DNA from: Thermoplasmata archaeon
GTDB taxonomy: Archaea; Thermoplasmatota; Thermoplasmata; Lutacidiplasmatales; UBA184
Assembly: GCA_049802875.1 (NCBI GenBank)
Contig: JBARNH010000054.1
Location: 12,393 to 76,392, forward strand
Length of the DNA stretch: 64,000 bases
Direction: 5' to 3'
Part shown: positions 1 through 64,000 of the stretch, piece by piece
Layout of the letters: every line of letters starts with the position of its first letter
How positions within the stretch are numbered: position 1 is the stretch's first letter
The notes under the pieces: model-generated
The model's database searches: none
Told to the model about the DNA's origin: nothing
Seen by the model: only the letters and a program-made list of their open reading frames with translations
Program-made: the position numbers and the translations under genes

Positions 1-340
1 GCTCCGGGACCGCCGGGTCTTTGCCGGCCGGGCGGGCCGGTTCGTGGAGCAACAGGAACGTGCCGAGGAAGAACTCCGCTGCCGCATCTCCGCCGCCAAT
101 ACCGTAGCTGACGTAGTCCGAGAAGTAGACGTGGATCGAACCGGAGTGGCGACGCCGCAGTGCCTCCAGGAATTTCGCCATCTCCCCCGGCCCTTTGCGC
201 TCCAGCTCGTCAACCAGGTCCCGCAAGAGGGGTCGCTGACTGAGGCCCGCCAGACCGTCGTAGGCGAGGTAGACGGCTGGCCGTGGGTCGAGCGCGACAA
301 CGTCGAGGCGAAGCACCCCCTCGACCGGCTTGGTGCGCAT
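1..340 (-). CDS. hypothetical protein, N-terminal part (gene runs off the left edge)
   Basis: My own minus-strand translation from ATG 340-338 gives MRTKPVEGVLRLDVVALDPRPAVYLAYDGLAGLSQRPLLRDLVDELERKGPGEMAKFLEALRRRHSGSIHVYFSDYVSYGIGGGD... It stays open to position 1 and third codon positions are dominated by G/C. A TATA-like box lies about 26 nt upstream. It is missing from the ORF track because it has no stop in the window. No family recognised. Confidence 0.45.
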   Translation of the reverse strand, partial: MRTKPVEGVLRLDVVALDPRPAVYLAYDGLAGLSQRPLLRDLVDELERKGPGEMAKFLEALRRRHSGSIHVYFSDYVSYGIGGGDAAAEFFLGTFLLLHEPARPAGKDPAVPE

Positions 341-362
341 GGGGAGCGGCCTACCGCTGGCT

Positions 363-370
363 CGTTAAGA
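363..370 (-). promoter_or_regulatory. TATA-like box (minus strand TCTTAACG) for the leftmost partial gene
   Basis: An AT-rich octamer in otherwise GC-rich DNA, centred about 26 nt upstream of ATG 340. The same spacing recurs at many other genes in the window. Confidence 0.45.
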
Positions 371-381
371 AGGCTTCGGCC

Positions 382-397
382 CGGCGAACGTTCGCCG
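382..397 (-). terminator. 16-nt perfect palindrome CGGCGAACGTTCGCCG downstream of the thermosome stop
   Basis: Read directly from the sequence. It lies 25 nt after the thermosome stop codon (422-424), between that gene and the next TATA-like box. No oligo-T tract follows, so a terminator role is only a guess. Confidence 0.3.
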
Positions 398-421
398 CCG
401 GGCCCGAGAAGGAGTTTCGTC

Positions 422-2047
422 CTAGTGGTCGTGACCGCCGCCGGCCCCGCCCGGAGACGGGGACGACTTCTTCGAAGCGATCACGTCGTCAATGCGCAGG
501 ACCATCGCCGCCACTTCCGCGGCCGAGCTGAGGGCTTGGCGCTTGACGCGGAGGGGCTCGACCACGTGGAGCTTCCACATGTCGGTAGCCTTGCCGTCCA
601 GTAGGTTGATCCCGACGTTCTTGTTGGCGCTCGGACCGTCGTGACCCCGGCGCAGCTCGATGAGCGAGTTGATCGAGTCGTAGCCGCCGTTCTCGCTGAG
701 CGCCCAAGGGACGACCTCGAGTGCCTGCGCGAACGCTTCCACGGCGAGCTGCTCTCGGCCCCCGACCGACGGCGCCCACTTGCGCAGCTTGACAGCGAGG
801 TCGATCTCGGTAGCTCCGCCGCCCGGGCAGACGACCCCGTCCTCGAGAACGCTGGCGACGACCTTGAGGGCGTCGTTGAGAGATCGCTCCACTTCCTGCG
901 TGACATGCTCGGTTCCGCCGCGGATCAGGATCGAGACGGAGCGCGGGTTCGAACATCCGGTTACGAACGTCATGTCGTCATCGCCGACTTTCCGCTCCTC
1001 GACCTTGGCCGCCGAACCGAGGTCCGCCGGAGTGAGGTCCTTGAATCCGGTGACGATCTTCGCGCCCGTCGCGCGAGCCAGCTTCTGGAGGTCCGACTCC
1101 TTGACCTGTTTGACTGCGAAGATCCCCTCCTTGGCGAGATAGTGCAGGACGACGTCGTCGATTCCCTTCTGGCAAACGACCACGTTCGCGCCCGACGCCT
1201 TGATGGTCGAGACCATCGACCGGAACGTCTTGTCTTCCTCGTCCAGGAAGTTCTGGATCTGGCTCGGGTTCTTGATGTTGATCTTACTCTCGATCTCGGT
1301 CTTCTTGATCTCGAGCGAGGAGTTCAGGAGCGCGATCTTGGCCGAGGTGACCTCCGTCGGCATCCGGGGGTGTCCTCGTTCCTTGTCGAGGATGATCCCC
1401 TCGATGAGCTCGGTGTCCGAAATCGTGCCGCCGTGGCGTTTCTCGACCTTGATCTGGTCGACGTCCGCGACGATCTTATCGCCGCGATGCTCGGCGATCT
1501 TCTGAACGGCCTTGACGGCAATCTTGGCGAGCTCCTCCCTCGAGCCGAAGACGCCCTTCGAGCCCATGGCGGTCGTGGCACAGTCCATGAGGATCCCCTC
1601 GTCGCTCGTCTTGACAGTGGTCCCGATCTCCGTCTCCAGCAGGCGTTGGGCCTCTTGGACGGCCAGTTGGAATCCACGAACGATAACGGTCGGGTGAACG
1701 TTCTGCTCGAGGAGAGACTCCGATCGCTTGAGGAGTTCCCCCGCGAGCACGACCGCGGTCGTGGTTCCGTCGCCGCACTGCTGGTCCTGGGTCTTCGCGA
1801 CCTCGACGATCATCTTCGCCGCGGGGTGCTCGACGTCGACTTCCTTGAGGATGGTCACTCCGTCGTTGGTGATCGTGATGTCTCCCATCGAATCCACGAG
1901 CATCTTGTCCATTCCGCGGGGTCCGAGGGTGGATCGCACCGCGTCGGCCACTGCCCGTGCGGCCGCGATGTTGTTCGCTGTGGCGCCCTTGCCGCGTTCG
2001 CGTTCGGTTCCTTCCTTCAAGACGAGGATCGGCGTACCCTGGAGCAT
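422..2047 (-). CDS. ths: thermosome subunit (group II chaperonin)
   Basis: 541-aa [41 protein letters not shown] and [15 protein letters not shown] are textbook group II chaperonin motifs. Confidence 0.97.
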
Positions 2048-2080
2048 TCTAACTCACCATCAGAGGCTAAATTGCTCTTC

Positions 2081-2089
2081 TATATAAAA
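2081..2089 (-). promoter_or_regulatory. TATA box (minus strand TTTTATATA) of the thermosome gene
   Basis: The strongest AT-rich element in the window. It is centred about 38 nt upstream of ATG 2047, which leaves a short leader carrying GGTGAG (2053-2058, Shine-Dalgarno-like) 5 nt before the ATG. Confidence 0.6.
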
Positions 2090-2114
2090 CAACTCAGCCC
2101 GATGGAGCTTTAGT

Positions 2115-2141
2115 CCCAAAGCCCCGCCCGGAGGCTTTGGG
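2115..2141. repeat. inverted repeat CCCAAAGCC-N9-GGCTTTGGG (9-bp stem)
   Basis: Read directly. It lies 85 nt downstream of the methyltransferase stop (2226) and 26 nt upstream of the thermosome TATA box. It could be an operon terminator or a regulator-binding site for the chaperonin promoter. Confidence 0.35.
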
Positions 2142-2225
2142 GAAGAACCTGCATCGAGATCAGAAAATAGGAGTGCTACCGAACACGTGCGCACTCCGCC
2201 CCGGTCTACCTTCGTAATAAGAGTC

Positions 2226-3176
2226 TCATGGCGGCGGGAAGTTCGGGGCGGAGGGGGTCCTGACTCCGCCATAACGACCTTGGGGACCGACCCACCGAAT
2301 CGATGGTTGCCCGACCCTCTTCACGAAGTTGGTGAAGGCAGTGTTGTGGCTTACGTCGTCCGAAAGCAAGTATCCGCCCGCCGTCAAGTGGGACCATGCG
2401 GTTCGAAATTCCCAGGTCATATTGTCCATCGAGTGATCGGAATCGTGCAGAAAGATGTCGATGGGTCCAATCTCCTTGAGCAGGTCGGGGAGGACTACTC
2501 GAGATCGGCCGAACCGGAGGGTCCAGCGATCTCGAAGAATTGGTGGAATGATGGCACCGGTTTCATCGACCCCGCCAACGAACACCCGGTCGATCTCTCC
2601 TTCTTCGTTGACATATCCCCTCGCGGAAGTATTCGGGGCGTCGATCGAAAACAAGCTTCCGCATCGATTATCGTGGAGAGCCTGAAGAATGTAGGATGTG
2701 GTGAACCCGTAGGCGACCCCGGTTTCCACTACGAGCTGCGGCTGGGACGCCCGAGTGATGAGGTACAGTACCTCGTTATGGATGCCGACCGAACCGCCCA
2801 CCGTTGGGGTTTCGCGTTGGGCGTCAGGGTGCAGCCTCGTCCAGTTTTCGAGCAATTGGAGGGGCAGCCGGTCGTGACCGAGGAGCTGCTTCTGCCATTC
2901 TCGAAGACGCGCACGAGGGACACCGACGAACCGCGCGACCTTGTCGAGCAGGAAGGGAGCGTGCGCGGCTTGCGCCACAAAATTTCTAGGATTCCTGCGA
3001 AAGTCGTTGAGAGTGGAGGAGGGGATTCGCTCTCGCAGTCGGGTGGGTGTCACGGCTATTGCGAGCAGCCCTTCACCCATGGCGCTTTTGGAGCGGTCCG
3101 CTTTCGTGAATTCATGCGCGGCCCAGCCTCGCAGAGGGATTTGCATCCTCGCTCGAGCGACGGTCACCCGGCTCAA
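2226..3176 (-). CDS. class I SAM-dependent methyltransferase (Methyltransf_24/CmcI-like core) with an unassigned N-terminal region
   Basis: 316-aa ORF. The C-terminal half reads VVETGVAYGFTTSYILQAL...GSLFSIDA...IDIFLHDSDHSMDNM...GGYLLSDDV, which fits a Rossmann SAM-binding pattern. It starts 9 nt after the upstream MEDS gene. Confidence 0.7.
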   Translation of the reverse strand: MSRVTVARARMQIPLRGWAAHEFTKADRSKSAMGEGLLAIAVTPTRLRERIPSSTLNDFRRNPRNFVAQAAHAPFLLDKVARFVGVPRARLREWQKQLLGHDRLPLQLLENWTRLHPDAQRETPTVGGSVGIHNEVLYLITRASQPQLVVETGVAYGFTTSYILQALHDNRCGSLFSIDAPNTSARGYVNEEGEIDRVFVGGVDETGAIIPPILRDRWTLRFGRSRVVLPDLLKEIGPIDIFLHDSDHSMDNMTWEFRTAWSHLTAGGYLLSDDVSHNTAFTNFVKRVGQPSIRWVGPQGRYGGVRTPSAPNFPPP

Positions 3177-3185
3177 CGAAGGGGG

Positions 3186-3995
3186 TTATTCAGTGGTATC
3201 TTGCCGGGGGAGCCGAGTCGATTCCGCCCGGTTTAGGAGGCCCCTTCTCCGGCTCGTTCCGCGGTCGTTGACCTGCCGGAGGAACCTCGGAAGGCCAGCC
3301 AGTGCACGGGCGAAGTTCTGACCTCGGGGAGTGAGCTCGGCGGAGTCCTCCCCCCGGTCCTGATTGACGAGGCCCAAGTCGACGGCCTGGGCCAGCCAGC
3401 CGAGATGCTCCTCGGGGGGGTTCTCCACGTGCGGGAGGATCAGTAACTGCAGGAACCGGACGGCGGGGTCGGGGTCCCTCGAGAGGACCCCGTGTGTGTG
3501 GGCCTTTGCGAGTCGTCCGAGCGCTTCGGGGGCCCGGTCGACCGGGATGTTCGTGAGGTCGTACGGGCACAACCCCCGGTGATAGAACGGCCGGAGGCCA
3601 TCGAACCAATCCTCGTACGCGAGGACGTCGAGCAGACACCGACGGTTCAGGAAGCTCGGGATCGTGTCCCCGCAGAGGCTGGCTCCTTCGGGGTGAGCCG
3701 ACGCGAAATCCAAGGCCTCCGACACCGGTCGAAGGCCTGCGGGGGTCGGGACCGCGTGAGGCCCCAAGATGCGAGTGAGTGCGTCCGCCATCTCCGGCAC
3801 CGCCTTCGAGATCTCGTCGCGAGAGAGTTCGAGCATCCGATCGTCCGACGACAGGACGATCGCGCGTTGACCCCGGTTCTTGGCTCCCCTCAGGAAGCTC
3901 GCCATATTTCGAGCAGCCTCCGGGGCCGAGGCGTAAAGGCCGAGAGAGTGCGACCCCGATGGGAGCTCCTCTGGGGAGGCTACTAATCGCATCAA
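3186..3995 (-). CDS. MEDS-domain protein with a C-terminal helical (possibly wHTH) region
   Basis: GSHSLGLYASAPEAARNMASFLRGAKNRGQRAIVL ... GLCPYDLTNIP resembles the MEDS (DcmR-type sensory) pattern H-x-(L/C)-x-Y...LC-x-YD. The track start is TTG 3995, and ATG 3992 is equally possible. Confidence 0.5.
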   Translation of the reverse strand: MMRLVASPEELPSGSHSLGLYASAPEAARNMASFLRGAKNRGQRAIVLSSDDRMLELSRDEISKAVPEMADALTRILGPHAVPTPAGLRPVSEALDFASAHPEGASLCGDTIPSFLNRRCLLDVLAYEDWFDGLRPFYHRGLCPYDLTNIPVDRAPEALGRLAKAHTHGVLSRDPDPAVRFLQLLILPHVENPPEEHLGWLAQAVDLGLVNQDRGEDSAELTPRGQNFARALAGLPRFLRQVNDRGTSRRRGLLNRAESTRLPRQDTTE

Positions 3996-4032
3996 GGGAT
4001 CGCTCTGAACTCCTCGCCGCGCGGCTCCCGGC

Positions 4033-4797
4033 CTAGGACGGGAGTCCCTCCGGTTTTGCTCCGGCCTCGGGCGATGCGAACAGGCCGGTCACGATCCCTT
4101 CGATCCCTCGTTCGACCGCCCGGGCCTGCTCCGTGAACGCGTCGGGATCCACCCCGAAGAGCTCCGCCACCAGTTCGGGAGTAGGCCCCTCCGCCCCATC
4201 GAGGGCTCCGACGCTCGAGAGGAGACCCAAGAACGCCCAGTCTCCGGGGCCCATTTTCGGCGTAACCCGAGCGGGCGGAACGGTGACAAAGGCCGGCGGT
4301 CGAAGTGGACGCTTGTCCTTCCCGAGTTTCTCCGCCATGGTCTCCGCCTCCGCCTCGGTTGCCAAGAGGTGGATCTCCGCTTGCCCGCCGCCCGTACGAA
4401 CGGGGACCACCAGGAGGGACCGCAGAAGTCGCAGGGTCTCGTCGGGAAGGTCCACCCGGATCGTCATGACCGACACCGTGCGCCCACGTTCGTCGAGCAA
4501 GAGCATGTGACGTCGACCGGTCCCTTTGCGGCGGAAGGTCGCCCAGATGGCGTCCAGCATTTCCTCTCCCTCGGGAGTGCTCGCGGTCGCGGAGAAGGTA
4601 ATGGTATGGTCGGGGGTCACAACGTAGCCCTCGACATCGGCGCTCTGTCCGGGAAACCGTTTCGTGGGGTCCGGGTCCGGGTCGAAGAACACTCGAAGGG
4701 GGACCGAGACGACCCGATCGACCCGAGCCGTCGACTTCGCGTCGCTCGAACGCGAACCCTGACCGGCGTCGGCCCCCTCCGCTGGGGCTCCGGGCAT
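4033..4797 (-). CDS. hypothetical protein (254 aa), first gene of a three-gene operon
   Basis: Codon usage looks coding and there is no low-complexity Arg/Pro bias. A TATA-like box lies about 27 nt upstream of the ATG. No family recognised. Confidence 0.6.
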   Translation of the reverse strand: MPGAPAEGADAGQGSRSSDAKSTARVDRVVSVPLRVFFDPDPDPTKRFPGQSADVEGYVVTPDHTITFSATASTPEGEEMLDAIWATFRRKGTGRRHMLLLDERGRTVSVMTIRVDLPDETLRLLRSLLVVPVRTGGGQAEIHLLATEAEAETMAEKLGKDKRPLRPPAFVTVPPARVTPKMGPGDWAFLGLLSSVGALDGAEGPTPELVAELFGVDPDAFTEQARAVERGIEGIVTGLFASPEAGAKPEGLPS

Positions 4798-4820
4798 GGA
4801 GAATAAAGGCTCGAACTACG

Positions 4821-4828
4821 TATTTAGA
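4821..4828 (-). promoter_or_regulatory. TATA-like box (minus strand TCTAAATA), leaderless promoter of the 4033-4797 operon
   Basis: Centred about 27 nt upstream of ATG 4797. It may also serve the divergent tag gene. Confidence 0.5.
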
Positions 4829-4918
4829 GGGTTGGACGCGAGTCCGGCGAGCGACGGTCGTCCGGCTCGGCCGGCACCGTCGGAAGGCCTCAATTCCTGG
4901 TGGTGCCTCGATGAAGCG

Positions 4919-5542
4919 TTGACCCCTCCAATTCCCCCCTCGGTTCGCCGCTGTGCCTGGGCGGAAACCGACCCGCTCCTTCGTGCGTATCATGACGAGG
5001 AGTGGGGCGTGCCGGAGCGCGACAGTCGCCGGCTATGGGAGAAGTTGATGCTCGATGGATTCCAGGCAGGCCTCTCGTGGACCATCATCCTCCGAAAACG
5101 CGAAGCGTTCCGCCGGGCCTTCGAGAACTTCGATCCTCACCGAGTCGGTCGCTTTGGAGAGTCCGACGTTGCGCGCCTCCTCGCGGACCCGGGGATCGTC
5201 CGGTCTCGGGCCAAGATCGCGGCGACGATCGCCGGAGCTCGCGCCTATCTTTCGCTGGAGGAAGCGGGCGTCGAGTTCTCGACGTTCGTCTGGGGCTTGG
5301 CCGGCGGGTCCCCGATCCAGACCACGGGTCCGGTGCGGGCGCAGACCCCTCTTTCGGAGGAGATATCCCGTCAACTCAAAAGTCGGGGATTCAAGTTCGT
5401 CGGCCCCGTCATCGTCTATGCATGGATGCAAGCGACCGGCATCGTCAACGATCACGCCCCCGATTGCTTCCGCCGCGTCGTCGTGCGAGAGAGGGGACGA
5501 CACCCCGGAGCGACGGGTCGACCCACCAAGCGGAAGCTGTAG
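4919..5542 (+). CDS. tag: DNA-3-methyladenine glycosylase I
   Basis: RCAWAETDPLLRAYHDEEWGVPERDSRRLWEKLMLDGFQAGLSWTIILRKREAFRRAF...FKFVGPVIVYAWMQATGIVNDH is collinear with E. coli Tag (MERCGW...YHDNEWGVP...). The track ORF starts at ATG 4796, but that adds 50 non-homologous residues and abuts the divergent gene. In-frame TTG 4919 fits better. Confidence 0.9.
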   Translation: MTPPIPPSVRRCAWAETDPLLRAYHDEEWGVPERDSRRLWEKLMLDGFQAGLSWTIILRKREAFRRAFENFDPHRVGRFGESDVARLLADPGIVRSRAKIAATIAGARAYLSLEEAGVEFSTFVWGLAGGSPIQTTGPVRAQTPLSEEISRQLKSRGFKFVGPVIVYAWMQATGIVNDHAPDCFRRVVVRERGRHPGATGRPTKRKL

Positions 5543-5633
5543 GGCTCGGCTGCCGACCTGTTAAGTATCCTCTCCGGGTCGCAGAGGCTCGAACGAATCC
5601 CATTGGGGCCACTGGCCCGCTACGAGGGAACGT

Positions 5634-5921
5634 ATGTACTGCGCTCACTGCGGCCACGAACTCCCCCGAGGCGCCCGAACCTGCCCCTCGTGCCACGCAC
5701 CGATCGACGCCCCCATCTCCTTCGACCAAGCCATCGCGGACGCGAAGAGGGCAGCGAAAGATCTCGCGGCGGCGACCGCCCGGGTGGCGGACCGCGTCGC
5801 GGGAAAGGCCGACCGCGCGGTGAAGGACCCGGCGGGCTCCGCGCGACGCGGAGCTCGACGCGTGGCCAACGAGCTCGACCGAGCTCGGAAGGAGATCGAG
5901 CGGATACTCGACGACCTCTGA
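5634..5921 (+). CDS. zinc-ribbon protein with a helical Ala/Arg/Lys-rich tail
   Basis: 95 aa. MYCAHCGHELPRGARTCPSCH provides a CxxC-x11-CxxC zinc ribbon, followed by a predicted helical repeat region. Confidence 0.55.
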   Translation: MYCAHCGHELPRGARTCPSCHAPIDAPISFDQAIADAKRAAKDLAAATARVADRVAGKADRAVKDPAGSARRGARRVANELDRARKEIERILDDL

Positions 5922-6083
5922 GCCTGGAAGGCATCGAGGTCGCGACCTCACGCCGGTTTCTTGCGCCTCCGGAGCGCCCCGGGGGAAACGCCCCTCGCGG
6001 AGGCCACGCGGAGAAGGTCGGTGGGTCGGTGAGGGGGAGGCTGTCGTCGGAGTCGACCTCCGTGCGCCCTCCGAGCCGGCTCG

Positions 6084-6767
6084 TTACGGGTCGGAAGTGA
6101 CGAACGCCACCGCGTATCCGCCGCTTCGAGCGCGACCGACCGTTCGAATCGCGGTGGCGCTCACTCGCTGCTCCGCCGCGAGAAGTTCATGGAATCGTCG
6201 GACCCCGCGTACGTTTCGGTCCGCGCTTGCGGCGTCGGCGGCCGATTGGCTCGGAATGACGTTGTCCGCCAGGATGACGCTGCCCCGCCGGGAGAGCTTG
6301 AGTGCCCAGGACAGGTATTCCGGGTAGGCCGGTCGGTCCCCATCGATGAAGATCAGGTCGAACGGACCGCGTCCTTCGGCGGCGAGGGCCGGGAGGGAAC
6401 TCAGGGCGGGCCCCTCTCGGACCTGAACGACCTCCGTGAGACCGGCCCGTGCGATGGTCTCGCGCGCGACCTCCGCATCTTGGGGGTTCGGCTCGAGCGC
6501 GATCAATCGGCCGCCCGGCGGCAACCCGCGAGCCAACCGGACGGTGCTGTACCCTCCGCCCGTGCCGATCTCGAGGATGCGATGGGTCCCTTGAATGCGC
6601 GCGAAGAGCTCCAGCACGGATCCCCGCGGAGTCGCGATCGGAGGCGGCGACGGAGCTGCGGCGGTGTTGGTCCCGGATTCGGCGACGAGCCGGGGGTCGG
6701 TCGGGTCCGGGAAGTACCGACTTACCTCCGACCATCGTTCGACGATCATGGGCTCGCATCCCGACAC
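6084..6767 (-). CDS. class I SAM-dependent O-methyltransferase (family 3, caffeoyl-CoA OMT-like)
   Basis: ILEIGTGGGYSTVRLARGLPPGGRLIALEPNPQDAEVARETIARAGL...FDLIFIDGDRPAYPEYL...GSVILADNV. The track start is GTG 6767, and ATG 6749 is an alternative. Confidence 0.85.
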   Translation of the reverse strand: MSGCEPMIVERWSEVSRYFPDPTDPRLVAESGTNTAAAPSPPPIATPRGSVLELFARIQGTHRILEIGTGGGYSTVRLARGLPPGGRLIALEPNPQDAEVARETIARAGLTEVVQVREGPALSSLPALAAEGRGPFDLIFIDGDRPAYPEYLSWALKLSRRGSVILADNVIPSQSAADAASADRNVRGVRRFHELLAAEQRVSATAIRTVGRARSGGYAVAFVTSDP

Positions 6768-6885
6768 ACGTTCAGCTACTTCAGCCGTCCCGAGCTGCCC
6801 GAGTCTCCGATGGGAGGGGAAGTTGAGACGGCCCGTCGTCCTCCTCGGGCGGAATTGAACCCGCGCCCAGTTCCGGCCGCGCGCG

Positions 6886-7824
6886 CTAACCAGCAGTCCG
6901 TTCGTCTGCCCGGAGCGCCGGGCGGCGTGCCAGGCACTCCCGGAGTGTCGCTAGCGTGGCTTGCCGCTCTCCGTCGCGCAGCTCTTGGCGAGGGGGGCGC
7001 ACTCGGGAACTGCCGAGCCCGAGTTCCTCCTCGACGAGCTTGATCTGTTGAACGAACTTTGGCCCGGTATCCATCCGGAGCAACGGCAGGAACCATCGAT
7101 ACAGTTCGGCGGCGCGCAGCGGCTCGCCTCCGGCGCCGTCGCGGAAGAGGGCGACGGACTCCTCGGGCAGCGCGTTGGCGAGCCCCGCGACCCATCCTAC
7201 GGCCCCCGCGTAGAGGCCCTCGAGGACCACGTCGTCCAAGCCGACCGTGACGTCGAGGCGGTCCCCGAGAAGGGCCCGTAGGGCCGTGATCCTCCGAACA
7301 TCCCCGCTCGACTCCTTGACGGCGGAGAGGGTAGGGTGTTCCTCGGCGAGCTCGAGCACCTGCTCCGCCCCGACGTCCGTACCGTACGCCGACGGGTTGT
7401 TGTAGAGCATGCACGGGAGGTCGGTCGCGCGAAACACGGCGGCGAAGTGGGCGTTGATCTCGGTCCGGTCTGCTTGGTAGACGTACGGCGGGAGCACGAG
7501 CAGACCTCGAGCCCCGGCGTTGCGAGCGGCGCGCGCCTGGGCGACGACATCGGAGGTCCGGGCGGCGGCGACCGCTGCAATCACGGGAACGCGTTCGGGG
7601 AGCTCGGAGGTGAGCGCGGTCACGAGCGAACCGCGTTCCTCGGAGGAGAGAGTAGAACCCTCGCCGAGCGAGCCCGCGACGATGATCCCGTCGACTCCCC
7701 GCTCGACGAGCCATCCCGCGTGGCGCACGAACGCGGGGCGATCGACGTTGCCGTCGCTCCCAAACGGGGTCGTGATCGCCACGAGGATTCCCGCCCAGAG
7801 CGACCGCCGCTCGGTTCCGCTCAT
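6886..7824 (-). CDS. DHDPS/N-acetylneuraminate-lyase family enzyme (DapA-like; candidate pyrroline-4-hydroxy-2-carboxylate deaminase)
   Basis: ILVAITTPF...GIIVAGSLGEGSTLS...LYNNPSAYG...LSAVKESSGD contains the Schiff-base Lys motif. The specific role is inferred from the adjacent hydroxyproline epimerase. Confidence 0.85.
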   Translation of the reverse strand: MSGTERRSLWAGILVAITTPFGSDGNVDRPAFVRHAGWLVERGVDGIIVAGSLGEGSTLSSEERGSLVTALTSELPERVPVIAAVAAARTSDVVAQARAARNAGARGLLVLPPYVYQADRTEINAHFAAVFRATDLPCMLYNNPSAYGTDVGAEQVLELAEEHPTLSAVKESSGDVRRITALRALLGDRLDVTVGLDDVVLEGLYAGAVGWVAGLANALPEESVALFRDGAGGEPLRAAELYRWFLPLLRMDTGPKFVQQIKLVEEELGLGSSRVRPPRQELRDGERQATLATLRECLARRPALRADERTAG

Positions 7825-7867
7825 CGCGCGTCTCCGTCGGGGGGGCGGAGGAGGCCGTGCGCTGCGT

Positions 7868-8842
7868 TCACGACGGCACTCCGTAGCAAAACGGGTCCTG
7901 CGCGTCGAGGATAAGGTCCGCCTCTCCGGTGATGTGGGCAGCGCCGGTGATGCACGGTCGGATGCCTCCGGGGGAGGGTGCGGCGGTGCCCTCGAAGACT
8001 CCTCCCAGGATCCCCTCTTGCCGCCAGACCTCTCCTTCCTTCAGTTTCCCGTCGGCGACGAGGCAGGCGATCTTTGCGCTCGTCCCGGTTCCGCACGGGG
8101 AACGGTCGTACGCCTCCCCCGGGCAGAGGACAAAATTCCGGCTCTGGTTCTCGGAACGTTCGGGCGGTCCGGAGAGCTCGATGTGGTCGATCCGCTTCCC
8201 GTCCCCACCGGTGATTCCGTCTCGGGCCAACGCCCCCTTGATTGCCCGACAGTACTCGGTCAATTCGCGCGCGTTCCGAACGCGCAGGTCGGTCGGGCAG
8301 CGGTCGGTGAGGAAGAACCAATTTCCACCCCACGCCACGTCGCCGAGAACTTGTCCGAAGCCGGGAACGTCGACGGCGACGTTCGCCCGGGCTCGGAAGC
8401 TCGGTACATTCCAGAAGGTCACGCGATCCGGACCGAGCAGCTCGGTCAGCACCGGCCCCACGGGCGTTTCGATCGTGTTACGTCCCGGCGGGAGGCGGCC
8501 GAGATGCCGCAGCGTTACGACCAGACCGATCGTTCCGTGTCCGCACATCCCGAGGTACCCCGCGTTGTCGAAGAACACCACCCCGGCGGAGTTTCCCGGG
8601 TCGTGAGGCGCGCAGAGCAACGCCCCGACCATCGGCTCCGATCCTCGAGGTTCGTTGACGACCGCGCGGCGGAACTCATCGTGCGAGCGCCGGAACAATT
8701 CCCGCCGGGAGGCCAGGGGGCCGTCGCCCAGATCCGGACCGCCGCGCACGACGACGCGCGTCGGCTCCCCCTCGGTGTGAGAGTCGATCACATGGATGCG
8801 ACGCGCCCGCCCGTCGTCGGGAGGCACGCCGATCATCCCCAT
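7868..8842 (-). CDS. proline racemase family enzyme, probably 4-hydroxyproline 2-epimerase
   Basis: IHVIDSHTEGEPTRVV, GYLGMCGHGTIG and DRSPCGTGTSAK. Both catalytic positions are Cys, which is the racemase/epimerase type rather than the Cys/Thr dehydratase type. Confidence 0.85.
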   Translation of the reverse strand: MGMIGVPPDDGRARRIHVIDSHTEGEPTRVVVRGGPDLGDGPLASRRELFRRSHDEFRRAVVNEPRGSEPMVGALLCAPHDPGNSAGVVFFDNAGYLGMCGHGTIGLVVTLRHLGRLPPGRNTIETPVGPVLTELLGPDRVTFWNVPSFRARANVAVDVPGFGQVLGDVAWGGNWFFLTDRCPTDLRVRNARELTEYCRAIKGALARDGITGGDGKRIDHIELSGPPERSENQSRNFVLCPGEAYDRSPCGTGTSAKIACLVADGKLKEGEVWRQEGILGGVFEGTAAPSPGGIRPCITGAAHITGEADLILDAQDPFCYGVPS

Positions 8843-9927
8843 CGCGGGGTTCCGAGCAGGGAGCCATCGATCGCCGAGATCTTCGTGCGGCCCGTAAGGG
8901 CCATCACGGTCGCGAGGTCGAGTTTGAGTAGGGCGATGAGACGGGCCACCCCGGCTTCTCCCCCCGCGGCGAGCGCCCAGAGGGCGGGGCGGCCGATCCC
9001 TACCGCATTGGCCCCGAGGGCCAACGCCATCAAGATATCGCTGCCGCGACGGATGCCGCTGTCGAAATAGACTTCGACCTTCGACCCCACTGCCTCGACC
9101 ACCCCCGGAAGCGCATCGAGCGCCGCGGGGGCTCCGTCGAGCTGTCGACCTCCATGGTTGGAGACGACCACCGCCCGCGCCCCGTGCTCAACGGCCCGTC
9201 GGGCGTCGTCGGCGGTCAGGATCCCCTTGACGACCACGGGGAGACGCGTGACGGCGCGCAGGCGGTCAACGATCTCCCACGTGGCGGAGGTCTCCCCTCG
9301 AAGCACGTAGTGGTCTCCCTCCAAAATGGGAGATCGAGACGCGGGGTGAATGTCGGGTCCGTTGCCGATCGGGGCGGGCGCGTCGACGGCGACCCGTCCA
9401 CGGACCTGTCGATCGCGGTTGGCCAGGACGGGCATGTCGACCGTCAGTACGATCGCACGATATCCCGACTTCTCGGCCCGTTCCACGAGCCGCTGGCTCG
9501 CGTCGAACTCGGGTTGCAGGTAGAGCTGGAACCACCGGAGTCCCGTCGTCGCCGCCTCGGCGATCGACTCCAGAGAACAGGTCGACAGCGTGCTGACGAC
9601 CGAGAGGAGGCCCGCGTCCCGCGCTGCGCGGGCCGTCGCCACTTCTCCCTCGGGGTCCAGGAGACCCTGATAGGCCGTCGGGGCGAGAAAGAACGGCGCG
9701 CTGACCGGCTGGTCGAGGATCCGCGAGTTGAGGTCGAGGGTATCGACCCCGGTCAGTACGCGCGGGCGGAGCGTCCGCCGATGGAACGCATCGCGGTTCG
9801 ACCGGAGGGTCGTTTCTTCTCCCGCTCCCCCCTGCACGAACGCCCAGACGTCTTCGGGCACTCGGGACGCCGCCGCCGCCTCGAGATCGCCCAATGTGAC
9901 GAAGCCACCCACGGTCTCTTCCGGCAC
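8833..9927 (-). CDS. FMN-dependent alpha-hydroxy-acid dehydrogenase/oxidase family (LldD/glycolate oxidase-like)
   Basis: VVKGILTADDARRAVEHGARAVVVSNHGGRQLDGAPAALDALP...YFDSGIRRGSDILMALALGANAVGIGRP. Starts at GTG and overlaps the next gene by 10 nt. Confidence 0.9.
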   Translation of the reverse strand: MPEETVGGFVTLGDLEAAAASRVPEDVWAFVQGGAGEETTLRSNRDAFHRRTLRPRVLTGVDTLDLNSRILDQPVSAPFFLAPTAYQGLLDPEGEVATARAARDAGLLSVVSTLSTCSLESIAEAATTGLRWFQLYLQPEFDASQRLVERAEKSGYRAIVLTVDMPVLANRDRQVRGRVAVDAPAPIGNGPDIHPASRSPILEGDHYVLRGETSATWEIVDRLRAVTRLPVVVKGILTADDARRAVEHGARAVVVSNHGGRQLDGAPAALDALPGVVEAVGSKVEVYFDSGIRRGSDILMALALGANAVGIGRPALWALAAGGEAGVARLIALLKLDLATVMALTGRTKISAIDGSLLGTPRWG

Positions 9928-9969
9928 CGTTTCCCTCGGCCGGCGTCGATGGTCCGCCGACTTCTTAGG

Positions 9970-11544
9970 CTAGGCTCCTCGGAGCGCGGTCAGTAGGGCC
10001 GTACCGTCCGGCGTGCCGAGGCCGGTACACGCATCCCACCCGGGACCCGCGGTGTATCCGCCGTTGCCGCCGGAGAGGACGGCGTGGAACGTCGCCGCGC
10101 CGTCCGGCCCGTAGAGCTGTGGATTCACGTACCCGACCGGCTTTCCGAGCAGTTGGTTGATGCGGGCGATCAGGGCCGCCCAGAGCGGTGCTACCGCGCT
10201 CGTCCCGCCGAGGACGGTTGGTGCCCCATCGACGAGGACCTGATAGCCGGTCGTCGGGTCCGCGTCGCCGGCGACGTCGGGGACCCCTCGGCCCGCGAAC
10301 CCATTCGGGGCCAAGGGGACGTGGGCTCCCGCTTGGAACGTCGGCAGAGCGAAGGCTTCGCTGATGCCCCCGCCCGTAGCGCCCTCGCCGGAGGCCAATT
10401 CGTTCCAGACCGATTCCACGCTAATGGTCGCCCCCGCGAGTACCAAACGCGTACCTCCGCAGCCGATCACGCCGGGGCTCGACGCCGGATAGTCGACACT
10501 CAACCCTCCGGACGCGCCTCCGTCATCCGCTCCGTTATCGCCGGAAGCGGCGAGAACCGTCACGCCGAGCGCCGCGGCATCGACGAAGGCGGCCTCGAAC
10601 GCGGCCCGTGCCTGCGCCGTCCACGACAGTTCTGGGCCGCCCCAGCTGATCGAGAGGATCGTCGGTCGGTTGGTCATGTCGTGGACCGCGGTCGAGACGG
10701 CGTCCAGAAACCCTTGGTCCGTGTTCGGGGCGAAATAGACGACGATTCGGGATCCCGGCGCCACCGATCCGACCATTTCGATGTCGAGTTCGACCTCGCC
10801 GTCGGGACCGTCCGCGCTCCCCGTCGGCACGTTCGTAGCTCCGTCCACCGAAACCGAAGTGACCGAGGGCGCGGCGGTGCCAAGTTGGCCGAAGTATTGG
10901 GTCAGGTCCGACGTGCGGTATCCCCCGCCCAGTTCGACGAGCCCGATGCATTCGCCCGTACCGTCGGCGTTGGGAGGGAACGAGTACGCGGTCGCAACTT
11001 GGAGTGGCGTATACGCGGGGTCGCCGGCGAAGCGCGCGGGTCGGACTCGAAAGTGGGTGGTGGCTTGCGGCCGATTGTCGAGGCCCAGCACCCCGAGCAC
11101 CCGGCCAGAGAGGCGGCGAGGAATGCGGACCGGTCCGACGCGCCCTCGATACGCACCTCCCGGGAATTCGAAGTGGCGTAGGTCCGTACCGAACGCCGCG
11201 CTCAGTTCCCCCACTGACCCTCCGAGTCGAACTGTTCGGGCGCCGGGGTTCTCCGACGCCACGCGGAAACGGTGGGCGCCTGCGAACTCCCGCACCGCAC
11301 TCAGGTCGTCCTCGCGGGCTCCAAATGTCGCGGCAAACTCCCCGCGCCCTAGGCGGCTCCGCGCGTTCAGGGGCGAGTCACCGTACTCCTTCAGCGATCG
11401 GATCGCTCCCCGTCGGGAATCCCGCCGTACGATCAGGGTCACCTCCGCCACCTCGCTCGGGTTCGCCGGCCCGGCGTCCCGCGCGTCGCGGTAGGGACGT
11501 CGCTCGCTACCGAGCAGGTCGACCAGACGGTCCTCAGGCTCCAT
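9970..11544 (-). CDS. S53 family serine-carboxyl peptidase (sedolisin/kumamolisin-like) with pro-domain
   Basis: The N-terminus resembles a pro-kumamolisin activation domain. GEVELDIEMV supplies the Glu/Asp of the triad, followed by SISWGGPE and GGTSAVAPLWAALIARI (catalytic Ser). No hydrophobic signal peptide is visible at the annotated N-terminus. Confidence 0.88.
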   Translation of the reverse strand: MEPEDRLVDLLGSERRPYRDARDAGPANPSEVAEVTLIVRRDSRRGAIRSLKEYGDSPLNARSRLGRGEFAATFGAREDDLSAVREFAGAHRFRVASENPGARTVRLGGSVGELSAAFGTDLRHFEFPGGAYRGRVGPVRIPRRLSGRVLGVLGLDNRPQATTHFRVRPARFAGDPAYTPLQVATAYSFPPNADGTGECIGLVELGGGYRTSDLTQYFGQLGTAAPSVTSVSVDGATNVPTGSADGPDGEVELDIEMVGSVAPGSRIVVYFAPNTDQGFLDAVSTAVHDMTNRPTILSISWGGPELSWTAQARAAFEAAFVDAAALGVTVLAASGDNGADDGGASGGLSVDYPASSPGVIGCGGTRLVLAGATISVESVWNELASGEGATGGGISEAFALPTFQAGAHVPLAPNGFAGRGVPDVAGDADPTTGYQVLVDGAPTVLGGTSAVAPLWAALIARINQLLGKPVGYVNPQLYGPDGAATFHAVLSGGNGGYTAGPGWDACTGLGTPDGTALLTALRGA

Positions 11545-11633
11545 GGTCGTCTCAGCTCCCGGGGTCGTAGACTTCGAGGATGATTACACTGCCCTGAAGG
11601 GCGGCCTCTTGACGTCGAAGCCCTTCGGGCAGA

Positions 11634-12557
11634 TCACTCCCCTTGACCCCAGCGCGTTGCCAAGCACCGGGTCATCGCGAAGAACGCCTCCGGCGGAAGT
11701 TGTTCCGGTCGCCGCGTCGACCAGTCGCTGGGCCAGCCGGCCTCCATGGCCAACCGCTGGGGGTCGCCGCTACGGCCGGTGAGGTGGGGCAGTAGGTTCC
11801 CGAGCTGCTTGCGTCGGGACGAGAAGAGAGTGCGCACGACCCGCTCGAAGTCGGCGATCGAGGAGACCGGGAGTCCGCCCGGTCGGGCGACGTGGACTCC
11901 GATGCGGCTCTCGACCTCGGGCTCAGGGACGAAAGCCGACGCGGACACCGTCCGGTAGAGCTCGACCGTCCCGTACAGCCGGGCGAGCAGGGAGAGACGG
12001 CCGTACTGTTTGGAACCGGGGGCCGCGGCGAGTCGCTCGGCGACCTCGCGTTGGATCAGGAACACCACCCGGGGAGTCCTCCGTTCGAGCACGCGGACGA
12101 GGATCGGCGTCGCGACCGAGTAGGGGAGGTTGCCCACAATGCACTCGGCGGGAGGCAATTCGACCGAGAGGGCGTCGCCGACCAAGACCCGGATCCGGTC
12201 CCCGAACGTCGACCGAAGGAATCCGGCGAGCCGGGGGTCTCGTTCGACGACGGTCAGCGGCCCGACTCCCCGGCGGAGCAGCGCCGCGGTCAGGATGCCG
12301 AGACCGCCGCCGATCTCCACGACCGGTCGGCCCGTCGGGACCTCAACGAGGGCGGCTTCCGCGTCTGCGATGAACGGGTCCGAGAGGAACGATTGGCCCC
12401 AGCCCTTCGACGGCCGGACCCCGAGCGAGGACAGGGAGCGCCGGATCTCTTCGGGATGCTCGGGAACGCCGAACTCCGAAAGTCGGGACCGGGTACGCGG
12501 GGACGAAGCGGCGGTACCCGCAGGTCGTTTCCGGACCATCTCGCGTCGCACGACCAA
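11634..12557 (-). CDS. rsmA: 16S/18S rRNA (adenine-N6,N6)-dimethyltransferase
   Basis: GQSFLSDPFIADA...VVEIGGGLGILTAALL...VVERDPRL...IVGNLPYSVATPIL is the KsgA/Dim1 signature. The longest ORF starts at TTG 12557. GTG 12551 sits about 26 nt from a TATA-like box. Confidence 0.92.
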   Translation of the reverse strand: MVVRREMVRKRPAGTAASSPRTRSRLSEFGVPEHPEEIRRSLSSLGVRPSKGWGQSFLSDPFIADAEAALVEVPTGRPVVEIGGGLGILTAALLRRGVGPLTVVERDPRLAGFLRSTFGDRIRVLVGDALSVELPPAECIVGNLPYSVATPILVRVLERRTPRVVFLIQREVAERLAAAPGSKQYGRLSLLARLYGTVELYRTVSASAFVPEPEVESRIGVHVARPGGLPVSSIADFERVVRTLFSSRRKQLGNLLPHLTGRSGDPQRLAMEAGWPSDWSTRRPEQLPPEAFFAMTRCLATRWGQGE

Positions 12558-12573
12558 TTCTGTCGGTTCAGCC

Positions 12574-12581
12574 TCTTAAGC
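12574..12581 (-). promoter_or_regulatory. TATA-like box (CTTAAG core) upstream of ksgA
   Basis: An AT-rich core in the 83-nt gap between the small membrane gene and ksgA, about 26 nt upstream of GTG 12551. Confidence 0.4.
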
Positions 12582-12640
12582 CGAGCCCATCACCGCCCCG
12601 GCGCGTACCGCCCGCGCGCAACCCGTACCGCACCGTACCG

Positions 12641-12853
12641 TCACTCGTTCGGAGGGGCCCGCGATCCCCACACGAAGAACGCGACGAGCGCGGCCACGAT
12701 CCCGAGCGTGGTCCCGAGGTCGCCGGCGGAGAGCGCCGAGTTGCCGGCAAAGTACGACATCTCCCACACCGCCCCAACCGCGGCGACGGCCGCCGCGACG
12801 CCGAAGGCGGCGAACGGACCGATGCCCTTGGTGGTCGGTGCGCTCTCCGTCAT
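12641..12853 (-). CDS. small two-TM membrane protein (70 aa), translationally coupled to the oxidase gene
   Basis: MTESAPTTKGIGPFAAFGVAAAVAAVGAVWEMSYFAGNSALSAGDLGTTLGIVAALVAFFVWGSRAPPNE. Its ATG overlaps the oxidase TGA (ATGA at 12850-12853). The 394-aa track ORF 12641..13825 is this gene plus a spurious Arg-rich extension. Confidence 0.6.
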   Translation of the reverse strand: MTESAPTTKGIGPFAAFGVAAAVAAVGAVWEMSYFAGNSALSAGDLGTTLGIVAALVAFFVWGSRAPPNE

Positions 12854-15570
12854 GGACCCTCCGCCCAGAGGACCCCCCAGAGCCCCATCACCCAGCCGGT
12901 TTGGACCCCGGTCTCGGAACCCGACTCGAGTCCGGGGTTGTACGAGTAATCGACCGGCTCGATCAGCCCGTAAAGGTAGACCCCGGGGGTAAGATTGGCG
13001 GTCAGTTTCACCACCTGGTCGATCACGAGCGGCGCGGTCACGACGGCGACCGGTCCGGCGGTCGAGCCGATTCGATAGATACCCATCGTGAACGGGAGAG
13101 TGTAGTTGTGCGCGATGACGTACTGCTGCTGCTGGTCCGGGGAAGTCGACGTGACGTTGACGAGGTAGTTGTCCGCCCCGATGCTCGAGAGCGGTACGGT
13201 CCACGCCAGCGTCACGAGGGTCCCGTCCGTCGCTACGGGGACCTCGAGGGTAGGGCCGGGAACGGAGTTGTTGAAGAGGCCCTCGGAGTCGCCCACGAGC
13301 GGACCGGGCCCCAGTGGCTGAACGGGCGGGTTGTAGATGTCGCCCAGACCGCCCGCCGAGCCGAACGCCGCGAGCGACGCCCCGGTCTCGTTCGCCGGCG
13401 GGAGCACCACGAGCGCGGTGACGTCCTGTCCGAACCAGGGACCATCGTACTCTCCGTCCGGAGCGCCGTAGACTCCCGGTGCCGACGGGGCCTGGAACTC
13501 CGCGTACGACTCGGAGCCCGGGACGACCTGCACGTCGACCACCGCCGCACTCCGGAACGGTAGCAGGAACGCCTGGGTGGCGCCCGAGGCCGTGAGGTTC
13601 AGCTGGACCCAGGTGCCGGCGTAGACGACCACCACGTTGTCGAACGTCCCGCTGATCGCGCCGCGTTCGTTCGCCGTCCAATAGTACTGGACCGCGAAGA
13701 GGTCGACGAACTCCGAGGCCGCGGGTTCCCCGCTCGTTCCGTTGATCGCGTTCCCGACCCCGAAGGCCCCCGGGGTGGCGGCGGCGAGCACCAGTGCGAG
13801 CAGGACCGTGACCGACGCGACCCATGCCTTCTCCGCGCGCTCGCGCCGAGCGCTCGGGATCCTCCGGACGAACGGAAGATCATCGATGGGGACCCGGTCC
13901 GCCCGGGGAGCCGTCGACTGGGCGGCCCGCCGGACGGCCTCGTCGAACGAGAGCCCCGACGCGCTGAACAGCTCGCCCCGAAAGACCGTAAGGAATCCGT
14001 TCGCGACGAGGAACAGCTGACCGACCAGCATCACGACGATGCCGCCGAACAGGACGAGTTGGTACATCGTGATCGTCGGGAGCAGGGGGAGGATGAACTC
14101 CCTCCGCAGCACGCCGAGGTTCCCGAGCTCGTCGAACGCGAGGACGATGATGATGCCCCCGACCATCGTGAAGAGGAAGTGCACCCGTGCCAGGAGCGCG
14201 GAGAACCACTGCCGGCCGGTCAGTATTGGGAAGAACGCGTAGATCAGCGCGTACGATCCGGCGACGATCGCGAGGATCGTGATCGCGTGGAAGTGCGACA
14301 GCACGAACAGGCTATTATGGACGTCAACGTCGAACGGGATGGTCGCGAGCTCCGGTCCGGTCAGCCCCCCGAAGATCGCCCCCGCGAACGACAGGAGCGC
14401 GAAGAGCGCCACCGCGTTCCACTCCCACTGGCTCCGCGGGACGCCTTTCACGGTCATCCAGACGGAGAAGAACGTGATCGCCGACGGGATCACGATCCCG
14501 AAGGAGAACGCCATCGTCAGCCAGGTCGACCACGCCGGGATCGGGGTGAGGTAGAGGTGATGCAGGCCGAGCAGCGGGGTCAGCACCACGAATCCGATTG
14601 CGGACGCGACCGCGTACCGGTAGCTGTAGATCGGCCGTCGCGCGAGGATCGGGATGAGCAGATACAGCTCGACGATCGGGATCAGGAACAGCAGGTAGAC
14701 GATCGAGTGCCCGAACATCCAGAAGATCACCTGGTTCGCGATCGGGCTGATCGCCCACCCGGCGTAGGCGGTCCCGATGTCCCAGATCGTCGAGACGACC
14801 ACCGGCACGTACGTCAGCGGCACCAGCACCAGCGTGCCGACGACGAACCACATGAAGACCGGGAACCGCCGTCCGACCGACTGAGGATGCGCGCGGTGCC
14901 AGTCGAGCAAGTGGACGACGACCCACGCCGCCCACAGGAGCACGGCCGCACACAGCGCGAGCCAACCGAGAAACCAGAGCGGGCTCACGACGTAGGCGCT
15001 ATGGCCGTCGACCCCGAGCGGTGAGAGGAAGTACCAGCCGACCGCCGGGAAGTAGTTGTCGTTGAACGGGAACAAGTAGACCGGTCCTTGGAGCAGGAGC
15101 ATCGACCCGTTCAGGAGCATCGCGACGGCGTAGAGGCTCCACTTGTGACGGGGGGTCACCCCGAGCCCGTTGACAACGAGGAGCCCGAGGACCGCGATCT
15201 CGATCTGCTGGGCGAATCCGAACAGCTCCCGGATCCCGTGCAGGGTGACCGACGAGTAGATCTCGACGTTCGACAGGTGCAGGGTCGACTGCGTCGCGTA
15301 GGCGACCACCTGCGTTTGGAACCCGAACGCATCGAAGCCGCCGACCGCGCCCCAGAACAGGCCCGCGATCAGCATCAGCATCGTGATGCGGGTCATCCAA
15401 TCGCGCTGGAGGAGGAAGACCCGGTCGAACAGCCGGAGCTTGGCGAGCCGCAGCCGGATCGCGTCCTCGGTGACGTCGAGGAACTGGACCAGGGCGGGCG
15501 GTCGTTCGAAGACCGGAACGCTCGGCTCTTCCGCGCCGGTCTGCGACGGACGAAGATCCGTTTCGGCCAC
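12850..15570 (-). CDS. heme-copper oxidase, subunit I fused to a CuA-less subunit II-like ectodomain
   Basis: 906 aa. All six canonical His ligands are present: H111 (VTLHG), H288 plus Y292 (WMFGHSIVY), H337/H338 (LHHLY) and H426/H428 (SHFHA). After a linker comes one TM helix (aa 582-603) and a cupredoxin-like domain in which every CuA ligand position is substituted. A further beta-rich domain of about 170 aa follows. Starts at GTG. Confidence 0.85.
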   Translation of the reverse strand: MAETDLRPSQTGAEEPSVPVFERPPALVQFLDVTEDAIRLRLAKLRLFDRVFLLQRDWMTRITMLMLIAGLFWGAVGGFDAFGFQTQVVAYATQSTLHLSNVEIYSSVTLHGIRELFGFAQQIEIAVLGLLVVNGLGVTPRHKWSLYAVAMLLNGSMLLLQGPVYLFPFNDNYFPAVGWYFLSPLGVDGHSAYVVSPLWFLGWLALCAAVLLWAAWVVVHLLDWHRAHPQSVGRRFPVFMWFVVGTLVLVPLTYVPVVVSTIWDIGTAYAGWAISPIANQVIFWMFGHSIVYLLFLIPIVELYLLIPILARRPIYSYRYAVASAIGFVVLTPLLGLHHLYLTPIPAWSTWLTMAFSFGIVIPSAITFFSVWMTVKGVPRSQWEWNAVALFALLSFAGAIFGGLTGPELATIPFDVDVHNSLFVLSHFHAITILAIVAGSYALIYAFFPILTGRQWFSALLARVHFLFTMVGGIIIVLAFDELGNLGVLRREFILPLLPTITMYQLVLFGGIVVMLVGQLFLVANGFLTVFRGELFSASGLSFDEAVRRAAQSTAPRADRVPIDDLPFVRRIPSARRERAEKAWVASVTVLLALVLAAATPGAFGVGNAINGTSGEPAASEFVDLFAVQYYWTANERGAISGTFDNVVVVYAGTWVQLNLTASGATQAFLLPFRSAAVVDVQVVPGSESYAEFQAPSAPGVYGAPDGEYDGPWFGQDVTALVVLPPANETGASLAAFGSAGGLGDIYNPPVQPLGPGPLVGDSEGLFNNSVPGPTLEVPVATDGTLVTLAWTVPLSSIGADNYLVNVTSTSPDQQQQYVIAHNYTLPFTMGIYRIGSTAGPVAVVTAPLVIDQVVKLTANLTPGVYLYGLIEPVDYSYNPGLESGSETGVQTGWVMGLWGVLWAEGP

Positions 15571-15731
15571 GGCCGTCTGCCGCGCAGCCCCTCACTGCGA
15601 CCGAGCCGCCGACTTATCTCACCGAGGAACGAACCCAGAGGTGGTTGGCCGCCGCCCGCGGGGCCCGTCGGTCGTTCCGGGGTCGGAGTCGACCGCCCGA
15701 ACGTACCGGCGCGCAGAAGGACCGGAGAACG

Positions 15732-16277
15732 TCAGGGGGCGACGAAGAGGCGGTACTTGTCCTCGACTCCGCTCAATTCCTGTTCTATGCGCCCGACGAT
15801 CAGTTTTTCGGGGCTCTTCAGATGGAGTCGCTGCTCGAGATCCGCAAAGCTCGCGAACGGAGCGCGCTTTCGCTCGTCCACGATCTGTTGCATCGTCTTC
15901 TTGCCGATCCCGGGAAGCAGCTCGAGGAGGTGGAACCGACGGGAGACCGCGGGCGATTCGTTGAAGAACCGCAGGTACCGTGGTTCGTTCGTTTGGACGA
16001 TCTTCTCGAGCGTCGTCGGGAGCTCCGACCGGCCCGAGACCGTGAGCTCGTCGTAGCCGATCCGGCGCCGCACGTGGTCGATCGGGGGAACCGTACGCTC
16101 GACGGGTACGAGGGGGATGCGTCCTCCCGGCACCAGCTTCGCATTGGGGCGCGGAACGAGCTCGAAAAGCTTCAGTTCGTCCTCGCCAATCGCCAACGCG
16201 AGGGGCTCGCGGTGGAACCCGCGCTCAGTCTGGCGGCCGTTCGGCAGGTAATCCAGAATGTAGGCGTAGTTTTCCAT
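15732..16277 (-). CDS. DUF655 family protein (archaeal OB-fold/HhH putative RNA-binding protein)
   Basis: MENYAYILDYLPNGR...LELLPGIGKKTMQQIVDERKRAPFASFADLEQR. It sits in the conserved position next to rpoF and rpl21e. Confidence 0.8.
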   Translation of the reverse strand: MENYAYILDYLPNGRQTERGFHREPLALAIGEDELKLFELVPRPNAKLVPGGRIPLVPVERTVPPIDHVRRRIGYDELTVSGRSELPTTLEKIVQTNEPRYLRFFNESPAVSRRFHLLELLPGIGKKTMQQIVDERKRAPFASFADLEQRLHLKSPEKLIVGRIEQELSGVEDKYRLFVAP

Positions 16278-16292
16278 GGGCCGAACCCCCGA

Positions 16293-16607
16293 TCATCGGT
16301 GCTGCGCCACGATCTCGAGGAGTCGCGTGATTTGCGCCTCGTCGAGCACGACCCGCTCCTTCGAGAACAGGAGTCGGATCTCCTCGGGGTACTGGGGCAG
16401 GGTGTCGGCGACCTTGACCGCGACGGTCGCGTCGACGTAGGGAAGCGTCCGGAGCTCCGCGATCAGTTTGTCCGTCGCTTCGGTCGAGAGTCGGGCGAAC
16501 AGCTCGGCGTGCTGAAGGGCCAAGCCGGCCTCGCGGGGCAGCGTCCGGTGCGTCGCCTCGTCGGTTAGGAGGTCCTTCACCCGGGAGAGGGAGACCGGTT
16601 CAGGCAT
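16293..16607 (-). CDS. rpoF: DNA-directed RNA polymerase subunit F (Rpo4)
   Basis: 104 aa. The helical HRDC-like pattern VSLSRVKDLL...HAELFARLSTEATDKLIAELRTLPYVD... fits, as does the conserved position after rpl21e (8-nt overlap). Confidence 0.8.
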   Translation of the reverse strand: MPEPVSLSRVKDLLTDEATHRTLPREAGLALQHAELFARLSTEATDKLIAELRTLPYVDATVAVKVADTLPQYPEEIRLLFSKERVVLDEAQITRLLEIVAQHR

Positions 16608-16914
16608 CGGCGCCTCCGGCGACTGGCACCGGCAGGAGGTGAACAGGGGTCGCGATCAGCTCCTTGCGCTTCCCGCCGTCGAGGAACTGGATCCGATACG
16701 CCCGTCCCGACCGGGCGACCACCGTGCAGACCCGACCCTGGTAGCGGGGATGAGGCTGCCCGTGAGGGTCGGACGGCTCGATCCGGACGATCACTTTCTC
16801 GCCGACCGTGAACTCGCGGAGGAACCGGGTGACCGGCGGGAGCCCGCGTTCGCGCACCTTCTTGGTGAAAACGCCCCGGGAACGGGAGCGGAACCCCTTG
16901 GAGCTCTTGACCAT
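16600..16914 (-). CDS. rpl21e: 50S ribosomal protein L21e
   Basis: MVKSSKGFRSRSRGVFTKKVRERGLPPVTRFLREFTVGEKVIVRIEPS...GRVCTVV is the classic L21e N-terminus. Confidence 0.95.
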   Translation of the reverse strand: MVKSSKGFRSRSRGVFTKKVRERGLPPVTRFLREFTVGEKVIVRIEPSDPHGQPHPRYQGRVCTVVARSGRAYRIQFLDGGKRKELIATPVHLLPVPVAGGADA

Positions 16915-18153
16915 CTATGCGACCTCCGTGTCGTGGATCTCCATCACGTCGAGAAAATCTACCTTGAGAGGGACCCCGAGGAGGGCGGCGAGATTCGGCT
17001 CCGTACGCCCTCCATCTCCTTCCACCCATTCCTTGACGTAGGTACCGGCCTCGGTCCTCAGGTCGAGCGTGAACCGCCCCTCGGCAGCGTCCACCAACCG
17101 TGCGGCGACGATCCGACGCGTTCGAACGCGGTCGGCTCGACGATGCGCGACGCGGGTGGGCGTCCGCTGGGCGATCGCTCGGGTCAGCGCGAGGTCCAGG
17201 GCCTCATTAACCTTTGCCACCGAGGTCGCGCCGAGCACCCCGACTCGGTAGCTCTTGTCGGGACTCGCCTCCTTCACTCGCACGACCTCGGGCGCGTCGG
17301 CCGTCGCGAGGTCCAAGACCTCGATGCGTCCGGCCCCGCTTTCCGTGAGCGCGGCGGCGAGCTGCGGCAGGTCGAGGGTCCGCCGACGCGGCCGGAGGAG
17401 CTCGAGGACGAACGGTCGGCCCCGGCCGAGCATCCGTGCGTCGATGTCCTCCCGCCCCATGCCGTGGAATCGTGTCCCCTCCGCTCCGCTCGCGGTCAGG
17501 AAGGGCGCCGCGACGATCTCTTCGACGCTCTCCGCGTACGTTTTGCCCGTCCCCGCGCAGGTGTCGCAGCCCCGACCCTGGCATCTACGGCACGGCCACC
17601 GGGTCTGCGGTAACGTCCGGTCGAGCTTCCGGTAACGGCCCCGGAGGTAGATCGGAAGGACCGTGATCTCGACGAGACCGACCGGGAGGTCCGCGAGGAA
17701 GACGACGTCCGGTCGTTCGGTCCCGCCGGCGCCGCCGGTGCGCGCTTCGGTCCGTTTGCCGAGCTCCCGGTTGAACGCCGAACGAATGCTCTCGCCCCAC
17801 TCGGTGCCGACCTCGGCCCACAGCGCCTCCTCTCGGGCGAGGAGCTCCGGCTCCCATCGGGAGCCGCACGTGAAACGGTGCCATTCGTACCCGTCCGCCG
17901 CCCGGACCGCCCGCTCGACCCAAATGCTGGTCCGGCCGAAGAGCCCCCCGCAGACGGGGCACTCGGGGGACGGTGTCGAATCCTTGGTTCCGATGAGGGC
18001 CTCCAGCCGCTCGCTCCGCTCGGGGTTGGAAAGGCCGTGGCCGAGGCGTCCGAACAGCCGACCGTAGCACTCGCGGCAGAGGCCCCGACCCCGGGCGCGC
18101 CGTGCGACGGCGAGCGCGGCCTCCGGAACGTCGAACGAGAGCGGCGCGGACAC
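16915..18153 (-). CDS. pus10: tRNA pseudouridine(54/55) synthase Pus10
   Basis: An N-terminal CxxC...CPVCGG zinc module, then RWPCRRCQGRGCDTCAGTGK and the catalytic GMGREDIDARMLGRGRPFVLEL. Starts at GTG, and its stop directly abuts the rpl21e ATG. Confidence 0.92.
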   Translation of the reverse strand: MSAPLSFDVPEAALAVARRARGRGLCRECYGRLFGRLGHGLSNPERSERLEALIGTKDSTPSPECPVCGGLFGRTSIWVERAVRAADGYEWHRFTCGSRWEPELLAREEALWAEVGTEWGESIRSAFNRELGKRTEARTGGAGGTERPDVVFLADLPVGLVEITVLPIYLRGRYRKLDRTLPQTRWPCRRCQGRGCDTCAGTGKTYAESVEEIVAAPFLTASGAEGTRFHGMGREDIDARMLGRGRPFVLELLRPRRRTLDLPQLAAALTESGAGRIEVLDLATADAPEVVRVKEASPDKSYRVGVLGATSVAKVNEALDLALTRAIAQRTPTRVAHRRADRVRTRRIVAARLVDAAEGRFTLDLRTEAGTYVKEWVEGDGGRTEPNLAALLGVPLKVDFLDVMEIHDTEVA

Positions 18154-18176
18154 GGCCCCGCCACCGTCGAGCGCAG

Positions 18177-18183
18177 TTAAAGT
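18177..18183 (-). promoter_or_regulatory. TATA-like box (minus strand CTTTAAC) for the pus10-rpl21e-rpoF-DUF655 operon
   Basis: Centred about 27 nt upstream of GTG 18153. Confidence 0.5.
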
Positions 18184-18216
18184 TCTCCTCGGGAACCGGT
18201 GCGCCGAGCGCGCCGA

Positions 18217-18224
18217 CTATTTAG
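18217..18224 (+). promoter_or_regulatory. TATA-like box CTATTTAG for the divergent hypothetical gene
   Basis: It lies only 12 nt before ATG 18236 but about 33 nt before ATG 18254, which argues that the second ATG is the real start. Confidence 0.45.
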
Positions 18225-18235
18225 TCGGTCGAGGG

Positions 18236-18649
18236 ATGGACCCTCGGGGCGAAATGGCGTCGATCACCGAGGCCGAGCTCACCCGAGCGATCGAACGGAC
18301 CCTGGTCGCGCGAGGGAAGATGCCCCCGGCCGAGGCGCGGTCGACCGCCCGGATGGTGCTCGGGTATTTCGGTCTCGACGATGCGGTCCTCGATAACAAA
18401 CTCTCGAGCGAGGACCGCGACCGGTTCTACCAACTGGAGGAGGAGGGACTCTTGACGAGCGAGGAGGAGGACGCCACGGTCTCGCGAGGGAAGACCTGGC
18501 GGATCCACTACTGGCTCCTCAAGAAGGCGCGGATCCGCGACGTGGGCCAGGCGGGTGATGCGCCGATCGCCGACGACGCGGGGACGGTCTATCGCGAGAT
18601 CGGGGAATCCGATTGGAAGCACCGGGCCGACCCCCCGCGCGGAACGTAG
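18236..18649 (+). CDS. hypothetical protein (probable start at ATG 18254)
   Basis: 137-aa ORF reading ...MASITEAELTRAIERTLVARGKMPPAEARSTARMVLGYFGLDDAVLDNKLSSEDRDRFYQLEEEGLLTSEEE...WRIHYWLL. The composition looks coding. No family recognised. Confidence 0.6.
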   Translation: MDPRGEMASITEAELTRAIERTLVARGKMPPAEARSTARMVLGYFGLDDAVLDNKLSSEDRDRFYQLEEEGLLTSEEEDATVSRGKTWRIHYWLLKKARIRDVGQAGDAPIADDAGTVYREIGESDWKHRADPPRGT

Positions 18650-18662
18650 CGGACGATGCCGC

Positions 18663-19490
18663 CTAACGCGGGCGGCTGGGCGGTCGCCGGTTCGCCCCCG
18701 GGAGCAACGCCGGGTACTCGGCGACCGCGATCACGGAGCGCACGTGCTCGATTGCCGCGAAGGCGAAGGTGACCGCGGCGAGGAGCGCGATGATCGCCGC
18801 GAGCGAAACGGCGAGTCCCGAAACGCCGAACAGCACCAGGATCGCCGCGAGCGAGGCGAGGGCATTGAACGACGCGTGCATGGCGACCGCGAGCAGGTAG
18901 TACGACCCCGTCCCGGGACCGGGGACGTTGAATCGGCTGCGCGCGAACCCGTAGCCGAACATCCCGGTCGAACTTCCGTGGAGGAGCACGCTCGAGACGC
19001 TGCGGACCAGGATCAGGGCGATCCCGGCCTCGATCCCGCCGACCAGGTACGCCGAAAGCCCGTAGAGGAACGTCTCAAAGAATCCGAATCCAAGACCGAC
19101 CGACGCGCCGAACACCGGACCGTCCGCGACCGAGCGGATCTGGTCCCGGTAGGCGTAGACGCCCGACCCTTTGAGCGCTTCTTCGATGAATGGGGCGACG
19201 ACCAGCACGAGGAAGAACGCCCCGAGCGGCGAGTTCCCGTTTAGGAAGAGGAACTCGGGCCCGGGCAGCTGTTGGCTCACGCTCGTCCCGAGCCCGACGA
19301 TGACCGCCTCGAGGATCGCCGCTACGATCGTGGCGAACAGGGCCCCGTAGGCGAACGCACGAAGGATCTGACCCCAGGAGCTCCGTTGAAAACGCTCGAC
19401 CCGCCGAACCCAACTGAGGTAGATCAGTGCGGGTACCAGCGAAAGAAGGATCAGGATCGCGAGGTCCGCGGCCGCGTCGAAGGCGCTCAT
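18663..19490 (-). CDS. prsW: PrsW family intramembrane metalloprotease
   Basis: A multi-TM protein with APFIEEALKG (the EExxK motif) and later His-containing helices (VLLHGSSTG, AMHASFNAL). Its ATG overlaps the hbd stop (ATGA at 19487-19490). Confidence 0.75.
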   Translation of the reverse strand: MSAFDAAADLAILILLSLVPALIYLSWVRRVERFQRSSWGQILRAFAYGALFATIVAAILEAVIVGLGTSVSQQLPGPEFLFLNGNSPLGAFFLVLVVAPFIEEALKGSGVYAYRDQIRSVADGPVFGASVGLGFGFFETFLYGLSAYLVGGIEAGIALILVRSVSSVLLHGSSTGMFGYGFARSRFNVPGPGTGSYYLLAVAMHASFNALASLAAILVLFGVSGLAVSLAAIIALLAAVTFAFAAIEHVRSVIAVAEYPALLPGANRRPPSRPR

Positions 19491-20410
19491 GCTGACGCGC
19501 CCCGGGCAGGGTAGGCGTAGAACCCTTCCCCGGTCTTACGTCCAAGCTTCTTCGCCGCCACCATCGTACGGAGGAGCGGACAGGCGCGATATCGGGGGTC
19601 TCTGAACCCGTCCCAGAGGACGTCCAGGATCGCGAGGGCTGTGTCAATTCCCACGAGGTCGGCGAGCTCGAACGGACCCATCGGGTGGTGGAACCCCAGC
19701 TTGTAGGCGATGTCGATATCCTCCTTGGTCGCAACACCCTCATAGAGCATCCACGCCGCCTCGTTGAGCAGGACCGCGAGCGCGCGGGTGGTGACGAACC
19801 CCGGAGTGTCCCGAGAGGTGACGACGGTCTTGCCAAGGCTGACCGCGAACGCCCGGGCGGTCTCCACGACCTCTGGGCGGGTCGTGTGGCCGGGGATCAG
19901 TTCGACCAGGGGCATCTGGAGGACCGGGTTGAAGAAATGGAGCCCGACGAGCCGGCCGGGGTCGCGCAGTTCCTGCGCGATAGAGGTGATCGGCAGCGAC
20001 GAGGTGTTCGACGCCAGCAGGGCGGTGGGCTGTGTCGCCTCCTCCAGTTGCCGGAAAACCTCCCGTTTCATGGCGAGGTTCTCGGGAGCCGCTTCGATCA
20101 CGACCTGCGCCGAATCGGCACGGCGAAGGCCGATCGCCACCTCGATCCTCCCGAGGGCCGCTTCCCGCTCCCCCGGACCGATAGCGCCCTTCGCGACCGC
20201 GTGGTCGAGGGCTCGCCCCGCGTTGGCGAGTCCTCGGCGGGCCAGCTCCTCGCTCACGTCCTCGAGGGTGACCGGAAACCCCGCGAGGGCGGACTGCGCC
20301 GCGATGCCACTCCCCATGATCCCGGCCCCGACCACGAACACCCGTTGGCGTACCGATGCGCGGGGGTCGCTGCCGACGACGATCGCGGGCGGGTTCGACC
20401 CGTCGCTCAC
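19487..20410 (-). CDS. hbd: 3-hydroxyacyl-CoA/3-hydroxybutyryl-CoA dehydrogenase
   Basis: VFVVGAGIMGSGIAAQSALAGFPVTLEDV...LASNTSSLPITSIA...GLHFFNPV...DTPGFVTTR. I trimmed the start to GTG 20410, which overlaps the TGA of the upstream gene (GTGA). The track ORF extends to 20542 inside that gene. Confidence 0.88.
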   Translation of the reverse strand: MSDGSNPPAIVVGSDPRASVRQRVFVVGAGIMGSGIAAQSALAGFPVTLEDVSEELARRGLANAGRALDHAVAKGAIGPGEREAALGRIEVAIGLRRADSAQVVIEAAPENLAMKREVFRQLEEATQPTALLASNTSSLPITSIAQELRDPGRLVGLHFFNPVLQMPLVELIPGHTTRPEVVETARAFAVSLGKTVVTSRDTPGFVTTRALAVLLNEAAWMLYEGVATKEDIDIAYKLGFHHPMGPFELADLVGIDTALAILDVLWDGFRDPRYRACPLLRTMVAAKKLGRKTGEGFYAYPARGASA

Positions 20411-21342
20411 GGTACTCCCAACGGCGCCGCTCCGCTTCGGACCACCTCGAGATATTCGCACGCTCGGCAGAGACCGCCCGACGACGGCTCCCCGCACGAT
20501 CGGCACCGGGCCGGCGAGGTGACCCCCTCGTCGCGGAGCCATCGCTCGACGAGCTTATCGTGGGTACGCAACAACGACTGACGCGTACCGGGCAACGCCT
20601 CCTCGAGTTCCCAAACGACCTCGCGGAAGAGGTTACGCGAGGCACGAGCGGCGTGCGGGCACTCGGCGTGATCGAACGGGAGCTCCTGGCGGCGGGCGTA
20701 CAGATATACTTCGCGTTCCGGCACCAGGGCGAGCGGAGCGATCCGCGGGACGAGACCGGGCCGGGCGATTCGGTGCGGGGCCATCCGCACCAACCGGTCG
20801 AGGTCCCCTCGCACGAGGTTCATCAGCACGGTCTGGGCAAGGTCATCGAGGTTGAACCCGAGGATCAACGCATCGGCCCCGACGTCCCGAGCCGCCCGGT
20901 TGAGCAACTGTCGACGCCAGACCCCACAGAACGAGCAGGGGATCGTCCCCGGGAGCCGTTCGGCCGCCCGATCCGTCGTCGTCCCGAGCGCTTCGTCGGC
21001 TCGGACGATCCGGTGCGGGACTCCCAGGCGCTCGGTCAGCGCCGCGGCGGCCCGGAGGGTGCCGGCCCGGTACCCGGAAACCCCCTCGTCCACACTGAGA
21101 GCGACCAACCGCACGCCCGGACGGCGTCGAAAGTAGGCCTGGGACAGCAGGAGGGCGACCGCCGAGTCCTTGCCTCCCGAAAGCGCGACCCCGACGGTTC
21201 CTCCCGCAAAATGCGGGAGTTGCCGGTAGAATTCCTGGCGTACACGCTCCTCGACGGAGGCATCAAAGTGGTCGGCGCAGGCGTGGCTGCCACGGTACGG
21301 CTGGTCGATGACCGCGGCCGCGTCGCAGTTGGAGCACCGCAC
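20407..21342 (-). CDS. tRNA 2-thiolation PP-loop ATPase (Ncs6/NcsA/TtuA family)
   Basis: N- and C-terminal CxxC zinc fingers (CSNCD..., CRSCG...CRAC), the PP-loop VALSGGKDS and LILGFNLDDLAQTVLMNL. Starts at GTG. Confidence 0.88.
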   Translation of the reverse strand: MRCSNCDAAAVIDQPYRGSHACADHFDASVEERVRQEFYRQLPHFAGGTVGVALSGGKDSAVALLLSQAYFRRRPGVRLVALSVDEGVSGYRAGTLRAAAALTERLGVPHRIVRADEALGTTTDRAAERLPGTIPCSFCGVWRRQLLNRAARDVGADALILGFNLDDLAQTVLMNLVRGDLDRLVRMAPHRIARPGLVPRIAPLALVPEREVYLYARRQELPFDHAECPHAARASRNLFREVVWELEEALPGTRQSLLRTHDKLVERWLRDEGVTSPARCRSCGEPSSGGLCRACEYLEVVRSGAAPLGVP

Positions 21343-21362
21343 GAACCACGGAACCGCCGCAC

Positions 21363-21370
21363 TCTATTTG
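21363..21370 (-). promoter_or_regulatory. TATA-like box (minus strand CAAATAGA) for the thiolation gene operon
   Basis: Centred about 25 nt upstream of GTG 21342. Confidence 0.45.
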
Positions 21371-21409
21371 AGGAGGCAGCGCCGCCGGCGATTCCTCTGC
21401 GTCCATACG

Positions 21410-21417
21410 ATTATTAG
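21410..21417 (+). promoter_or_regulatory. TATA-like box ATTATTAG for xerA
   Basis: Centred about 28 nt upstream of ATG 21442. Confidence 0.45.
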
Positions 21418-21441
21418 CTGAACCTCCGCCAACGAACCCCG

Positions 21442-22353
21442 ATGGCTTCGACGCGCCTACCCCGGACCAACGGAACGCACCGTCCGGCGGCCACCGGCCC
21501 TGACACACCGAACCCGGGGCCGTCGTTTGACGCCCTCGAGCTCGTCGGACGATTCCAGCGTATGCTCCAGTCTCAGGAACGGAGTCCGTGCACGGTGAAA
21601 CAGTACGGGCACATCGCTCGCACCTTCCTCTCCTATGCGCACAAGCCCCTCGAGGAAGTTACGCTCCACGACCTGGAAGCGTTCCGGGAGTATCTGGTCC
21701 TCCAGCGCCATTACTCGAAGAACTCGGTCTACACCACGGTACGCGGGTTGACTTGCCTGTTCCGGAACTTCGGCCTCGCGGTCGCCGATCAGCTCGAGCC
21801 CCCTCGGCGACCCGAACGACTCCCGCGATACTTGTCCGAAGAGGAGATGCATCGGCTCTTCGAGGCCGTTCGCGATTCCCCCCGAGACAGTGCGATCGTG
21901 CATGTGCTCGCCTTCGCCGGACTCCGGGTGAGCGAGGTCTGTCACCTCCAGATCGAGGACATCGAGTTCGAGACCAACATCCTTCACGTTCGATCCGGCA
22001 AGGGAGACAAGGACCGCGAGGTCATCCTCGAGGACCGTACCCGGGCGGCGATCGACCGATATCTGACCGACCGGACCCTGGCGGGGGAGTCCAGCCTCCG
22101 CCTCTTTCCGGTCGGCCCGGTGACCGTCGAACGGATCGTCCGGCGGGCCGCGACGACGGCGGCGATCCCCCGGCGAGTAACGCCGCACATGCTGCGCCAC
22201 ACGCTGGCCACCGCCCTCTTGTCGAGAGGGTGCGATATCCGCTACATCCAGAAGCTGCTCGGTCACGCGTCGGTTGCGACGACCCAGATCTACACCCACG
22301 TCGATACCCAGGCGCTCCGGAACGCGTACCAGCGCGCGAAGCCGGAGTATTAA
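21442..22353 (+). CDS. xerA: tyrosine recombinase XerA-type
   Basis: An N-terminal SAM-like core-binding domain (TVKQYGHIARTFLSY...) and a catalytic domain with GLRVSEVCHL, HMLRHTLATALL and LLGHASVATTQIYTHV. Confidence 0.88.
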   Translation: MASTRLPRTNGTHRPAATGPDTPNPGPSFDALELVGRFQRMLQSQERSPCTVKQYGHIARTFLSYAHKPLEEVTLHDLEAFREYLVLQRHYSKNSVYTTVRGLTCLFRNFGLAVADQLEPPRRPERLPRYLSEEEMHRLFEAVRDSPRDSAIVHVLAFAGLRVSEVCHLQIEDIEFETNILHVRSGKGDKDREVILEDRTRAAIDRYLTDRTLAGESSLRLFPVGPVTVERIVRRAATTAAIPRRVTPHMLRHTLATALLSRGCDIRYIQKLLGHASVATTQIYTHVDTQALRNAYQRAKPEY

Positions 22354-22376
22354 CAACCGCGCGGCCTCGGTTCTCC

Positions 22377-23573
22377 GTGCCGGCCACCGACGCCGAGGTC
22401 CTGGTCCTCGGAGCGGGGATCGCCGGGTGCGCCCTCGCCTACCACCTCGCGGAACGGCACGTCGGACCCATCGTCGTCTACGACCCTCGGACCCCCGGGG
22501 CCGGAGCTACGGGCCGCGCGGCGGGCATCGTCACCGAGCAACTATGGAATCGGTGGGACGTTGAGGTCACCCGGGAGTCCAAACTGCAATACGCCGCGCT
22601 GGCCGCCCGATGGGATGCCTCGGCCTACACCGTCAACGGGTTCATCCGCTGGGCCCGGGGCAACGAGGCGATCTCGGTACTCGACGGTGCGGTGGGCCGG
22701 CTCAGATCCTGGGGGGTCGACGTACGCGAGTTGGCACCGGTCGAACTCGCGGAGCGGGTTCCGTGGGGCCGGTTCGATGACGGACCTCGAGCGATCTGGA
22801 GTCCCGCCGACGCCGTGGTCACTCCGAGCACGATGGGAGAAATCTACGCCGAAGCGAGCCGCCAATCCGGCGTGGAGTTTTGGCTGGGTACCCCGATGGA
22901 GTCGCTCCGACGGAGCTCGGGGGCCTGGGAGCTCGAGACCGGCGGTCGAAGCGTTCGCGCGGCGAGCGCGGTGGTCGCGGCCGGGGCATGGTCGAAACAG
23001 ATCCTCGCAGGCGTCGGCCATCCCCTCCCGCTCGCGCCGTACCGGACCCAGGCCGCGGTCCTTCGACCCTCGTCGGGACCAGTGGTGTTTCCCTCCGTGC
23101 ACGACATCGACGTGGATGTGTATGCCCGCCCCGAGTCGATGGGGCGCATCCTCGCCGGGGACGGCACCCGGCTCGTCGAGGTCGACCCGGAGGGGTTCCG
23201 GACCGGCGCGGACGAGTCGTTCGTCACCGACCTCGCCGAAACGTTCGGCCGTCGTTTTCCCGGGTGGGCGGACGCCGAGCTCGTCCGGGCCTGGGCGGGC
23301 GTTTGTACTTCCACCCCCGACCGTCGTCCGTTGGTCGGTCCAGTGCCGGGGGCCGACGGCCTCTACGCAATCGTTGGATTCAACGGGTTCGGGGTCATGC
23401 GCGCGGGAGGGGTGGCGCAACGACTGGCCGAGTTGATCGCGTCGGGCGGGACAAAGGACCGCGACCTCGAGCGCCTGCGTCCGGTGCTTCCCGACCGCTT
23501 CCGGGGACCAGCCCTCCCGTTCGCCCCGCGACCCGGGTTTACGCTGGACGACGGCGACGACCCGCGCTTCTGA
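22377..23573 (+). CDS. FAD-dependent oxidoreductase (DAO family; glycine/D-amino-acid or sarcosine oxidase-like)
   Basis: VLVLGAGIAGCALAYHLAER...ATGRAAGIV...AVVAAGAWS...GFNGFGVMRAGG. I trimmed the start to in-frame GTG 22377, 23 nt after the xerA stop. The upstream part of track ORF 21588..23573 overlaps xerA out of frame. Confidence 0.85.
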   Translation: MPATDAEVLVLGAGIAGCALAYHLAERHVGPIVVYDPRTPGAGATGRAAGIVTEQLWNRWDVEVTRESKLQYAALAARWDASAYTVNGFIRWARGNEAISVLDGAVGRLRSWGVDVRELAPVELAERVPWGRFDDGPRAIWSPADAVVTPSTMGEIYAEASRQSGVEFWLGTPMESLRRSSGAWELETGGRSVRAASAVVAAGAWSKQILAGVGHPLPLAPYRTQAAVLRPSSGPVVFPSVHDIDVDVYARPESMGRILAGDGTRLVEVDPEGFRTGADESFVTDLAETFGRRFPGWADAELVRAWAGVCTSTPDRRPLVGPVPGADGLYAIVGFNGFGVMRAGGVAQRLAELIASGGTKDRDLERLRPVLPDRFRGPALPFAPRPGFTLDDGDDPRF

Positions 23574-23580
23574 GCCGAGG

Positions 23581-24489
23581 TCAGTCGACCCGGCGGATCC
23601 GCTCGAGCTTTTCGAGGAACTCGACCCCGTCGCCCGAAACCATCGGTTTACCGTCCTCGCGCGTCAGCGGGAGTCCCGCCAGCGCGCAAGCTTCGGCGGG
23701 ACTCTTTCCCTCGAGTAGGGCCTGGATCGCCCTCCGCTCCCGCCGTCCGAAGCTGAGGCCCTCGACCTGATACTCCTCGAACGCTTCGTACGCTACCGGA
23801 CACACGACCCGGGTCAGCCTCGCAATCTCCGCGGCGAAGAGGCGGATCTCCTCCTGGGAGTGCGCGTCCAATCGAAGCGAGAGGAAATGGAACAGGTTGT
23901 GGAGGTTGACCTTCCAGTACCATTGGGTGTAGTACGCGACCGGGAGCACGAGCCGGGCCGTCTCTCGTGCGACGCCAGCCTCTAGCGCTCTCGAGTACGC
24001 CGCGTACGCCTGTTGGGAGACCTCCACCAGGTCGGAGCGGAACCGGTCCACCGTTTCGGAGGGCAGCGGGTCGCCGCGACCCTGCCGGTTACGAGTGGAT
24101 TGGTGGCGGATCTCCTCGGGAGGCGGGACCTCATACTCGTCCGGCACGACGCTGTACCGCGCCGAGTACTCGTTCGTAGAGCTGGCCCGGTGCCGGATCC
24201 ATTGACGAGCGACGAAGATCGGCAGTCGAACGAGGAACTTGTACTCGACCATCTCGAACGGCGTCGTGTGGCGGTGGCGCATCAGGTACCGGATGAGGCC
24301 TCGGTCGTCACGGATCGATTTGGTCCCGTGACCATACGACACCCGAGCCGCTTGCACGATCGCGGCATCATTCCCCATGTAGTCGACCAGCGCGACGAAG
24401 CCGTGGGAGAGCACGGGATGCCGGACCCCGATCTCTAGGTCCGCCGCCGGCACCGTGGCCCGCTGCATCGGGCCGGAATCGTCGGTCAT
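23581..24489 (-). CDS. thyX: FAD-dependent thymidylate synthase
   Basis: RHRHTTPFEMV...ARQWIRHRASSTNEYSARY carries the ThyX RHRxxS-x-SxRY signature. It has a C-terminal extension of about 70 aa. Confidence 0.93.
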   Translation of the reverse strand: MTDDSGPMQRATVPAADLEIGVRHPVLSHGFVALVDYMGNDAAIVQAARVSYGHGTKSIRDDRGLIRYLMRHRHTTPFEMVEYKFLVRLPIFVARQWIRHRASSTNEYSARYSVVPDEYEVPPPEEIRHQSTRNRQGRGDPLPSETVDRFRSDLVEVSQQAYAAYSRALEAGVARETARLVLPVAYYTQWYWKVNLHNLFHFLSLRLDAHSQEEIRLFAAEIARLTRVVCPVAYEAFEEYQVEGLSFGRRERRAIQALLEGKSPAEACALAGLPLTREDGKPMVSGDGVEFLEKLERIRRVD

Positions 24490-24511
24490 ACGGCGGGGAC
24501 GGGGAATCCTA

Positions 24512-24519
24512 ACTTAAAG
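24512..24519 (-). promoter_or_regulatory. TATA-like box (minus strand CTTTAAGT) for thyX
   Basis: Centred about 26 nt upstream of ATG 24489. Confidence 0.5.
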
Positions 24520-24586
24520 GCCCCACCAGGGTTCGTTTAACGGTGCGGCAAAACCTAAGGCCGCCGCCCCTCTCGATACCTCGGAG

Positions 24587-26872
24587 GTGAGCCGAACGGC
24601 GCGGATCTTTATCGGCGTGTCGTGGCCGTATGCGAACGCGGCCCAGCACATCGGGCATCTTGCGAGCACGTACGTCCCCGCCGACATCTTCGCGCGGTTT
24701 CATCGGTTACGAGGCGACGAGGTGCTGATGGTCTCGGGGTCCGACATGCACGGCACCCCGATCCTCGTCGCCGCCGAGAAGTCGAGTACCACCCCAGCCG
24801 AGCTCGCCGAGCGGTTCCACGCCGTGAACCATGCCGCGCTGAAGCGACTCGGGGTCTCGTTCGACCTGTTCACGACCACGCACACGGTCGTCCACGAGCG
24901 GACGGTCCACGAGGTGTTCCTCGCGCTGCTCGAGGGCGGACTGATCCGGCGCCGCACGGAGGAGGCCGCGTACTGCCCGACCGACCGACGTTTCCTTCCG
25001 GACCGATACTTGGAAGGCACCTGCCCTCACTGCAGGTTCGAGAACGCCCGGGGCGACGAGTGCGACAACTGCGGGCGCCCGATCGAGGCGAAGCAGCTCG
25101 GCCACCCGCGGTGCGCCATCGACGGAACCCCCGCCGAGTTCCGACCGTCCGAGCATTTCTATCTCGAACTCGACCGACTGCAACCGAAGCTGGCCGACTA
25201 CCTCGTCCAACAGAAGGACCATTGGCGGCCCGGTGTGTTACGGGTCGCAGAGAACTTCCTCACCGAGGGGCTGCATCCGACTTCGATCACTCGGGATCTG
25301 GAGTGGGGGGTATCGATCCCGCTCGACGGATACGAAACGAAGCGCATCTACGTCTGGTTTGAAGCGCTCGTCGGCTACCTTTCGGCGGCCAAGGAGTGGG
25401 CGATCCGCTCCGGTCGGCCGGAGGCTTGGCGCCGATACTGGGAAGAGCGGGAGCCGGCGCGTCACTACTACTTCGTGGGGAAGGACAACAAGTTCCATCA
25501 CACGGTGGTGTGGCCCGCGATGCTGCTCGGGGTCGGTGGGCTGCACCTACCCTACGACGTTCCGGCGAACGAATGGTTGAACTTGGGAGGGCACAAGATC
25601 TCCAAGTCGCGGACACAGGAGCGCGACGCGTTCCTCCCGTCGATGCTCGAGCGGTATCCGCCGGACCAGATCCGATTCTATGCCGCCCTCCTCGCGCCCC
25701 AGAATCACGACACCGAACTCAACTGGGAGGAGTTCCACAAGGTGCGAGAGGAGATCCTAGCCAATCAGTTCGGGAACCTCGTCCAGCGCACGCTGGTGTT
25801 CGCAAGGGACCGGTGCGAGGGTCGAATCCCCGTGCCTCCCGATGTCGGGCGCGCGGCTGGCCCGGAGGGTCTTGGGGCCCACCTACGTTCGGTCCACGAG
25901 CAGATCACCCGCGAGTACGAGGCCGTCCGTTTGAAGGAAGCGCTCGACCTCACGCTCGACGAAGCTCGCGCGGCGAACCGACGGTACCAGGCATCCCAAC
26001 CGTGGGCGCTCGAGGGGCCGGAGCGCGCTCAATCGGTCTACGAGTCTCTCTGGAGCGTCCGAGCGATCGCGACGTGGCTCGACCCCGTCCTCCCGTTCGC
26101 TTGCGCTGAGGTCTATCGAATGCTCGGCTTTGCCGAACCTCCCGGCACCGGCGACTGGGACCGGGCCGTCGAACCGCCGCCGGCGGGCCAACCGCTGGGA
26201 GAAATCCACCCCCTGTTCCCTCGCACGAGTCCGGGGGAGAGGGGTTCGAGCGGGACCCCACTGCCCCCGCTCACCGCTTCCGGTACGGAGCGATGGCCCC
26301 CCCTCGCGGCGCGGGCGGGGGTAATCCGCGCGGTTTCGGTCCACCCGTCCGCCGACAAGTTGTACGTCCTCGAGGTCGACGTGGGGGAGCCGAAGCCCCG
26401 GACGATTGTCGCCGGACTTCGCTCCTCGTACCGCGAAGAGCAACTGAAGGACCGCCCGGTGATCTTTCTCGCCAACCTGGCCCCGCGTACGATCCGCAAG
26501 ATGACCTCCCAGGGAATGGTCCTTGCCGCGGACGTGGGGGAGGAGCGCGCGGTGCTGCTCCGACCGCCCGACGGCACCCCGCCGGGGGCGTTCGTCGCCG
26601 GAACGACCGAGGCCGATCGCACGATTTCGTACGAGGAGTTCGCTCGCACACCCCTCCTGATCGGTCGCGCAGTGGCCGCCGGATCCGGCGGGATGACCCG
26701 ATTCACGGTCGGCGCACGGGAAGCGGAGGTGACGGGGAATTGGGCGCCGGGCACCGTCGGTGTCGTCCGTCTCGCGTCCGCAGACGCGGAATCGGGCGAG
26801 CTCATCGCCTTCGGCCCCGGCCTCCCCGTGGGACCGTCGGAGCCGGTCGATGCGGGGGCGAAGGTCCGATGA
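24587..26872 (+). CDS. metG: methionine--tRNA ligase with C-terminal tRNA-binding (Trbp111/EMAP-like) domain plus extra tail
   Basis: ANAAQHIGHLAS (HIGH motif), a CPHC...CDNCG zinc knuckle, KISKSR (KMSKS motif) and the C-terminal VHPSADKLYVLEVDVGE...RTIVAGL tRNA-binding fold. Starts at GTG. Confidence 0.95.
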   Translation: MSRTARIFIGVSWPYANAAQHIGHLASTYVPADIFARFHRLRGDEVLMVSGSDMHGTPILVAAEKSSTTPAELAERFHAVNHAALKRLGVSFDLFTTTHTVVHERTVHEVFLALLEGGLIRRRTEEAAYCPTDRRFLPDRYLEGTCPHCRFENARGDECDNCGRPIEAKQLGHPRCAIDGTPAEFRPSEHFYLELDRLQPKLADYLVQQKDHWRPGVLRVAENFLTEGLHPTSITRDLEWGVSIPLDGYETKRIYVWFEALVGYLSAAKEWAIRSGRPEAWRRYWEEREPARHYYFVGKDNKFHHTVVWPAMLLGVGGLHLPYDVPANEWLNLGGHKISKSRTQERDAFLPSMLERYPPDQIRFYAALLAPQNHDTELNWEEFHKVREEILANQFGNLVQRTLVFARDRCEGRIPVPPDVGRAAGPEGLGAHLRSVHEQITREYEAVRLKEALDLTLDEARAANRRYQASQPWALEGPERAQSVYESLWSVRAIATWLDPVLPFACAEVYRMLGFAEPPGTGDWDRAVEPPPAGQPLGEIHPLFPRTSPGERGSSGTPLPPLTASGTERWPPLAARAGVIRAVSVHPSADKLYVLEVDVGEPKPRTIVAGLRSSYREEQLKDRPVIFLANLAPRTIRKMTSQGMVLAADVGEERAVLLRPPDGTPPGAFVAGTTEADRTISYEEFARTPLLIGRAVAAGSGGMTRFTVGAREAEVTGNWAPGTVGVVRLASADAESGELIAFGPGLPVGPSEPVDAGAKVR

Positions 26873-27549
26873 ACGACTTCTCCCGGCTCGACCTTCACGT
26901 ACACTCGAAGTACTCTCCGGATTCTCGCCTGACGCTCGACATGATCGTCGGACGCCTCGCGTACGCCGAACTGAAGGGGTTCGCCCTCACCGACCACAAC
27001 ACGGTTCGAGGTCACGCCACCCTGCTCAAGCTGCAACGACAGCACCCCGAGTACCTGCTCCTACCGGGGGTGGAGGTCTCCACCGTCGAGGGGCATCTCC
27101 TGGCGTACGGCGTCGGGGAAGCTCCGCCGCCCCATCGACCGATCCTCGAGACGCTGGACTGGGTACGGGCGCACGGCGGAGAAGCGGTGCCGGCCCATCC
27201 GTTCCGGCGGACGCACGGGGTCGGACGCGCCGTCGCGCAGTCCGCACCCGTATCGGCGATCGAGACACGGAACGGTCACGACTCCGAGATCACGAACCTC
27301 CGGGCGGAGAAGCTCGCGGCCCACCGAAATCTCGGAGCGACGGGCGGGAGCGACGCCCACGCGACGAAGGATCTCGGACGAGCGTACACGGAGTTCGACT
27401 CCGCGGTCAACTCCGTGGACGATCTGCTCGAGAGCCTCCGGAAACGGACGACCTCGGCGGAGGGTCAATCGCTGACGCTTCCGGGTCGTTTGCGCCTCGG
27501 ACTCCGCACGGGTCTCCTGCTCGCGCGACGGGGTTTTCGTCCGATCTAG
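26869..27549 (+). CDS. PHP-domain metal-dependent phosphoesterase
   Basis: MNDFSRLDLHVHSKYSPDS...FALTDHNTVRGH...PAHPFR...GGSDAH. Its ATG overlaps the metG TGA (ATGA at 26869-26872). The track ORF 26293..27549 extension lies inside metG. Confidence 0.82.
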   Translation: MNDFSRLDLHVHSKYSPDSRLTLDMIVGRLAYAELKGFALTDHNTVRGHATLLKLQRQHPEYLLLPGVEVSTVEGHLLAYGVGEAPPPHRPILETLDWVRAHGGEAVPAHPFRRTHGVGRAVAQSAPVSAIETRNGHDSEITNLRAEKLAAHRNLGATGGSDAHATKDLGRAYTEFDSAVNSVDDLLESLRKRTTSAEGQSLTLPGRLRLGLRTGLLLARRGFRPI

Positions 27550-27577
27550 GGCTCCGCGTTCCCCGGCGGCCCCACGG

Positions 27578-27585
27578 CTTTAAGC
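27578..27585 (+). promoter_or_regulatory. TATA-like box CTTTAAGC for tRNA-Cys
   Basis: Centred about 27 nt upstream of the mature 5' end at 27608. Confidence 0.55.
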
Positions 27586-27607
27586 GGTGCGCTCTTGCCC
27601 CCGCCGC

Positions 27608-27680
27608 GCCGAGGTGGCAGAATGGTTAATGCGACGGACTGCAGATCCGTTTCCTGGGGGTTCGATTCCCTCCCTCGGCT
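27608..27680 (+). tRNA. tRNA-Cys (GCA)
   Basis: Folded by hand. Acceptor GCCGAGG/CCTCGGC, anticodon stem ACGGA/TCCGT with loop CTGCAGA, T arm GGGGG-TTCGATT-CCCTC, discriminator T. 73 nt, no intron and no encoded CCA. Confidence 0.9.
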
Positions 27681-27837
27681 CGAAATTCCCGGCTCCCCGA
27701 CGGCTCGATTCCCCGACGGCCCCGAGTCCCGGCGACCCACTAGCGGGATAGCGGCCGCCGCCGCGCGGGACGCCCGGTGCGGCATCCGAAAGAGCCATTT
27801 CGTGAGAGGTTTCTTTCGCGCCCGGAGTACTGCTGCG

Positions 27838-28491
27838 ATGACCACCTCCCGGTCCTACCGTTCACGGTCGACCGCCGTAGGTGCCGGGCTGATCGCCCTC
27901 GCGGTGGTCCAATTCACCGTCGCGATGATCGTGGTCCAGCTCCGTTATCCGGGGTACTCGGACCTGGCGAACTACATCAGCGACTTGGGGAACACCGCGA
28001 CCTCTCCGTGGTATGGGGTATTCAACGTCTCGATCATTCTGCTCGGGGTTCTCGCATTCGCCGGGATCCTTCTGGCATGGAACGGATTTCCCTCCGGCGT
28101 TGCCCGTGCGGTCGGGCTCTCCCTGCTCCTGGTCGCCAGCGTCGGGGCGATCCTGGTCGGATACTTTCCCGAGAACGTGAACCCGACGGTGCACAGGCTG
28201 GCCTCGTTGACGGTCTTCGGCCCGGGGGGCGTCGCGCTCATCCTCGTCGCCAGCGGGCTGCGTCCCGGAACGACCTGGCACTGGCTCCGGTGGATCTCCG
28301 TCGTCCTCGGGCTCGTCACGCTCGTATCCCTGGCGTACTACGTTCCGACGCAGGCGGTCAATTCGACGTGGGACCCGGGGTTGGTCGAACGCTTCATCGT
28401 CGCGCCGATTCTGATCTGGGGTGTCCTGGCGGCGGTGAACCTCAACCGGCTCCCTTGGCCGGACCGTTCTCCATCCCCCGGGACGTCCTGA
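27838..28491 (+). CDS. DUF998-like polytopic membrane protein
   Basis: 217 aa from ATG 27838, about six predicted TM helices, with NYISDLGNTATSPWYGVFN typical of DUF998. The upstream part of track ORF 27595..28491 runs through the tRNA gene. Confidence 0.55.
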   Translation: MTTSRSYRSRSTAVGAGLIALAVVQFTVAMIVVQLRYPGYSDLANYISDLGNTATSPWYGVFNVSIILLGVLAFAGILLAWNGFPSGVARAVGLSLLLVASVGAILVGYFPENVNPTVHRLASLTVFGPGGVALILVASGLRPGTTWHWLRWISVVLGLVTLVSLAYYVPTQAVNSTWDPGLVERFIVAPILIWGVLAAVNLNRLPWPDRSPSPGTS

Positions 28492-28564
28492 AGGACGTCG
28501 CACGCCCCGGCTCCCTACTGCAACGTCCGAGGTCGATCGGTTCGCGCGGTCGGGGTCGCGATCG

Positions 28565-29023
28565 TTACGGTGCGGCGGACTTCTTGACCGCCGGAGATTT
28601 CACCACGAGGACCGAACATCTTGCGTGGTGGAGGATCCCGTCCGAGACACTTCCGAGGAAGAACCGGCCGGGGGCGCCGAGCCCGCGGGAGCCTACCACG
28701 ACGAGATCGATCGAATGCTTATCCACGTAGGCGACCACCCCGTCCACGGGGTCTCCCTCGAGGAGGTGGGTCTCGACGTTGGGCACTCCCTCGGCCTTCA
28801 GGCGCGATTTCTGGGCGGCCAGGTCGCGGCGGGCCGCGTCGAGCATGCGCTCGACGCCCTCTCCCGCCGGCAACGAGACGCCGAAACCCTGCGAGACGAG
28901 CGGGACGGCGCCGACGATCGTCAATCGGGCGCCGTGACGGCGGGCGATATCCGCACCCTCGTCCAGCGCCGTCACCGACTGCGGCGAGCCGTCGTACGCC
29001 ACCACGATCGAGCGAATCGTCAT
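28565..29023 (-). CDS. universal stress protein (UspA family)
   Basis: MTIRSIVVAYDGSPQS...DLVVVGSRGLGAPGRFFLGSVSDGILHHARCSVLVV. I trimmed the start to ATG 29023. The rest of track ORF 28565..30019 is antisense to ndh. Confidence 0.88.
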   Translation of the reverse strand: MTIRSIVVAYDGSPQSVTALDEGADIARRHGARLTIVGAVPLVSQGFGVSLPAGEGVERMLDAARRDLAAQKSRLKAEGVPNVETHLLEGDPVDGVVAYVDKHSIDLVVVGSRGLGAPGRFFLGSVSDGILHHARCSVLVVKSPAVKKSAAP

Positions 29024-29125
29024 TCGTGCCCGACACTCCGACGCGCTTGATAGCCGTTGCTCGGTACCCCACACTCCCTCCCGCGGAAGCGTCAACCCTA
29101 AGGCCCCCGACGGCGAGTACCGTCG

Positions 29126-30337
29126 ATGGCCGTTCCGAAGTCCGCGACGGGGAACGAGGGAGTCCTCCCGGCCGTGGTGTTGGGCGCCGGTTACGCGGGC
29201 CTCACCGTCGCCCAGGAGATCGACCGACGTTCGCGAGGCCGAGTGCCGGTCGTTCTCGTCGATCGAAACCCGGTCCACGTCCTCCGCACCGAACTGTACG
29301 AGATCGGCAAGTTGGCGGCGTCCGGTGACGTCACCGATCCTTGGGTCGTACCCCTGGCCCAGACGCTCGACCGGACCACGATCACCTTTCGTCAAGGCAC
29401 CGTTCGGTCGATCGACCTCGCCGGCCGGACGGTCACGCTCGACTCGGGCGCGGTCGGATTCCGCGCCCTCGCGATCTGCCTGGGGAGCGTGGCCGCGTAC
29501 TACGGCGTTCCGGGAGCGGCCGAGAACACGCATCAGGTCTATCGCCTCTCGGGAGCGAAGAAGCTCGCGGCCGCGATCCGGGATGTGGAGACGGCGTCCG
29601 CTTCCCTCCCCGGGGAGCGGCGGCCCCGGATCCTGATCGTCGGTGGGGGATCGACGGGAACGGAGCTCGCCGCGGAGATCGCGACGACCGATTGGCGTAC
29701 CATCGCCGACCCGAAGTCCCGGCCGCCGGACGTGTACCTGTTGGCGGGGTCGTTGCCGTTCCTCGCGGGCTTCCCGCCGGCGCTGGTCGAACGCGCCCGG
29801 CGAATCCTGGGGCGATCCCGCGTCAACATCATCCACGGTCTCAACGTCACCCGCGTGGACCCCGGCCGACTCTCCCTGGAGGACGGGTCGACGCTCGCAT
29901 ACGACGTGGCGGTCTGGTGCGCGGGACTCGAAGCACCGACGATCGTGCGAGAGCTCCCCGTCCCGCACGGCCGGTCGAGTCGGATCGCGGTCGAGGGGAC
30001 CCTGGAAGTGCCGGGCCACCCCGGGGTCTTCGCCGTGGGCGACGTCATCGAACTGCGAGACCCGATCACGGGGACGCCGGTGCCGGGGACGGCGCAGGCC
30101 GCGCTCGCCGGGGCTCGGGTCGCCGCGCGGAACCTCGTGGCGCGATGGGGCGAAAAACCCCTCGCCCCGTTCCGCTACAACGAGCGCGGGGTCGTCGTCG
30201 CGCTCGGGCTTGGACAGGCCGCAGGGTCGGTCCGGCGCGTGCCGATCTGGGGGAGCCCCGCGGCGCTCCTCAAACGGATCGTCCAGCGCGACTATGCGAC
30301 CTCGGTCGAGCGCGGAGAGTCGCCCACCCTCATTTGA
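29126..30337 (+). CDS. ndh: type II NADH dehydrogenase-like FAD/NAD(P)-dependent oxidoreductase
   Basis: AVVLGAGYAGLTVA...ILIVGGGSTGTELAAEIA...FAVGDV shows two Rossmann GxGxxG motifs in NDH-2 order. Confidence 0.82.
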   Translation: MAVPKSATGNEGVLPAVVLGAGYAGLTVAQEIDRRSRGRVPVVLVDRNPVHVLRTELYEIGKLAASGDVTDPWVVPLAQTLDRTTITFRQGTVRSIDLAGRTVTLDSGAVGFRALAICLGSVAAYYGVPGAAENTHQVYRLSGAKKLAAAIRDVETASASLPGERRPRILIVGGGSTGTELAAEIATTDWRTIADPKSRPPDVYLLAGSLPFLAGFPPALVERARRILGRSRVNIIHGLNVTRVDPGRLSLEDGSTLAYDVAVWCAGLEAPTIVRELPVPHGRSSRIAVEGTLEVPGHPGVFAVGDVIELRDPITGTPVPGTAQAALAGARVAARNLVARWGEKPLAPFRYNERGVVVALGLGQAAGSVRRVPIWGSPAALLKRIVQRDYATSVERGESPTLI

Positions 30338-30390
30338 CGGGAGCCCCCGGCAAGGCGGATATTCCCGGAGCGGGTCGCCCGCGCAGTACG

Positions 30391-31365
30391 ATGAAGGCGC
30401 TCGTGCTCATCGGCGGGTTCGGAACACGACTGCGGCCGGTCACGTACTCAGTGCCGAAACAGTTGATCCCGATTGCCGGGAAGCCGATGTTGTACCACGT
30501 CATCGATTGCCTTCCCGACGACGTCGAGGAGGTGGTCCTTGCGACCGGATACAAATCCGATCTGATCGAAGCGTACGTGCGGGCCCACCCGCTGCGCTGG
30601 CCGACCCGCTCCGTCCCGGAAGCCGACCCCCTGGGGACCGGCGGTGCCATGAAGAATGCCGGCGGGGAGATGTCCGACCCGTTCTTCCTCCTCAACTCGG
30701 ACGTCATCTCGTCGGCGGACCTCGGCGCGCTGCGGGCGACGCACGAGGCGCGGCACGGGATCGGCACGATGGCCTTGTTCGAGGTCGATGACCCCGAGCC
30801 GTACGGCGTCGCGGCGCTCGGACCGTCGGACCGGATCACCGCGTTCGTGGAGAAACCAAAACTGAAGGACGCCCCCTCCCGTTGGATCAACGCGGGGCTC
30901 TCGGTTTGGCGACGGGACGTCCTCGACCACATCCCCCCCGGGCGTGCGCTGAGCTTCGAACGGGAGGTGGTGCCCGGCCTGCTCGTCCAGGGGGTCTTCG
31001 CGTTCCGGCTCACTCGGTACTTCGAGGACGCCGGGACCCCCGACCGGTTGCTGCATGCTCAGCAACTCCTGTTCGACGACCACCGGGGAGGGGACGGAGG
31101 TGTTCCGCCGGGCGCACGGGGGACCGGGCCGGTCGCGAGCATGGGAGAATCGGTCGTGCAAGCAGCGACGTTCGGAAAGTACGTCACCCTCGGTCCGGGG
31201 GTGACCGTCTCGCCCGGGGCGCACGTAGAGAACTCGATCCTGCTGGACGGGACCGTGGTCGATCGGGATGCGACGGTCAGCGGTTCGATCTTGGGCCCAA
31301 AGGTCCACGTCCGCGCGGGGCACCGGGTCGAGGGGAAGGTGCTCGGCGAAGGCGCCGACGCCTGA
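30391..31365 (+). CDS. sugar-phosphate nucleotidyltransferase (mannose-1-P guanylyl-/glucose-1-P thymidylyl-transferase-like) with C-terminal left-handed beta-helix
   Basis: MKALVLIGGFGTRLRPVTYSVPKQLIPIAGKPML...GTGGA...EKP, followed by hexapeptide-like repeats. Trimmed to in-frame ATG 30391. Confidence 0.88.
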   Translation: MKALVLIGGFGTRLRPVTYSVPKQLIPIAGKPMLYHVIDCLPDDVEEVVLATGYKSDLIEAYVRAHPLRWPTRSVPEADPLGTGGAMKNAGGEMSDPFFLLNSDVISSADLGALRATHEARHGIGTMALFEVDDPEPYGVAALGPSDRITAFVEKPKLKDAPSRWINAGLSVWRRDVLDHIPPGRALSFEREVVPGLLVQGVFAFRLTRYFEDAGTPDRLLHAQQLLFDDHRGGDGGVPPGARGTGPVASMGESVVQAATFGKYVTLGPGVTVSPGAHVENSILLDGTVVDRDATVSGSILGPKVHVRAGHRVEGKVLGEGADA

Positions 31366-31366
31366 G

Positions 31367-32407
31367 CTAACCGGCGGCCGGTCCGGTAACCACCACTTTG
31401 ACGGATTCGTCGGGTTGGCCGGCGAGACGGAACGCCTCTTCGAGGCGCCCGAGCGGGATGCGGTGGGTCACGAGGTCCGAGAGCGCCAGCTGCCCGGTCG
31501 AGACGAGGCGGTGCACTTCCGCGATGTCCGGCTCGGTCGTAGCGTACGATGGGATCAGCCGCACCCCGCGCAGGTAGAGGTCCTGGAGGTCGGCGTCGAG
31601 GCGACCTCCGGCTTCGGGGAGCCCGAACAGATTGACCGTGCCCCCGCGTCGGACCAGTTGGGTCGCGAGTCGCGCCACGGTCGGCTGTCCGGTCGCGACC
31701 ACGACGAGGTCAGCGCCCTGGCCGCCGGTCGCCCGGTCGACCGCCGCCTTCACCGCGCCGTCCTCCCGCGGGTCGACGGTCACGTCGACCCCGCCGTGTT
31801 CGGCGGCCGCCCGGCGCAACGGAGCGATCTCGCTCCCTCCCACCCATCCGGCGCCGAGCGCGCGGGCGAGCCGGGCGTACAGCAGTCCGACGGGGCCGAG
31901 CCCGAGAACGAGGACGGAACTCCCCTGGACGAGGCCGACACGGTGGATCGCCGTGAGCGCGCATCCGGCCGGCTCGAGCAGGGTCCCGACCTCCCAGTCG
32001 ATTCGGGGACTGAGCCGGAGGACTGCTCCGCGACGGACGTTCTCCTCGGGGACCCGGAACGCCTCCGCGAACCCCCCCGGGTCGATGTTGGTCCGGGAAT
32101 ACGTCGGGCAGAACGTGAAATCGCCCCGGGCGCACACCGCGCAGGAGTAGCACGGCACGTGGTGGTGGACGAAGACTCGGTCTCCCACCGAGAGGTCCGC
32201 CACTCCCGAACCGACTTGGGAGACCCGTCCCACCGGTTCGTGGCCCAGAATGCCCGCGCTTCGATAATTCCCGCGCAGCTTCTCCAGATCGGTGCCGCAC
32301 ACCCCGCAGGCGCCGAGGGCGACGACGATCTCGCCCGCAGCGGCCTCGGGCAGCGGCCGTTCCTCGAGCTCGACCGTGCCGCCGCCCGCGAGGCGACCGA
32401 ACTTCAT
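31367..32407 (-). CDS. zinc-dependent medium-chain alcohol/polyol dehydrogenase
   Basis: CGVCGTDLEKL...GHEPVGRV...CYSCAVCARGDFTFC...VLVLGLGPVGLL. Its ATG 32407 overlaps the TGA of the aminotransferase gene (ATGA). Confidence 0.88.
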   Translation of the reverse strand: MKFGRLAGGGTVELEERPLPEAAAGEIVVALGACGVCGTDLEKLRGNYRSAGILGHEPVGRVSQVGSGVADLSVGDRVFVHHHVPCYSCAVCARGDFTFCPTYSRTNIDPGGFAEAFRVPEENVRRGAVLRLSPRIDWEVGTLLEPAGCALTAIHRVGLVQGSSVLVLGLGPVGLLYARLARALGAGWVGGSEIAPLRRAAAEHGGVDVTVDPREDGAVKAAVDRATGGQGADLVVVATGQPTVARLATQLVRRGGTVNLFGLPEAGGRLDADLQDLYLRGVRLIPSYATTEPDIAEVHRLVSTGQLALSDLVTHRIPLGRLEEAFRLAGQPDESVKVVVTGPAAG

Positions 32408-33795
32408 TCGCGGGCGCGGGCCGCGACGACCGCCGCGTCCAGGATCTCGACGGCCTCGTCGATCTCCTCCCGACGAACGACCAGCGGGGGGATGTAGCGG
32501 AGCGTCGACTTCCCGCACGGCAGCAAAATGAGGCCGCGCCGGTACGACTCCTCGAGGACATGGTCCCGGAACCGGACCGCCGGCTCCTTCGTCCGGCGGT
32601 CACGAACGAACTCGGTCGCCGTCATGAGGCCGAGGCCGCGCACGTCGCCGATCTCGTCGTGCCGTCCCTGCAGCTCTCGGAGGCGCTCCATGAGGTGGGC
32701 GCCCTGAACTCGCGCGTTGTCGAGGAGGTGTTCCTTCTCGATGATGTCGAGGGTGGCGAGCGACGCCGCCGCGGCGATGAGGTTGCCCCCGAACGTGTTC
32801 GAGTGGGCGCCGTTGACCGTGAAGTCGAGGTCGGAGCGGAACGCGACCGCGCCCATCGGGATCCCGCCCCCGATCGCCTTCGCCATGGTCACGATGTCCG
32901 GCACGATCCCGTGGTGCTCTATCGCGAACCACCGTCCGGTGCGGCCGATGCCGGCCTGGACCTCGTCGTCGATGAACAGGATGCCGTGCTCGTCCAGGAT
33001 CGACTTGACGGTCGAGTGCCACCCTGGGGGCGGAACGATGTAGCCGCCCTCGCCCATCACGGGCTCCACGATCATCGCCGCGACGTCCTCCGGGGGGATC
33101 GAGGTCTGGAAGTACAGTTCCTTGAGGATCTTCGCGCAGTAAAGATCACAGCTCGGGTACTCCAGCTTGTACGGGCATCGGTAGCAGTTGGGCGCCGGGA
33201 TGTGGTGGCCCCCGGTGACGTACGGCGCGTACCGGGCCCGCTGGACGGGCTTCGACGTGGTCATCGAGAGCGCGCCCATCGTCCGACCGTGGAACGCCCC
33301 CAAGAGGCCGATCACGATCGGTCGCTGCCGTTGCCAGCGGGCGATCTTGAGCGCGGCTTCGGCGCTCTCCGTCCCGCTGTTCGTGAAGAAAACCCGCTTG
33401 TCGAACTCCCCGGGGACGATCTTCGCGATCCGTTCCGCCAGACGGACCTGGTTCTCGTAATAGTAGTCGGTGCCGGCGAAATGACTCAGCCGTCCGACCT
33501 GGTCCCGAACGGCGCGAACGACCTCGGGGTGGGCGTATCCGACGTTGTTGACCGCCACCCCCGAGGCAAAATCGAGCAGACGGTTCCCGTCGACGTCGGT
33601 GATCCAGACCCCGTTCCCGGACTCGGCGACGATCGGGGAGGTCTTGGTCGTGGTCATCATGATCGCGTGGTCCCGTGCGATGATCGCGCGGGCCCGAGGT
33701 CCTGGGATCGGGGTCTTGAGCACCACGCCCCGCTTCGGCGAGGTGGCCGGCTCGGTGGGCGCTCCGGATGCCGGGGGAGGAATGCTCTGGCTCAT
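32404..33795 (-). CDS. class III PLP aminotransferase (4-aminobutyrate/acetylornithine aminotransferase family)
   Basis: FTNSGTESAEAALKIAR...FIDDEVQAGIGRTGRWFAIEHHGIVPDIVTMAKAIGGGIPMGAV contains the PLP-binding Lys. Confidence 0.92.
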   Translation of the reverse strand: MSQSIPPPASGAPTEPATSPKRGVVLKTPIPGPRARAIIARDHAIMMTTTKTSPIVAESGNGVWITDVDGNRLLDFASGVAVNNVGYAHPEVVRAVRDQVGRLSHFAGTDYYYENQVRLAERIAKIVPGEFDKRVFFTNSGTESAEAALKIARWQRQRPIVIGLLGAFHGRTMGALSMTTSKPVQRARYAPYVTGGHHIPAPNCYRCPYKLEYPSCDLYCAKILKELYFQTSIPPEDVAAMIVEPVMGEGGYIVPPPGWHSTVKSILDEHGILFIDDEVQAGIGRTGRWFAIEHHGIVPDIVTMAKAIGGGIPMGAVAFRSDLDFTVNGAHSNTFGGNLIAAAASLATLDIIEKEHLLDNARVQGAHLMERLRELQGRHDEIGDVRGLGLMTATEFVRDRRTKEPAVRFRDHVLEESYRRGLILLPCGKSTLRYIPPLVVRREEIDEAVEILDAAVVAARARE

Positions 33796-33880
33796 CGACT
33801 CACCAACCCCTCCACGGTCCGCCGAGACCTAAAGGCTTGCCGGCCGCAGAGACCCCCTGCGACGCCGAGTGGAACGTCTC

Positions 33881-33888
33881 CTTTTATG
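33881..33888 (+). promoter_or_regulatory. TATA-like box CTTTTATG
   Basis: Centred about 31 nt upstream of ATG 33916. It overlaps the alternative ATG 33886, which argues against that start. Confidence 0.35.
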
Positions 33889-33915
33889 CCGACCGTCCAG
33901 GTCGAAGGCTCACCC

Positions 33916-34206
33916 ATGGGTTCGGCGGAGGACGCGGCGGACCCGATCGGTCCGGAACTCGAGGAGATCCGAAAGGTGGTCCCCGGCCGGGCGGTGCTCA
34001 CCGAGCTCGCGCGCGGCTTCCTCCTCGTCCACGAGTCGAACCCGAACCGTGCGGTCCGCTTCGCGGAGACGTTCTTGCGGGAGTGTTCTGCGTCGGAGCT
34101 CCCGGAACGCGTCGAGACGACCCGTCCGGTGACCTTCGCCCGACTCCGGCTAGGGCGCCTCCCTCGGAGCGCGGTCGACCCCACGAACTTCCCTCCGCGC
34201 CGTTGA
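33916..34206 (+). CDS. small hypothetical protein (96 aa)
   Basis: This is the 3' tail of track ORF 32560..34206, which upstream is antisense to the aminotransferase. MGSAEDAADPIGPELEEIRKVVPGRAVLTELARGFLLVHESNPNRAVRFAETFLRECSASELPER... has a balanced, non-Arg-biased composition. No family recognised. Confidence 0.35.
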   Translation: MGSAEDAADPIGPELEEIRKVVPGRAVLTELARGFLLVHESNPNRAVRFAETFLRECSASELPERVETTRPVTFARLRLGRLPRSAVDPTNFPPRR

Positions 34207-34220
34207 TCGACGGCCGCGGT

Positions 34221-35180
34221 TCATGCGGCGGCCGAGCGGACCGAGAGGTACCGCGCGAGGTCGCGGGGGAACGTCCGCCGGGTCAGGCCAATGCGGACGC
34301 CGCTCGGACGGCCAAAGAACGAGCCGGGGCAGACGAGGATCGATGCCCGGAGACAACGACGGGCAAACCGGTTCCCGTCCGGAGGGACCGGGTCGTCGAA
34401 CGCCACCGGGGCGGAGAGTTCGGGGCGTCCGGGGTTCGCGAGATGCCAGAGGGATTGGTGGCGACGGATCAGCGATCGGACCTCTCTCAGGAGACGATTC
34501 CGGCGGGCGAGAATCGCGAGAGCTCCGGCGACCGAGTAGATCGGCATCTCGTCGGCGACCAGTCCATGAAACCGAGCGAAACCGTCCGCCTCCCCTTCCG
34601 GAGGTATCACGAACCCGACCCGCAGGTCGTCTGCCCCGTACACCTTCGTGAACGAGCCAGTGCTCCAGAGTCCGGGGAGACCCAGCCGCTGAACGGACGG
34701 CGCCGGAGTAAATTCGCGGAACGTCTCGTCGACCAGCGTCGCTCGCGCACCTTCGGACCAGGTGGTCAATCGCTCGACGGACCACAGGTCGCCGACCGGA
34801 TTCCTCGGCTGAGATATCGTAGCCAGCTCGGAGGTGCCACGCCCGGTCGTGATCCGAAACCCGGCCAGTCGAGGAAGGTCGATGAGCGGGGGGTACTCGG
34901 GGTAGAGCACTCGGCACCGGGCTGCCCGGCCCGAACGGGCCCGGCGGAGGTAGAACACCGCCCACGAGTTTGCCTCCGTGGCCCCGTGGGTCAGGAAGAC
35001 GCGCGAGGCGTCGACCCCGAGCAGGCTCGCGAGCTGAACGCGCAGTTCCGCTTCGGTCCCCGACCGCAGGTCGGCGGCGGACGGGACCGGGAGCCGCACG
35101 GTGCGATACATTCCGCTCCCGCCGAGATTGTGACGACAGGTGACGTGATCGTCAATCCAATCCGCGAGGGGGAACCGCAT
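34221..35180 (-). CDS. class I/II PLP aminotransferase (HisC/CobD-like)
   Basis: THGATEANSWAVFYL...ISQPRNPVG...LVDETF...STGSFTKVYGADDLRVGF includes SFTK, the PLP-binding Lys. The track start is GTG 35198. ATG 35180 lies about 26 nt from a TATA-like box, so I prefer it. Confidence 0.78.
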   Translation of the reverse strand: MRFPLADWIDDHVTCRHNLGGSGMYRTVRLPVPSAADLRSGTEAELRVQLASLLGVDASRVFLTHGATEANSWAVFYLRRARSGRAARCRVLYPEYPPLIDLPRLAGFRITTGRGTSELATISQPRNPVGDLWSVERLTTWSEGARATLVDETFREFTPAPSVQRLGLPGLWSTGSFTKVYGADDLRVGFVIPPEGEADGFARFHGLVADEMPIYSVAGALAILARRNRLLREVRSLIRRHQSLWHLANPGRPELSAPVAFDDPVPPDGNRFARRCLRASILVCPGSFFGRPSGVRIGLTRRTFPRDLARYLSVRSAAA

Positions 35181-35201
35181 CACCGGCGCGAGGCCCACGG
35201 G

Positions 35202-35209
35202 CGCTAAAG
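35202..35209 (-). promoter_or_regulatory. TATA-like box (minus strand CCTTTAGC)
   Basis: Centred about 26 nt upstream of ATG 35180. Confidence 0.45.
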
Positions 35210-35400
35210 GTCTCTCCCGGTGGAGGCCGAAAAAGAGGATGCCGAGACTGATGCAGAAGATTTCCTACGCGTGCGGGGAATCCCCATGAGTTCAACATCC
35301 TGTCGTCGCCTCAGGAGCTCAAGTTGACGCTGATTCGGAAGGTGTCACTCCGCTCCTCCGAACGGGCAGCCCCTCCCTCAATCGGCTCATCCGGGGGCCC

Positions 35401-36651
35401 GTGAGCCCGCGGCCCGCCCTTCGAGGGATCACGGCCTTGATGGTGCGTGGGCCGCGAGGGGCGTTTCGCTGGACGGCCTACGTCCTGGCGGTCACCGCCT
35501 TTGCCGCCGCGATTCCCACACCGCTCTACCCCAGTTACGAGGATCATTTCCAGTTCTCCTCCGGAGCGCTGGGGTTGATGTTCGCCGCCTACACTCCGGG
35601 GGTATTCGTCACCCTCTTCTTCGTCGCTCCGCAAGCCGATCACCTGGGTCGCAAGAAACTGCTCTACCTCGGGATGATGCTGACGATGCTGGCAGCCGTC
35701 GTCTTTGCCTTCGCGTCGGGGATTCTCTGGCTGGCGCTCGCCCGATTCATTTCTGGACTCGCGGTCGGAGCCACCACGAGCGTCGCCACCGCCGCGATGA
35801 GTGATTTGGAACCTCATCACGACGATCATCATGTGGCCCGCGTCGCCGTCGCGTCGAACTTTGGCGCCTTTGCGATCGGGGCGATCCTGAGCGGTTTTCT
35901 CGTGCAGTACGCTCCCTACCCCACCGCGTCGGTCTATCTCCTTGCCGTCGTAGCGGGGGGGGTTGGCCTGCTGGCCGTATCGGTCACCCCGGAAACGGGG
36001 ACCGACCTGCACGTACCGTTCCGCATTCAACGCATCTCGGTCCCTGCGCAACTGCGTCCACCGTTCTGGGTAGCGGTCGGCGCCATCGCCGCCTGCTATT
36101 CTATCTACGGTCTCTTCGCTGCCCTCATTCCGTCGTACGTTCGAACCGAGATCGGGATCTCCAGCCCTCTGGTGGCGGGGTCCATCGTCGCGCTGATGTT
36201 CGGAACGGCGGCGGTCATTCAGCTTGCGACGGCACAAACTCGAGACCGACGCGCCCTCCTGCTCGGATTCCCCCTGCTCCTCGGCGGACTCGTCGCCCTC
36301 GTGCTCATCCTGCCGCTGCTGGCGTGGATGCTCGTCGTCCTCGTGACGGCGCCGTTGGGGGCCGCGGTGGGGCTCACGTACATGGGGAGCACCACCCTCT
36401 GTGACCGCATCGCCCCGGAGGGCGATCGGGGAGAGATCCTCGCGGGATTCTACCTTGCCGGGTATCTCGCCCTCGCGGTCCCTACCATCGGGGTCGCGGA
36501 AGTGTCGGACCAAGTAGGGTTGGCCACGGCCGGCACCCTGTTTGGGATCGCCCTCGCGGTCGTGGTGGCGGCGCTCTACTGGAGGGCCTACCGAATACCG
36601 ACCCCGATAGGTGGGGGCGGCCGCCCTCGGGACCCGCCCGTGGGGGGCTAA
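35401..36651 (+). CDS. MFS transporter
   Basis: 416 aa, about 12 TM helices, with the loop 2-3 motif PQADHLGRKKLL. Starts at GTG. Confidence 0.88.
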   Translation: MSPRPALRGITALMVRGPRGAFRWTAYVLAVTAFAAAIPTPLYPSYEDHFQFSSGALGLMFAAYTPGVFVTLFFVAPQADHLGRKKLLYLGMMLTMLAAVVFAFASGILWLALARFISGLAVGATTSVATAAMSDLEPHHDDHHVARVAVASNFGAFAIGAILSGFLVQYAPYPTASVYLLAVVAGGVGLLAVSVTPETGTDLHVPFRIQRISVPAQLRPPFWVAVGAIAACYSIYGLFAALIPSYVRTEIGISSPLVAGSIVALMFGTAAVIQLATAQTRDRRALLLGFPLLLGGLVALVLILPLLAWMLVVLVTAPLGAAVGLTYMGSTTLCDRIAPEGDRGEILAGFYLAGYLALAVPTIGVAEVSDQVGLATAGTLFGIALAVVVAALYWRAYRIPTPIGGGGRPRDPPVGG

Positions 36652-36753
36652 GCACGACCGGTGGGGTCTGGACCCCCAAGCCGGTACGAGGGTGGGCGTT
36701 GGGATGCGAGTCGAACCGAACGGTCTTGAGCGGAGGAGGAGACTCGTCCGCCG

Positions 36754-37269
36754 ATGACTCGTCGGGTCCGTCGTTCGGCGTCAGTACAGGTCGGCCCCAA
36801 CGGTCGGATCCTCGCGCTCTCGGCTGCGTGGTTTTCGGACGGCGCCCGGCGCCGGAACGAGGCGCGACGCGACGCTCGGTGCGTGGAATGCCACCGCGCC
36901 CTGCCCTCCCATCGAACGCCGTACTGCTCGCGCCGATGTCAATGGCAGTTCCACGGTCACTACTTCTGGGACTCGGCTCGGTCGTTCGTGATGCTGCGGG
37001 ACCGGTACACGTGCCGGCTCTGCGGGGTCCGGCGTCGGGCTCGGGAACTCGACGTCGACCACATCATCGAGATCGTTCTCGGAGGCGCGGCCCTAGAGTA
37101 CTCCAATCTCCAGACCGTCTGCCGCGAGTGTCACGGTCGGAAAACGCGCGACTTCCTCCGTCGCTCCCGGGCCGACCGCTCATCTCGGGTGGATCACGCG
37201 GAAGCGCTCGTCCCGAGCGAGCGTTCGAGTTCCGATATCGAGAACGGAAGACCCGTCCCGGTGTTGTAG
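36754..37269 (+). CDS. HNH endonuclease with N-terminal zinc-ribbon
   Basis: CVECHRALPSHRTPYCSRRCQ provides the zinc ribbon. CRLCG...DVDHIIEIVLGG...NLQTVCRECHGRKT is the HNH beta-beta-alpha-metal core. The 3' end overlaps the convergent thrC by 76 nt. Confidence 0.75.
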   Translation: MTRRVRRSASVQVGPNGRILALSAAWFSDGARRRNEARRDARCVECHRALPSHRTPYCSRRCQWQFHGHYFWDSARSFVMLRDRYTCRLCGVRRRARELDVDHIIEIVLGGAALEYSNLQTVCRECHGRKTRDFLRRSRADRSSRVDHAEALVPSERSSSDIENGRPVPVL

Positions 37270-38399
37270 AGCAACACCGTTTCCCCGGGACGGATCGCGC
37301 GCTCCCGGACGAGCGCAGCGAGCGCGGCGTAGGGCGCTGCCCCCTCGGGCGAAGCGGAGATGCCGTGGAGCCGGGCCAGGTCTCGCATCGCCGCGACGAG
37401 ACCGGGGTCCGTAACCGTGACCCCCGACCCCCGGCTCCCTCGGATCGCTTCGAGAACTCGCTCGGAGTCGAACGGCGCCGGTACGATCAGCCCCGGGGCG
37501 AGGGTGTGCGGGTCCTCCCACGGGGCGGCGGACGCCGAGTCGTCGCGCAGCGCCCGCACGATCGGGGCGCACCCATCGGGTTGGACCGAGTAGAGCCGGG
37601 GAACTCGCTCCGATAGGCCGAGCGCGCGAAGCTCTTGGAATGCCTTGTAGATGCCGACGACCCCGGTCCCGCCGCCCGTAGGACACACGATTGCGTCGGG
37701 GATCTCGTTCCCTCTCATCTGCTCGAAGATCTCGAGTCCCATGGTCTTCTTTCCCTCGACCCGGTACGGCTCCCGGAGGGTCGACATCTCGAACGACCCG
37801 TTCCCACGCTCCGCCGTACGAGCGGCCGCCCCCACCTCCCGAAGTGTGCCCGGGAGCTCGACCACCCGAGCCCCGTAGGCTCGACAGCCCTCCTTCATCG
37901 GCTCCGGGGTGCGCTCCGGGAGGTAGACGCGCACTCGGAGGCTCGCCCGCGCTCCGTACGCGGCGAGCGCCACCCCCGCGTTCCCGGCGCTGGGGACGAA
38001 CAGTTCTCGGAGACCCAGTTCGCGGGCGCGGGAAACCGCGACGGCCATCCCGCGCGCCTTGAAGGAGCCGGTCGGGAGGCCGCCGTCGTCCTTGAGGAAC
38101 ACTCGAACCCCGGCCGCCCCGGGAACTTCGGCCAGCGGAAGGATCGGCGTCAATCCTTCTCCGAGGCTGACGATGCGTTCGGTCCGCTGAACGGGGAGAA
38201 GCTCCCGATATCGCCACAGGTTCGGGGCACGGGAGAGGAGGGCGGATGTCCAGCGCGCGGCCTCCAGCTTCTCGAGGTTGTAGGTCGCCAGCAGGGTGTG
38301 ACCGCAGGTCGGGCAGGTCCCGACCGCTTGCGCGGGGTCCACTTGCGCACAGCAGGCGCGGCAGTCGAGGGACGAGAGGAGAGACCCGGTCTCGGTCAT
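37194..38399 (-). CDS. thrC: threonine synthase (archaeal type with N-terminal zinc ribbon)
   Basis: CRACCAQ...CPTCGH, then LKDDGGLPTGSFKARGMAVAVS (PLP-binding Lys), PSAGNAG and CPTGGGTG. Trimmed to ATG 38399. The track ORF extends through the tRNA-Val gene. Confidence 0.92.
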   Translation of the reverse strand: MTETGSLLSSLDCRACCAQVDPAQAVGTCPTCGHTLLATYNLEKLEAARWTSALLSRAPNLWRYRELLPVQRTERIVSLGEGLTPILPLAEVPGAAGVRVFLKDDGGLPTGSFKARGMAVAVSRARELGLRELFVPSAGNAGVALAAYGARASLRVRVYLPERTPEPMKEGCRAYGARVVELPGTLREVGAAARTAERGNGSFEMSTLREPYRVEGKKTMGLEIFEQMRGNEIPDAIVCPTGGGTGVVGIYKAFQELRALGLSERVPRLYSVQPDGCAPIVRALRDDSASAAPWEDPHTLAPGLIVPAPFDSERVLEAIRGSRGSGVTVTDPGLVAAMRDLARLHGISASPEGAAPYAALAALVRERAIRPGETVLLYNTGTGLPFSISELERSLGTSASA

Positions 38400-38471
38400 G
38401 GTTCGCCCCGGCGCCGGATGCGTCGTTGGCCGAGGGAGGCTACCGGTCTCAGAGCGGAGGCGCCGAACGAG

Positions 38472-38544
38472 TGGGCTCGGCCGGATTCGAACCGGCGGTC
38501 TTCGCTGTGTGAGAGCGACGTCGTAACCACTGGACCACGAGCCC
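38472..38544 (-). tRNA. tRNA-Val (CAC)
   Basis: Folded by hand on the minus strand. Acceptor GGGCTCG/CGAGCCC, anticodon stem TCGCT/AGCGA with loop CTCACAC, T arm GCCGG-TTCGAAT-CCGGC, discriminator A. 73 nt, no intron and no encoded CCA. Confidence 0.88.
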
Positions 38545-38570
38545 GACGCCGAGGGTCGAGGTCCCGCCTC

Positions 38571-38578
38571 ACTTAAGC
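38571..38578 (-). promoter_or_regulatory. TATA-like box (CTTAAG core) for tRNA-Val
   Basis: Centred about 30 nt upstream of the tRNA 5' end at 38544. Confidence 0.5.
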
Positions 38579-38581
38579 GTG

Positions 38582-39466
38582 TTACAACGGCACCGAAAGG
38601 ACCGCGGGCAGTACGAGGCTGGCGGCGACGGTGAGGATGAGGCCGCTCGCGAGGGCGAGGCTCCCGGCTTCCGCGTCGCCGTACCTCGTCACGAAGTAGA
38701 GTGTCGTGTCCATGGACGTCGCTCCCCCCAGCGCCGCCAGTCCGGCGCCCCGAAGGCGACGGCCCAGGTACGGCGAGAGGATCATCGTGAGATCCTCCCG
38801 GAGAAAATTGGTCAGAAACGCGAGAAGTCCGAGGATGGCGCCGACGCGGGCTCCCACCAGCGGGCCCGCCAGCGAGTAGAATCCGAACGCGAGCGACGTC
38901 GCGAGCGCGGTCGAAAGGGCGAGATGGTCGACCACGGCGAAGAGCGCCGCGGCCGCCACCGCACCGACCGTCGCAGCGGTCAGGGGCACCCAGACGTTGC
39001 GCAAGGCGGAGAGCCTGAGCGGGATGTCGAACCCGACGAGCGCGAGGAGGACGTAGAGCACCCACGGGATCGATGCGCTGGCGGGCAGCGGGACGAGCCG
39101 ACCGGTCCCCAGGCCGACCAGAAGGGAGACGAGGAGCACAGCGCTCAGCGGCAACCGCTCGTCACGACCGGGAGGGGGGAGGGGCTCAGCGGGGGCCGGG
39201 CGGAGCTGCGCGATCGCCAGGTAGACCCCAGACGTCAGGCCGAGGATCAGGACCGCAAAGGCCACGGCGACAGGAACCGTCGCGAGCAGCGAAACCCAAG
39301 GAACATCGTTGAGCGAGGCGCCGAGGAGGCCGACGAGCACGACGACGGTGAGGAGTGTGGCCCGCGGCACCCAGGGCCCGCGACGAGGAAAGAGTCGTCC
39401 CGCGATGAACCCGAGCGCGAACGCGATGTAGAGGAACGGGTCGAACGCCACAGGGAGACTAACCAC
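38582..39466 (-). CDS. LysO/DUF340-like membrane protein
   Basis: 294 aa and polytopic, with two internally similar halves. The size and the GFYSLAGPL-type segment are reminiscent of the lysine exporter LysO family. This assignment is by eye only. Confidence 0.45.
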   Translation of the reverse strand: MVSLPVAFDPFLYIAFALGFIAGRLFPRRGPWVPRATLLTVVVLVGLLGASLNDVPWVSLLATVPVAVAFAVLILGLTSGVYLAIAQLRPAPAEPLPPPGRDERLPLSAVLLVSLLVGLGTGRLVPLPASASIPWVLYVLLALVGFDIPLRLSALRNVWVPLTAATVGAVAAAALFAVVDHLALSTALATSLAFGFYSLAGPLVGARVGAILGLLAFLTNFLREDLTMILSPYLGRRLRGAGLAALGGATSMDTTLYFVTRYGDAEAGSLALASGLILTVAASLVLPAVLSVPL

Positions 39467-40799
39467 TCCAGGTCGTCATCCCCACCGGTCGTCGTCGCGC
39501 CGCCGGGGGACCCAACTCCACGGTCTCGTCCCGATGAGCTCCGTAGCCGACGTACTCGATGGGGACCCCGGTCTCGTCTTCGATAAACTCGAGGTACCGC
39601 CGAAGGGGGGTCGGGAGGACCGACGGTCCCTCACGACGGATGCGTTCCTTGAGCCGCTCGTGGAACTCGGGCCATCCGGGCAGGAGCTCGTACACCGGCT
39701 CGGCCGTGGCGAGATCGTCCGCGCTGCTCGGTGGTGCGTCGCGGATGAGCGAGCCGTTGGGCATCCGGTACTGAGTGCAGACGGGGATCTCGTCCATCCC
39801 CCCGAGGACGTCGACCTTGGTGATCGCGAGGGAAGTGAACCCGTTGAGTCGCGTCACGTATCGGAGCAGCACGAGGTCGAGCCATCCGCAACGTCGCGGT
39901 CGCCCGGTGGTGGCGCCTCGCTCCCCGCCGACGCGACGCAAGAATTCGCCTCGTTCCCCGGTGTCCTCGGTCGGGTACGGTCCCGCACCGACCCGGGTCG
40001 AGTACGCCTTGGCGACGCCGACCACGCTGTCGAGTTCCGTGGGCGGAATGCCGCTCCCCATCAACGCCCCCGCGCTCGTCGGGTGGGAGCTGGTGACGTA
40101 CGGGTACGTACCGAAATCCAGGTCGAGGAGTGCACTTTGGGCGCCCTCCAACAGGATCATATCTCCCCGAGCCGCGGCATCCCAGAGAATCGGTTCGGTC
40201 GGCCGAATGTAGGGCGCTAGCCGCGCTCCGACCTCGACCAGTCGAGCCGTCAGCTCTTCGACGGGGGGTAGGTTCGGAAGGTGGGTCTTGGTGGCGTACA
40301 GGAGGTCGAGTCGTTCGCGCAGGACCGCCGGTCGGCTGAGCTCCGCCAGGCGGACCCCGAATCGCGCCGCCCGGTCGGAGTAGGCGGGCCCGACGCCGCT
40401 GCGCGTCGTCCCGAGCACCGCCCCGGGACGGTGCTTCGCTCGGAGTTCATCCTCCCAAACGTCCTCGAGCTCGTGTACGGGGAGGATGACGTGCGCCCGG
40501 TCCGATAGGACGACTTCCCCGCGCAACAAGCCGCGTCGCTCGAGTCCTTGCAGCTCCTCCTCGAGCTTGAACGGCTGGATCACCATCCCGGGCCCGCTGA
40601 TCGCCGTCACTCCGTGGCGCAGCACTCCGCACGCGATCTGATGCAGGACGACCGGGCCCTCGGGGAGCAGGATCGTGTGACCGGTGTTCGGTCCCCCGGC
40701 GCTCCGCACGACGTACCGCGCGGACGCCGCCATGAAATCGGCGATCTTCCCTTTCGCCTCGTCGCCGAACTGCGCCCCGAGCACGACGCGGACCGTCAC
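39459..40799 (-). CDS. purA: adenylosuccinate synthetase
   Basis: VVLGAQFGDEAKGKIAD (P-loop), GGPNTGHT and TTGRPRRCGWLDL. Trimmed to GTG 40799, giving MTVRVVLGAQFGDE. The track ORF adds 71 implausible residues. Overlaps the next gene by 8 nt. Confidence 0.92.
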   Translation of the reverse strand: MTVRVVLGAQFGDEAKGKIADFMAASARYVVRSAGGPNTGHTILLPEGPVVLHQIACGVLRHGVTAISGPGMVIQPFKLEEELQGLERRGLLRGEVVLSDRAHVILPVHELEDVWEDELRAKHRPGAVLGTTRSGVGPAYSDRAARFGVRLAELSRPAVLRERLDLLYATKTHLPNLPPVEELTARLVEVGARLAPYIRPTEPILWDAAARGDMILLEGAQSALLDLDFGTYPYVTSSHPTSAGALMGSGIPPTELDSVVGVAKAYSTRVGAGPYPTEDTGERGEFLRRVGGERGATTGRPRRCGWLDLVLLRYVTRLNGFTSLAITKVDVLGGMDEIPVCTQYRMPNGSLIRDAPPSSADDLATAEPVYELLPGWPEFHERLKERIRREGPSVLPTPLRRYLEFIEDETGVPIEYVGYGAHRDETVELGPPAARRRPVGMTTWSG

Positions 40800-40901
40800 C
40801 GTCGCTTCCCCGCGGACCCGGAGCGGAGCGGATAGAAGGCAGTTGTGCCTCTTCGCTCCGTACGGCCGCGTTGCGGCGGAGACGGTTCGGTTGCCACAAC
40901 G

Positions 40902-40909
40902 GTAAAGAG
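40902..40909 (+). promoter_or_regulatory. TATA-like box GTAAAGAG for the aminotransferase gene
   Basis: Centred about 27 nt upstream of ATG 40933. Confidence 0.4.
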
Positions 40910-40932
40910 GGGAACGACGGTCGCGCGGCGAA

Positions 40933-42066
40933 ATGGTCGCCCGACGGGTACGCACGGTTGAGATCTCGGGCATCCGCAAGATGTTCGAAGCCGCGCCCCC
41001 GAACTCGATCAACCTCGGTCTCGGGGAACCCGACTTTGAACCGCCCCCGGAAGTGGTTGAGGCGCTCTGCGCGGCCGTCCGCGACGGAATGAACCACTAC
41101 GGCCCATCGGCCGGGATGGGCGAGCTCCGGGACAAGGTCGCCGAGCGGTACCGCGACCGCGAACCGAAGACGAGCCGGGAGAACGTCATCGTGACGGGGA
41201 GCGGCTCCGAGGGGTTGATGGCCACCGCGCTGGCCCTGTACGACCCCGGAGACGAGGTCCTCGTGCCGAACCCCGGCTTCGTGCTCTACGGGCCGGACGC
41301 GCGGTTGATGGGTGCGACCCCGGTGCCCTACTCGCTGCCCGGGCGCCGTCGCTACCTGCCGGACCTCGACGAGCTCGAGAAGCTCGTCAGTCGCCGGACC
41401 CGAGCGATCGTCGTGAACAGCCCCTCGAACCCGACGGGAGGGGTCTTCCCGTCCGCGGTCGTCGACAAGATCGTCGCGTTCGCCGAGCGGCACGACCTCA
41501 TGATCGTGTCGGACGAGGTCTACGAGGAGATCGTCTACGAGGGGACCTTTGCGTCGTTCTGGGGACGAACCGACCGCGTCGTGATCGTGAATTCGTTCTC
41601 CAAGACGCTCGCGATGACCGGCTGGCGGATCGGCTACCTCGTCGCTCCGCGCCCGCTCGCGCTCGACCTCAACAAGATGCATTACCACATCATGGCGTGC
41701 CCTCCAACGCCCGCCCAGATCGCGGTGCTCGCGGGCCTATCGAACAGCGAGAAGGCGGTGCGTCGGATGGTCCGGGAGTTCCGGACCCGGCGCGACCTGG
41801 TCGTCCGTCTGCTCCGCCGCATCCCCGGGGTCGAGATCGTCCCACCCTCGGGGGCCTTCTACGCCTTCCCGCGGTTTCGGTGGCCCAAGTCCTCGTCCGA
41901 GGTCGCGACCGCCCTGCTGCGTCGGGGCGTCATCATGACCCCGGGCGACGCCTTCGGCTCGCTCGGGGCATCGCACCTCCGGCTCTCCTTCGCCGCTTCG
42001 CGGTCGAACCTCGAGAAGGGGATCGGGATCCTTCGCGACTACGCGAGCGAGGTGGACCGCGCGTGA
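40933..42066 (+). CDS. aspC: class I (aspartate/aromatic) aminotransferase
   Basis: ISGIRKMFE...INLGLGEPDF...VVNSPSNPTG...NSFSKTLAMTGWRIGY (PLP-binding Lys). Confidence 0.92.
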   Translation: MVARRVRTVEISGIRKMFEAAPPNSINLGLGEPDFEPPPEVVEALCAAVRDGMNHYGPSAGMGELRDKVAERYRDREPKTSRENVIVTGSGSEGLMATALALYDPGDEVLVPNPGFVLYGPDARLMGATPVPYSLPGRRRYLPDLDELEKLVSRRTRAIVVNSPSNPTGGVFPSAVVDKIVAFAERHDLMIVSDEVYEEIVYEGTFASFWGRTDRVVIVNSFSKTLAMTGWRIGYLVAPRPLALDLNKMHYHIMACPPTPAQIAVLAGLSNSEKAVRRMVREFRTRRDLVVRLLRRIPGVEIVPPSGAFYAFPRFRWPKSSSEVATALLRRGVIMTPGDAFGSLGASHLRLSFAASRSNLEKGIGILRDYASEVDRA

Positions 42067-42181
42067 TCGTCGAGATCGTGGGCTACCTGTTTCGGGCGTT
42101 CGGCCACGTCCGGTTCGACGAGGCGGGGCGCGATCTCGATCACGTGGGGGCGGAACTCCTTCGGCTCGGGCGGCGGACCCG

Positions 42182-43339
42182 CTAGCTCCCGCGGATCTCC
42201 CGATACAGTGCGCGATGTCGCGCGGTCGCGACGGACCAATCGTACGCCTTCACCCGGTCGGCCGCCACTCGGACTCGGTCCCGCGTACCGGCGGCGTCTT
42301 CGGTGACCGCGCGAAGCGCGGCCGCGAGCCCTTCCGGGTCTCCGTAGCGAACGAGACGGCCGGCGCGCCCGTGATCGACCACTTCGGGGACCCCGCCAAC
42401 CGTGGTCGCGACCAGGGGGATGCCCGCGACCATCGCTTCGAGCAGCACGAGACCGAACGCTTCGTACTCCGACGGGAGTACGAGCGCTCGCGCCCCTCGG
42501 AAGACGGCCCGGTACTCCCCCTCGTCCGCTACGTGGCCGAGGAAGAGGACCTCGCGATCGATACCGAGGGTGCGAGCCCGAGCCTCGAGGTCGGCCCGTT
42601 CGCCCCAGTCGCGTCCCATGACCACGAGCGGGCAACGGTGAGACGGCTCGATCCGGGTCAGCGCCTCGAGCAATGTCGGGAGTCCCTTGTTGGGGGCGAC
42701 CCGGCCGGTGAAGAGAAAATACTCGGGGGGAAGTCCCGCCGGGGCCGGTGGGTCGTTCTGCGGGGCGGACCACGCGGCGAGGTCGATCCCCGGTGGGATG
42801 ATCCGGATCCGGTCGGCGGGAGCGAACTCCCGCACGAGCGCCGCCTCGTACTCGGTCTCCACGACGAGCGCGCGCGCGACGCGGTAGGCGGTCGCGCCGA
42901 ACCCCACGTCCTGCATCCGAAGGAGCCCTCGCTTGCCCGCCGGTTCGCGGAGGTCGGCCGGATGATAGTGGGTGGAGACGACGAGCGGGATGCCCCGCCG
43001 ATCAGCGACCGTGGCGGACTGAAGGACGTGGCCGTACCGGTGAGAGTGAGCGTGGATCACATCGGCTCCGCTCTCCGCGAGCGCGTCGACGAGCCCCACC
43101 ATCATCGGCATCGTGAGTCCGGGGACGAGTTTCTTGCGAATCGAGAACCGTCGGACGGGGACACCGTCGACCTCGGCTCGATAGTTGGAGCGTCGCTCCC
43201 AGCGGGACTCGTCGAACAGGTCGCTCGCGAACACCTGCACGTCGTCTCCCGCCTCCCGAAGTCGGCGAGTGATCTCCCGTACGTTGGTTTCGACCCCCCC
43301 GGGGGCATCGAATCGGAGCGCGACGTGGACAACCTTCAA
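42182..43339 (-). CDS. GT4-family glycosyltransferase
   Basis: GRVAPNKGLPTLLEAL...LPSEYEAFGLVLLEAMVAGIPLVATTVGGVPEVV carries the EX7E motif. The probable start is TTG 43339, which overlaps the upstream TGA (TTGA). The track ORF starts at 43393. Confidence 0.85.
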   Translation of the reverse strand: MKVVHVALRFDAPGGVETNVREITRRLREAGDDVQVFASDLFDESRWERRSNYRAEVDGVPVRRFSIRKKLVPGLTMPMMVGLVDALAESGADVIHAHSHRYGHVLQSATVADRRGIPLVVSTHYHPADLREPAGKRGLLRMQDVGFGATAYRVARALVVETEYEAALVREFAPADRIRIIPPGIDLAAWSAPQNDPPAPAGLPPEYFLFTGRVAPNKGLPTLLEALTRIEPSHRCPLVVMGRDWGERADLEARARTLGIDREVLFLGHVADEGEYRAVFRGARALVLPSEYEAFGLVLLEAMVAGIPLVATTVGGVPEVVDHGRAGRLVRYGDPEGLAAALRAVTEDAAGTRDRVRVAADRVKAYDWSVATARHRALYREIRGS

Positions 43340-44517
43340 CGAGCGAGCACCTCCCGGTAGACGACCTCGAGTCGATCGACGAGCCGATCCCACGTGTAGA
43401 GCGGGACGACCTCGGTGCGGCCGTGCCGCCCGAGCCGCCGCGCCAGACCGTCGTCGGCCCAGAGACGCTGCATCGCTTCCGCGAGCGGCGCCACTTGGCC
43501 GGGGGGAACGAGGAGACCCGACCGCTCGTCCTCGATGAACTCGGGGATACCGCCGACCCTCGAGGCCACGACCGGAGTTCCCTGGGCGAGCGATTCGAGG
43601 AGCACGAGTCCGAACGCTTCGTACTCGCTCGCGAGCACCGTGAAGTTCGCCTCTCGATACGCCGCCGCGAGGAAGGACTCGTCCGGGACGTGACCGACGA
43701 AGTGGACTCGTGCTTCGAGACCTAGGCCGCGGGCGCGGGCCTCGAGGGTCGAGCGCATCCCGCCGTCCTCGCCGACCAACACGAGGTGGGCGTCGGTCGC
43801 GTCGCGGGCCAGGGTCGCGAACGCCTGGATCAGCTCGACCAGGCCCTTGTTGGAGGCCAGTCGGCCGACGAACAGCACGTACGGACCCGAAATCCCGTAT
43901 CTTTCACGGAAGGGCGCCGGTCCGTCGGGCGGGGCCGGCATCGGGGAGTATCCGGGCGGGATGATCTCCACCGGAGGTAGCGCGAGCCCGAGCGTTCCCA
44001 CTAGGCGTTCTTCCTCTCGACTTTGCACGATCAGGCGAGCGGCGGACGCGACGGCGGGTCCGGCCAGACGCCGATCGTAGAATCCGCGGATCCGGTGGCG
44101 CAGCCACCCTCCTTGGATCGACCAGATCGGATGGAAGTGGGCTGTGAGGACGAACGGGGTCCCGGTGCGACGGCGGAAGCGTCGGGCGGCGGCGACCTGA
44201 TTTGTGCCGTAGGTGTGGACGTGGAGGATCTCCGGCGAGTCCCGCCGCAGGGCGCGGTCCAACCCCCGAAAGAACGGGTAGTGGAGCTCGCCCGGCAGGG
44301 ACCAGACCGGGAGGCGGTGAACCGCTCCGAACGAGGTGCGCCCCTCCCGGGCCACGGTCCGCGGAAGTCGCTCCATCGGAAACTCGCGATAGAGGTCGCT
44401 CGTGTAGACACCGACCGCATGGCCCCGCGCGCCGAGTCGCCGCGCGACCTCCCCGACGTGTCGTTCGACCCCGCCGGGGCCGGGAGGATACCGGGTCGAC
44501 AACTGCGCGATCTTCAC
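43336..44517 (-). CDS. GT4-family glycosyltransferase
   Basis: MKIAQLSTRYPPGPGGVERHV...GRLASNKGLVELIQAF...ASEYEAFGLVLLESLAQGTPVVASRVGGIPEFI. Confidence 0.9.
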   Translation of the reverse strand: MKIAQLSTRYPPGPGGVERHVGEVARRLGARGHAVGVYTSDLYREFPMERLPRTVAREGRTSFGAVHRLPVWSLPGELHYPFFRGLDRALRRDSPEILHVHTYGTNQVAAARRFRRRTGTPFVLTAHFHPIWSIQGGWLRHRIRGFYDRRLAGPAVASAARLIVQSREEERLVGTLGLALPPVEIIPPGYSPMPAPPDGPAPFRERYGISGPYVLFVGRLASNKGLVELIQAFATLARDATDAHLVLVGEDGGMRSTLEARARGLGLEARVHFVGHVPDESFLAAAYREANFTVLASEYEAFGLVLLESLAQGTPVVASRVGGIPEFIEDERSGLLVPPGQVAPLAEAMQRLWADDGLARRLGRHGRTEVVPLYTWDRLVDRLEVVYREVLAR

Positions 44518-44574
44518 GGAGGGCGAAGTATCGCTCCTCTTACTTGACGGAGCGGGCGTTCCGGTATCGAGGGG

Positions 44575-45654
44575 CTACGAGAGGGCCCGCATGCCGGCGA
44601 GCCGTTGGGCATACTTCTTGTAGACCTCGGTCGCGCGCGCGACGGACTCGATCTTGACGTACTCGTTGGCCTGATGCGAGAGTTCCTCTTCCCCGGCCCC
44701 GAAGATCACGACCCGAGGATTCACCTGAGTGTAGTGAACCGCTTCGGAGGCGTGGACGAGCACGGCGCTCTCGGCCTGCGCGACGTCCCGAAGCACCTTC
44801 ACGTGCTCGGAGTTGGGGTCGATCTGGACCGCGGGCATCGAGAGGATCCGCCGGAGAGTGAACGGGGTCTTGATCCGTCGAAGGTGCTCCTCGATCTCGT
44901 GATAGAGCTGGTCGGGGGAGTACGGGGGAGGGAACCGGATGTCGACCTCCGCGGTGCATTTGTTCGGGACCACGTTCAGTCGCGTCCCTCCGTTGAAGGT
45001 CCCGATGTTGAGGGTCACGCTCCCGAGGTCGGGGTGGGCGATTCGTCCTTTGAAGGACTCGAGACCGCGCAGGATCCGCATCATCTTCCCGATCGCGTTC
45101 TCCCCCAGATGCGGCATCGCGCCGTGCGCCGCCTTCCCGCGGGTCTCGATCGCGAGGTCGAGGACTCCCTTCTCGGCGTAGGCGACGCGCAAGCCGGTCG
45201 GCTCCCCGACCACCACGGCCTTCGCCCGACGGAGCGGGAGGGTCTTCGAGAGGGCCATCGCGCCCTGCATGGTCGTTTCCTCGTCGGTCGTGAACGCGAG
45301 GACCACCGGGATCTTCCGAGCCACGAGGTCCTGGGCGGCCTCGAGCATCGCGATCACGGTCCCCTTCATGTCCGCCGCCCCTCGGCCGTACATCCGCCCG
45401 GACGCGAGCTGGCTCTGCGAGAAACTCCAATAGTCGCCCACGGGCGGAGTGTCCAAGTGGCCGGAGAGAACGACGCCTCCCTGACCGTACTCGGCGAGCA
45501 GGGACGGGGTCTGGGTTTCCCCGAAGAGCGTGTTGCGCATGTGGATCTGGTCGGTGAACGACTGGACGTAGTCGAGCACCTCCTGCTTGTCGGAGAACGG
45601 GTCGCTCGGGATCTTGATCAGCTCGGCAAGCATATCGACCATCTGACGTTTCAT
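44575..45654 (-). CDS. M20 family metallohydrolase (ArgE/DapE/acylase-like)
   Basis: LIKIPS...VVLSGHLDTPPVG...GRGAADMKG...TTDEET is the standard M20 metal-ligand pattern. Confidence 0.88.
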   Translation of the reverse strand: MKRQMVDMLAELIKIPSDPFSDKQEVLDYVQSFTDQIHMRNTLFGETQTPSLLAEYGQGGVVLSGHLDTPPVGDYWSFSQSQLASGRMYGRGAADMKGTVIAMLEAAQDLVARKIPVVLAFTTDEETTMQGAMALSKTLPLRRAKAVVVGEPTGLRVAYAEKGVLDLAIETRGKAAHGAMPHLGENAIGKMMRILRGLESFKGRIAHPDLGSVTLNIGTFNGGTRLNVVPNKCTAEVDIRFPPPYSPDQLYHEIEEHLRRIKTPFTLRRILSMPAVQIDPNSEHVKVLRDVAQAESAVLVHASEAVHYTQVNPRVVIFGAGEEELSHQANEYVKIESVARATEVYKKYAQRLAGMRALS

Positions 45655-45828
45655 CGGTGCGCAAACCTCTCGCCGTTCGGTCGGGTCAACCGCGAACGAT
45701 CTTCCTTCCGGAATCGCGGGAAGCGTCTTAATCGCTTGCCTCGGGCCATCGGGCGGGCGGAGAGCGGCGGCCGGCGCCGGCCAGACCCTCGAGCGAGCGA
45801 CCGGTGGTACGGTCCAGTATTCGGCCGC

Positions 45829-47079
45829 TCAGGCCACGGTTCGCTGGGTCGAAGGGTCGGGCGGAGGCGCCGGAGCCGGGCGGGCCGAGGGGGGCTGGCG
45901 AGCCGCGAGCGCGGGGCGGCTGTCCCCGGTCGACCACTGGATGGTCGGGACCACGACGTGCCGGCGCGCTTCCAGCCGACGGCGGAAACGGAGGAGGTCA
46001 CGGAAGATCTCGCGGATTACGTCCTCGAGCTCGCGAGTCCGACGGTACCCCAGCGCTGGCAGATGGTCGTGGACGGGCTGGTAGAAGTGCTGTTCCGCCT
46101 CGGTCCGGGGATTCGGCGGGTGCTCGATCGTCGGGCGCAGGTCCAACTCCGCTGCGATTCGGGAGGTCCGCTCCGCGAGGTCGTTCACGGAATACGCGGC
46201 GTCGAACTGGTTGAAGACGCGGTACTCGCCCCGATCGGGCGGGTGCTCCACGGCGATCCGGAGCGATTGCATCGAATCCTCCAGAGCGATGAACCCCCGC
46301 TGCTGCTCTCCCTTGCCGTACGGGGTGATCGGGACGCCGAGGACGGCCTGCGCGATGAATCGGTTCAGCGCGGTCCCCCAGGTTTCGTCGAAATCGAAAC
46401 GGGTGAGCAGCCGGTCGTCCGTGATCTCCGGGGTACGGATTCCGTAGATGACTCCCTGCATGACGTCGGTCGCCTTGAGGTTCCAGATTTTCGATGCGAA
46501 CATGACGTCGCCGGAGTCGAACACCTTGCTCCAGTGGTACCACGACCCAGCCTGGCGAGGAAACGGGAGTCGGGCCTTCCGACCGCGGAACTCGACCTCG
46601 AAGAACCCCTCGGGAATCTCCACGTCCGGAGTCCCGTATTCGCCCATCGTCCCCATCTTGACGAGGTGGGCGTTCGGGCACACTTCGCGCATCGCGTAGA
46701 GAAGGTGGAGGGTCCCGGTCACGTTCTCGACCTGAGTGGCGACCGCGTGATGGACATCGATCATCGAGTACGGGGCTGAGCGCTGCTCGGCCAGGTGCAC
46801 GATCGCGTCCGGCGTCTCCGCCTCGAGTACGTGTCGGGTGAAGTCGTATCTCCCGAGATCGCCTCGATGGAATCCGAGCTCCTTGCCAAAGAGCTCCCGC
46901 ACCGCAGTCTGGCGTCGCGCGAACGACGGGATCGGAGTCGCCGACCAGCTGCCCACCTCGCGCACCCGCCTGCGGGTCACGAAGTTGTCGACGCCGACCA
47001 CCTCGTGGCCACGCGAAAGAAGGTGGAGCGCGAGCGGCCACCCGGAGTAGCCATCGATACCGGTAATGAGGACCTTCAT
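45829..47079 (-). CDS. sqdB: UDP-sulfoquinovose synthase (SQD1/SqdB/Agl3 type SDR)
   Basis: ITGIDGYSGWPLALHL...HLAEQRSAPYSMID...HLVKMGTMGEYGTPDVEIPEG...AGSWYHWSKV...TDVMQGVIYG...FGTALNRFIAQAV...PYGKGEQQRGF...YRVFNQF...PNPRTEAEQHFY is collinear, as far as I recall it, with plant SQD1. It has a Pro/Ala-rich C-terminal tail. Confidence 0.88.
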   Translation of the reverse strand: MKVLITGIDGYSGWPLALHLLSRGHEVVGVDNFVTRRRVREVGSWSATPIPSFARRQTAVRELFGKELGFHRGDLGRYDFTRHVLEAETPDAIVHLAEQRSAPYSMIDVHHAVATQVENVTGTLHLLYAMREVCPNAHLVKMGTMGEYGTPDVEIPEGFFEVEFRGRKARLPFPRQAGSWYHWSKVFDSGDVMFASKIWNLKATDVMQGVIYGIRTPEITDDRLLTRFDFDETWGTALNRFIAQAVLGVPITPYGKGEQQRGFIALEDSMQSLRIAVEHPPDRGEYRVFNQFDAAYSVNDLAERTSRIAAELDLRPTIEHPPNPRTEAEQHFYQPVHDHLPALGYRRTRELEDVIREIFRDLLRFRRRLEARRHVVVPTIQWSTGDSRPALAARQPPSARPAPAPPPDPSTQRTVA

Positions 47080-47213
47080 CCGGAAACCGTCGAGCCATGC
47101 GTGACGCCGACCTTAAAATCTGGGGGTCGCCCGTTGCGTTACGAATCCCTCGGTCCAAAAGTGGTTAAGCCGTCGCGGGCTCCCGGCGCTCCGAGCCCGG
47201 AGGCGAGAGCGGG

Positions 47214-47990
47214 ATGGAGTCGCACGACGTCCGCATCGTCGACACACGCGACGAACCGCTCCAGGGGGCGATGATGGTCGTGGGGTTCCCGACCCACGGG
47301 CTCGTGGGGTCGGTCGCGGCGTCCTACCTCGTTCACACCCTCGACATGAGCCTGGTCGCTTACATGGTGAGCGAGGAATTTCCGCCGACCGTGATCATGG
47401 AGGAGGGGGTCGTCGGCGCGCCCGTTCGATTCTACGCGAGCAAGCTCGTCTGCGGGGTGGATCGTTCGTGCGACCAGCTGGTGGTCGTGATCGCGGACAT
47501 ACAACCCCCGGTGGGCATGCTGAACCTCATGGGGCGGTCCCTCCTCGATTGGGCCGCGGCGAAAGGGATCCAGCTCATCGTCGCCGTCGAGGGCCAGCCG
47601 ATCGAGGACGAGGCCCGCGGGGACGCCCGTGTCGTCGCGATGGCGAACCGAGCGGCGGCACCTCTCCTCGAGAAATACCAATTCACTGCTGCGAACGGGG
47701 TCGTCACCGGCCTCGCGGGCGGTCTCCTGCTCGGTGCCATCGGTCGGACGACTCCGGTCCTCTGCCTCGTTGCCCAAGCGCACAAGGACTACCCGGACGC
47801 GCGGGCCGCGGCGAAGGTGATCGAAACCATCAATCCGCTGGTTCCCCTGATCGTCCTCGACACGAAACCGCTCCGGGAGAAGGCGCGCGAGATCGAGGCC
47901 GAGGTTCGGAAGACGTTACAGCAGACGCGCGAATCGATCTCGAGCATGCGCACGGCCGAGGCCGAAGGGCCGGGTGAGATGTATCGCTGA
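47214..47990 (+). CDS. PAC2/Pba-type proteasome assembly chaperone with C-terminal HbYX motif
   Basis: MMVVGFPTHGLVGSVAASYLV...VVTGLAGGLL fits the PAC2 family pattern, and the C-terminus ends ...GEMYR (hydrophobic-Tyr-X). Confidence 0.75.
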   Translation: MESHDVRIVDTRDEPLQGAMMVVGFPTHGLVGSVAASYLVHTLDMSLVAYMVSEEFPPTVIMEEGVVGAPVRFYASKLVCGVDRSCDQLVVVIADIQPPVGMLNLMGRSLLDWAAAKGIQLIVAVEGQPIEDEARGDARVVAMANRAAAPLLEKYQFTAANGVVTGLAGGLLLGAIGRTTPVLCLVAQAHKDYPDARAAAKVIETINPLVPLIVLDTKPLREKAREIEAEVRKTLQQTRESISSMRTAEAEGPGEMYR

Positions 47991-48039
47991 TACGGCACCG
48001 GGGACGTCCGTCTTCCACGTTCCGGATGACCGACCTCCC

Positions 48040-48480
48040 GTGACCCTGCGCGGGTTCCGCGCGACCGACGTTCCGTTCATCTCGGCCATCGTCGCCGACG
48101 CGCTCCACGAACACTACGACCCGACGCTCTACCAATCGCTGAGCACGGAATGGCCGGACGGATTCCTCATCGCCGCGGACCCGCACGATGTCCCGATCGG
48201 TTTCCTGCTCGGAGTCAACCAGGTCGAGCGGGAGTCCCGGGTGCTGATGTTCGCGGTCGACCGGAATCACCGAACGCTCGGCGTCGGTACCTTGCTCATG
48301 AACACGTTCTTCGAACGCTGCCGGTCGCGGGGCTACCGCCGAGTGACCCTCGAGGTCCGGGTGTCGAACGCGACCGCGATCCGGTTCTACACTCGATTCG
48401 CCTACTCCGTGATCGATCTCCTGCGGGCCTACTACTCGGACGGGGAGAACGGCTACCAGATGGCGAGAGAGGTCGGGTAA
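48040..48480 (+). CDS. GNAT N-acetyltransferase (RimI/Ard1-like)
   Basis: LRGFRATDVPFISAI...MFAVDRNHRTLGVGTLLMNTFFERCRSRGYRRVTLEVRVSNATAIRFYTRFAY contains the Q/RxxGxG/A acetyl-CoA motif. The track start GTG 47974 overlaps the PAC2 gene, and in-frame GTG 48040 gives a typical N-terminus. Confidence 0.85.
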   Translation: MTLRGFRATDVPFISAIVADALHEHYDPTLYQSLSTEWPDGFLIAADPHDVPIGFLLGVNQVERESRVLMFAVDRNHRTLGVGTLLMNTFFERCRSRGYRRVTLEVRVSNATAIRFYTRFAYSVIDLLRAYYSDGENGYQMAREVG

Positions 48481-48503
48481 CTCCCCCCACGCCGGGCGCA
48501 GGG

Positions 48504-48511
48504 GCTAAAGC
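48504..48511 (+). promoter_or_regulatory. TATA-like box GCTAAAGC for the CBS-NAC operon
   Basis: Centred about 28 nt upstream of ATG 48535. Confidence 0.5.
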
Positions 48512-48534
48512 CTCTCGTCTCTCGTCGCCCCGCG

Positions 48535-49788
48535 ATGGTAGCTCCGTGGCCTTCGGCGCGGGATCTGATGACGGCGCGCCCGTCGACGCTCCCGCACGAC
48601 GCCCCGATCTCTCGAGCGCTCGGACTGATGCGTACCAAGGGGTTCCACGAGATCCCGGTCCTCCGCAACACCCGCCTCATCGGGATGATCACCTTCGAGT
48701 CGATCGCTCGGCGGGTGAGTCGCGCCCTGGACGCGAAGGTCGAACACATCCTGATCCTGCCGCCGCTCGTGACGCCCGCGACCCAATTGCCCGAGATCGC
48801 CGAACAACTGCTCGCGTCGGGTCTCCGGGCCGCCCCGGTGGTCGGGCCTCGGGGCGAGCTCCTGGGGATCGTGAGCCGAACCGACCTCGTCCGAGCGCTG
48901 GTCACCGTCCCCGAAGCGACCCGCACGCGGGTCGAGGAGATCGCTCGCGCGGCGAGCTTGGTCATTCACGAGAACGACATGTGCCGCCATCTGCTCGGAC
49001 AGATCCGCCTCATCGAGGAGCATCCGCTCCCCGTCGTGGACCGCAAGGACCACCTCGTGGGCGCGATCGGCGTCGCGGACCTCGGCGCCGTGCTCTGGCG
49101 GCCGGTCACGGGAGGCAAGCGCGACGCGCGTGCGGGGCGCCCGGCGATCGACGTGAAGGTCGGCTCGATCATGCACGCGCCGGCCGTGACCGTACCGACC
49201 GGAACGGCGGCCTCCGAGGCGGCCCGACTGATGACGCGCGAGCGGGTGTCGAGTGTCTTCGTGGTCGACGACGGGCGTCCTCCGAGGGTCGTCGGGCAGG
49301 CCGAGCTTCTCCAGCTCGTCGTGGGGCGCGGAAGGACTCCCGGCGCCGCGGGCGGGGTCGAGGACGTGTACGTGGAGATCACCGGCCTCCGAGGTTCCGG
49401 GGACCCCGGCCTCCTCGCGGAGATCGACCACTTGGTCGCCACCGGCCTACGACGGATCCATCAGCACGTCCGGCCGACGCTTCTCACCCTCCACTTTGCT
49501 CCGCACGCCACGCACCGGACCAGTGACATCACCGTCGAGGCCCGTCTGCACACGGACGACGGGATATTCTACGCGACCCACACCGGTTGGAACCTTCTGG
49601 CCGGGGTGTCGGATCTGCTGGAAGAGCTCGGCGGTCAGACCCGACGTGTCCGCGAGGCTCGACGGCAACGGGGCCACCGGGGCCGAGCCCACGATGCGGA
49701 CGAGGAGACCCGGGTCGACGACCCGGACCTGGAGCGGAGAATCCGGTCGGCGACGAGGGACGAGAGTTCCGAGGACGAGGAACCATGA
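48535..49788 (+). CDS. four-CBS-domain protein with C-terminal HPF/YfiA-like domain and acidic tail
   Basis: Four CBS motifs occupy aa ~10-262 (for example HEIPVLRNTRLIGMITFESI, AAPVVGPRGELLGIVSRTDL, PLPVVDRKDHLVGAIGVADL, SSVFVVDDGRPPRVVGQAELL). The CBS call is firm. The assignment of aa ~276-375 to the HPF/YfiA fold is by eye only (see findings). Confidence 0.85.
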   Translation: MVAPWPSARDLMTARPSTLPHDAPISRALGLMRTKGFHEIPVLRNTRLIGMITFESIARRVSRALDAKVEHILILPPLVTPATQLPEIAEQLLASGLRAAPVVGPRGELLGIVSRTDLVRALVTVPEATRTRVEEIARAASLVIHENDMCRHLLGQIRLIEEHPLPVVDRKDHLVGAIGVADLGAVLWRPVTGGKRDARAGRPAIDVKVGSIMHAPAVTVPTGTAASEAARLMTRERVSSVFVVDDGRPPRVVGQAELLQLVVGRGRTPGAAGGVEDVYVEITGLRGSGDPGLLAEIDHLVATGLRRIHQHVRPTLLTLHFAPHATHRTSDITVEARLHTDDGIFYATHTGWNLLAGVSDLLEELGGQTRRVREARRQRGHRGRAHDADEETRVDDPDLERRIRSATRDESSEDEEP

Positions 49789-50177
49789 TCCCGGGGGGAC
49801 CGCGCAACGCACGGCAGATGGAGCAGATGATGCGCCGGCTCGGGATGACCAGTGAGCCGATCCCCGAAGTCGAAGAAGTGGTCGTGCGTACCCGAACGAA
49901 GGAGCTGGTCTTTCGCGAGCCCGAGGTGACGGCCCTCACCGTCCAAGGAGTGCGGACGTACCAGGTCGTCGGAGAGCCCGTCGTTCGCTCGCGGACCTCC
50001 GAGCCGGGGTCTGGGTCGTCGGCCGCGGCTACGCCGCCCTCCGGCCCGCCCGAGGAGGACGTACGGCTCGTGATGGAGCAGGCGAACGTCTCCCGCGAAG
50101 AAGCGCTCGAGGCCCTGACTCAGACCCACGGGGAACCCGCCGAGGCGATCCTCAAGATCCTGACTCGGGGTGGGTAG
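49785..50177 (+). CDS. nac: nascent polypeptide-associated complex protein (archaeal NAC, NAC + UBA domains)
   Basis: MIPGGPRNARQMEQMMRRLGMTSEPIPEVEEVVVRTRTKELVFREPEVTALTVQGVRTYQVVG...EEDVRLVMEQANVSREEALEALTQTHGEPAEAILKIL. Its ATG overlaps the CBS gene TGA (ATGA at 49785-49788). Confidence 0.93.
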   Translation: MIPGGPRNARQMEQMMRRLGMTSEPIPEVEEVVVRTRTKELVFREPEVTALTVQGVRTYQVVGEPVVRSRTSEPGSGSSAAATPPSGPPEEDVRLVMEQANVSREEALEALTQTHGEPAEAILKILTRGG

Positions 50178-50627
50178 TTGGACGAGCCCGCCGGACCCGT
50201 GGTCCGGGAGTGCGTCGAGGGGTACCTCTACGCCGACCCTCCGCTCGAGTTGTTGCTCTTGCGACGACCGCCGGCCCGTGGGCGGTTCTGGGTGCCCGTC
50301 AGCGGCAAGGTCGAGGCGACGGACCGAGATTACGAAGCCGCCGTGCGGCGCGAGGTGATGGAGGAGACGGGGCTCGTCAAACCCCGACGCGTGATCCCGC
50401 TCGATTGGCACGTGCGGTTCCGGGCGGACAACGGGGAGGTGTGGCGGCTCCACGCCTTCGGGGTCGAGGTCGATCGGTCGTTCGTCCCGGTCCTCAGCGC
50501 CGAGCACGACGGGTGGCAGTGGGCCCGCCCGGAGATGGCGACGCGGCTCCTCCATTTCGAGGACAACCAACTCGCGGTGGAGCGGCTGGTCACGCGTCGC
50601 TTCGTGACCCCCTCCCCAAAGGCTTAG
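50178..50627 (+). CDS. NUDIX hydrolase
   Basis: GKVEATDRDYEAAVRREVMEETGL matches the Nudix box GX5EX7REUXEEXGU. The TTG start directly follows the NAC TAG. Confidence 0.85.
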   Translation: MDEPAGPVVRECVEGYLYADPPLELLLLRRPPARGRFWVPVSGKVEATDRDYEAAVRREVMEETGLVKPRRVIPLDWHVRFRADNGEVWRLHAFGVEVDRSFVPVLSAEHDGWQWARPEMATRLLHFEDNQLAVERLVTRRFVTPSPKA

Positions 50628-50659
50628 CGCCCGTCCTCCGTCGTCCGTCCTCGAGAGCG

Positions 50660-51697
50660 ATGGCGACCCGCGAGACCACCGGCGAGGCGGACGCACCGGC
50701 GACGTACGTGTTCCCGACCGTCGGCCCCGAGCTGTTCGCCGCGTTGCGGGCCGCGAAGGCCCGTCGGATCGTCCTCCAGGTTCCGGCGGGGCTGGTCCGG
50801 AACGCCCACGAGCTGGCGGCCCGGATCCGGACCGAGACCGGCACCCCCGTGACCGTGGCCGCCCGGGCGTGCTTCGGCGCTTGCGACTTTCCCTCGCGCG
50901 ACGAAGCGCCGAGGTCGGACGTCGCGGTCGTGCTCGGCCACTCGCCGATCCCGAACGTGCCGGTCGTTCGACCGACGTACTTCGTCGAGATGCGGGAGCC
51001 CGGAGGGGACCCGGAACACCTCGCCGCGATGGTGGAGCTGGCGGGGTTGCCGAGGCGCCTCGGGTTGGTCGCCTCGGTCCAGCACCTCGACCTGGTGGAA
51101 CCGCTGCGCGCCGCGCTCGAACGGGGAGGACGGAGCGTGCGGACCGGCCGCGGGGATCGCCGTCTCGCCTATCCGGCCCAAGCACTCGGTTGCAACTATA
51201 CCGGAGCCGAGGCCGTGGCCGCCGAGGTCGATGCGTTCCTGTTCCTGGGCACCGGTCGCTTCCACCCGGTCGGTCTCGCCTTCGCCGTCGACCGGCCGGT
51301 CTGGTCCCTCGATCCGTTGCAGAACCGGATGGAGCCCCCGATCGACCGAGGGGCCCTCGTCCGCCGCCGCCAGCTGACGGTGGCGACCGCCCGCGACGCG
51401 CTTCGCTGGGGAATCCTCGTCTCGTCGTTCGCGGGCCAGTATCGAATGCCCACCGCCCTCGCCTTGCAAGAGCGAGCCCAGGCCCGCGGCCGAACGGCCG
51501 AGATCCTCGTGTTCGACCGTCTCGACCCCCGCGACCTCGAAGGACGCGCCCTCGACGCCTACGTCAACACGGCGTGCCCACGCATTGCCCTCGACGACGG
51601 CGAGATGTATCCGAAGCCGATCCTGACGCCGCCCGAGTTCCTGATGGCGCTCGGGGAGCTCCCGCTCGAGCCGTATCGCTTCGACACGTACCACTGA
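50660..51697 (+). CDS. dph2: 2-(3-amino-3-carboxypropyl)histidine synthase (diphthamide biosynthesis)
   Basis: IVLQVPAGL...CFGACDF...GCNYTGA...FLFLGTGRFHP...YVNTACPRIALDD gives three conserved Cys-bearing segments typical of archaeal Dph2. Trimmed to ATG 50660. Confidence 0.88.
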   Translation: MATRETTGEADAPATYVFPTVGPELFAALRAAKARRIVLQVPAGLVRNAHELAARIRTETGTPVTVAARACFGACDFPSRDEAPRSDVAVVLGHSPIPNVPVVRPTYFVEMREPGGDPEHLAAMVELAGLPRRLGLVASVQHLDLVEPLRAALERGGRSVRTGRGDRRLAYPAQALGCNYTGAEAVAAEVDAFLFLGTGRFHPVGLAFAVDRPVWSLDPLQNRMEPPIDRGALVRRRQLTVATARDALRWGILVSSFAGQYRMPTALALQERAQARGRTAEILVFDRLDPRDLEGRALDAYVNTACPRIALDDGEMYPKPILTPPEFLMALGELPLEPYRFDTYH

Positions 51698-51742
51698 GCC
51701 CGACCGAAATTGAGAAGGTAGGGCCCGGGCGTACTCCCGTTC

Positions 51743-52141
51743 GTGAGGTGGGGAGCGCTCGTACCGGCCGTCCTCCTCGCCGTCGGGGCAGTGCTGGTCG
51801 CGCTCGCCGCCCTTCAGGGGGCGGCGCGGCTCGCCGTCGTCGTAGTCGTCCCCGTCGTCTTCGGCAGTTCGATCGAGTTCGTGGTCGGAGTGCTCCTGCT
51901 GCTGGCCGGCCTATTCTCTCTCGGGCTCGCGTTCGAGCCCGCGGAGGAGACCGACGAACCGGGCGTGGCGAGCCCTCCACGGACGTCCTCCGGCGGTGGG
52001 GGGCTCGTGCTGGTCGGCCCCGTTCCGCTCTTTTTCGGGGCTTGGCGAGATGTGCCGGCCCGGACCCGGATCCTCGTGGCGATCTTGGGGGCGGCCGTCT
52101 TCGCGGTCGCGGTCCTCGTCGTGCTCGGGTTCCTTTTCTAG
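51743..52141 (+). CDS. small membrane protein, DUF131/TIGR00304-like
   Basis: 132 aa, 3-4 TM helices, with GGGLVLVGPVPLFFG resembling the DUF131 GGVxxIGPIPIxFG segment (from memory). Confidence 0.45.
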   Translation: MRWGALVPAVLLAVGAVLVALAALQGAARLAVVVVVPVVFGSSIEFVVGVLLLLAGLFSLGLAFEPAEETDEPGVASPPRTSSGGGGLVLVGPVPLFFGAWRDVPARTRILVAILGAAVFAVAVLVVLGFLF

Positions 52142-52725
52142 CTTTTGCCGCCGACCGCGGCGAGGAATCGACGATGCACCCGCAAGTCTCCGGAGAGCTC
52201 GGGGTGGAACGCGAGGCCCCAGAGTCCGCCCGCGCGGACCCCGACGACCTCTTCGCCCCGCCAAGCGATCGGGACCGCCTGCGCTCCGACCGCCAGAATC
52301 CGCGGGGATCGGATGAACACGCCGGGGAATGGACGTTTCCCGAGACCTTCGAAGATCACGGGGGCTTCGCACGATTCTCGTTGCGACCCATAGTCGTTCC
52401 GTCGCACGGTCACGTCGAGGACCCGGAACGTGGGCGGATCCGGACCCGAAGCGCCGGGAGCGAGGTCGCGGGCCAGGAGGATCAACCCCGCACACGTAGC
52501 GAGGATCGGAAGGCCGTCCTTGAGTCGCTCCTCCAACGGCGCCCAAAGTCCCGCCCCTTCGATGAGCCGAGCGATCGCGGTCGATTCCCCGCCGGGGAGG
52601 AACAAGACGCGCACTTCGGCGAGGTCGGCGGGGGTCCGCACCGCGATCGGATCCGACCCGAGGGACCGCAACACCCGCAGGTGCTCCGGCACATCCCCCT
52701 GAAGGCCGAGGACCCCGACCTTCAT
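52138..52725 (-). CDS. pdxT: pyridoxal 5'-phosphate synthase glutaminase subunit
   Basis: MKVGVLGLQGDVPEH...LFLPGGESTA...ILATCAGLILLA...GLAFHPEL shows the Cys-His-Glu triad context. Its ATG overlaps the hmgA TGA (ATGA at 52722-52725). Confidence 0.92.
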   Translation of the reverse strand: MKVGVLGLQGDVPEHLRVLRSLGSDPIAVRTPADLAEVRVLFLPGGESTAIARLIEGAGLWAPLEERLKDGLPILATCAGLILLARDLAPGASGPDPPTFRVLDVTVRRNDYGSQRESCEAPVIFEGLGKRPFPGVFIRSPRILAVGAQAVPIAWRGEEVVGVRAGGLWGLAFHPELSGDLRVHRRFLAAVGGKS

Positions 52726-54031
52726 TCGGCTCCCGCGCGGCGGAGCTCGTCCAGGACCTCCTTCGCGCGATCGAACCGGATCTGGTGGTCGACGACGAGC
52801 CGCTCGACCACGCGGTCGACCTCCTCCGGTCGAGCACCCGCGCTCACGGCGAGGTTCCGCGCGTGAAGCTCCATGTGCCCCCGCTGGATCCCCTCGGTCG
52901 CGAGGGCGCGCAGCGCGGAGAAATTCTGCGCAAGCCCGACCGCCGCGAGCACCTCCCCGAGCTCGCGAGCGCTCCGCACCCCGAGGACCTTCACGTTCGT
53001 CTTCGCGGTCGGGTGGACCGCGGTCGCCCCGCCGATGAGTCCAACGGGCGCGGGGATCTCGATCGTCCCGACCAGATTGCCGTCCTTGTCCTTCTCGTAG
53101 GTCGTCAGCGGGAGGACGACGGTATCGGCGTGCGTCTCGCCCGCCCGCCAGGCCGCGTACGTGTGGGCGCCGCTCTCGATCGCGCGGAAGTCGTTCCCCG
53201 TCGCGATCACGACGCTCGAGATGCCGTTCATGATCCCCTTGTTGTGCGTCGCGCAGCGGAACGGGTCCGCGACCGCGAGCGCATAGGCATCGAGAATCGC
53301 GTCGACCACCTCGGGGCCGGACGCCGTCTCGGTCTTGAGGACGGCCGCGGGGAACGTCGCGTGAGCGCGCGCGAGCCGATGGATCGCCAGATTCGAGATG
53401 ATGCGCAGCACGACCCGCCCGCCCGTGAGTCGCGCGAACTCGGGGGCCAGCGCCTCACACATCGTGTTGACGGCGTTCATCCCCCCCGCGTCCCGTGCGT
53501 CCACCAGTAGATGGACGACGATCATCGTCCCCCGCGGGGAGGAGAGGATCCGGACTTCGAGGTCCTTCGCTCCCCCTCCGAACTTGACCAGCACAGGGTC
53601 CTTCGCGTTCGCGGCCGAAAGGAGTTCGTCCTTTCGGTGGAGGATCCGCAAACGGGCGGCGACGGGGTCGGGGACGTCCAATATCTGGACCTGGCCGATC
53701 ATCACGGGTGCGGTCGATTGGGCGAAGAATCCGCCCCCCGAACGTACGACCTTCGCCGCATTCGAGGCCGCCGCAACGACGCTCGGCTCCTCGATCGCCA
53801 TCGGGATGAGGTATTCCTTGCCGTTGATCTGGAAGTTCGTCGCGATCCCGAGAGGGAGGGGCATGACACCGATGACGTTCTCGATCATCCGGTCGATCGC
53901 ACCGGCGTCGATCCCCGGCGGGAACTCGAAGGCCCGCGCCTCCTCGTCGGTCAGTCCGGCCCATTCCTGAATGAAGGCACGCCGCTCGGCGATGCTGCGG
54001 CGGTAGAATCCCGGGACCTCGGACGATCGGT

Positions 54032-54035
<4 letters not shown>
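52722..54035 (-). CDS. hmgA: hydroxymethylglutaryl-CoA reductase, class II
   Basis: ENVIGVMPLPLGIATNFQINGKEYLIPMAIEEPSVVAAASNAAK...DARDAGGMNAVNTM...ATHNKGIMNG is a class II (Pseudomonas mevalonii/Archaeoglobus/Thermoplasma-type) pattern. Confidence 0.92.
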
Positions 54036-56761
<2,726 letters not shown>

Positions 56762-56853
56762 GAGGACCGTTCACGCCAGCGGCCAAAGTATCGACCCTCG
56801 CCGACGCCCTGACCGCCATCGGTCATCCCGGTCTTTCATCGTCGAGGCGCCCG

Positions 56854-57744
56854 GTGCTCCGGACCCACGACGCCTCGCTTCTCACGCTCGCTACGCTGGG
56901 CGCGGACGGGGGCCCGGAGTGGCACGGGATCTGGATCGACACGGAGGGGGTCCGCCCGCTCGGACCGAGCGTTCCGCCCAGTCTCCTCCTGGAGGGGGCG
57001 AAAGTGGCCCCCGCCACGGTGGCATTGGTCGACCTGGCCCAGGCGGCCTACCGTTCGTACATCGAGTGGCTCGAAATCCTCGGCGGACGGTTGGACTCGC
57101 TCGAAGGTCAGCCGGACCCCGTGCCCTTATCCGAGCTCGGCGCGCTGTTGCACGCGCTCGCGGGAACTCGAAAGCAGATCGTACGACTCGAGGTCCTGCT
57201 GGCCGAACTCGACGGAACGCTCGGAGCCAAATTTCCCGGGCTCGAGGCGTACCTTCCCCCCCTACGGGCCGAGGTCGCGCACCTCGACGAGCTCTCCGCC
57301 GGCCTCGCCCAGGCGGTCCGAGACCTCGTCGCCATCCGGAACGCCGTCGAGGCGAACCGGCTGTCCGCGGTGGCGAACCGGCTCGGAGAGGTATCGAACC
57401 GGGTCGCAACGCTCGCGAACACCTCCAACCTCCGCATGCTCGGCGTGGCCTACATCGCCCTGGTCCTCGCGCTGGTCAGCGTCGTCGTCTTGATCCCAAA
57501 TACCGCGGCGACGATCCTCGGGGTGCCGACCGCAGCGTGGGTCCCCGGTTACTGGGTGAGCACGATCCTCATCGTGCTGGCCGTCGTCCCGATCGTCGTG
57601 GTGTTTTCGCGCCCGTGGGTCCGGAACACCCTCCGGGGGCTGGGCAGTTACGAACGGCGAACTGCGGAGGGGATTGCCGACCTTCCGGAGGTCCCGGCCC
57701 AGGACGTGGGCGCCGACGCATCTCTTTTACGCCAATCTCGATAG
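56854..57744 (+). CDS. CorA-like membrane protein with a degenerate GMN motif (start uncertain)
   Basis: A long helical cytoplasmic region followed by two C-terminal TM helices: NLRMLGVAYIALVLALVSVVVLIPNTAATILGVP...YWVSTILIVLAVVPIVVVF. The topology and the LIP...G-x-(N/P) position mimic CorA/ZntB, but the sequence has GVP where GMN is expected. The first in-frame start after the gyrB stop is GTG 56854. Confidence 0.45.
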   Translation: MLRTHDASLLTLATLGADGGPEWHGIWIDTEGVRPLGPSVPPSLLLEGAKVAPATVALVDLAQAAYRSYIEWLEILGGRLDSLEGQPDPVPLSELGALLHALAGTRKQIVRLEVLLAELDGTLGAKFPGLEAYLPPLRAEVAHLDELSAGLAQAVRDLVAIRNAVEANRLSAVANRLGEVSNRVATLANTSNLRMLGVAYIALVLALVSVVVLIPNTAATILGVPTAAWVPGYWVSTILIVLAVVPIVVVFSRPWVRNTLRGLGSYERRTAEGIADLPEVPAQDVGADASLLRQSR

Positions 57745-57752
57745 GCGACGTC

Positions 57753-59078
57753 GTGGCGCCATCGACTGCCGCTCCACCCCTCGTGATCACCGACGCTTTG
57801 GTCGTGACCCAGGACCCCGGGCGCCGCGTGGTACGGGCCGACGTCCGGGTGGACGGAGGGCGGTTCACCCACATGGGTGCCCACGCGCCGAGGGAGGGAG
57901 CCGAGATCGTGGGCGGGCACGATTTCGCACTCGTCCCCGGATTTGTGAACACACACTCCCACGTCGCGATGACCCCGCTGCGGGGGATCGCGGACGACCG
58001 GGACCTTGCGGGGTTCCTCGAGACCCTCTTCGCAGTCGATGCCCAGCGGACCGAGGTCGACGTGGAGGCCGGCGCGCTCGCGGGGATCGCGGAGATGCTG
58101 CTCTCCGGGACCACGTCGTTCCTCGACCTGTACTACTTTCAGGACGCTACCGCGCGCGCGGTCGAATCGTTGGGGATCCGGGGGTTCCTCGGGTGGGCGG
58201 TGCTGGATCCGGCGATGACGACGCAGCACGGAAAACCGCTCGACAACGCGGAGGGATTCATCGGCCGCTGGAAGGGCCACCCCCTCGTCTCTCCCCTGGT
58301 CGCGCCGCAAGGCGTCTACGTGTGCGGGGCGGAGACCTGGATCGGCGCGAAGGAGCTCGCGGACCGCCACGGCACCCTCTGCCATTTCCATCTTTCCGAG
58401 ACGCGCCGAGAGGTCAGCGAGCACCTGACGAAGACCGGGCGACGTCCAGCGGAATGGCTCGCGGAGATCGGATTCCTTGGGCCGAGAATGGTCGCGGCCC
58501 ACGCCGTATGGCTCACCGGACACGAGATCGACCTCCTCGCGAAGGGAGGCGTCGGCATCGCCCACTGCGCCAGCTCCAACCTCAAGCTCGCGTCGGGAGG
58601 CGTGGCGCCCGTGGTCGAACTCCGAGCCGCCGGGGCCACCGTGGGCCTGGGGACCGACTCCGTCGCGAGCAACAACTCCCTCTCGATGCTCCGCGAGATG
58701 CACCTGGCGGGGTTGGTCCAAAAAAACCACCGATGGGACGCCGCCGCGCTGTCGGCACAAGAACTCCTCGACCTCGCGACGATCGACGGTGCGAAGATGT
58801 TGGGGCGCGGCGCCGACCTCGGATCGATCGAGGTCGGGAAGCGGGCAGACTTTTCGTTGGTGCGCCTCGACCACCCCACGCTCGTCCCCGCGCGGCCGGA
58901 GGCGATCGTTTCCCACTTGGCCTACTCGGCGGCGGAGGAAGCGATCGATTCGGTCTACGTCCAGGGCGAACCGGTCGTCCGCGCACGGACGCTGGTGAAA
59001 GGCGATTGGTCCGAGATCCGAATCGCGGCCGAGCGGGCGGCCGACTCGTTGTGGTCGGCCCGGCCCTCGCGGACGTGA
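57753..59078 (+). CDS. amidohydrolase of the MTA/SAH/5'-deoxyadenosine deaminase (MtaD/DadD, ATZ/TRZ) group
   Basis: LVPGFVNTHSHVAMT...CHFHLSETRREV...AAHAVWL...GLGTDSVASNN...VGKRADF. Trimmed to GTG 57753, 9 nt after the preceding stop. Confidence 0.85.
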   Translation: MAPSTAAPPLVITDALVVTQDPGRRVVRADVRVDGGRFTHMGAHAPREGAEIVGGHDFALVPGFVNTHSHVAMTPLRGIADDRDLAGFLETLFAVDAQRTEVDVEAGALAGIAEMLLSGTTSFLDLYYFQDATARAVESLGIRGFLGWAVLDPAMTTQHGKPLDNAEGFIGRWKGHPLVSPLVAPQGVYVCGAETWIGAKELADRHGTLCHFHLSETRREVSEHLTKTGRRPAEWLAEIGFLGPRMVAAHAVWLTGHEIDLLAKGGVGIAHCASSNLKLASGGVAPVVELRAAGATVGLGTDSVASNNSLSMLREMHLAGLVQKNHRWDAAALSAQELLDLATIDGAKMLGRGADLGSIEVGKRADFSLVRLDHPTLVPARPEAIVSHLAYSAAEEAIDSVYVQGEPVVRARTLVKGDWSEIRIAAERAADSLWSARPSRT

Positions 59079-59088
59079 CCGCCGGTCC

Positions 59089-59790
59089 CTAGTCGTCCGT
59101 GCCCGAGAGCCCCCGACGAAGTTCGGTCGCGAGCTCTTCGGCGAGCACGGACGGTGGAGCGGAGATCCCCAACTCGCGGAGTCCGACCAAGCGACGCGCT
59201 ACGGCGGGGTCGGAGATCCCGAAGAGCTGGGAGACGGCCCCGACGTCGACGGATCTGTGGACCATCCCTTGGTGCAGGAGCGCGGAGCCAGTAAGGTGCT
59301 GCGCGGCCCCGCCGAGGATCTGCGGACCGGCGGCGAGCACCCGGCCGCGCGCACTGAGCACGCAGACATCGGACGAGAGATTGGGCGGTGCGACCCATTC
59401 CGCGGCCACCCCGTACCGGCCGAGGAACCGGACCGCCCCCATACCGAGTCGAGCATACGCGCGAACGAAGTCCCGTCCGACGCTCCGGTGCTCGCGGGGG
59501 AGGACGACCGACCACGCGAGGTCCCCCGGGGCGTGGAGGACACCGGTACCTCCCGAGTGTCGGCGGACGACGGGGAGCCCCGCCCGACGCGCCCGACCGA
59601 GGTAGGGCGCGTCCTCCCGCACTCCCACCCCGTACGAAACGGCGATGTCGGAGAGGACGGTCACGCGAACGGACGGCCCCCCCGAGCGGAGGAGCCGTTC
59701 GTCCGCCGCGAACTCCTCGGCGCAGGTCAGTTCCCCGGGGACGGACACGGTCACGGAACGGGGCTCGGAGCGATGAACGGGACCGGACAC
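59089..59790 (-). CDS. lipoate/octanoate-protein ligase family protein (BPL/LPL catalytic domain)
   Basis: VVRRHSGGTGVLHAPGDLAWSVV...VCVLSARGRVLAAGPQILGGAAQ (compare the LplA pattern RRxSGGGAVxHD). Confidence 0.72.
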   Translation of the reverse strand: MSGPVHRSEPRSVTVSVPGELTCAEEFAADERLLRSGGPSVRVTVLSDIAVSYGVGVREDAPYLGRARRAGLPVVRRHSGGTGVLHAPGDLAWSVVLPREHRSVGRDFVRAYARLGMGAVRFLGRYGVAAEWVAPPNLSSDVCVLSARGRVLAAGPQILGGAAQHLTGSALLHQGMVHRSVDVGAVSQLFGISDPAVARRLVGLRELGISAPPSVLAEELATELRRGLSGTDD

Positions 59791-59851
59791 ACCGTCCGGA
59801 CATGGGCGGCCGATGTCTAAACGCTAAGTGCCCCGCTCGATTTCCGGCGCT

Positions 59852-60403
59852 ATGGCAGAACTTTCGACCTACGATTTGCATCCGGGGGACGCAGCGCCGG
59901 ACTTCGCTCTCCCCGGGGTGGACGGCCGGACCTATCGGCGCGGTGATTTCGACGCGGACCCGTTCCTCCTCGTGACGTTCTGGTGCAACCACTGCCCGTA
60001 CGTGCAAGCGTGGGAGGGTCGGATGATCGAGATCGGGCGGAAGTACGCCCCGAAGGGCGTTCGGATCGTCCTCATCAACTCGAACGATGCCCGAGCCTAC
60101 CCCGAAGACCGATTCGAGTCGATGGCGCTGCGCGCGAAGGAGCGAAAGTATCCGTTCCCGTACTTGCAGGACGAGTCGCAATCGGTCGCCCACGCTTACG
60201 GTGCGCTCGTCACTCCGCACCCCATGCTGTTTGGGCGCGACCGGAAGCTGCTCTACCAGGGCCGGATCGACAACGACCACCAACACCCGGAACGCGTCAC
60301 CCAGCACTACCTCGAGCGGGCCTTGGACCAGGCGATCGCCGGCGAGGCGGTTCGGCCCGCCGAACTACCGGTGGCGGGTTGTACCGTGAAGTGGCTTCCC
60401 TGA
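59852..60403 (+). CDS. thioredoxin-fold thiol-disulfide oxidoreductase (redoxin/TlpA-like)
   Basis: [19 protein letters not shown]...LLVTFWCNHCPYV carries a CxxC motif. ATG 59852 is preferred over the track start GTG 59828. Confidence 0.82.
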   Translation: MAELSTYDLHPGDAAPDFALPGVDGRTYRRGDFDADPFLLVTFWCNHCPYVQAWEGRMIEIGRKYAPKGVRIVLINSNDARAYPEDRFESMALRAKERKYPFPYLQDESQSVAHAYGALVTPHPMLFGRDRKLLYQGRIDNDHQHPERVTQHYLERALDQAIAGEAVRPAELPVAGCTVKWLP

Positions 60404-61417
60404 CCGTCCGGAGCGACCGCGCGCCCCGCCGGTCCCGCGCGCTTCCTTGAGCTTCGTTCGCCGGAGCTCGAAAGCGCGGCCGAGGGACGGGTCGAGCGGG
60501 GCCGCCGCTCGATCGAGCCGGGCCGCGATCGCGACCTTGCCGGCCAGCGTCCGAGCCAGCTTCCCTCGCTCGTAGCGGCCGGCGGACTGAATCGCGGGGT
60601 GGAGGAAGAGGAGTCCGTGTCGCGGCGGCGGTGCGTTGCCCCGGAGGTGCTCGAAGAACGCCCGTTCGGCGCCGAGGACCTGGATCGTACTCGACGGCAA
60701 GCGGGCCAATCGGTCGAGCCCTCGCGCTTGTGCGAGCAGTCGGGCGGTCAGCTCCGGCCCGAGCAACGCGCTGAGATTCGGGGTTTTTGAAGGCACGGCG
60801 TCCTTGACGGCGGTCGTGAGTTCGAGGTGGGCGGAGTCGATCGCGCGATACAGTTCTGCGAGCCGGCGACGGGACTCCCTCACGGCGGGGTCTCCCGGAC
60901 CGAACGGAGAAGGGGCCCCCTCCTCGAGCGCTCTCCGTGCCGCCGCCGCGTGATCGCCCGGGTCGACATCCGGGGAGTCGCGGGAGACCCAGCTTCCAAG
61001 GCGCTCGCCCACGAGGTTCCGCACTCGGTCGAGGTCGGACGCAGCGCGCACCGCCTCCTCGAGGTGGATCGACGGGTCCCACGACTCCGTCAGGGCCCGT
61101 TCCGCCGCGGCGAGCAGCGCCCGTCGTTGAATGTCGTGGTCCGTAGTTTCCTCGAAGGTCGGAGGGACTGCGGGAGCTTTGGGGTCCCAATGCAGCCCCC
61201 GGTCGGCGAGTCGTCGGTCGCGGGTCATCCACTGCTCCGCGCCTCGATGGGAGAGGATCTCCTCCTCCTCGGGCGTAACCCCACCGGCGCGTCGAATTCG
61301 CGCTCGCTCGGCGAGCTCTGCCTCGCCCATCGGCGCGAGAGCCGAACGCACGACGCGATCGTGGTCGATGAGAAAAGTACCGAACCAGGTGGAGACGAGC
61401 GCAGGGGCCGTGGTCAT
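60365..61417 (-). CDS. nop5: C/D box sRNP core protein Nop5 (Nop56/58)
   Basis: Nop domain: PNLSALLGPELTARLLAQARGLDRLARLPSSTIQVLGAERAFFEHL...PRHGLLFLHPAIQSAGRYERGKLARTLAGKVAIAARLD. Trimmed to ATG 61417, giving MTTAPALVSTWFGTFLI. No fibrillarin gene is adjacent. Confidence 0.88.
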   Translation of the reverse strand: MTTAPALVSTWFGTFLIDHDRVVRSALAPMGEAELAERARIRRAGGVTPEEEEILSHRGAEQWMTRDRRLADRGLHWDPKAPAVPPTFEETTDHDIQRRALLAAAERALTESWDPSIHLEEAVRAASDLDRVRNLVGERLGSWVSRDSPDVDPGDHAAAARRALEEGAPSPFGPGDPAVRESRRRLAELYRAIDSAHLELTTAVKDAVPSKTPNLSALLGPELTARLLAQARGLDRLARLPSSTIQVLGAERAFFEHLRGNAPPPRHGLLFLHPAIQSAGRYERGKLARTLAGKVAIAARLDRAAAPLDPSLGRAFELRRTKLKEARGTGGARGRSGRSGKPLHGTTRHR

Positions 61418-61481
61418 TCCGAGGACTCCCGACGCCGGAAGGCGTGCCGCATAAATAGGGCGGCACGGGTCGTCCGGTCCC

Positions 61482-62369
61482 ATGGAGCCGGCACCGGATT
61501 TGGTCCGCGCGGCTCGGATCGATCGCACGCTCGTCTTAACGATCGATCACCCACCGGTCAACGTCCTATCCCGCCGAGTGCTCGAAGCGCTGGAGACCCG
61601 ACTCGCGGAGGCCGAGGAGGACCCCGAAGTCCGAACCGTGGTGCTCACGAGCGCTGCCGAAAAAGCGTTCGCCGCCGGGGCCAACATCCGAGAGATGGCC
61701 TCGATGGGACCCGCCGAAGCGTTCGATCATGGCGGACGCGGGCAGGCGGTAACGCGTCGGATTGAGCGACTCCCGCTGCCGGTCATTGCGGCCGTCCACG
61801 GCGTCTGCCTTGGGGGAGGGTGCGAGATCGCGCTCGCCTGTGATTTCATCATCGCCAGCTCGGACGCGCAGTTCGGCCAACCCGAAATCAACCTGGGAGT
61901 GATGCCAGGGTGGGGGGGCACTCGCCGATTACCGCGCCGGATCGGTGCGGCTCGAGCGCGCCGATGGATTTTCACGGGACGATCCGTGTCCGCCGACGTC
62001 GCGGAGGCGGAGGGGTTGGTCGATCGCGTCGTGCCGCGGTCGGAGCTCCTGTCGACGGCGCTCGCCCTGTCCGACGAACTGGCTGGCAAACCGGCGCTCG
62101 CCCTCGCCGCGGCGAAGTTCGCGATCTTGAACGCGCTCGACCCGGAGATCGATCGCGGTCTCGCCTACGAGCTCGACCTGTGGGCCCGGCTCTTTGGTAC
62201 TCAGGGCCAACGCGAAGGGATGAACGCCTTCCTTTCGAAGCAAGTGCCTCCGGCCCGATCCAGAGCCGATTGGGGTCGTGAGTCGGTGGGATTCCCCTGG
62301 GCCAAGGGGCCGGCGTCGGGGCCTTCCATCGGAAAGCGGAAGAACACAGAAGTGTCCGGTCGAGACTGA
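61482..62369 (+). CDS. enoyl-CoA hydratase/isomerase (crotonase) family
   Basis: AFAAGANIREM...PVIAAVHGVCLGGGCEIALACDFIIAS...FGQPEINLGVMPGWGGTRRL...REGMNAFLSK. The family normally ends near there. This ORF continues for about 40 more residues and ends 3 nt before tRNA-Thr. Confidence 0.9.
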   Translation: MEPAPDLVRAARIDRTLVLTIDHPPVNVLSRRVLEALETRLAEAEEDPEVRTVVLTSAAEKAFAAGANIREMASMGPAEAFDHGGRGQAVTRRIERLPLPVIAAVHGVCLGGGCEIALACDFIIASSDAQFGQPEINLGVMPGWGGTRRLPRRIGAARARRWIFTGRSVSADVAEAEGLVDRVVPRSELLSTALALSDELAGKPALALAAAKFAILNALDPEIDRGLAYELDLWARLFGTQGQREGMNAFLSKQVPPARSRADWGRESVGFPWAKGPASGPSIGKRKNTEVSGRD

Positions 62370-62372
62370 AAC

Positions 62373-62445
62373 GCCGCGGTGGCTCAGCTGGCAGAGCGGC
62401 TCCTTGGTAAGGAGCAGGCCGAGGGTTCAAATCCCTCCCGCGGCT
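62373..62445 (+). tRNA. tRNA-Thr (GGT)
   Basis: Folded by hand. Acceptor GCCGCGG/CCGCGGC, D arm GCTC-AGCTGGCA-GAGC, anticodon stem GCTCC/GGAGC with loop TTGGTAA, T arm GAGGG-TTCAAAT-CCCTC, discriminator T. 73 nt, no intron and no CCA. Confidence 0.92.
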
Positions 62446-62447
62446 GA

Positions 62448-62455
62448 TTTTCTCT
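62448..62455 (+). terminator. T-rich tract TTTTCTCT immediately 3' of tRNA-Thr
   Basis: Starts 3 nt after the discriminator base. Oligo-T is the usual archaeal termination signal. Confidence 0.4.
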
Positions 62456-62516
62456 GCCGGCGGCCCCTTCGACCGCTCGAGACCGAGCCCAACAGTTATT
62501 GGGGGCCTCGACGCCC

Positions 62517-63305
62517 ATGGTCGCCCCCCGGACCCGAGCCACGACAATGCCCGACGCAAGGCCACGTTTCGAAGCGATATTGTTGGACCTTTTCGGCACC
62601 TTGATCCCCACCGGTAGCCGCGCCTCCCGCGCCCAGCATCTGGGGGAGATGGCGCGCGTGCTCGAGGTCGATCCTGTCGCGTTCGCGTACGAGTGGCTCG
62701 AAAGCTTCGACGCGCGGGCTCGGGGGATCAGGGGCAGCCTGGAAGAATCCATCGGAACAGTTGCATCGCTGTTGGGAGGTCGGCCAACCCCCGGCCAGGT
62801 CCAGCGGGCGGCGGCCATCCGGCTCGATGCTTCTCGGCGACTGTTGACATCCTGCGGACCCTCCCTCGCCGGTCTGGACGCCCTTCGAAACGCGGGGTGT
62901 CGGCTCGCGGTCGTGAGCGACACGTCGGACGAGACCCCTCGTCTGTGGTCCGTTTCCCCGCTGGCTTCCCGCATCGACGTCACCGTTTTTTCCTGCCTCG
63001 AAGGAGTCCGCAAACCCGATCCGAGGATCTATCGACTAGCCCTCGGTCGACTCGGCTTGAGCGTGGGAACCTGCGCCTTCGTCGGTGACGGCGGAAGCCA
63101 TGAGCTGACGGGCGCGGAGGCGATTGGTCTCCCCGCGTACCAGTACCGCTTTCCCGGCGAAGCCGAGGACTCGGCGTACCGACTCGATGCCGACGAAGGA
63201 TGGTCGGGTACCAAATTGAGCGACCTCCGCGAGCTGTTGCACCTCGCTCCGGCGAAACCCGGGAGTGGCGCGGGGTCGGCTTTTCACGCCGAGGTTCGGC
63301 TCTGA
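62517..63305 (+). CDS. HAD superfamily hydrolase, subfamily IA
   Basis: AILLDLFGTL (motif I with Phe at the second Asp position, as in haloacid-dehalogenase-type members), VVSDTS (motif II) and K-x...FVGDGGSHEL (motifs III/IV). The start is ambiguous among TTG 62499, ATG 62517 and ATG 62547. Confidence 0.82.
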   Translation: MVAPRTRATTMPDARPRFEAILLDLFGTLIPTGSRASRAQHLGEMARVLEVDPVAFAYEWLESFDARARGIRGSLEESIGTVASLLGGRPTPGQVQRAAAIRLDASRRLLTSCGPSLAGLDALRNAGCRLAVVSDTSDETPRLWSVSPLASRIDVTVFSCLEGVRKPDPRIYRLALGRLGLSVGTCAFVGDGGSHELTGAEAIGLPAYQYRFPGEAEDSAYRLDADEGWSGTKLSDLRELLHLAPAKPGSGAGSAFHAEVRL

Positions 63306-63390
63306 ACGCCGGTGGGCAGCAAATCCAAGGGCCCTCTCGGGAGCCCCCTGCCGCGGGCGACTTAGAGGTGCCGTCGAGGTCCGACCAGCG

Positions 63391-63398
63391 CTTAAATC
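63391..63398 (+). promoter_or_regulatory. TATA-like box CTTAAATC
   Basis: About 40 nt upstream of GTG 63436. GGAG at 63425-63428 would act as a Shine-Dalgarno sequence on a short leader. Confidence 0.4.
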
Positions 63399-63435
63399 TC
63401 CCTCGACGTGACCTCGGAGGTCCCGGAGAAGGTCA

Positions 63436-64000
63436 GTGAGACGGACGAACTCGGACCCGGATTGGGGCGAGTGGTTGCGCCGGTGGGATGCGCAGCAAGA
63501 GTCGTTCAATCCGGAGCGCGAACGTCGGTTCTCCGCGATGTTCGATGTGGTCGAAGCGAAGGTCGGCCGACGGTTCGTGGCGCTGGACCTGGGATCGGGC
63601 CCGGGTTCGCTGAGCGCCCGACTTCTCCGACGGTTTCCTCGAGCACGCTGCGTGGCGGTCGATTTCGATCCCGTGGCCCTGCGGGTCGGACAGGGCGCGC
63701 TCGGATCGTTCGGAGGACGACTGCGCTGGGTCGACACGCGACTCGGAAGATCCGGATGGACCGATCAGCTACCGGCCGGGCGGTACGACGCCGTGCTCTC
63801 GACGACCGCCCTCCATTGGCTGGCAGCAGCGGACCTGCGGCAGCTGTACCGAGACCTCTACGGACGGATGCGCAAGGGGGGAGTTTTTCTCGACGGGGAC
63901 CGTCTTTCATGGGGGGTGAGGCACCGCGAGCTCTCCCGGTTGGCGGAATCAGTGCGTCGCCTCCGTTTCCGCGGGGCCAGTCTCGACTCGGAGTGGGCTG
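63436..64000 (+). CDS. class I SAM-dependent methyltransferase, N-terminal part (runs off the right edge)
   Basis: My own translation from GTG 63436 (an in-frame TGA lies at 63409) gives ...RRFVALDLGSGPGSLSARLLRRFPRARCVAVDFDPVAL...YDAVLSTTALHWL...GGVFLDGD, which contains SAM-binding motifs I-III. It is missing from the ORF track because there is no stop in the window. Confidence 0.75.
   Translation, partial: MRRTNSDPDWGEWLRRWDAQQESFNPERERRFSAMFDVVEAKVGRRFVALDLGSGPGSLSARLLRRFPRARCVAVDFDPVALRVGQGALGSFGGRLRWVDTRLGRSGWTDQLPAGRYDAVLSTTALHWLAAADLRQLYRDLYGRMRKGGVFLDGDRLSWGVRHRELSRLAESVRRLRFRGASLDSEWA

Follow-up and report, generated by a model that had tools for sequence, protein, structure and literature searches.

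The 417-aa protein encoded in the window (the whole 64,000-nt stretch of DNA analysed here) very probably belongs, at orthologue level, to the HibA/AHA family of ribosome hibernation factors, judging by its likeness to characterised homologues; its source is an uncultured Thermoplasmata archaeon of soil or peat. The HibA-type architecture was already published in 2025-26, when three laboratories reported that archaea have a hibernation domain of the HPF type, joined in one protein to an energy sensor resembling AMPK gamma, and this known family includes the 417-aa protein as an uncharacterised member. The features that look new do so at the level of the clade only: the adjacency of hibA and nac, a C-terminal extension of the protein, and a conserved TATA-like box in front of its gene. 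All features are listed in Table 1.

HibA was described by Madru et al. (Nat Commun 2026; PMC13324472) for Pyrococcus abyssi Pab0961 and Thermococcus TK1186 (PDB 9SR9-9SRF, 9T7H), and AHA by Souza et al. (bioRxiv 2026; PMC12934967) for Haloferax volcanii HVO_2384. Both studies combine ribosome cryo-EM, AMP binding and knockout phenotypes, and the family is found in about 47% of archaeal genomes (PMC13324472; PMC12934967). Experiments on P. abyssi and T. barophilus (PMC13324472) and on H. volcanii (PMC12934967) have shown that the fusion of four CBS units with an HPF domain acts as a hibernation factor. The view that HPF homologues are missing from archaea, adopted in a preliminary description made from the letters of the sequence, has been out of date since 2025.

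Table 1. Features of the hibA-nac locus, in window coordinates
Feature	Position	Strand	Evidence or remark
PAC2-family protein	47214-47990	+	Pfam/NCBIfam; upstream of hibA
RimI-like GNAT acetyltransferase	47974-48480	+	Pfam/NCBIfam; upstream of hibA
Promoter-like element CGCAG-N2-GCTAAAGCC	48497..48512	+	Conserved upstream of hibA; putative promoter
hibA/AHA-family gene, 417 aa	48535..49788	+	ORF; 4xCBS module, HPF/RaiA-like domain, C-terminal extension
N-terminal CBS module, aa 1-268	48535..49338	+	Pfam CBS x4, E 4.2e-33; two Bateman pairs
Long basic loop inserted in CBS3, aa ~188-206, RPVTGGKRDARAGRPAIDV	49096..49152	+	Position of HibA "PTC loop" / AHA "loop 3"
HPF/RaiA-like domain, aa 276-381	49360..49677	+	AF2 pLDDT 91; Foldseek; family profile vs PDB sequences
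Clade-specific C-terminal extension, aa 382-417	49678..49785	+	Basic stretch, then acidic tail
nac, 130 aa, NAC domain and UBA-like domain	49785..50177	+	TIGR00264 115.8 bits vs cut-off 80; PF01849 E 2e-15
Nudix hydrolase	50178-50627	+	Pfam; downstream of nac
Dph2 diphthamide synthesis protein	50660-51697	+	PF01866 E 2e-60; downstream of Nudix

In regard to the protein as a whole, chain 9sr9_H of P. abyssi HibA is the top PDB sequence match (E 8.9e-14, 54.8 bits), and a second stretch aligned to this chain falls in the C-terminal domain. The ORF read in the preliminary description is confirmed, and its four CBS motifs were found again by Pfam. With 498 homologues at E <= 1e-5 and the C-terminal domain kept across the family, the architecture is not a product of chance. 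An exhaustive profile search yielded 94 representatives, most of them 355-430 aa long and with the domain at about 270-380; the four-CBS and HPF fusion is widespread among the homologues, some of which bear the JGI name [quoted passage not shown]. Within the window, tblastn with the HibA protein as query found no second copy. HibA and the 417-aa protein share the order and boundaries of their domains (CBS module ~1-269, HPF/RaiA-like domain ~270-387) as well as the position of the long CBS3 loop, but differ in their low identity, in the sequence of that loop, in the 30-36 additional C-terminal residues, which carry a DPDLERRIR motif and have an acidic end, and in the linkage of the gene to nac. 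The likeness to AHA, which rests on the description in that paper, lies in the architecture of four CBS units and an HPF domain, while the source is haloarchaeal instead of a Thermoplasmata archaeon.

HPF/RaiA-like domain

Full-length structure searches were dominated by the CBS tetrad and were uninformative on the C-terminal domain, which was therefore modelled separately. In this AlphaFold model a strand (279-283) and a helix (291-309) are followed by three strands (314-323, 332-340, 343-351) and a closing helix (354-381). An HPF/YfiA-like domain had been proposed by eye, with an ACT or other ferredoxin-like fold set beforehand as the outcome that would speak otherwise. The best 36 Foldseek matches of the model in the PDB are all HPF/pY/YfiA/RaiA structures (best E 3e-6, target-normalised TM up to 0.83), with no ACT or other ferredoxin-like fold among them, and the proposal stands. 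The HibA cryo-EM entries are not among these matches; the library extends to 2026-04-08, before the date of the HibA paper (2026-04-27). Furthermore, PDB sequences were searched with a family profile of the C-terminal domain. P. abyssi HibA was matched over chain residues 271-379 (E 2.1e-7) and chain 9l96_a with E 7e-7, followed by about 22 HPF/RaiA chains from bacteria with E-values between 3e-5 and 1e-3, the latter over nearly their full length.

Searches with the single sequence of the domain were suggestive but not significant, so that profiles and structure prediction were needed. The TIGR00741 (yfiA) model gave 12.4 bits against a cut-off of 40.9 (E 0.17, below the curated threshold), E. 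coli HPF was matched by phmmer in the PDB at E 0.58, and Pfam returned no match at E <= 10 for the domain of the 417-aa protein alone. The PF02482 profile, suggested earlier as a check, accordingly has a mixed outcome, missing this domain and matching 5 of 16 close homologues. On profile evidence, the domain is best described as a distant HPF homologue that lies outside the bacterial family as curated. It shares the HPF fold and profile-level homology with bacterial HPF/RaiA (YfiA, pY; PF02482/TIGR00741), but it differs in its fusion to a CBS tetrad and in its longer terminal helix, is devoid of the long-HPF dimerisation domain, and falls under the curated family thresholds. In the homologues, the HPF-type domain plugs the mRNA/tRNA channel of the 30S subunit (PMC13324472; PMC12934967).

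Linkage to nac and the C-terminal extension

The reading of the gene downstream of hibA as NAC, with a TGA/ATG overlap between the two, is borne out by TIGR00264 and by the ATGA at 49785-49788, in which the nac ATG (49785-49787) overlaps the hibA stop TGA (49786-49788). The UBA_HYPK model gave 25.1 bits for the nac product, slightly below its cut-off of 27. A GAGGA/GAGGAA sequence lies 3-10 nt upstream of the nac ATG, within the codons of the acidic tail. In related Thermoplasmata hibA and nac either overlap by 4 nt or are separated by no more than 36 nt, and the two genes are adjacent in all related loci with readable downstream DNA, including those with differing flanks. The linkage is real and conserved within one Thermoplasmata group. 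On the other hand, nac was adjacent in none of 69 common-type HibA loci, and the pairing is therefore not a property of the whole HibA family; the metagenome scan for HibA loci was run with the narrower alignment A5. Hence, of the expectation that fusion and nac coupling would both be conserved, the first part holds broadly and the second only for this group. NAC is not mentioned in the main text of the HibA paper (PMC13324472), no NAC linkage is reported for AHA (PMC12934967), and the conserved hibA-nac operon revealed here appears in the main text of neither.

The Nudix and Dph2 genes downstream, noted before, were likewise recovered and are kept in related loci, and the PAC2 and RimI-like genes upstream are syntenic in all 80 GTDB loci wherever flanking DNA existed. 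The TATA-like box that the preliminary description had placed about 28 nt from the ATG corresponds to GCTAAAGCC (48504-48512), with its centre about 28 nt ahead of the hibA start. It lies at the same distance in about 80 related loci, where A/T amounts to 83-84% at positions -28 to -26 versus mostly 15-30% at surrounding positions, and the remainder of the spacer varies. Such a spacing points to a leaderless or nearly leaderless hibA mRNA.

The acidic tail had also been seen correctly, and is read as DADEETRVDDPDLERRIRSATRDESSEDEEP (aa 387-417). It contains the motif DDPDLERRIR (aa 395-404, nt 49717-49746), of which D396 and L399 are invariant and E400 and R404 nearly so in 68 homologues, and a helix is predicted at aa 397-407 with low confidence (AF2). 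Related Thermoplasmata HibAs have an extension of 35-45 aa with a conserved D-P-D-L-E-x-R-I-R motif; it is present in all nac-linked HibAs and missing from distant ones, and receives no mention in the main text of the HibA (PMC13324472) or AHA (PMC12934967) paper. Acidic tails are not usual in rRNA-binding factors, which counts against the hibernation-factor reading.

Related to this, the protein could be a HibA homologue that has taken on a co-translational function in association with NAC, on ribosomes that are translating or newly initiating, the extension serving the new role. The persistence of the hibA-nac linkage through rearrangement of both flanks, the confinement of the extension motif to nac-linked HibAs, and neighbours related to translation or proteostasis (the RimI-like acetyltransferase, Dph2 and PAC2) would all fit such a role, but the conserved HPF domain and CBS3 loop are, in homologues, incompatible with bound tRNA and mRNA, and common descent alone could account for the co-occurrence of tail and nac. 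The binding site of NAC is the exit tunnel of the 50S subunit, far from the C-terminus of P. abyssi HibA. Taken together, a co-translational role is very unlikely. For the same reason, that is, the distance between the two sites and the possibility that all carriers form one clade, the co-occurrence of tail and nac was not adopted as a sign of physical interaction.

CBS module and the CBS3 loop

In the full-length AF2 model four CBS units are predicted, with Foldseek matches to SriA/B, Dri, MJ1225 and AMPK-gamma at target-normalised TM 0.65-0.84. Two stretches, GIVSRTD (aa 111-117) and GAIGVAD (aa 176-182), are similar to the ribose-binding motif typical of CBS domains; some of the residues in them are invariant in the 68 homologues. 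AMPK gamma and MJ1225 are comparable four-CBS discs binding adenine nucleotides (Foldseek E ~1e-13 to 1e-15), but they act as regulatory subunits of kinases or stand alone, and have no ribosome-binding HPF domain. A monophyletic HibA-CM clade, sister to CM-5, is defined for the CBS modules of the family, and the module of the homologues binds the 50S subunit and adenine nucleotides (PMC13324472; PMC12934967).

The basic loop of CBS3 aligns with residues 186-209 of P. abyssi HibA in the phmmer alignment to the PDB, where the PTC loop comprises residues 190-207 (PMC13324472). It is modelled as disordered, with low confidence at 190-201 (AF2). Within the 68 homologues G194 is invariant and K195, R196 and D197 are nearly so, while the loop sequence is not conserved between the 417-aa protein and P. 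abyssi HibA. In AHA, loop 3 is inserted into the PTC, two AMP molecules are bound at CBS3/CBS4, and deletion of the gene causes a survival defect (PMC12934967). Homologues bind AMP, ADP and ATP, but for HibA these nucleotides gave no visible change in ribosome binding (PMC13324472). The proposal of a ligand-gated factor is thus supported as far as ligand binding by homologues is concerned, while the gating itself is not established.

Such a module raises the alternative of a CBS-only hibernation lineage (Dri, SriA-D, ARC-A/P) distinct from HibA, in which the ribosome would be blocked mainly via the CBS module. SriA/B (E 1e-18) and Dri (E 7e-17) indeed lead the full-length Foldseek ranking, and in phmmer Dri scores 52 bits, almost equal to the 55 bits of HibA. 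The SriA/B and Dri matches, however, span the CBS tetrad only, with about 260-290 aligned columns, and the HPF domain of the 417-aa protein lies at the same position as in HibA. Dri (Pyrobaculum calidifontis), SriA-D (Methanosarcina acetivorans) and ARC-A/P (Methanolobus) are also ribosome-silencing factors with proposed energy sensing, and the tetrads of Dri and SriA-D are close (target-normalised TM 0.68-0.84), but their published descriptions include no HPF/RaiA-like domain: Dri consists of two fused CBS modules, and "occlusion elements" of their own are reported for the ARC proteins. The HibA paper itself separates Dri and the ribosome-bound CBS proteins of M. acetivorans, as families of stand-alone or fused CBS modules, from the HPF-carrying HibA (PMC13324472). 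Membership in a CBS-only lineage is therefore as improbable as the co-translational role discussed above. A generic CBS-regulated metabolic sensor with an ACT-like or other ferredoxin-like ligand-binding fold at its C-terminus, unrelated to the ribosome, appears still less probable, to the point of being nearly negligible, since against the missing Pfam match and marginal direct HPF matches (E 0.17 and 0.58) stand the exclusively HPF/RaiA-type Foldseek matches and the family-profile matches to HibA and to over 20 HPF/RaiA chains at significant E and nearly full length, results by which, on modelled fold and sequence, it seems largely refuted.

Proposed mode of action

For the HibA-type factor favoured here, a mechanism can be drawn by homology from the cryo-EM structures of homologues. 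The HPF/RaiA-like domain would occupy the decoding site and mRNA channel of the 30S subunit, over the A and P sites, while the disc of four CBS units would bind the 50S subunit at the usual tRNA positions and the basic CBS3 loop would extend into the peptidyl-transferase centre. As both subunits would be held by one polypeptide, the empty 70S ribosome would stay assembled, silent and protected from nucleases. Binding of AMP, ADP or ATP at the CBS3/CBS4 interface may tie occupancy to the energy state of the cell. If the C-terminus of P. abyssi HibA is a guide, the tail of 36 aa, first basic and then acidic, would come out close to the mRNA exit and the anti-SD region.

In this lineage hibA apparently has its own TATA-like promoter and a leaderless start. 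Judging from the gene arrangement, it is probably co-transcribed with nac, and translational coupling is probable in the window, so two ribosome-binding proteins would be made together. It is conceivable, though rather improbable, that HibA and NAC form a co-produced pair in this one Thermoplasmata group, with HibA in the intersubunit space and NAC capping the exit tunnel of the same idle ribosomes or serving their restart, and with the extension (DPDLExRIR and acidic tail) being part of this lineage-specific mode; it might, for instance, fill the mRNA-exit/anti-SD region as the RaiA tail does. If true, the pair would represent a two-protein hibernation module not yet described, and an action of NAC in dormancy or ribosome restart would link hibernation with the handling of nascent chains. 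Independently of this, the HibA family is now documented in uncultured, high-GC Thermoplasmata of soil and peat.

Three further matches deserve mention. Two giant proteins matched the profile in the representative search; for P0128 (3662 aa), inspection of the alignments attributed the match to summed repeats of a short YASHTGFN motif, an artefact and not homology, and the second is P0167 (2733 aa). None of the papers in the library searched cites the code 9l96, and its assignment to the Methanolobus ARC complex was ruled out, as the ARC codes are 9XHK and others. Its chain 9l96_a is a 406-aa "CBS domain-containing protein" with the same architecture as the 417-aa protein.

Domain composition and family assignment

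Searched alone, the C-terminal sequence of the window protein gave no Pfam match and marginal matches to TIGR00741 yfiA (E 0.17) and E. coli HPF (E 0.58). Modelled separately from 56 diverse family sequences, aa 271-392 reached a pLDDT of 91, and the best 36 Foldseek matches of this model in the PDB were all HPF, pY, YfiA/RaiA or RafH (E down to 3e-6; target-normalised TM up to 0.83). The profile from the same 56-sequence alignment, run against PDB sequences, matched residues 271-379 of 9sr9_H, a chain of Pyrococcus abyssi HibA (E 2e-7), residues 287-389 of 9l96_a (E 7e-7), and about 22 bacterial HPF/RaiA/YfiA chains near full length (E 3e-5 to 1e-3). Among 16 close homologues of the domain, five match PF02482 (best E 0.0034). 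Profile and structure-model searches are thus decisive for a predicted HPF-type domain, bearing out the by-eye assignment in the preliminary description; modelling as ACT or another ferredoxin-like fold was looked for and did not occur.

The architecture of four CBS stretches followed by HPF has already been described in 2025-26 (PMC13324472, PMC12934967). HibA was seen on P. abyssi ribosomes by cryo-EM (Madru et al., Nat Commun 2026, PMC13324472; PDB entries 9SR9-9SRF and 9T7H), with its HPF domain in the 30S mRNA/tRNA channel and its CBS module on the 50S in three positions, one of them with the PTC loop (residues 190-207) reaching into the peptidyl-transferase centre. AMP (Kd 12 uM), ADP and ATP all bind this module, with no clear change in ribosome binding (PMC13324472). 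AHA (HVO_2384), a protein of the same type, was found on Haloferax volcanii ribosomes (Souza et al., bioRxiv 2026, PMC12934967); its CBS3/CBS4 holds two AMP molecules, its loop 3 lies in the PTC, its deletion causes a stationary-phase survival defect, and 3,160 homologues were counted in 17 archaeal phyla (PMC12934967).

The window protein has 9sr9_H as its best whole-protein PDB sequence match (E 8.9e-14), its CBS region (9-257; four CBS stretches in Pfam, E 4.2e-33) aligning with residues 7-256, and a second stretch (336-377) with 335-376. A basic loop at aa ~188-206, of low model confidence, aligns with the HibA PTC loop, and its residues G194-K195-R196-D197 are kept among 68 homologues. 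Several homologues already carry the IMG/JGI name 'CBS domain-containing protein/ribosome-associated translation inhibitor RaiA'. These data support a new, uncharacterised member of the now-known HibA/AHA family; the earlier observation is confirmed and its hibernation-factor reading supported, within a family that the 2025-26 papers have made known (PMC13324472, PMC12934967).

By analogy with the characterised homologues, the HPF domain would block the 30S decoding and mRNA channel, the CBS disc would take the place of tRNAs on the 50S and insert its loop into the PTC, and vacant 70S ribosomes would stay assembled and protected by the tethering of both subunits. Adenine nucleotide at CBS3/CBS4 would probably tune engagement or release, a step that is a proposal in the characterised members too.

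The 406-aa 'CBS domain-containing protein' 9l96_a, present in four PDB entries (also 9l98, 9l9c, 9l9v), has the same type of architecture. A literature search for code 9l96 found no citing paper, and the chain could represent another HibA-type structure obtained independently.

The best 120 homologues (66-100% identity) come from Thermoplasmata MAGs, mostly of soil and peat. An exhaustive search with the C-terminal profile returned 94 representatives (E <= 1e-3), most of them 355-430 aa long with the domain at ~270-380 and a few stand-alone proteins of 90-135 aa, in agreement with published accounts, in which HPF-only proteins are rarer than HibA. Two giant repeat proteins, P0128 (3662 aa) and P0167 (2733 aa), also scored (E 1e-21 and 1e-6). 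P0128 was inspected and its HPF homology rejected: its summed score is an artefact of 13 occurrences of the short motif 'YASHTGFN' across 189-aa repeats.

Genomic context of hibA

Features of the hibA region in the window
Feature	Position	Strand	Description	Basis
PAC2-family gene and RimI-like GNAT acetyltransferase gene			upstream of hibA	
Promoter-like element	48497-48512		~28 nt before hibA ATG	motif conservation
hibA	48535-49788	+	417-aa ORF	
C-terminal extension of HibA	49678-49785		aa 382-417	
hibA stop TGA / nac ATG	49786-49788 / 49785-49787		overlapping	sequence reading
Nudix gene	50178-50627		downstream of nac	Pfam
Dph2 gene	50660-51697		downstream of Nudix	PF01866 E 2e-60

Every element named in the preliminary description, including the CBS ORF, the nac overlap, the TATA-like box, Nudix and Dph2, was found where it had been placed. 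The nac product is a 130-aa archaeal NAC (TIGR00264, 115.8 bits, cut-off 80; PF01849, E 2e-15), and the PAC2 and GNAT genes share a 17-nt overlap (47974-47990). The conserved cluster from PAC2 to Dph2 (47214-51697) brings together several genes of translation, co-translational processing and proteostasis.

Upstream of hibA, the element CGCAG-N2-4-GCTAAAGCC (variants GCTAAGACC, CTTCAAAGCC) is conserved at a fixed distance from the ATG in ~80 loci, with 83-84% A/T at -28..-26, while the remainder of the GC-rich spacer varies. The sequence points to a probable BRE/TATA promoter, from which hibA would be transcribed as a leaderless mRNA. At the Nudix stop codon (50615-50630), ~35 nt ahead of the Dph2 ATG, lies AAAGGCTTAGCGCC. 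Read in reverse complement it gives a GGCGCTAAGCC-type box similar to the hibA motif, which may be coincidental or mark another promoter element.

Linkage of hibA to nac

As far as their contigs reach, all 80 GTDB species-representative loci keep the order PAC2-GNAT-hibA-nac-Nudix. Where hibA and nac are both readable, they overlap by 4 nt (ATGA) in 19 loci and are separated by 2-36 nt in nearly all others, a handful having aberrant values from split tblastn hits. GGAGG often precedes the nac ATG in the 8-36 nt spacers of separated pairs (junctions in L001-L091). In overlapping loci, a Shine-Dalgarno-like GAGG 3-10 nt ahead of the nac ATG is provided by the acidic-tail codons GAG GAC GAG GAA (window 49771-49784), and the acidic end may therefore be partly constrained at the nucleotide level.

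Linkage persists in more distant HibAs (~41-54% identity), with nac still immediately downstream, even where both flanks differ (QRPTase-PfkB upstream, other genes downstream); three distant HibAs lack nac. In one Thermoplasmata MAG (L089), a Cas12f1-like TnpB (PF07282; 1090-2334, minus strand) is inserted between GNAT and hibA, and the hibA-nac pair is intact. The common HibA type ('VYVQI[TS]GL') served as a control with 80 metagenomic loci; in 69 of them the downstream DNA ran to 600 nt or more, and none of these 69 had a NAC ORF. The linkage is thus real and long-lived but group-specific: its expected conservation holds within the Thermoplasmata group and fails for common-type HibA.

NAC is not mentioned in the main text of PMC13324472 or PMC12934967, and a literature search combining NAC with archaeal ribosome hibernation returned nothing relevant. 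The hibA-nac operon and the tail motif described below are the only leads absent from the literature that could be searched.

The C-terminal extension

Every examined nac-linked HibA carries a C-terminal extension of 35-45 aa that contains a motif of the type [DE]-P-[DE]-L-E-x-[RK]-[LI]-R, which in the window reads DDPDLERRIR (aa 395-404; D396 and L399 invariant). In unlinked HibAs, the chain ends soon after the HPF helix, without extension, and the motif is confined to nac-linked Thermoplasmata HibAs (tails P0127, P0217, P0220-P0223, P0226-P0230). This co-occurrence with nac may simply result from common descent. By analogy with P. abyssi HibA, the extension would project to where that protein's C-terminus ends, near the mRNA exit/anti-SD region. 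In sister clades the extension ends in basic residues (RRRRRP, KKKDTRRT), in the clade of the window in acidic ones.
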